In this document: piece after piece, positions 1 through 37,915 of the stretch
How positions within the stretch are numbered: position 1 is the first letter of the stretch
Layout of the letters: every line of letters begins with the position of its first letter
Virus record (IMG/VR): IMGVR_UViG_2913123054_000005
Location: 1-37,915 of that record
Direction: 5' to 3' (one strand)
Length of the DNA: 37,915 nt
Source: a virus
Lineage: Duplodnaviria > Heunggongvirae > Uroviricota > Caudoviricetes
Position numbers and translations under genes: made by a program
The notes under the pieces: generated by a model
Database searches by the model: none
Told to the model about the DNA's origin: nothing
What the model saw: only the letters and a program-made list of their open reading frames with translations

Positions 1-1038
1 TTAACGCTTATCAGCCACCAGCTTGAGCGCATGTTCCAGCACGTTAATGTCAGCGCCCGCTTTATGGGCATTTTCACTTAAATACCGCCGCCACTGACGC
101 GCGCCGGGAATCCCCTGGAACAGCCCCAGCATATGCCGGGTGATATGACCGAGATACGTCCCCTGGCTGAGTTCACGCTCAATGTACGGGTACATGGCGC
201 GCACCACTGCCACCGGGTCGGCATCGGTATCCGAGGAACCAAAAATCTCACGATCCACCGCCGCCAGAATGCCTGGGTTTTGATACGCTTCACGCCCGAC
301 CATCACGCCATCCATATGTTGCAGGTGTGCTTTAGCCTCTTCCAGTGACTTGATGCCGCCGTTAATCGACATAGTCAGATGCGGGAAATCACGCTTCAGT
401 TGATAGACGCGCGGGTAATCGAGCGGCGGGATCTCACGGTTTTCTTTTGGGCTTAAACCGGAGAGCCAGGCTTTACGCGCGTGGATGATAAACATCTCGC
501 ATTCGCCTTTGCCGGAAACGGTGTCGATAAAATCACAGAGAAATTCATAGCTGTCCTGGTCGTCAATGCCAATACGCGTTTTCACCGTCACTGGAATCGA
601 CACTACATCGCGCATCGCTTTTACGCAGTCAGCCACCAGTTGCGCATTCCCCATCAGGCACGCGCCAAACATGCCGTTCTGTACCCGGTCTGACGGGCAG
701 CCGACATTCAGGTTGATCTCATCATATCCGCGCGCTTCTGCCAGCTTCGCGCACTGCGCCAGCGCCGCCGGATCGCTACCGCCCAACTGCAACGCCACCG
801 GATGCTCTTCTTCACTGTATGCCAGGTAATCACCTTTACCGTGAATAATCGCCCCTGTGGTCACCATTTCGGTATAGAGCAACGTATTACGGGAGAGCAG
901 ACGCAGGAAATAACGGCAGTGTCTGTCCGTCCAGTCGAGCATGGGAGCAATGCTAAACCGAGAATTCCAGTAAACACCAGTTTTTTCAGGCATCACGCTG
1001 GTTTGATTAATTTTTTGTGTTTCATGATTATCGTGCAT
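1..1038 (-). CDS. dusA: tRNA-dihydrouridine synthase A (complete, 345 aa)
   Basis: Full-length ORF; translation has the Dus-family TIM-barrel flavoenzyme look ([16 protein letters not shown]..., NLNVGCPS). Its start codon abuts the prophage integrase. Confidence 0.85.
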
Positions 1039-1071
1039 TTTTGAACATTTCAGGCTATTTTTCTCGCGTTA

Positions 1072-1106
1072 GGTTCCCGCACAGGTTCCCACGTTTTATG
1101 GGAACC
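1072..1106. promoter_or_regulatory. GGTTCCC direct repeat plus inverted GGGAACC between dusA start and int start; candidate int/dusA control or arm-type site
   Basis: ggttccc at 1072-1078 and 1084-1090, gggaacc at 1100-1106, read directly from sequence. Confidence 0.3.
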
Positions 1107-1126
1107 CGAAATAACGAGGTCGTGTA

Positions 1127-2224
1127 ATGGCGTACTATAACATAGAGAAACGACTAAAATCCGATGGCACACCACGCTATCGCTGTAATGTGATTATCAA
1201 AGAAAAAGGTGTTATCACTTACAGGGAAAGCAAAACATTCCCTAAACATGCTCATGCCAAAACATGGGGCACACAGAAAGTGATGGAATTAGATCTATAT
1301 GGCATTCCATCATCAAATGCAGTTGACGGACTTACAGTCCGTGACTTACTACACAAATATTTAAATGACCCAAATGCCGGAGGTAAAGCAGGCCGTACTA
1401 AAAGATATGTGCTAGAACTGCTTATGGATAGTGACATCTCCGCGATCAAACTATCTGAACTGACAGAAAATGACGTAATTGAACATTGCAGGCTAAGAAA
1501 CAACGCTGGCGCAGGTCCAGCAACAGTCAGCCACGATGTTAGTTATCTTGGCAGTGTTCTGGATGCGGCCAAACCTGTATACGGAATTAATTACACATCA
1601 AACCCGGCGAAAAGTGCTCGTCCATATTTACTTAAACTTGGTTTGATTGGTAAATCATACCGTCGTAATCGTAGACCAGCATCTGATGAACTGGACATGC
1701 TCATTGAAGGCCTTCAACAACGATCTACTCATAAATGCTCAAAAATTCCGTTCGTTGATATCCTCAAATTTTCTGTGTGGTCCTGTATGCGAATCGGAGA
1801 AGTATGCCGGTTACGATGGGAAGATCTCGACCAGGAACAAAAATCTATACTCGTAAGAGACAGGAAAGATCCACGCAAAAAGGAAGGCAACCACATGAAA
1901 GTAGCCTTGCTTGGGGAAGCCTGGGATATCGTCCAACGACAGCCCCAAAAATCGGAATTCATTTTTCCATATAACAGCACTTCTGTTACTGCGGGATTTC
2001 AGAGGGTAAGAAGCAAATTAGGTATTAAGGATCTGCGATACCATGATTTGCGTAGAGAAGGGGCAAGTCGCTTATTTGAGGCTGGTTTTAGTATTGAGGA
2101 AGTCGCCCAGGTTACAGGGCATCGTTCATTAAACGTGCTATGGCAGGTATATACCGAACTGTATCCGAAATCTTTACATAATCGTTTTGAAGAGCTCCAA
2201 AGGAGCAGAAATAAGACCTCTTGA
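1127..2224 (+). CDS. int: Tyrosine-type site-specific integrase (dusA-associated)
   Basis: 365 aa; C-terminal catalytic region with H-x-x-R (YHDLRREGAS) and later GHRS...Y motifs; divergent from and adjacent to the dusA 5' end. Confidence 0.85.
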   Translation: MAYYNIEKRLKSDGTPRYRCNVIIKEKGVITYRESKTFPKHAHAKTWGTQKVMELDLYGIPSSNAVDGLTVRDLLHKYLNDPNAGGKAGRTKRYVLELLMDSDISAIKLSELTENDVIEHCRLRNNAGAGPATVSHDVSYLGSVLDAAKPVYGINYTSNPAKSARPYLLKLGLIGKSYRRNRRPASDELDMLIEGLQQRSTHKCSKIPFVDILKFSVWSCMRIGEVCRLRWEDLDQEQKSILVRDRKDPRKKEGNHMKVALLGEAWDIVQRQPQKSEFIFPYNSTSVTAGFQRVRSKLGIKDLRYHDLRREGASRLFEAGFSIEEVAQVTGHRSLNVLWQVYTELYPKSLHNRFEELQRSRNKTS

Positions 2225-2272
2225 CACTGTTTATCCATACAGTTAAAAATAATACTGTATACAAACACAGTA
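2221..2272 (+). promoter_or_regulatory. Promoter with -35 TTGACA and two tandem LexA (SOS) boxes CTGT-N8-ACAG upstream of the dinI-like gene
   Basis: ttgaca at 2221-2226; box 1 cACTGTttatccatACAGt at 2225-2242; box 2 tACTGTatacaaacACAGta at 2253-2272. Confidence 0.7.
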
Positions 2273-2285
2273 TAGAGGGACTTTT

Positions 2286-2534
2286 ATGCGTATTGAAATC
2301 TGCATAGCCAAAGAAAAAATGACTAAAATGCCAACCGGTGCTGTGGATGCGTTAAAGGAAGAATTAACCCGACGCATCAGTAAACGTTATGACGATGTAG
2401 AGGTGATCGTAAAAGCCACCAGCAACGATGGCCTTTCTGTTACACGCACCGCAGATAAGGATTCTGCAAAAACATTTGTTCAGGAGACTCTGAAAGATAC
2501 CTGGGAGTCTGCTGACGAGTGGTTTGTTCACTAA
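2286..2534 (+). CDS. dinI: DinI-like DNA damage-inducible protein
   Basis: 82 aa; [11 protein letters not shown]...[16 protein letters not shown] closely resembles the DinI family as recalled from memory; preceded by LexA boxes. Confidence 0.8.
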
Positions 2535-2602
2535 TTAACACGTAAAATCTGTAACGGCTGGAAATCATTCAATACTCGCACTATCGAACGTTCACAAGCC
2601 AA

Positions 2603-2646
2603 CCGCAGCACGTCCTGCATACGACGTGTCTGCGGTTTTTCTTTTT
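2603..2646 (+). terminator. Intrinsic terminator after the dinI-like gene
   Basis: ccgcagcacgtc / gacgtgtctgcgg stem (about 12 bp, one bulge) followed by tttttctttttc. Confidence 0.6.
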
Positions 2647-2649
2647 CGC

Positions 2650-3084
2650 TTACATTGCACCTGGTTCTTCCGGCCACTGAATATCCGGAGCACTGGAAGG
2701 GTCAACCGCATCAAGAGCATCCAAATAATCAAGCCACAAATTGTATTGAGCCAGTTCTTCACCTTTCAGACGACCTATGGCAGCTTTGCCAGGCCACTGC
2801 TTGTTGTTCATATAATTATTGGCATCATCGAGGCGACGTTTTTTTTCTCTGGTTGCCGAGGAAATGAGTTGTTCCTGCGTTGGTTCCGGTGCATCTGCCC
2901 ATACAGGCATCCCATCTTCTCCGGCAACCCGGACTTTCCCTGGATTCACTCTCACAAATTCCAGAAAAACATCTTCCCCAACTTCCACACCACTTTCAGG
3001 CCAGGTGCCTGAACGCTCATAGTCTGCCTTCAAAATTAATGGGTAGAAGGCATTTGTTTTGCTGTCATACAGGTATTTATTCAT
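2650..3084 (-). CDS. Tail fiber assembly protein (Tfa-like chaperone)
   Basis: 144 aa; position immediately downstream of the tail fiber gene and a Tfa-like C-terminal region. Confidence 0.65.
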   Translation of the reverse strand: MNKYLYDSKTNAFYPLILKADYERSGTWPESGVEVGEDVFLEFVRVNPGKVRVAGEDGMPVWADAPEPTQEQLISSATREKKRRLDDANNYMNNKQWPGKAAIGRLKGEELAQYNLWLDYLDALDAVDPSSAPDIQWPEEPGAM

Positions 3085-3087
3085 CTT

Positions 3088-3645
3088 TCAGAAACCTATC
3101 AAAATACATGAACCACCAGAAATAAAATCACTGGCGCGAGAAATAATGGTTGATGTCGGTCCTGTTCCAACATTTATTGCAAACGTGGTAATTCTCCCGC
3201 TGGTTGGTTCATATCCGGCACCCACTGCAAAGCCTAAAATTCCCCCAGGGAAAGGAATAGGTAAGTTGATAACCTGGTCACCATCATGCGGGGGGATCGG
3301 CACCCATTGAATAATTTTACCCGGTAGTTTTTGCCAGTAACGTTCTGACTGGAAACTGCTCATATCGGGAATATAGTTAATATCACTGGTACCAACTGGA
3401 CGTTTTGCAGCTTCTTTTAACTTAAGGAAGAGTGGTAGTGCTTCCCTTAGCTGGTCATGTCTCGATTTATCAAGTGACAGCCCGGCGTCTTCAACTATTC
3501 CAGCAAGTTCCTCCTGCAACATATCAAAGTAGTCATCATCCAGATCGGTGGCAGGCGTACCGGTCTGGGGGTTGCCACGGGTAAAACCGTTCTTACCCGC
3601 GCCGAACTTATCCTTCTGCGCGGTTTTCGTGTCTATACGATGCAT
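3088..3645 (-). CDS. Putative tail fiber protein (short)
   Basis: 185 aa, Gly/Pro-rich C-terminus; sits between a baseplate gene and Tfa. Unusually short for a fiber. Confidence 0.5.
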   Translation of the reverse strand: MHRIDTKTAQKDKFGAGKNGFTRGNPQTGTPATDLDDDYFDMLQEELAGIVEDAGLSLDKSRHDQLREALPLFLKLKEAAKRPVGTSDINYIPDMSSFQSERYWQKLPGKIIQWVPIPPHDGDQVINLPIPFPGGILGFAVGAGYEPTSGRITTFAINVGTGPTSTIISRASDFISGGSCILIGF

Positions 3646-3648
3646 GAA

Positions 3649-4233
3649 TTACTCCGGATATTTAAAAATTACGTAGGTATGCGACGGGCAGAGTTTGTTA
3701 AGCACACACTCGACAACGGTGTCGCCCCAGATACGCAGTGCGGAATCACAGGGATCGCCACATGTCATCCAGGTGGTGTTGGTGGCGGCTGGCATGTTGA
3801 CCTGCCAGTAATACCGCCATTCCGGTGCATTCACCGCGTCAGTACAGGCCGATGAGCAGGTGAACGTGCTTTTATCGTATCGCGTGATGGTGGCATCTGG
3901 TCTGCCCAGGGCAGCAAGCTGTGCAAGATAAAAATCCTCGTTGATGCCGCCCGCCAGGTTAACCTTCGCATCCAGCCGTTGCTGACGCTGGAGAAGGGTC
4001 TGTGTCCCTGCGGGAATACATTCATCCGGCAGGCCGCACAGACGCTCCCAGCGATTTATCAGTTCGGTGGTGGTGCGCGGATCCAGCTCCCGCATCAGGG
4101 CATCCGCACGCTGATGAACGCGGGTTAATGACGGTGCCGCACCGGCAATCGCCGGATCGCTGGCTGACCACGCCGGACCGGGCGGCAACAGTGCTGACAA
4201 CAGGCGAATGTAATCATCGTTTGTCACGTCCAT
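3649..4233 (-). CDS. Baseplate/tail protein, Mu gp48-like (tail protein I family)
   Basis: 194 aa; synteny at the end of a Mu-like baseplate module. Confidence 0.55.
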
Positions 4234-5282
4234 GAAATCGTCCCCAGAACCGCCAGTTCATTTTTTGCAATGGAGGTATTGTCTGCCGGTGCAAGCAACT
4301 GATGGCTGTATTCCCCGTTCGCACCGGAAATCGCCTCACTGATACGCGACACCTTCAGTTCTCCCTGCGGATAACCATCACGCAGCAGGAACGAACGCAA
4401 CTCGGCGGTGATGGCAGCCCGTATTTCCGGTGTGTCCGGCGTCACACGGATATGAAAATCCACTTTATGCGCCACCGGCCTGAATACATACAAATCAGAG
4501 CCTGCCACCGGGGCCAGTGGCCCGATATGTTGTCTTGCCGCCGTTTCCGTTGATTCTTCCGGAATGGGATTAATCAGGTCACTGCTGGCAATCATCACAC
4601 CGACAGTTCCCGTTCCCATCCAGTGACGGTATGTCCATGCGCGGGTAATGCCGGGCACTTCTTTAGCCCAGACGACATAGTCCACGTCAGCCCCGCCCTG
4701 CGGCGTCCAGTAATACCGCTCAATGACGCGGGCGCGCCACGTTTCCAGATCTTCAGTATCGAATCCGCCAGTCAGGGTATCTGCAACACCGGAAGACGGC
4801 AGACCATTCACCGGCGTGACCAGGATTAATGCCGTACCGTCGTCAGCGTTACCGACCGCGCCTGTAGTTGAGCAAGTGATCGGCACACGCAGGACACCAC
4901 CGGAGCTGGTTGCATCGGCAGTTGCCGTGTACTGAACCAGGTCATCGCGCTGAATCACGCTCCCGGCAGTCACCTTCAGGCCATCGCTGACACCTTCCCA
5001 GCGCATATACCCGCTGGCAGCCGTGGCCCCCTTGCGCGGACACCGTTTCATCGCAGCATGTCGCGCCAGCCAGGACTCATCGCACAGGTCAGGCAGCATA
5101 TTCATTGCCAGATAATCGATGTACCCGTAAACCGTATGCAGCGCCGCCGCATACACCTTTGCCCGCACGTCTTCATCCATGCGCCGGAGCGTGTCGCTGA
5201 CGTCCAGCCTGGCGAATAAATCGTTACGGAGCATACTGATATTTTCTGCCAGCGTCGGGCGCTGAAATTCACTGTCCGCCAT
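4224..5282 (-). CDS. Baseplate J-like protein (Mu gp47-like)
   Basis: 352 aa; size and synteny in baseplate module. Confidence 0.65.
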
Positions 5283-5697
5283 GCGTTATCGCACTCCACA
5301 GATCATCAAAAGAAATCATTACCGGTCCGTCACGGCGCCAGAGAGTGATACTGTTACCCAGCTCATTAATCCCGGTGCGGCGGATATCCAGATCAATACG
5401 GGACACCACGCCGTCATCAATCATCCATTGCAGGCATTCGCGGATATACCCCCTTACCGTCTGCACCAGCTGATTGGTCAGTTTGCTGCGCTGAAGCAGC
5501 CACAGTCGGGAGCCGTAACGGTCATTCTGTACCGCAGGCCAGGTATCCCCCCACCATCCCATCGGGACGTCGGCGTTGTCATCAGGCTCCGCCCGCCGCC
5601 AGGTAAACAGGGAAATCACCACGGCGCGGGTCAGCGGATCCAGCGGTGCGCTGGCGCAGGTGCGTTTACCGTTCACCGTCAGCCACAGTTCCATCAT
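5269..5697 (-). CDS. Baseplate wedge protein, Mu gp46 / GPW-like
   Basis: 142 aa; synteny. Confidence 0.55.
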   Translation of the reverse strand: MMELWLTVNGKRTCASAPLDPLTRAVVISLFTWRRAEPDDNADVPMGWWGDTWPAVQNDRYGSRLWLLQRSKLTNQLVQTVRGYIRECLQWMIDDGVVSRIDLDIRRTGINELGNSITLWRRDGPVMISFDDLWSAITHGGQ

Positions 5698-6242
5698 GCC
5701 TCCATCGCTTTATCAGGTTTGTCGGTGTTACTGCCCTGACCGTTCTCTCTGTGACGATGCCCGTTATAGGCAAGCCGCATCGCTGACATGGTGGTGCCGC
5801 TGGAGTCGCACAGGTCTTTCACCTGTCCTGTCACTTCCAGGTCCATTTCAAAACGTGCTTTAGGTGAATTGCGAAACGTGATCGTTTTACCTGCACCGTC
5901 CACCACGATCCCCTCCCGGGTCAGCGTCACGGACTGCCCCTGATCGTCATAGACAGCCACCTCACCCGTCTGCAGCCCTTTCAGGCGGTAGCGCCGGTCC
6001 GACACCGTAACAACCACCGCATGAGAACGGTCGCCATCCGGAAACAACACCACCGCTTCCGCACCGCTGTTTGCCCTTGCGGTAAAACCGTAGGGTTCAA
6101 GATGTTCAACCCCGGCTTTTGGTTCACCGGCAATCAGGGACACATCCACGGTCTGACATTTCGTGGCGGCACTGATGCTTTTCACCACGGCCCGCCCAAT
6201 CAGGCCGAGGAGTTGTCGCTGCATGGCTTCAATCGTCCTCAT
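5694..6242 (-). CDS. Baseplate assembly protein V-like (spike, Mu gp45-like)
   Basis: 182 aa; synteny and size. Confidence 0.55.
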   Translation of the reverse strand: MRTIEAMQRQLLGLIGRAVVKSISAATKCQTVDVSLIAGEPKAGVEHLEPYGFTARANSGAEAVVLFPDGDRSHAVVVTVSDRRYRLKGLQTGEVAVYDDQGQSVTLTREGIVVDGAGKTITFRNSPKARFEMDLEVTGQVKDLCDSSGTTMSAMRLAYNGHRHRENGQGSNTDKPDKAMEA

Positions 6243-7321
6243 CAGAACGGGTCCTCCTGTACTCTGGCTTTTTTCTTTTTCCGCGCGCCGGGGGCTTCGG
6301 GTTCAGGCAGATAAGCATCAGGCGGGCCGACACGGATTTCCGTCAGGGTGCCGTTCTGGTCCTGAGTAAACGTGACTTCCGAAACAAGCAGTTCGGTATT
6401 GTCGAAACCACAGACCGGATCAAAGACAATCACCCGCTGGTTGGGCTGCCACAGCGTACCGTTACCTTGTCGCCAGCCCTGCACCACATAGGTGGTTTCA
6501 TCCGTCCGCGCCGCCCGTTGTCGGGCTTCAAAGTCCGCACGGGCAATACAGCCTGCCCCCGTAGCCTGCCCTGTCTGCCTGATATACATCGGACGGTAAC
6601 GGGCAATAAATGCGTCCTCTGTGCGGGCCCGCAGCGCGGTGGTGGTGGCCTCACCGAAATCATCGTCGTTTCCGGCACGCTGCCCCGCCACCTGGTAAAC
6701 AGAAAATCGCTCCCGGATACTCTTCTCCGTATCGCAGGAAAGGATGTTTTCCCCGAGTACCAGCGCAGTATGTGCCCGCGTTGAGCCAATACCGCCAATC
6801 ACCAGCCTGCCGTGCGGGTCGTCGTAAGCCAGTGCCTGCTGCTGACCGAGTATTTTGTTGATTACCTCAATCACTGTTTCACCGTGATCAGGCTGAACAT
6901 CAGGAATAACACCCGACGGCGCACCGCTGTTCACCACCTCAATGCCGAAAGGCGCAGCAAGCGCCTGCGCAATCTGCACCAGCGAGCGTCCGTTAAACTG
7001 TGTCGGTTCGGCTGCACAGTCAATCAGGTCAGCCGTCAGACTACGTCCGGCAATACCGGTGCTGACCGAACGGGCATCGTAACGAACGGGAGTCGCCTCC
7101 ACCCAGCCGGTGATCACCAGCTCATCACCAATCAGCACTTCCACTTTTGAACCGTTTTTAATGCGCGGCTGAAGCGTGGTGATACCCTCATCTCCCGGCC
7201 ACTGGCGGGTGATCTCCACACTGAAATCCCGCGCCAGCCGTTCAATACCGGCACCGATGCGCACCGATGTCCAGCCATTCCACTCCCGGCCATTTACCCG
7301 TAGCGTGACATTGTCGTTCAT
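6242..7321 (-). CDS. Baseplate hub / late control D-like protein (Mu gp44-like)
   Basis: 359 aa; synteny between the DNA circulation gene and the spike gene. Confidence 0.55.
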   Translation of the reverse strand: MNDNVTLRVNGREWNGWTSVRIGAGIERLARDFSVEITRQWPGDEGITTLQPRIKNGSKVEVLIGDELVITGWVEATPVRYDARSVSTGIAGRSLTADLIDCAAEPTQFNGRSLVQIAQALAAPFGIEVVNSGAPSGVIPDVQPDHGETVIEVINKILGQQQALAYDDPHGRLVIGGIGSTRAHTALVLGENILSCDTEKSIRERFSVYQVAGQRAGNDDDFGEATTTALRARTEDAFIARYRPMYIRQTGQATGAGCIARADFEARQRAARTDETTYVVQGWRQGNGTLWQPNQRVIVFDPVCGFDNTELLVSEVTFTQDQNGTLTEIRVGPPDAYLPEPEAPGARKKKKARVQEDPF

Positions 7322-8658
7322 TGCACTGGCACCTTCAGAGGGATCACCGGCACAAAGCCGGGATGCGTAATGGCATTACGCCGGATAATGTCCGCGTCAC
7401 GCGCCGCGTTATCAAACCAGGTCGCCGCCAGCACCAGCGCGGGTAAAACCTCATCCGGTGTGCGCTGAATGATCCGTGCAGACTGTTCAAGGCGCGTGTT
7501 GATATCCGCATTCAGATCTGCTTTCACCCGGCGCAGCGCCAGAAACAGCGCATCGCTGGTTGTACGGGACAACTCCTTATCAATTGCCGTATTCAGTGTG
7601 TCGCGAATGTCAGTCAGTTCTTCCCACGTCGGCAGGTCAACCGTGTTTTTCACCGCCGGTGCATTGTTCAGTGCCGGATGCGTGACGGAAGGCCAGCCAG
7701 TGCTCTGCGCGGGTGTTGTTGCCTGCCCCACTGCGGAATTCTGCATCACCGCGGAAGTTGTTGGCGCAGGCAATCGGGTGACGGCATACGCCGCTTCGCT
7801 GATTGCGGTCGTACGAAGGGTGCTGGCAACCACGTTACGCTGCTGCGTCGCCGTGGCGGTGGTTTTACTGTCCGTTTTCCAGACGCCGCGCGGTTGCAGA
7901 TCGCTGCCGAGGCTGACACCGGAAAGCGTTTTGATCATGGTGACCAGGTCGCTGGCGTTACCATAAAGGCGTTTCCCGGTACGCCACATTTTCTGCACCT
8001 GCTCAACGAAATTTTTGCCTGACGATGGCGGCGGCAGAAGTACCGAGATATCCCCCTGCAACAGCCTGGCGGCATCCGATACGGCAGAATCCACCACTTT
8101 CATCGCATCAGAAACATACCCCAGCATTATGCTGGCATTACCGATAACGTCGTTCTGCACGAAATCCGCCACACCATCGATACTGAAACCGCTGAAGCTG
8201 TCACTGATGCAGTCATCCAGTGCAGAACAGGATGACATCAGCGTCTGCGCCGTCGCCGCACCTGATGTGGGGTAAGAGAGTTCTCCTGCTTCGACAAACT
8301 TCAGGTCAAAGCGGACAATACGCCCTTCACTTTTCGATGTGCTGACCCGAACTTCCCCGTCAACACAGACTTTCAGCTCACCATATGTCGGGTGGACAAG
8401 CGTGCCGGGACCGGGTTTATTCAGCGCTTCAATCAGGCGATCGCGCTGGTCAAAGCAGTCATCTCCCACCACATAAGCTGTGATGGACGGGCGGAAAGTG
8501 ATTTTCCCCAGGTCTTCGGTATAGGGTTTGTCGCGGTTTGGGTATTCATGCGTTTCAACCCGACGTCCTACCGGGGCCCCTTCATCTTCTACCTTGAACG
8601 GAACGCCGCGAAACGACGCTTCAACCAGTCTGTCTTTCCACGCCATTGTCTGCACCAA
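7318..8658 (-). CDS. DNA circulation protein-like tail protein (Mu gp43-like)
   Basis: 446 aa; lies downstream of the tape measure on the late strand as in Mu-like tails. Confidence 0.55.
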   Translation of the reverse strand: MVQTMAWKDRLVEASFRGVPFKVEDEGAPVGRRVETHEYPNRDKPYTEDLGKITFRPSITAYVVGDDCFDQRDRLIEALNKPGPGTLVHPTYGELKVCVDGEVRVSTSKSEGRIVRFDLKFVEAGELSYPTSGAATAQTLMSSCSALDDCISDSFSGFSIDGVADFVQNDVIGNASIMLGYVSDAMKVVDSAVSDAARLLQGDISVLLPPPSSGKNFVEQVQKMWRTGKRLYGNASDLVTMIKTLSGVSLGSDLQPRGVWKTDSKTTATATQQRNVVASTLRTTAISEAAYAVTRLPAPTTSAVMQNSAVGQATTPAQSTGWPSVTHPALNNAPAVKNTVDLPTWEELTDIRDTLNTAIDKELSRTTSDALFLALRRVKADLNADINTRLEQSARIIQRTPDEVLPALVLAATWFDNAARDADIIRRNAITHPGFVPVIPLKVPVQ

Positions 8659-8674
8659 TATGATTTGTTATAAG
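8646..8674 (+). promoter_or_regulatory. Candidate sigma70 promoter for the moron (TTGTCT, 17 bp spacer, TATAAG)
   Basis: ttgtct at 8646-8651, tataag at 8669-8674; a cgcttc/gaagcg palindrome follows; SD aaggagagg precedes ATG 8739. Confidence 0.35.
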
Positions 8675-8738
8675 CTACTCTGTTTCAGACGCTTCTTTCG
8701 AAGCGCCAGAGAACATTTACCTTTAAGGAGAGGTATAA

Positions 8739-9176
8739 ATGGAAATGTTTTTGCCGTTAATACTGGGTTTGTTGCTAGCCGTTTTCATAGGACGGTGGGC
8801 TTATAAAAAAGAAAAGACCAAGCCCAGAAAAATAATGGCTGCTCTTCTCGGTGCTGTTTTTGGATTCTTCGCACCACTGATAATCGCAGCGTTTGTTATG
8901 ACTCCCCCAGAAAAAGAAAAAACTAAAGAGGAGCTTGTTATGGCAAAGCTCACACGCTCTTTGGATGGTTGTCCACTTGATATGAAAGATCGCGTGAAAG
9001 AATCAATGAATGATCCCGATAGTTTTGAATGTATCGAAACTAACGTTATACGTCGTAAAGATGATTACGTCATGATCATGCAGTTCCGTGGCAAAAACCA
9101 ATTAGGGGGAATGGTTAAAAATGTCGCCAAGGCGGAATATGACTCAGAGGGAAATTTCGCAAGGTTCATCAATTAA
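8739..9176 (+). CDS. Membrane-anchored moron protein (two predicted TM helices plus soluble C-terminal domain), function unknown
   Basis: 145 aa on the strand opposite to all flanking tail genes; strong SD; N-terminus has two hydrophobic helices each followed by a K/E-rich EKEKTK-like stretch. Confidence 0.65.
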   Translation: MEMFLPLILGLLLAVFIGRWAYKKEKTKPRKIMAALLGAVFGFFAPLIIAAFVMTPPEKEKTKEELVMAKLTRSLDGCPLDMKDRVKESMNDPDSFECIETNVIRRKDDYVMIMQFRGKNQLGGMVKNVAKAEYDSEGNFARFIN

Positions 9177-9180
9177 AAAC

Positions 9181-9203
9181 AATGGGAGGTTTACCCTCCC
9201 ATT
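9181..9203 (-). terminator. Hairpin overlapping the tape-measure stop codon, followed on the minus strand by GTTTTTAATT; moron boundary
   Basis: aatgggagg / cctcccatt 9-bp perfect stem with the taa stop in the loop. Confidence 0.5.

Positions 9204-37915: not shown

Follow-up and report, generated by a model that had tools for sequence, protein, structure and literature searches.

Lambda-type integrases target the 3′ ends of tRNA and tmRNA genes, and a copy of the gene end carried in attP regenerates an intact gene. The prophage described here follows the same restoring logic, but in this case it is the 5′ end of a protein-coding gene, dusA, which is replaced, and the element must therefore supply a start codon together with signals for transcription and translation, and not just a terminator-proximal end. 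The dusA-specific genomic islands, or DAI elements (Farrugia et al. 2015, PMC4482086), resemble this prophage in that their tyrosine recombinase is divergent from the 5′ end of dusA, which they replace with a new one, and in that their two ends are marked by semiconserved direct repeats of 21 bp, located in the conserved beta-1 region. The excision experiments of that study concerned islands of Acinetobacter and Pseudomonas, whereas the element examined here belongs to an enterobacterial phage group.

Phage 1720a-02 (Phi-stx2dact, KF030445.1; Balasubramanian et al. 2019, PMC6328086) inserts into dusA at a 7-base core, 100 bp inside the gene, and provides an in-frame replacement, PhidusA′; this was confirmed by PCR across the junctions and by deep sequencing of attL and attP. 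The present prophage has in common with it the in-frame PhidusA′ replacement, the insertion point about 100 bp into dusA and the location of int beside attL, and the first 200 nt of the 1720a-02 prophage record are the same as positions 934-1133 of our window (the whole stretch of 37,915 nucleotides that was analysed), with the exception of position 943. The backbones and hosts differ: 1720a-02 is a lambdoid Stx2 phage of E. coli and C. rodentium, while here an SfI/SfII/SKA5-like myovirus backbone is found in a non-coli Escherichia. The sequence shared by attB and attP is 17 bp in this host, compared with 7-8 bp when the host is C. rodentium or of the K-12 type, and the protein is lengthened from 331 to 345 aa because the native dusA of this host has a short 15-codon 5′ end. 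The same block of attP, dusA′, int and dinI is carried, at 98.8-99.3% nucleotide identity, by SKA5, which also shares much of the structural region with this prophage, and by mEp460, a lambdoid siphovirus whose left arm diverges beyond approximately 80 bp from the core. Both the mechanism and the integrase module are already known, and the case is an ordinary one.

At the left end of the prophage, dusA (1-1038, minus strand) forms a 345-codon ORF whose stop codon is the first triplet of the window, and the ORF of a tyrosine integrase of 365 aa lies at 1127-2224 on the plus strand. The two genes are divergent and are separated by a spacer of exactly 88 bp (1039-1126), which belongs to the P′ arm of attP; an earlier sequence-only reading of this DNA had described the same arrangement. 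It had also stated that integrases of this class target the 5′ coding end of dusA and bring a replacement for it, which is indeed published both for the family (PMC4482086) and for 1720a-02 (PMC6328086). We consider it almost certain that the prophage sits in the 5′ end of dusA as a result of site-specific recombination, and that it supplies the gene with a replacement start.

The origin of the individual segments was established by alignment of four sites: attB of sister strains, attP of mEp460 and SKA5, attL in the window, and attR in the same genome. The core common to attB and attP is 17 bp, TCGAGCAT(A/G)GGAGCAAT, and occupies window positions 935-951. At the empty site of the sister strains (L136 and L137) the core, TCGAGCATAGGAGCAAT, is preceded by ...CCGTCCAG and followed by AGAGAAACGG..., and in the attP of SKA5, mEp460 and AH02 (a circular 43.7-kb record with intact attP) it lies between ...CATCCTA and GCTAAACCGAG.... 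The attL copy (935-951, TCGAGCATgGGAGCAAT), which corresponds to I30-A-P-M-L-D35 of DusA when read on the minus strand, has host DNA to its left and phage DNA to its right; attR (8164-8180 of contig L013) has a phage left flank and a host right flank. The attB stretch expected on regeneration is ...CCAGTCGAGCATAGGAGCAATAGAGAAACGG..., the predicted attP stretch is ...CATCCTATCGAGCATAGGAGCAATGCTAAACC... and the predicted attB stretch is ...CCGTCCAGTCGAGCATAGGAGCAATAGAGAAACGG....

The sequence-only reading had held that the att core could not be placed from the window alone, and had proposed alignment with a prophage-free dusA and a search past the far side for a matching core. The core is present in the window as a single copy: a direct-repeat search and a core search allowing up to 3 mismatches revealed no second one there; the window ends inside the prophage. 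The proposed alignment placed the junction at 935-951, and the search past the far side led to attR, 997 bp beyond the window end and in the same contig as the window, the two being identical over all overlapping stretches compared. The attL and attR repeats are 37,977 bp apart and agree in 16 of their 17 bases. At position 943 attL has G, where attR, attB and all the attP sequences examined have A, so that the attL copy is an imperfect repeat; the change is synonymous (Pro32, CCC versus CCT) and leaves the main conclusion unaffected.

In K-12-type E. coli, attB differs from attP at positions 943, 946 and 951, and K-12-type lysogens have the phage bases at these positions in attL and the host bases in attR, a pattern which places strand exchange inside 935-942. 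The strand-exchange segment is most likely to be TCGAGCAT, within which the exact cleavage positions would lie. Exchange to the right of 943, as derived from the G/A difference, was considered and dropped, because the attB of the sister strains has A and the K-12-type lysogens point to the left.

The host-derived part of dusA (1-934, minus strand; beginning with the final base of codon 35 and running to the end of the stop codon) is continuous with the empty-site allele of the sister strains, and other assemblies of the lineage (L008-L010) match it at 100% identity. Its identity to E. coli dusA is 91.3-91.6%, compared with 94.1% to the representative of E. whittamii, the nearest named relative among the matches listed in a scan of species representatives; the dusA body matches all 5426 E. 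coli genomes at 90-95%. The empty site was located by reconstructing the native protein and looking for exact matches: joining the attR stub to the attL body gives a DusA identical to P0001 (331 aa) of “unclassified Escherichia”, which is encoded in prophage-free zur-dusA-pspG loci. A degenerate, over-permissive native-attB pattern applied to species-representative genomes gave no prophage-free genome of the host lineage among the matches listed. The native N-terminus is MSAESQTAYPAYRFS (15 aa), compared with 29 aa, beginning with MHDNHETQ, in the window version. The earlier impression that differences are concentrated in the first ~30 residues of DusA was correct, as the empty-site allele of the sister strains differs only upstream of residue 30. 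The gene is not identical to prophage-free alleles through the start codon, the native 5′ end being both shorter and different.

The phage-only dusA′ segment (952-1038, minus strand) comprises the first 29 codons of the chimeric dusA, among them the two candidate start codons (1036-1038 and, for Met16, 991-993). It is 98-100% identical to mEp460, SKA5, 1720a-02 and the AH02 record, and is missing from the empty site of the sister strains. Since residue 30, encoded by the first codon of the core, is where the Pfam Dus domain starts, the replacement is confined to the N-terminal tail. In comparison with the E. coli lysogen UPEC 26-1, identity is 91.3% over 1-934 and 99.7% over 935-1300 (1 mismatch in 366 bases), and the free phages mEp460, SKA5, Lys8385Vzw, 1720a-02 and phiSTEC1575 match the window from about 935 through int at 97.7-99.3%. 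The dusA′ fragment adjoins int in free phage genomes (it is annotated as “tRNA-dihydrouridine” in SKA5), and in all phage copies examined its ORF is uninterrupted and keeps the frame; the dusA′-int segment of mEp460 and SKA5 is found in the middle of the record, with different DNA to its left. By the four-way alignment, codons 1-29, both ATGs and all upstream DNA are of phage origin, and, judged from these sequences, it is the phage alone that supplies them; for the first codons this had been proposed in the sequence-only reading.

The integrase matches PF00589 over residues 190-346 (E = 7.6e-21, 75.1 bits, cut-off 27.1) and was also assigned to PHROG integrase families. The motifs MRIGE (starting at residue 221), HDLRR (306), GHRS (331) and VYTELY (341) contain residues that are candidates for the catalytic Arg, His-x-x-Arg, His and Tyr; Pfam revealed no arm-binding domain at the N-terminus of the protein. 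It is identical to the 1720a-02 integrase at 361 of 365 residues (98.9%) and to that of mEp460 at 360 of 365 (98.6%); the latter is listed among the DAI hits (PMC4482086), and on the basis of this homology the protein is classed as a dusA-associated tyrosine integrase (DAI). With regard to the features of DAI elements, the core covers dusA codons 30-35 with int upstream and divergent, the nearly perfect attL/attR pair (16/17) compares with published repeats of ~21 bp, and the replacement 5′ end consists of in-frame phage codons joined to a core encoding IAPMLD. Excision of the element as a circle, by which wild-type dusA is re-formed, has been demonstrated experimentally for the closely similar 1720a-02 integrase (PMC6328086); the present prophage may behave likewise, to which the empty sites of the sister strains and the intact attP of the free phages and the AH02 circle point indirectly. 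A PrtN-type excisionase (recombination directionality factor) is encoded at 37358-37618 on the plus strand, approximately 1.3 kb before attR (phrog_1300, E = 3.7e-40; PF11112, PyocinActivator, for the same gene in L013), a position matching that of the annotated excisionase of mEp460.

The heptamer GGTTCCC has six matches in the whole window, three of which fall inside the spacer, within a stretch of 35 bp (1072-1078 and 1084-1090 on the plus strand, 1100-1106 on the minus strand). The other attP arm contains two GGYTCCC copies (L013 8103 and 8114), 44-61 bp from the core, and approximately 80 bp of the P arm are conserved across 641 E. coli genomes. These repeats are candidate arm-type integrase-binding sites.

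The geometry of the locus alone suggests that the dusA promoter would be phage-supplied, lying in the spacer or deeper in the phage, and we infer that the chimeric dusA would be transcribed from phage DNA to give active DusA. Alternatively, the fusion may be real but silent, an open frame without an effective promoter or ribosome-binding site, in which case lysogeny would amount to a dusA knock-down; we regard this as improbable. Standard prediction of promoters and terminators over 850-1350 gave no hits, no sigma-70-like promoter passing the consensus scan on either strand. A less stringent scan of our own yielded candidates that are all weak; on the dusA strand the best of them (-10 GATAAT, 1032-1027) lies within the annotated ORF and would imply a start at Met16. 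However, putative -10 and -35 elements have been reported for other DAI elements (PMC4482086). No clear Shine-Dalgarno sequence precedes either ATG on direct reading, and a good native promoter candidate (TTGCCT-19-TGcTATAGT) is left behind at attR. The differences between the dusA′ peptides of mEp460 and the window are mostly amino-acid changing, which suggests weak constraint on the tail, yet the frame begins with ATG and is open in the lysogens examined as well as in the phages, and the RFS just before the core is kept at the protein level although its codons differ from those of the native allele. While dusA has been described as dispensable (PMC4482086), K-12-type E. coli has a homologous dusA 5′ end (83% identity), and there it is the normal allele.

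This last similarity (72/87, gapless, over codons 1-29) could also indicate that the 5′ end was acquired from another host, by allelic recombination with the dusA of a K-12-type E. coli, the integrase being merely adjacent. We see scarcely any chance of this, as the segment is far closer to free phage DNA than to the K-12-type gene, and the displaced native stub is located at attR, in the same contig, joined to the other arm of the phage; moreover, the int-dusA′ module has also been found within a plasmid ParB gene (a secondary-site insertion), into which it carried the dusA′ fragment along. The attP and attR data refute this origin. Least credible of all is an intergenic insertion leaving an intact native dusA untouched, which the distance of 88 bp between the integrase and the annotated start might suggest, but which is refuted by phage homology that covers the first 104 bp of the ORF and reaches 935, by the different, shorter 5′ end of the empty-site allele and by the four-way att alignment.

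The 345-codon dusA 5′ end of K-12-type E. coli might itself be the fossil trace of a DAI element that integrated long ago, a tentative idea which we consider rather doubtful; the adjacent DUF2713 genes yjbL and yjbM are possibly part of the same fossil. In its favour, the short type (MSAES/MPAES...RFSIAPML) occurs in at least 120 species representatives (Enterobacterales, Aeromonas and Rheinheimera; identified with the degenerate, over-permissive native-attB pattern) and in about one-fifth of E. coli genomes. The K-12 type cannot be aligned with the short type beyond a few codons from the att core, but is homologous to the phage-borne dusA′ (72 of 87 nt) and equal to it in length. On the other hand, neither an integrase remnant upstream of the gene (tblastn) nor a displaced native stub upstream of zur was found in E. 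coli 042, a promoter-like GTTATGGTATAGTA seen by direct reading upstream of the K-12 type resembles the promoter of the short type, and the dusA of C. rodentium is also 1038 nt (PMC6328086). A literature search for dusA together with yjbM returned nothing relevant. In the reverse direction, the phage may equally well have captured its dusA′ from a K-12-type host.

With regard to the prophage itself, we conclude that a temperate phage of approximately 38 kb, combining structural genes that resemble those of the SfI/SfII/SKA5 myoviruses with an int-dusA′ integration module, has inserted itself site-specifically into the 5′ part of the dusA gene of its host. Its attP holds a 17-bp copy of the dusA sequence for the first Dus-domain strand (IAPMLD), followed by an imitation dusA 5′ end (29 codons, a start codon included), upstream DNA and the divergent int. 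The tyrosine integrase recombines attP with the matching dusA sequence, the exchange most likely occurring within TCGAGCAT. At attL the host dusA body is fused in frame to the phage 5′ end, with a chimeric DusA of 345 aa replacing the native protein of 331 aa, and at attR, about 1 kb past the window, the native 5′ stub and the native promoter are left stranded beside zur.

Since the mechanism and this integrase module have already been published, the practical value of the analysis lies in correct annotation. The left boundary of the prophage is at 935-951, inside the dusA ORF and not at int, and the right boundary is 997 bp past the end of the window. The 345-aa DusA is a host-phage chimera and should not stand for the native allele when phylogenies are built or alleles typed. 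The int-dusA′ cassette is carried by phages whose backbones are unrelated and can also enter plasmids, and lysogeny could bear on DusA levels, and hence on tRNA D20 modification.

An alignment of the prophage end in the window (attL) with the far prophage end (attR), the empty site of sister strains (attB) and the free or circular phage (attP) revealed a 17-bp identity, TCGAGCATAGGAGCAAT, bordered by reciprocal flanks, by which the att core can now be placed at window positions 935-951. The window's far end still lies inside the prophage, and attR was reached by looking up the exonuclease encoded at 36749-37321, which led to L013, a locus further along the same contig. Past the gene of a PrtN-type excisionase (37358-37618), L013 carries two small minus-strand genes and then ...CATCCTA TCGAGCATAGGAGCAAT AGAGAAACGGTATGCGGG..., continuing into a 15-codon dusA start (MSAESQTAYPAYRFS...) and zur. 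The search past the window's far side thus yielded the matching core repeat at L013 8164-8180, 997 bp beyond the window end; the two cores are 37,977 bp apart. The attR stub joined to the dusA body of the window encodes a 331-aa protein identical, residue for residue, to a native DusA in public data (P0001, “unclassified Escherichia”); it is encoded at zur-dusA-pspG loci that carry no prophage (L136-L140). Comparison with this empty-site allele, which has the different 15-codon start, located the junction. The int-proximal block of mEp460 and SKA5 is situated mid-record, with unrelated phage DNA to the left of position 935, and the same attP arrangement was found in a circular 43.7-kb record of E. 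coli AH02. The latter (“plasmid unnamed3”, NZ_CP081704.1, 43,680 bp) has an intact attP (P arm, core, the phage-borne dusA 5' segment dusA', and int) and looks more like a phage genome, excised or circular, than a plasmid.

The sequence-only reading, that a prophage had integrated at the 5' end of dusA, is confirmed as an observation and supported in its interpretation. As it had described, the integrase gene is divergent from dusA and starts 88 bp from it. The minus-strand dusA (1..1038; 345 codons; PF01207, Dus, at residues 30-340), whose stop codon opens the window, is separated by a spacer (1039-1126) from the plus-strand int, which starts at 1127 (365 codons; PF00589, Phage_integrase, at residues 190-346) and is directly followed by a DinI-like gene (2286-2534). 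Deeper inside, the window contains Mu-like/SfII-like tail, head and terminase genes, and then a lambdoid-style early region.

The junction is also visible in sequence identity. The dusA body is only 90-95% identical to that of each of the 5426 complete E. coli genomes (5426/5426), which indicates that the host is a non-coli Escherichia; the nearest named species representative recovered was E. whittamii (94.1%). Contig VATU01000002.1 of GCA_005781255.1 is identical to the window over the overlaps compared (1-11038 and 30749-37915), and the protein is listed in the source databases under “unclassified Escherichia” and “Escherichia sp. E4385”. Across 880-1300, approximately 900 E. coli genomes match at 95-99%, and the free phages SKA5, mEp460, Lys8385Vzw, 1720a-02 and phiSTEC1575-Stx2k match approximately 935-2300 at 97.7-99.3%. 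Identity to the E. coli lysogen UPEC 26-1 rises from 91.3% over 1-934 to 99.7% (one mismatch) over 935-1300, a step which on its own places the junction at 934/935. The dusA of a record labelled Enterobacter hormaechei B17-3 (CP169086.1) is 91.6% identical to that of the window. E. coli 042 shows this same value and genuine Enterobacter loci approximately 83%; the record may be mislabelled.

Codons 1-29 of dusA (952-1038), with the two candidate start codons they contain (1036-1038, and 991-993 for Met16), and all DNA upstream are exclusively phage-derived, so the expectation that the phage supplies the first codons was borne out. The noted concentration of differences in the first ~30 residues also held: since the Dus domain starts at residue 30, the swap alters the N-terminal tail only, 29 aa replacing 15. 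Read on the strand of dusA, the core is ATT GCT CC(C/T) ATG CTC GA (I30-A-P-M-L-D35) and encodes the first conserved strand of DusA; directly before it, both versions have RFS, specified by different codons. In mEp460, SKA5, 1720a-02, AH02 and a plasmid-borne copy alike, the dusA' segment forms an open frame that starts with ATG.

In this host attB and attP are identical over 17 bp, and the exchange was narrowed further through K-12-type E. coli (those with the long dusA 5' end), the attB of which is TCGAGCAT-T-GG-T-GCAA-C. The attL of UPEC 26-1 has phage bases at 943, 946 and 951, and the attR sites of one O157:H7 strain and of FDAARGOS_497 have host bases there, which makes strand exchange within TCGAGCAT (935-942) most likely. 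Consistent with this are the 7-base core that PMC6328086 reports for phage 1720a-02 in C. rodentium and an insertion into a plasmid ParB gene, a secondary-site integration with only ~4 bp of identity: its phage sequence starts at the GCAT of the core. There, in the 205-kb plasmid pEND_Eco 18005 (NZ_CP126947.1), the int-dusA' module (L003 3981-5286), with a prophage behind it, lies inside the ParB/RepB partition gene, and the plasmid record lists dusA' as a truncated DusA pseudogene. The one core deviation of the window's attL is a synonymous G at 943 (Pro32), to the phage side of where strands are exchanged; G is shared by loci L008-L010, and A is found in lysogens of another lineage (L007, L011 and L012), attR of the same genome, the sister-strain attB and every attP examined. 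This G either entered with a variant phage or arose by mutation once the prophage had integrated.

Since the DNA upstream of 951 is phage throughout, any dusA promoter there would, as proposed, be phage-supplied by geometry; as to the promoter itself, a consensus scan of both strands of 850-1350 returned no sigma-70 promoters and no terminators. A looser scan gave two weak candidates, CTGAAA-15-GATAAT on the dusA strand (-10 at 1032-1027) and TTGATT-17-GATTAT on the int strand. A better candidate, TTGCCT-19-TGcTATAGT, belongs to the native allele and is retained at attR. Within L013 6919-8250, whose first gene has its 3' part in the window (37667-37915), this candidate and a stub ORF of ~26 codons point into the prophage. 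Both face, on the same strand, a 189-aa gene and a YafO-toxin-like gene, and the stranded promoter candidate could drive these end-of-prophage genes.

The integrase is identical at 361/365 residues to that of 1720a-02 and at 360/365 to that of mEp460, and its motifs MRIGE (from residue 221), HDLRR (306), GHRS (331) and VYTELY (341) hold candidate catalytic residues. Three of the six GGTTCCC copies in the entire window lie in the 88-bp spacer (1072, 1084 and, inverted, 1100); on the other attP arm, GGTTCCC and GGCTCCC occur at 44-61 bp from the core, and ~80 bp of this arm are conserved in 641 E. coli genomes. We infer that these repeats are putative arm-type Int sites. A DinI-like gene is immediately 3' of int in every module copy examined and seems to travel with the integration cassette as conserved cargo; the mEp460 record annotates a promoter between the two genes. 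One identical int-dinI-dusA' cassette, with the same chimeric DusA protein, occurs in closely related hosts on two unrelated backbones, one with a tail of lambda type (GpJ, Lom, tail fibre), the other, like the window, with a contractile Mu/SfII-like tail (L007 versus L008/L009). The same mosaicism was seen in free phages (mEp460 and Stx phages versus SKA5).

That integrases of this class target the dusA 5' end and bring a replacement, as had been stated, is documented in both published systems (PMC4482086, PMC6328086). The class of dusA-associated integrases was defined in Farrugia et al. 2015 (PMC4482086), who showed that its islands replace the dusA 5' end, carry 21-bp semiconserved flanking repeats and provide a substitute beta-1 strand, and whose phage hits include mEp460. 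For 1720a-02, Balasubramanian et al. 2019 (PMC6328086) demonstrated integration 100 bp into dusA, creating the in-frame PhidusA', with attL, attR and attP verified by junction PCR and deep sequencing. The integration module described here is the same (~99% identical); the phage backbone and the Escherichia lineage differ. The mechanism is already known, and there is nothing new in it.

The two chromosomal types of dusA 5' end are unrelated, and only a few codons away from the att core they can no longer be aligned. The short type is present in this host and about one fifth of E. coli genomes (e.g. DA61218, L005 3952-3996), in which zur is directly upstream of dusA and the DUF2713 genes are absent; its pattern was matched by at least 120 species representatives (Enterobacterales, Aeromonas, Rheinheimera). 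The K-12 type has yjbL/yjbM (DUF2713) upstream. E. coli 042, searched for an integrase remnant and a displaced native stub, contained neither. Codons 1-29 of the phage dusA' (952-1038) align without gaps and at equal length with the K-12-type end of this strain (L004 3452-3538; 72/87 nt, 83%). The K-12-type 5' end could be the fossil of an old integration; equally, the phage could have copied its dusA' from a K-12-type gene.

Follow-up and report, generated by a model that had tools for sequence, protein, structure and literature searches.

Between the integrase and tail-fibre genes of a lambdoid, e14-like prophage inserted in Escherichia coli dusA there is a small gene that, taken with its surroundings, is very probably a LexA-controlled moron encoding a DinI-like, putative RecA binder, which on the preferred reading would act as a brake on prophage induction. 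A LexA-controlled dinI gene in a prophage is an already known kind of phage accessory gene, and what the present locus adds to that picture is modest, namely a conserved layout of two operators and the exact boundaries of the cassette.

Two LexA boxes in one predicted promoter

The window, by which is meant the whole 37,915-nucleotide stretch of DNA that was analysed, has the integrase gene at 1127-2224 (plus strand) and the dinI-like gene, of 82 codons, at 2286-2534 (plus strand). It is in the 61-bp spacer between them that the only two exact matches to CTGT-N8-ACAG on either strand of the window lie, 28 bp apart, with the cores CTGTTTATCCATACAG at 2227-2242 and CTGTATACAAACACAG at 2255-2270. 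The first-pass annotation had placed two such boxes here and described them as LexA palindromes with AT-rich centres, and it was right on both counts, as the cores are exact and their heterology index is in the functional range. Is such a pair remarkable in itself? Taken alone the count of two is not significant; 100 shuffled windows had a mean of 0.42 matches, and at least two were reached in 8 of the 100. What is significant is that both fall within one 61-bp spacer (~2e-7, as estimated from the shuffle density).

As 20-mers, box 1 (CACTGTTTATCCATACAGTT, 2225-2244) and box 2 (TACTGTATACAAACACAGTA, 2253-2272) agree with the consensus TACTGTATATATATACAGTA in 15 and 17 of their 20 positions, respectively. 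Their scores on a heterology-index-like matrix built from E. coli LexA boxes are 5.65 and 4.83, compared with 5.15 for recA and 5.21 for sulA, and the next best LexA site in the window scores 15.95. The matrix agrees to within about 0.9 with published heterology index values (recA 5.0, sulA 5.4, dinI 4.8; PMC11228462). To judge by these scores, both boxes are on par with recA and sulA in operator quality. A search of the prophage for further LexA sites, or for a LexA-controlled antirepressor, yielded none, and the dinI boxes are its only strong LexA sites.

The predicted promoter into which the boxes are built has the form TTGACA-N17/18-TAAAAAT. Its -35 hexamer is the consensus TTGACA (2221-2226, plus strand), as had been noticed at first pass, and it is recovered both by a promoter scan and in the promoter that the GenBank record of mEp460 annotates; the integrase gene's stop codon (TGA, 2222-2224) is inside it. 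The -10 region (2244-2250, plus strand) may be read as TAAAAA with a 17-bp spacer or as AAAAAT with an 18-bp spacer. The scan paired TTGACA with the latter (10/12 matches), the hexamer is a weak one on either reading, and a TAAA-type hexamer is present at the equivalent position in divergent homologues. Box 1 takes up the whole -35/-10 spacer and extends into both hexamers, while box 2 begins 3-4 nt past the -10 and spans the predicted transcription start at about 2256-2258. A Shine-Dalgarno sequence, GAGGGA (2274-2279, plus strand), is 6 nt before the ATG. The quality and position of the operators, the footprint and the precedent of Gifsy and PhiKO2 together support the prediction, also made at first pass, that the dinI-like gene would be SOS-inducible, and from the same features we infer binding by LexA.

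Alignment of 12 promoters from Escherichia, Shigella, Pantoea, Trabulsiella, Mixta and Erwinia, with 58-99% protein identity, leaves as invariant only TTGACACTG, CAG, (C)TG, CAGT and the start codon, i.e., the -35 hexamer, the four LexA half-sites (CTG and CAG in box 1, TG and CAGT in box 2) and the point at which translation begins. Of 80 DinI-family loci from across Enterobacterales, 73 are preceded within 150 bp by one LexA box or more, and 15 by two. The two-box layout is recurrent in the clade of 82-aa prophage proteins, with box ends that fall some 41 and some 13-15 nt ahead of the ATG.

A self-contained cassette beside the integrase gene

The gene order is dusA, integrase, dinI-like gene and then tail-fibre genes, and the earlier placing of a DinI-like gene beside an integrase gene in a prophage is thereby borne out, with int directly preceding it and dusA preceding int. 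The integrase is of the tyrosine type (Pfam Phage_integrase, 7.6e-21), is supported by the PGAP annotation of the near-identical locus of E. coli MS1679, and is 98% identical to the mEp460 integrase. The tail genes are of the Mu-like myovirus type. Among complete E. coli genomes, the int-dinI module is found in about 13%.

Homology of the cassette with its relatives starts exactly at the -35 hexamer and ends around the terminator hairpin, with the flanks, including the integrase, being different. The neighbours of divergent dinI cassettes are phage genes, and in one divergent relative, L090, it is a P22 Ant-like gene that is downstream. The dinI-like gene is monocistronic, and its intrinsic terminator (2603-2646, plus strand), which begins 68 nt past the stop codon, consists of a hairpin, P2, identified by RNA folding and then, as read from the sequence, the T-run TTTTTCTTTTT. 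The terminator fold has an energy of -29.7 kcal/mol (z = -3.4), and it faces the stop codon (2650) of a convergent tail-fibre assembly gene. A simple terminator scan missed P2, probably because its stem is bulged. With its own promoter, its own terminator and mosaic boundaries, the dinI unit reads as a self-contained moron lodged between int and the tail-fibre genes.

The DinI-like protein and its predicted fit to RecA

That the gene belongs to the DinI family, as was first thought, is well founded. The Pfam DinI profile (PF06183) is matched over positions 1-63 of 63 with an E value of 1.1e-19 and 70.9 bits, compared with a cut-off of 24.2, and E. coli DinI (PDB 1GHH and 7YWA) is matched over its full length (3.7e-13; 49% identity). 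In an AlphaFold2 model, of moderate mean pLDDT (67.6), the secondary structure runs E-H-H-E-E-H, in keeping with the single-domain alpha/beta fold of DinI and its long C-terminal helix. The top Foldseek matches of that model in the PDB are again 1GHH and 7YWA (TM 0.69-0.72, probability 1.00), and those that follow are unrelated, with E values of about 0.1.

E. coli DinI contacts RecA through a hydrophobic pocket, L13, L21, W71, W77 and F78, and an acidic patch, E24, E69 and D76 (PMC9926225). In the alignment the pocket corresponds to M15, L23, W73, W79 and F80 of the 82-aa protein and the patch to E26, D71 and E78, so that all eight contact positions are kept, identically or conservatively. 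By homology the product is predicted to bind in the groove of the RecA filament.

A proposed brake on induction

How might a prophage use such a protein? In an undamaged lysogen, dimers of host LexA on box 1, at the -35/-10 region, and on box 2, at the start site, would exclude RNA polymerase. On DNA damage RecA filaments would form, LexA would cleave itself, both operators would be cleared and the DinI-like protein would be made; because both operators are strong, derepression would probably come at the recA/sulA level of damage. By homology the protein would then lie in the RecA groove, on the L2-loop and basic-patch elements that are needed by LexA, UmuD and CI-type repressors. The prophage has a CI-type repressor gene (31511-32137, plus strand; HTH_3 3.5e-09, Peptidase_S24 1.6e-27 in Pfam) whose product is a likely RecA-dependent target, with cleavage that the DinI-like protein could modulate, and since this repressor has an S24 self-cleavage domain, a binder of the RecA groove bears on prophage induction. 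The preferred reading is that the protein would be a brake which limits cleavage of slow substrates, i.e., the prophage's own S24-type CI, CI-type repressors of co-resident prophages, and UmuD, with the consequence that sustained damage would be required for induction. DinI reportedly blocks cI cleavage more than LexA cleavage, a point that is not used here as evidence for the brake. The suggestion in the first-pass annotation that the gene could tune prophage induction is mechanistically reasonable.

A conserved structured element in the 3′UTR

The 3′UTR contains an element of ~95 nt (2542-2635, plus strand), identified by its fold, conservation and covariation, that is more conserved than the dinI coding sequence itself. 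It comprises a stem, P1, in which 2556-2561 pairs with 2595-2600, a conserved loop core, CATTCAATACTCGCACTATCGAACG (2566-2590), and the hairpin P2 (2601-2638, core 2603-2635) that also serves in the terminator. Loci whose proteins are 70-72% identical have one and the same core, its invariance in most of the fetched loci being a consequence of the search pattern used. After phi80 dinL the element is 83% identical, despite only 30% identity of the proteins. For the two helices 86% of the cells are paired, compared with 28-57% in slid controls, and compensatory changes are found at 14/20 pairs, compared with 7.0 +/- 1.6 in shuffles. Many copies of the element do not have the T-run, and G-U and A-C counts, by which its strand might be read, are 26 and 19.

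The element is near-universal in E. coli, with 5412 of 5426 complete genomes having it. It also occurs in places that have neither dinI nor an upstream LexA box, namely the lambda b region, the end of the Qin prophage of K-12, and between ecpE and ykgJ.

What might the element be? It is not in Rfam; a scan of the whole window at the gathering threshold gave only STnc100, at 32865-33087, while a permissive scan of 2150-2750 gave chance-level matches only, among them a weak minus-strand match to the CssrB terminator (E 0.13), and a scan of the lambda copy was likewise at chance level. Several identities were considered and rejected. AgvB and AsxR are located 3′ of PR′ (PMC4104026), Pas sRNA is restricted to pathovars and has other neighbours, and EcOnc27/STnc100 is an sRNA downstream of stx2. 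For a tRNA-like origin of the block that precedes the lambda copy, ARAGORN found nothing. Coding was rejected too, as the one open frame is without a start codon before 2626 and there are 1-nt indels among the homologues. A search within the window for pairing targets of the conserved loop gave chance 9-mers only, and comparison of the loop by eye with the IHF consensus gave a poor match.

A protein with only the LexA DNA-binding domain

Elsewhere in the prophage an ORF of 108 codons (27787-28113) matches the LexA DNA-binding domain (Pfam, 1.7e-18) and residues 4-69 of E. coli LexA (1e-15). Of the recognition helix it keeps S39, N41, A42 and E45, which are the base-contacting residues in the LexA-DNA structure. 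It has neither the cleavage site nor the S24 domain, and ends in a tail of 40 residues. It occurs together with the dinI cassette in mEp460, cdtI phage, PhiR40_1 and phiSTEC1575. A literature search for functional data on this protein found none.

Alternative readings

The direction in which a DinI-like protein would affect induction is the matter on which the brake has its most serious competitor. With the same regulation, the protein might instead mainly stabilise RecA filaments, an effect that E. coli DinI has at moderate concentration, prolonging or sharpening the SOS signal and promoting CI cleavage and induction by positive feedback. Cryo-EM and EM show that DinI lengthens and stabilises RecA filaments (PMC9926225), stoichiometric DinI does so according to Lusetti 2004 as cited there, and with all the RecA-contact residues conserved in the present protein the effect could be to favour rather than restrain induction, so that its direction, and with it its size, is uncertain; a phage could gain by committing itself once damage is severe. 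However, the groove elements that DinI takes are those that lambda CI needs (PMC9926225), and DinI occupancy should therefore compete with CI. Overproduced DinI, moreover, is said to inhibit coprotease activity (Yasuda 1998, in the form quoted in 10.1101/2023.06.20.545734). Non-polar deletions of dinI in Gifsy-1 and Gifsy-3 left induction unchanged, i.e., shifted it neither way (PMC3121763), in prophages that rely on antirepressors and not on cleavable repressors. Promotion of induction by stabilised filaments is on balance a tentative and rather doubtful possibility. Far harder to credit is that the boxes are chance palindromes, or for instance sites for integrase or IHF near the prophage end, with dinI expressed constitutively or from int. 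Two matches do arise in some of the shuffled windows, and a terminator scan found no terminator between int and dinI, so that read-through from int could also express dinI independently of LexA. Yet both boxes are in one promoter and score far better than any other site, and it is exactly their half-sites that stay unchanged from genus to genus, even as the flanks and with them the integrase are exchanged, and the chance reading was already disfavoured on these grounds to the point of being scarcely tenable.

Two further readings shift attention from the RecA-binding protein to what surrounds it. Might selection on the LexA-controlled promoter be, at least in part, for the 3′UTR (2542-2646) in addition to the protein, as a released or cis-acting regulatory RNA? 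In Klebsiella, dinI mRNA yields DinR, an Hfq-dependent sRNA that represses ftsZ (PMC10907235), and the conservation of the present element beyond the coding sequence, even after phi80 dinL, the covariation of its two helices, and its hairpin with U-run speak for such a role. What makes a DinR-like role unlikely is that the element is so often found away from dinI and a LexA box, that many copies do not have the T-run, that the transcribed strand cannot be told from the G-U and A-C counts, that it has no Rfam family or evident target in the window, and that the invariance of its core in most fetched loci is owed to the search pattern; it could be a recombination linker, or only a terminator or stability hairpin. 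The other reading is that both operators are read also, or even mainly, by the non-cleavable 108-aa protein, which would re-close dinI and other SOS promoters after induction and so put the SOS regulon under the phage's own control. Its match to the LexA DNA-binding domain with retention of the recognition-helix residues, its freedom from the cleavage site and S24 domain, its occurrence with the dinI cassette in four phages, and the lack of strong LexA sites in the prophage other than the dinI boxes are consistent with this. LexA, however, dimerises through its C-terminal domain for tight binding, in place of which there is here only the 40-residue tail; the two-box dinI promoter is also widespread, host LexA suffices to account for the boxes, and the literature search mentioned above brought no functional data to its aid. 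Such re-closing is quite improbable. It is likewise a speculation, at long odds, that the 3′ element is a functional RNA or DNA element which, joined to the dinI promoter, makes an SOS-induced riboregulator and, with the non-cleavable LexA-domain protein, a phage-run SOS sub-circuit. The reading that is preferred remains that of a brake encoded by the dinI-like gene under host LexA.

Relation to known systems

Counterparts with experimental data are the dinI homologues of Gifsy-1, -2 and -3, which are under LexA control and rise in amount after mitomycin C (PMC3121763, PMC8072944). As here, a LexA box is over the promoter of a prophage DinI-family gene, with LexA-dependent induction by mitomycin C or nalidixic acid in that case. 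Gifsy, however, has a lone box, some 19 nt from the ATG, where there are two in the present prophage; its dinI heads an operon into a small antirepressor and irsA, whereas the present gene is monocistronic; and its repressors are not cleaved, unlike the S24-domain repressor here. The din-like gene of Klebsiella phage PhiKO2 is also reported to be LexA-regulated, as cited in PMC7556043.

Very near in sequence are mEp460, where the gene is number 21 (JQ182728 / NC_019716), SKA5, PhiR40_1, Lys8385Vzw and 1720a-02, with int-promoter-dinI DNA that is 97-99% identical (98% for mEp460). In the mEp460 record the promoter is already annotated but the LexA boxes are not, and the module is joined to a lambda-like side tail fibre in contrast to the Mu-like myovirus tail here. 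The dinL gene of phi80, PhiKO2 and p60 of Serratia phage phiOS31 share the arrangement of a LexA-preceded DinI-family gene adjoining, and opposed to, tail-fibre genes. In phi80 the LexA site is annotated, and both its TTGACACTGT...ACAG-TATAAA layout and its 3′ element are those seen here; dinL, though, is of the MsgA-like branch (30% identity) and has a single box. Chromosomal dinI of E. coli has the same fold (1GHH; RecA-DinI complex 7YWA), RecA-contact residues and LexA control, but the proteins are 49% identical, genes of the chromosomal type have only one box, some 19 nt from the ATG, and the conserved 3′ element does not follow them. The dinI-DinR system of Klebsiella pneumoniae shares a LexA-controlled dinI mRNA with a long structured 3′UTR and an intrinsic terminator, but is Klebsiella-specific and chromosomal (PMC10907235).

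Coliphage 186 Tum, and the split tum of Fels-2 and PSP3, are likewise LexA-controlled phage genes with DinI-like sequence, but in Tum an antirepressor, which inactivates a repressor that cannot be cleaved, is fused to the DinI-like part or lies next to it (PMC3121763), and no such antirepressor part is present here. A LexA-controlled antirepressor module of the 186 Tum or Gifsy GfoA-GftA type was considered for the present locus and rejected: the 82-aa protein has no N-terminal extension, there is no ORF between the stop codon (2534) and the terminator (2603-2646), and the repressor encoded at 31511-32137 has the self-cleavage domain Peptidase_S24.

Implications

The idea of a prophage DinI as a brake is already in the literature, and the locus is a well-documented example of it and not a new principle; a new result might lie in the 3′ element, with its wide occurrence, and in the protein that has only a LexA DNA-binding domain. 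If the brake is real, lysogens with the cassette would need more sustained DNA damage for phage release, and they could also damp both mutagenesis that depends on UmuD and the induction of CI-type prophages beside their own. Related dinI cassettes are in many more genomes than is the int-dinI module, Stx phages included, and a real brake would have a bearing on Shiga-toxin release and on responses to quinolones.

Promoter and operators

Does the prophage carry its own SOS-inducible RecA modulator, as the first-pass annotation proposed for a DinI-family gene beside the integrase? The observation behind that proposal is confirmed and its interpretation supported. An 82-aa ORF (2286-2534, plus strand; Pfam DinI, 1.1e-19) follows the tyrosine integrase gene (1127-2224, plus strand), and within the 61-bp spacer between them lie both of the only two matches to CTGT-N8-ACAG in the window (2227-2242 and 2255-2270). 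Their number is by itself unremarkable, since shuffled sequences contain 0.42 on average and two or more turn up in 8 of 100 shuffles; the chance of both being in that spacer is estimated from motif density at ~2e-7. The corresponding 20-mers, CACTGTTTATCCATACAGTT (box 1) and TACTGTATACAAACACAGTA (box 2), agree with the E. coli consensus at 15/20 and 17/20 positions, and their heterology-index scores, 5.65 and 4.83, are near those of recA (5.15), sulA (5.21) and dinI (5.19). The matrix used derives from 25 E. coli boxes, and its ranking is trusted because it reproduces published indices within ~0.9 (PMC11228462). Scanning with it found no further LexA site in the window, the next best anywhere scoring 15.95.

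The consensus -35 hexamer TTGACA that had been noted is present at 2221-2226, with the integrase stop codon TGA inside it; a -10 (TAAAAA or AAAAAT) follows after 17 or 18 bp, and a Shine-Dalgarno sequence, GAGGGA, is 6 nt before the ATG. Given these -35 and -10 positions, box 1 occupies the promoter spacer and box 2, 28 bp away centre to centre, is over the predicted start at ~2256-2258.

Conservation and boundaries of the cassette

Phage mEp460 has an int-dinI module 97-99% identical to this one, in a record that annotates the promoter and not the boxes, and equally close copies are in SKA5, PhiR40_1, Lys8385Vzw, phiSTEC1575-Stx2k and 1720a-02; of 5426 complete E. coli genomes, 719 contain 80% or more of the 1.7-kb query. 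Among IMG/VR copies, promoter and boxes are unchanged where the sequence upstream of the -35 has been swapped. A scan of one genome per species for the DinI family gave 80 loci, of which 73 have one LexA box or more in the 150 bp upstream; in most of the 7 box-less loci the codon at the assumed start (CTA or CTG) is not a start codon. Two boxes occur in 15 of the 80. Members of the 82-aa clade (56-99% identity) repeatedly show the two-box layout, with ends ~41 and ~13-15 nt upstream of the ATG; in chromosomal-type dinI genes (41-51% identity) there is a single box, ~19 nt upstream of it. When 12 of the clade's promoters (Escherichia, Shigella, Pantoea, Trabulsiella, Mixta and Erwinia) were aligned, only TTGACACTG, CAG, (C)TG, CAGT and the start codon proved invariant, and 5′ of the -35 the sequences of the loci are all unrelated. 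The pattern is a phylogenetic footprint of exactly the -35 and four LexA half-sites, and shows the cassette to begin at its own promoter.

At divergent loci the neighbours are phage genes (tail-fibre assembly, Arc-like, HicB-like and P22 Ant-like). The last is from Trabulsiella guamensis (L090), where a divergent two-box member of the clade (2001-2246, 65% identity) has downstream, on the same strand, an antirepressor gene with ORF6N and P22_AR_C domains (3248-4132), a hint that some prophages may use this LexA-controlled promoter to express an antirepressor, in the way Gifsy does.

The prophage

In E. coli MS1679 PGAP annotation of a near-identical locus gives a complete prophage between dusA and zur, with a Mu-like myovirus tail, HK97-type head, lambda-type lysis genes, Q, a nin region and a CI/Cro/CII immunity region, so that the window covers the left 38 kb of a lambdoid/e14-like prophage inserted in dusA (1-1038, minus strand). 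The minus strand from 2650 carries a tail-fibre assembly gene, the tail fibre and Mu-like baseplate genes. The junction is in the 5′ part of dusA, where 17 nt at ~935-951 match the far prophage end in comparison locus L003, and AGGTTCCC/GGGAACC repeats upstream of int (1068-1100) could be integrase arm sites. Adjoining the immunity region is a match to Rfam STnc100 (RF02076; 32865-33087, plus strand) at 48.3 bits, barely above the gathering score of 47; this prophage sRNA family has been discussed also for a site downstream of stx2 in O157 phages.

A 108-aa ORF in the nin region (27787-28113, minus strand), flanked by RusA and a Dam-type methylase, has the LexA N-terminal DNA-binding domain only: recognition-helix residues are kept, and cleavage site and S24 protease domain are lacking. 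It is 95-99% identical in SfV, SfII, SfIV, mEp460, cdtI and Stx2c phages, no functional study of it was found in the literature, and it may act as a LexA mimic that cannot be cleaved.

Brake or stabiliser?

The 82-aa protein matches E. coli DinI (1GHH, 7YWA) over its full length (3.7e-13), and these two are the sole significant PDB matches (TM 0.69-0.72) of its AlphaFold2 model, whose mean pLDDT of 67.6 is only moderate. It therefore belongs to the DinI family. RecA contacts in the RecA-DinI cryo-EM structure are L13, L21, W71, W77 and F78 with E24, E69 and D76 (PMC9926225); their equivalents on alignment with E. coli DinI are M15, L23, W73, W79 and F80 with E26, D71 and E78, and the protein presumably binds RecA.

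In the undamaged lysogen host LexA on two strong operators would keep the promoter closed; DNA damage would open it, and the DinI-like protein then made would occupy the RecA filament groove. The prophage repressor (31511-32137) has HTH and Peptidase_S24 domains and is therefore of the type that cleaves itself in dependence on RecA; the Gifsy repressors differ in this. The preferred role of the DinI-like protein is to restrain induction and UmuD processing; the opposite effect, filament stabilisation favouring induction, must be taken seriously as a rival. Deletion of dinI from Gifsy-1 and from Gifsy-3 left induction unaltered (PMC3121763). No antirepressor is attached to the present gene, which has just 82 aa and a terminator close behind (hairpin 2603-2635 plus TTTTTCTTTTT, 68 nt after the stop), and the heterology-index scan gave no LexA site elsewhere in the prophage.

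A structured 3′ element

The dinI 3′UTR (2542-2635) is structured and more conserved than the gene. With the terminator (2542-2646, plus strand), this ~95-nt element comprises stem P1, a conserved loop, CATTCAATACTCGCACTATCGAACG, and hairpin P2. Loci with 70-72% protein identity share one and the same loop core, its invariance in loci L164-L283 being a consequence of the search pattern used. The element is downstream of phi80 dinL (L285, 2001-2102) despite only 30% protein identity, and dinI-free copies are in lambda between ea31 and ea47 (J02459, 24162-24256, complement), at the K-12 Qin prophage end (L286, 3001-3101) and between ecpE and ykgJ (L287, 3501-3587); it is present in 5412 of 5426 E. 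coli genomes, the median being 3 copies. Covariation supports two helices, with 86% of cells paired versus 28-57% when slid, and compensatory change in 14 of 20 pairs versus 7.0 +/- 1.6 in shuffles. The T-run is missing from many copies, G-U counts do not distinguish the strand, and there is no Rfam match. The element is distinct from AgvB, AsxR and the Pas sRNAs; Klebsiella DinR is a precedent for a 3′UTR-derived RNA (PMC10907235).

In dinI-free copies a second conserved block of ~110 nt, GTCCGCT..GGCACATAGCAGTCCTAGGGACAGTGGCGTA.AGTCATAGATGGTCGGTGGGAGGTGGTACAAATCCTCTCATGCAAAAAATA, precedes the element (~2390-2500 of the lambda locus, L284, and many IMG/VR loci), with neither a tRNA call by ARAGORN nor an Rfam match. 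Over the hairpin on the minus strand (2604-2694) is a weak, sub-threshold match to Rfam CssrB (Shigella sRNA B; 19.3 bits, E 0.13), which falls on the same hairpin in lambda and is probably terminator similarity only.

Relation to known systems

LexA control of prophage dinI homologues is experimentally established in Gifsy-1/2/3 (PMC3121763; PMC8072944). It is also reported for PhiKO2 (PMC7556043), a LexA box is noted in Serratia phiOS31 (PMC7556043), the phi80 record has dinL with a predicted LexA site and the same TTGACACTGT layout as here, and 186 Tum has a DinI-like half (PMC3121763). A LexA-controlled prophage dinI is therefore of an already known kind, to which the cassette adds a little in its boundaries and its conserved layout of two operators; what novelty remains lies mostly in the side observations.

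Follow-up and report, generated by a model that had tools for sequence, protein, structure and literature searches.

A 145-residue protein encoded within the tail operon of an SfV-like lambdoid E. coli prophage is the product of a genuine, conserved accessory gene that occupies a variable cargo slot. The cassette carrying it is very probably accessory and non-structural. It is described here as a moron cassette in a polymorphic slot, and superinfection exclusion is put forward as its most likely function at a little short of an even chance.

The window analysed was the whole 37,915-nucleotide stretch of DNA, and the gene was located in its list of open reading frames. In the 100%-identical chromosome NZ_AP027800 the same reading frame is annotated by PGAP as a hypothetical protein, and the two sources confirmed the arrangement given in the first-pass annotation, in which a 145-residue plus-strand reading frame lies between the minus-strand tape-measure and DNA circularization genes. 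The prophage combines a lambdoid early region with a Mu-type contractile tail. Its late operon of roughly 23 kb is driven by a Q-type antiterminator, the lysis cassette is located elsewhere in the prophage, and the gene is the only one of this operon on the plus strand. The positions of the features are given in Table 1.

Table 1. Features of the cassette and its flanking genes, with positions in the window.
Feature	Positions	Strand	Evidence
Coding sequence, 145 aa, WP_061350224.1	8739..9176	+	ORF call, PGAP, indel-free homologues, dN/dS
DNA circularization gene (Mu gp43-like), flank	7318..8646	-	ORF list, annotation of identical chromosome
Tail tape-measure gene, flank	9191..10966	-	ORF list and annotation; PF10145 recorded in homologous loci
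Variable cargo cassette, 544 bp	8647..9190		Homology breakpoints, GC
Hairpin 9181-9189/9195-9203 and minus-strand T-run GTTTTTAATT (9180-9171), terminator-like	9171..9203	-	Folding, scan, lineage alignment
Candidate sigma-70 promoter: TTGTCT (8646-8651), 17-nt spacer, extended -10 TGtTATAAG (8666-8674)	8646..8674	+	Sequence reading
Shine-Dalgarno AAGGAGAGG, 8 nt upstream of ATG	8725..8733	+	Sequence reading
Predicted transmembrane helical hairpin, residues 5-24 and 28-53	8751..8897	+	Hydropathy, charge count, AlphaFold2
Linker and conserved C-terminal alpha+beta domain, residues 58-145	8910..9173	+	Alignments, PHROG 3403, AlphaFold2

The cassette exactly spans the interval from the start codon of the DNA circularization gene to the stop codon of the tape-measure gene. 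Homology to SfII and to the relatives L003-L005 ended at 8646, and homology to L003 restarted at 9191. In SfI, SfII and SfV the slot holds no cargo, and the tape-measure and DNA circularization genes are adjacent and about 60 bp apart. The 544-bp insert that separates them in the window is the extra DNA by which a moron is recognised (PMC3594210, and reportedly Juhala in 2000). The cassette has a GC content of 40% (0.40-0.415) compared to 49-58% in the flanks, the left side being about 0.55-0.58. The five loci that were measured gave a cargo GC of 0.33-0.41 against 0.47-0.60 in the flanking genes (0.33-0.40 against 0.47-0.60 in the neighbours for the four homologous loci), a composition that also marks the insert as a moron.

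When complete E. coli genomes were searched, the cargo was present in 5 of 5,426, compared to 1,094 that carried a flanking gene. The slot was empty in 20 of the 33 E. coli relatives sampled and occupied in about 40%. At least four unrelated alternative cargoes, mostly envelope-targeted, were found in other E. coli prophages, giving at least five with the present gene; these include a TM-anchored tRNA_anti-like OB-fold protein, a 225-aa lipoprotein, a bPH_1 protein and a 164-aa signal-peptide protein. Comparison of the 145-aa cargo with the antisense OB-fold cargo of L003 found no homology. A structural tail component would be expected in all members and on the strand of the late operon, whereas this gene lies antisense and is lacking in SfI, SfII, SfV and most of the E. 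coli relatives; the genome counts clearly contradict a universal structural gene. The earlier designation of the gene as a moron is strongly supported by its absence from most relatives, its replacement by unrelated genes, its aberrant GC content and its antisense orientation. A moron in SfIV reportedly sits between Q and the lysis genes, not at this slot. The literature was searched for WP_061350224.1 and for a moron at this SfV-type slot and neither was found, and an Rfam scan of positions 8300-9600 returned no RNA family.

The gene is retained in the same slot and orientation in nine diverged lineages from E. coli, Citrobacter, Buttiauxella and metagenomes, with protein identities of 56-96% between lineages and 63-88% to the window copy. 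Eleven full-length homologues were aligned without any indels, and the homologous loci gave dN values of 0.16-0.33 with dS saturated. The lack of indels and these substitution rates point to strong purifying selection on the reading frame. Four of the loci were compared with the window copy for both genes, giving identities of 63-75% for the moron and 69-74% for the DNA circularization protein. Over the nine lineages the divergence of the moron correlated with that of the DNA circularization gene (Mantel r 0.48, p about 0.007), while the correlation was 0.38 for the last 150 residues of the tape-measure protein and 0.06 for the whole of it. The idea that the moron co-evolves with the tape-measure protein, which could have pointed to a specific interaction, was rejected, as the divergence of the moron follows that of the directly neighbouring DNA only. 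The co-divergence with neighbouring DNA is attributed to linkage, and it would also fit a role in the biology of the phage itself.

The first-pass annotation gave the gene its own transcription signals, of which the promoter stood in part. Both hexamers and the 17-bp spacer are present, with the TG at 8666-8667 preceding TATAAG (8669-8674) as in an extended -10 element, and the candidate -35 overlaps the start codon of the DNA circularization gene on the opposite strand. A TATA(A/G/T)N box was located 24-29 nt from the ATG of the DNA circularization gene in seven of eight lineages. A consensus promoter scan however gave no excess, with 2 sites found and 1.7 expected from shuffled sequences; the scan rule accepts only T as the sixth base of the -10 element, and the TTGTCT/TATAAG pair was missing from the scan for this reason. 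From the positionally conserved -10-like box we infer that TTGTCT-17-TGtTATAAG may serve as the promoter of the moron. The Shine-Dalgarno sequence described earlier as strong is in place, and its GAGG core is retained in most of the homologous loci. In the cassette-bearing phages the usual 'GGAGTTTATATG' upstream Shine-Dalgarno region of the DNA circularization gene is swapped for a weaker GGTG.

The hairpin at the tape-measure stop codon had been read as the moron's own terminator. The hairpin is real and conserved, but its T-run lies on the opposite strand. Folding gave a perfect 9-bp stem with a dG of -13.9 kcal/mol (z -3.6), and the stem is kept in all eight lineages with compensatory changes. 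The tape-measure stop codon (9191-9193) falls within the loop and the right arm is made up of the final tape-measure codons. The T-run follows the stem on the minus (tail-operon) strand only, and a U-tract 3' of the hairpin on the strand of the moron was absent in all eight aligned lineages. The hairpin and T-run together resemble an intrinsic terminator for the tail-operon strand, and appear to correspond to the terminator located after the tape-measure gene in relatives whose slot is empty. A terminator-like hairpin downstream of the tape-measure gene is constant in the backbone, whether the cargo is present or not.

In the hydropathy analysis of the protein, residues ~3-21 and ~31-55 stood out as two hydrophobic segments, and the helices modelled over them by AlphaFold2 had a pLDDT of about 90, in agreement with the earlier description of two transmembrane helices followed by a soluble domain. 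The interhelix loop WAYKKEKTKPRKI contains 6 K/R and is predicted to be cytoplasmic by the positive-inside rule, so that both termini are predicted to be periplasmic. The protein is likely to consist of an inner-membrane anchor with a periplasmic domain, and in distant homologues the same domain is found behind a single N-in anchor helix. The pentapeptide KEKTK follows both hydrophobic segments, which bears out the charged stretches noted in the first reading. The internal duplication of helix and KEKTK proposed with them is unproven, as the local alignment gave a p of about 0.02 relative to shuffled sequences and the repeat is lost in homologues.

The folded C-terminal domain of roughly 85 residues is the most conserved part of the protein, rather than the helices. 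It was modelled by AlphaFold2 with two helices and four strands at a pLDDT above 90, and contains the motifs MNDPDS and FRGKNxxGG..VKN. Alignment of the homologues revealed that Cys78 and Cys98 co-occur and are never found singly, and that the pair is confined to the enterobacterial clade. The HMM of PHROG 3403, a family listed by PHROG with unknown function, was matched over residues 75-135 with an E value of 2.6e-7, only the C-terminal domain being shared; all 22 aligned family members matched it, the best at 2e-27. The domain was matched by 4,845 cluster representatives. The Pfam scan (E <= 10) returned five weak matches driven by the transmembrane segments, with no domain family, no YebO and no inhibitor family among them. 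Scans of the protein and its relatives against Pfam, NCBIfam and PADLOC gave nothing significant; over the 22 family members the best PADLOC matches were LeoB (E 0.0018) and PDC-M38B (E 0.0044), neither of them significant. Searches of PDB sequences with the protein and with the domain profile gave chance matches only, and the structural fold matches were weak and generic.

Copies of the domain were located in several other temperate phages. In Aeromonas phage LPM4 it forms part of a 345-aa protein encoded between the repressor and the integrase, in Vibrio phage VHML it is found in ORF47, located where the tail operon ends, and in a Gilliamella P2-like prophage a homologue is encoded between gpA and the portal gene, an interval that in P2-like phages is a defence hotspot (PMC9122126). 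Judging from these positions, the domain is one that recurs in accessory loci of temperate phages.

In the mechanism proposed for superinfection exclusion, a weak sigma-70 promoter overlapping the DNA circularization start codon would drive transcription of the moron against the direction of the late operon. Transcription from its own promoter would allow the product to be made in the lysogen while the late operon is silent, and expression in lysogens is considered somewhat probable on this basis. During lytic growth, converging Q-antiterminated late transcription would shut the moron off. The 145-aa product would be anchored in the inner membrane by a hairpin of two helices, the basic loop lying in the cytoplasm, and would display in the periplasm a folded domain of ~85 residues that is probably stabilised by a Cys78-Cys98 disulfide. 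An incoming phage would encounter this domain at the inner membrane, through its tail tip or tape-measure machinery, and would be prevented from delivering its DNA, a step modelled on HK97 gp15, P22 SieA and Ltp. The argument for superinfection exclusion is helped by the predicted topology, which faces the periplasm, and by the recurrence of the domain in phage accessory loci. Against it, the domain occurs mostly in non-phage bacterial proteins from many phyla, so a phage-directed function is not necessary. That phages are excluded specifically at the injection step is suggested more tentatively. HK97 gp15, a YebO-like superinfection exclusion protein, was reportedly described by Juhala in 2000 and Cumby in 2012.

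HK97 gp15 is an inner-membrane exclusion protein from a moron adjoining the tape-measure gene, and its block on genome entry depends on the tail and the tape measure (PMC3594210). Both gp15 and the present protein are encoded by single small genes inserted in a tail operon beside the tape-measure gene, with aberrant GC content, absence from close relatives and an inner-membrane product, which for the present gene is predicted. Despite these similarities there is no sequence relationship between the two, and YebO is absent from the Pfam matches of the present protein. The gp15 gene lies between the tail assembly chaperone and tape-measure genes, while the present gene follows the tape-measure gene, is antisense to the operon and is predicted to encode two transmembrane helices and a folded periplasmic domain of ~85 residues. 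The tail of HK97 is that of a siphovirus, whereas the phage carrying the present gene has a contractile Mu-type tail.

The targets of P22 SieA and Ltp are the DNA-entry conduit or the tape-measure protein (PMC10883804). With SieA, T4 Imm/Sp and Ltp of TP-J34 the present protein shares the character of a phage or prophage envelope protein placed to meet the incoming DNA-delivery conduit, but it differs from them in topology, size and genomic position, and no homology to them was found, the Pfam, NCBIfam and PADLOC scans being negative. SieA has three predicted transmembrane helices and acts on P22-like podoviruses. VHML ORF47 and the LPM4 protein share the C-terminal MNDPDS...FRGKN domain, with tblastn identities of 35-40%, and also occupy accessory positions in temperate phages; they are longer (242-345 aa), with other N-terminal parts, and lie at other loci.

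Prophages also encode envelope factors that benefit the host, such as Bor and Lom, and the moron could be a lysogenic-conversion factor of this type that is not directed at phages. Its periplasmic domain would then act on an enzyme or toxin of the periplasm by binding or inhibiting it, with a peptidoglycan hydrolase, a type VI effector or a bacteriocin as possible targets, or would modulate envelope physiology to the benefit of the host. We regard this role as unlikely, given the weak and generic fold matches, the lack of any inhibitor family in the Pfam scan, and the location of the phage-borne copies at sites typical of phage-exclusion genes. An abortive-infection function ranks below superinfection exclusion and is quite improbable overall. 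A small two-helix protein in a prophage accessory slot could oligomerise through its hairpin into a membrane-depolarising pore on a phage trigger sensed by the periplasmic domain, and the PADLOC matches to the candidate PDC-M38B point the same way. Those matches are not significant, however, and the 544-bp cassette contains no partner antitoxin or sensor gene; conservation is highest in the folded periplasmic domain, not in the helices, and distant relatives have a single anchor helix.

A role in the lytic cycle of the phage itself, as an accessory to tail assembly, injection or lysis, would make the gene something other than a moron. The stable linkage of the gene to the tail module across nine lineages, and its co-divergence with the DNA circularization gene, would be consistent with such a role. 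This is nonetheless very improbable: the gene is antisense to the late operon and therefore cannot be expressed by Q-dependent late transcription, SfI, SfII and SfV are viable without it and most relatives lack it, unrelated genes substitute for it in the slot, and the prophage has its lysis cassette elsewhere. The reading frame could also be incidental, with an antisense RNA or a terminator between the tape-measure and DNA circularization genes regulating tail-gene dosage. The constancy of the terminator-like hairpin, with or without cargo, and the convergence of a cassette transcript on the tape-measure gene would agree with such regulation. Set against this are 145 codons under strong purifying selection, with no indels and dS saturated at a dN of about 0.2, a protein that folds confidently in AlphaFold2 and belongs to a large protein-domain family, and the absence of an Rfam match, which leave this explanation with only a marginal probability.

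If phages are excluded, as the preferred superinfection-exclusion reading proposes, the protein would provide a means of studying the passage of contractile Mu-type tails through the periplasm and inner membrane, and a large extracytoplasmic domain family that lacks annotation would gain its first function. Much less work has been done on exclusion proteins for such tails than for those of siphoviruses and podoviruses. A broader proposal, which at present appears doubtful, is that the gene founds a new superinfection-exclusion family built on this widespread, undescribed domain, which has 4,845 cluster representatives and lacks a Pfam model, and acting from the inner membrane on DNA delivery by phages with contractile Mu-type tails. 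The tape-measure/DNA circularization slot of SfV-like prophages would then be a dedicated, previously undescribed hotspot of interchangeable envelope-located anti-phage genes, with at least five unrelated cargoes. Should both the exclusion and hotspot readings fail, the feature would be an ordinary moron. The polymorphic slot itself supplies a small set of candidate prophage-encoded envelope defences in E. coli that would be easy to clone.

The nearest comparison for the slot is the cos-proximal old/tin defence hotspot of P2, described by Rousset in 2022 (PMC9122126). Both are fixed inter-gene slots of temperate phages that hold interchangeable, unrelated accessory genes. The P2 hotspot belongs to another phage family and carries multi-gene cytoplasmic defence systems (PMC9122126), whereas the present slot lies inside a tail operon and holds single small, mostly envelope-targeted candidate proteins. 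The two are also related through the Gilliamella homologue of the domain, which occupies a slot of the P2 type.

The window holds a lambdoid prophage with CI/Cro/CII, a Q antiterminator, holin-endolysin genes, an HK97-type head and a Mu-type contractile tail. It adjoins tRNA-Thr and proA in a chromosome (NZ_AP027800) that is 100% identical across the 7800-10000 query, and among named phages those nearest to it are SfI, SfII and SfV, which convert the serotype of Shigella. From the Q gene to the tail-fibre assembly gene all annotated genes lie on the minus strand, the sole exception being a 145-aa ORF between the DNA circularization and tape-measure genes, which is very probably an accessory moron. 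The coordinates of this ORF and of the features compared with it are collected in the table.

Coordinates of the moron, its slot and related features
Feature	Locus	Position	Strand	Remark
DNA circularization gene	window	7318-8646	minus	flanks 145-aa ORF
Cassette	window	8647-9190
145-aa ORF	window	8739-9176	plus	hypothetical protein WP_061350224.1 (PGAP call)
Tape-measure gene	window	9191-10966	minus	flanks 145-aa ORF
3' hairpin	window	9181-9203
Terminator-like hairpin and T-run	window	9171-9203	late-operon strand
Terminator-like hairpin and T-run	L002 (SfII)	2357-2395	late-operon strand
Terminator-like hairpin and T-run	L004, L005 (relatives with other cargoes)	~1858-1890 in each	late-operon strand
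Alternative-cargo loci of slot	L003, L016, L004, L005, L015	1974-2426, 1076-1462, 1901-2578, 1911-2288, 1138-1632 (respectively)
Sequence before DNA circularization gene	window, L002, L003	8647-8665, 2348-2360, 1848-1860 (respectively)		CGGAGTTTATATG comparison
Alternative TTG start, DNA circularization gene	window	8658		ORF listing
Decayed prophage copies	L019 (NZ_CP024147), L020 (NZ_CP101014)	3001-3143, 3214-4746 (respectively)
Gilliamella hotspot	L038	4540-6452
CP4-6-type genes	window	1-1590
Other possible accessory genes	window	~32004-32372, ~33297-33920	plus	RefSeq annotation of identical chromosome
Other possible accessory gene	window	~21808-22796	minus	RefSeq annotation of identical chromosome

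The gene is carried in an accessory cassette. In pairwise BLAST, homology to relatives ended precisely at the DNA-circularization start codon (8646), and homology to one relative, L003, restarted precisely at the tape-measure stop codon (9191), thus delimiting an insert of 544 bp. The GC content of the cassette is 0.40-0.415, compared with ~0.55-0.58 to its left and ~0.49 in the tape-measure gene. In SfI, SfII and SfV only ~60 bp lie between the two flanking genes, a stretch containing the DNA-circularization Shine-Dalgarno and a terminator of hairpin and T-run. Among 33 evenly spaced E. coli prophages with both flanks aligned, the slot was empty in 20 and held other cargo in 13. Among the alternative cargoes, a TM-anchored tRNA_anti-like OB-fold protein is again encoded antisense to the operon; the others were a bPH_1 protein, a 225-aa lipoprotein and a 164-aa protein bearing a signal peptide. 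None resembled the 145-aa protein by sequence comparison or Pfam, and none has a known function. In one strain (CX12) the slot is occupied by IS1. Across 5,426 complete E. coli genomes, with cargo DNA counted anywhere in the genome and not specifically in the slot, the 145-aa gene was found in 5 (plus one IS1-truncated stub), the OB-fold allele of L003 in 7, the bPH_1 protein in 28, the lipoprotein in 55 and the 164-aa secreted protein in 85. The flanking DNA circularization gene was present in 1,094, so the 145-aa gene is clearly not a universally present structural gene. Two decayed prophage copies were seen: in strain 14EC033 the moron is truncated by IS1 after 143 bp and what remained of the late operon has been lost as far as the early region, and in strain ET5 an IS66 element lies within the tape-measure gene just beyond the moron.

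Full-length homologues in the protein database, each of 145 aa, share 63-99% identity, and all those with context retrieved occupied the same slot in the same antisense orientation, flanked by PhageMin_Tail tape-measure and DNA_circ_N genes. Nine lineages including the window were obtained, from E. coli, Citrobacter meridianamericanus, Buttiauxella izardii and metagenomes. The ORF is a selected coding gene: its alignment is free of indels and pairwise dN is 0.16-0.33 with synonymous sites saturated. Identity to the window copy in four loci was 63-75% for the moron, 69-74% for the DNA circularization protein and ~75% for the sheath, the moron thus having diverged roughly as far as these two; moron GC was low (0.33-0.41) in all five loci measured. 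Over the nine lineages moron distances correlated with those of the DNA circularization protein (Mantel r 0.48, p ~0.007) and of the last 150 tape-measure residues (r 0.38, p ~0.015), but not with those of the whole tape-measure protein (r 0.06, p ~0.31). Correlation with the immediate neighbours is the pattern predicted by linkage and carries no specific information on function. The tape-measure proteins compared (window, L006, L007, L009, L011 and L021-L024) represent two body types with only ~40% identity, despite which identity over the last 150 residues is 63-83%, implying recombination breakpoints inside the gene.

The first-pass annotation had proposed a dedicated promoter and a strong Shine-Dalgarno for the ORF. 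The latter was confirmed as AAGGAGAGG, 8 nt ahead of the ATG. The promoter elements TTGTCT and TATAAG are present at a spacing of 17 nt, with a TG that makes an extended -10, but promoter-like sites in the region did not exceed those of shuffled sequence in a consensus scan (2 versus 1.7 expected). Eight lineages have little upstream sequence in common except a TATA(A/G/T)N box; in seven of the eight, this box and the DNA-circularization ATG are 24-29 nt apart. The GAGG Shine-Dalgarno core is present, and a T-rich -35 region overlaps the DNA-circularization start codon. This -10-like box, like the 3' hairpin, is conserved, and as a phylogenetic footprint it is consistent with a candidate promoter. 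The sequence CGGAGTTTATATG precedes the DNA circularization gene in relatives whose slot is empty or is filled by either a sense-strand cargo or the OB-fold cargo. All lineages with the 145-aa gene lack it and have only GGTG ~7 nt upstream; given this loss and the alternative TTG start, the DNA circularization gene may be translated differently in cassette-bearing phages.

A terminator of its own had also been ascribed to the gene. The perfect 9-bp stem is present (dG -13.9 kcal/mol, z -3.6, with the tape-measure stop codon in the loop) and is kept in 8/8 lineages, but no T-run follows it on the plus strand in any lineage examined. The right arm consists of the final tape-measure codons (..M G G stop), and the left arm, within the cassette, covaries with it, for example as GGC pairing with GCC in two lineages. 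The antisense OB-fold cassette, which is unrelated, also has a hairpin of this kind at its end. In the window it is the minus strand on which the stem is followed by a T-run (GTTTTTAATT), and the scan scored the site as a minus-strand terminator. Because the T-run is confined to that strand, the hairpin is best seen as a local version of the terminator found 3' of the tape-measure gene or sense-strand cargo in all backbones examined, immediately before the DNA-circularization Shine-Dalgarno. A terminator in the middle of the tail operon is a constant of the phage group, and is presumably read through by Q-modified polymerase. The hairpin may stabilise the 3' end of the moron transcript or act weakly on it; a plausible alternative is that Rho ends the transcript within the antisense tape-measure RNA, which is C-rich and G-poor (GC skew -0.16 to -0.28).

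An AlphaFold2 model of the 145-aa protein, built on a 22-sequence alignment, had a mean pLDDT of 88.9. In this model helices 5-24 and 28-53 form a hairpin, followed by a linker, helices 63-72 and 80-88 and four beta strands. The two hydrophobic helices noted earlier were borne out by the sequence. The internal duplication proposed with them fared less well: KEKTK follows each helix, but the duplication score is marginal (p ~0.02) and homologues lack the repeat. The inter-helix loop contains six K/R and one E, and positive charge is absent from the N-terminus, so by the positive-inside rule the loop is predicted to be cytoplasmic and both termini, including the C-terminal domain, periplasmic. 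In distant relatives the domain follows one N-in anchor helix, in front of which a cytoplasmic zinc ribbon is often found; this agrees with the predicted topology. Also in line with it, every enterobacterial member has Cys78 together with Cys98, a pair that occurs in no other member and fits a candidate periplasmic disulfide.

A profile of residues 58-145 matched 4,845 cluster representatives at E <= 1e-3, and 2,485 of them reached 1e-10. These come from many phyla, and the domain is invariably C-terminal in proteins of 100-550 aa. In phages it corresponds to PHROG 3403, a family annotated as of unknown function, which is matched by all 22 aligned relatives of the 145-aa protein. It occurs in a 345-aa protein of Aeromonas phage LPM4 between repressor and integrase, in ORF47 of Vibrio phage VHML at the end of the tail operon, in a 286-aa protein from the gpA-to-portal interval of a Gilliamella P2-like prophage, and in a 99-aa Kalamiella protein adjoining gpA. 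Rousset et al. (PMC9122126) described the interval between gpA and portal as the P2 defence hotspot. From these contexts the domain has been repeatedly recruited to temperate-phage accessory loci. The Gilliamella hotspot also encodes a 259-aa protein-kinase-domain protein immediately 3' of gpA.

The closest functional precedent is HK97 gp15, a moron product likewise encoded beside the tape-measure gene, which exerts a tail-dependent block on genome entry from the inner membrane (PMC3594210); a comparable action, at the DNA-delivery conduit, is known for P22 SieA and Ltp-type proteins (PMC10883804). The predicted inner-membrane-tethered periplasmic domain would be well placed for such action on a Mu-type tail. 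In the mechanism considered here the moron would be expressed in the lysogen, its antisense orientation allowing it to be on only when the late operon is off, and the protein would sit in the inner membrane with its domain on the periplasmic side and exclude phages. That it blocks phage DNA entry is a tentative, putative assignment, rated somewhat less likely than not. Foremost among four rivals is an envelope-protective or inhibitor function not directed at phages, followed by an abortive-infection pore. A role in the phage's own cycle comes third and an RNA-only function of the cassette last, both being poorly compatible with the comparative data. A moron for a small envelope protein is a kind of element already well known. 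The literature search found no paper mentioning WP_061350224.1 or the tape-measure/DNA-circularization slot, and by that search the protein family and the slot are previously undescribed.

Other possible accessory genes of the prophage include a 122-aa hypothetical gene immediately 3' of the LexA-family repressor, a rex-like position, a putative nucleotide-modification protein of the Nmad5 family and, in the interval from the lysis to the terminase genes, a KilA-N protein together with a small hypothetical gene. At the start of the window, the CP4-6-type genes (yafX, ykfG and the yafW/ykfI toxin-antitoxin pair) adjoin the tail-fibre end of the prophage, where the tail-fibre gene, at 266 aa, looks short.
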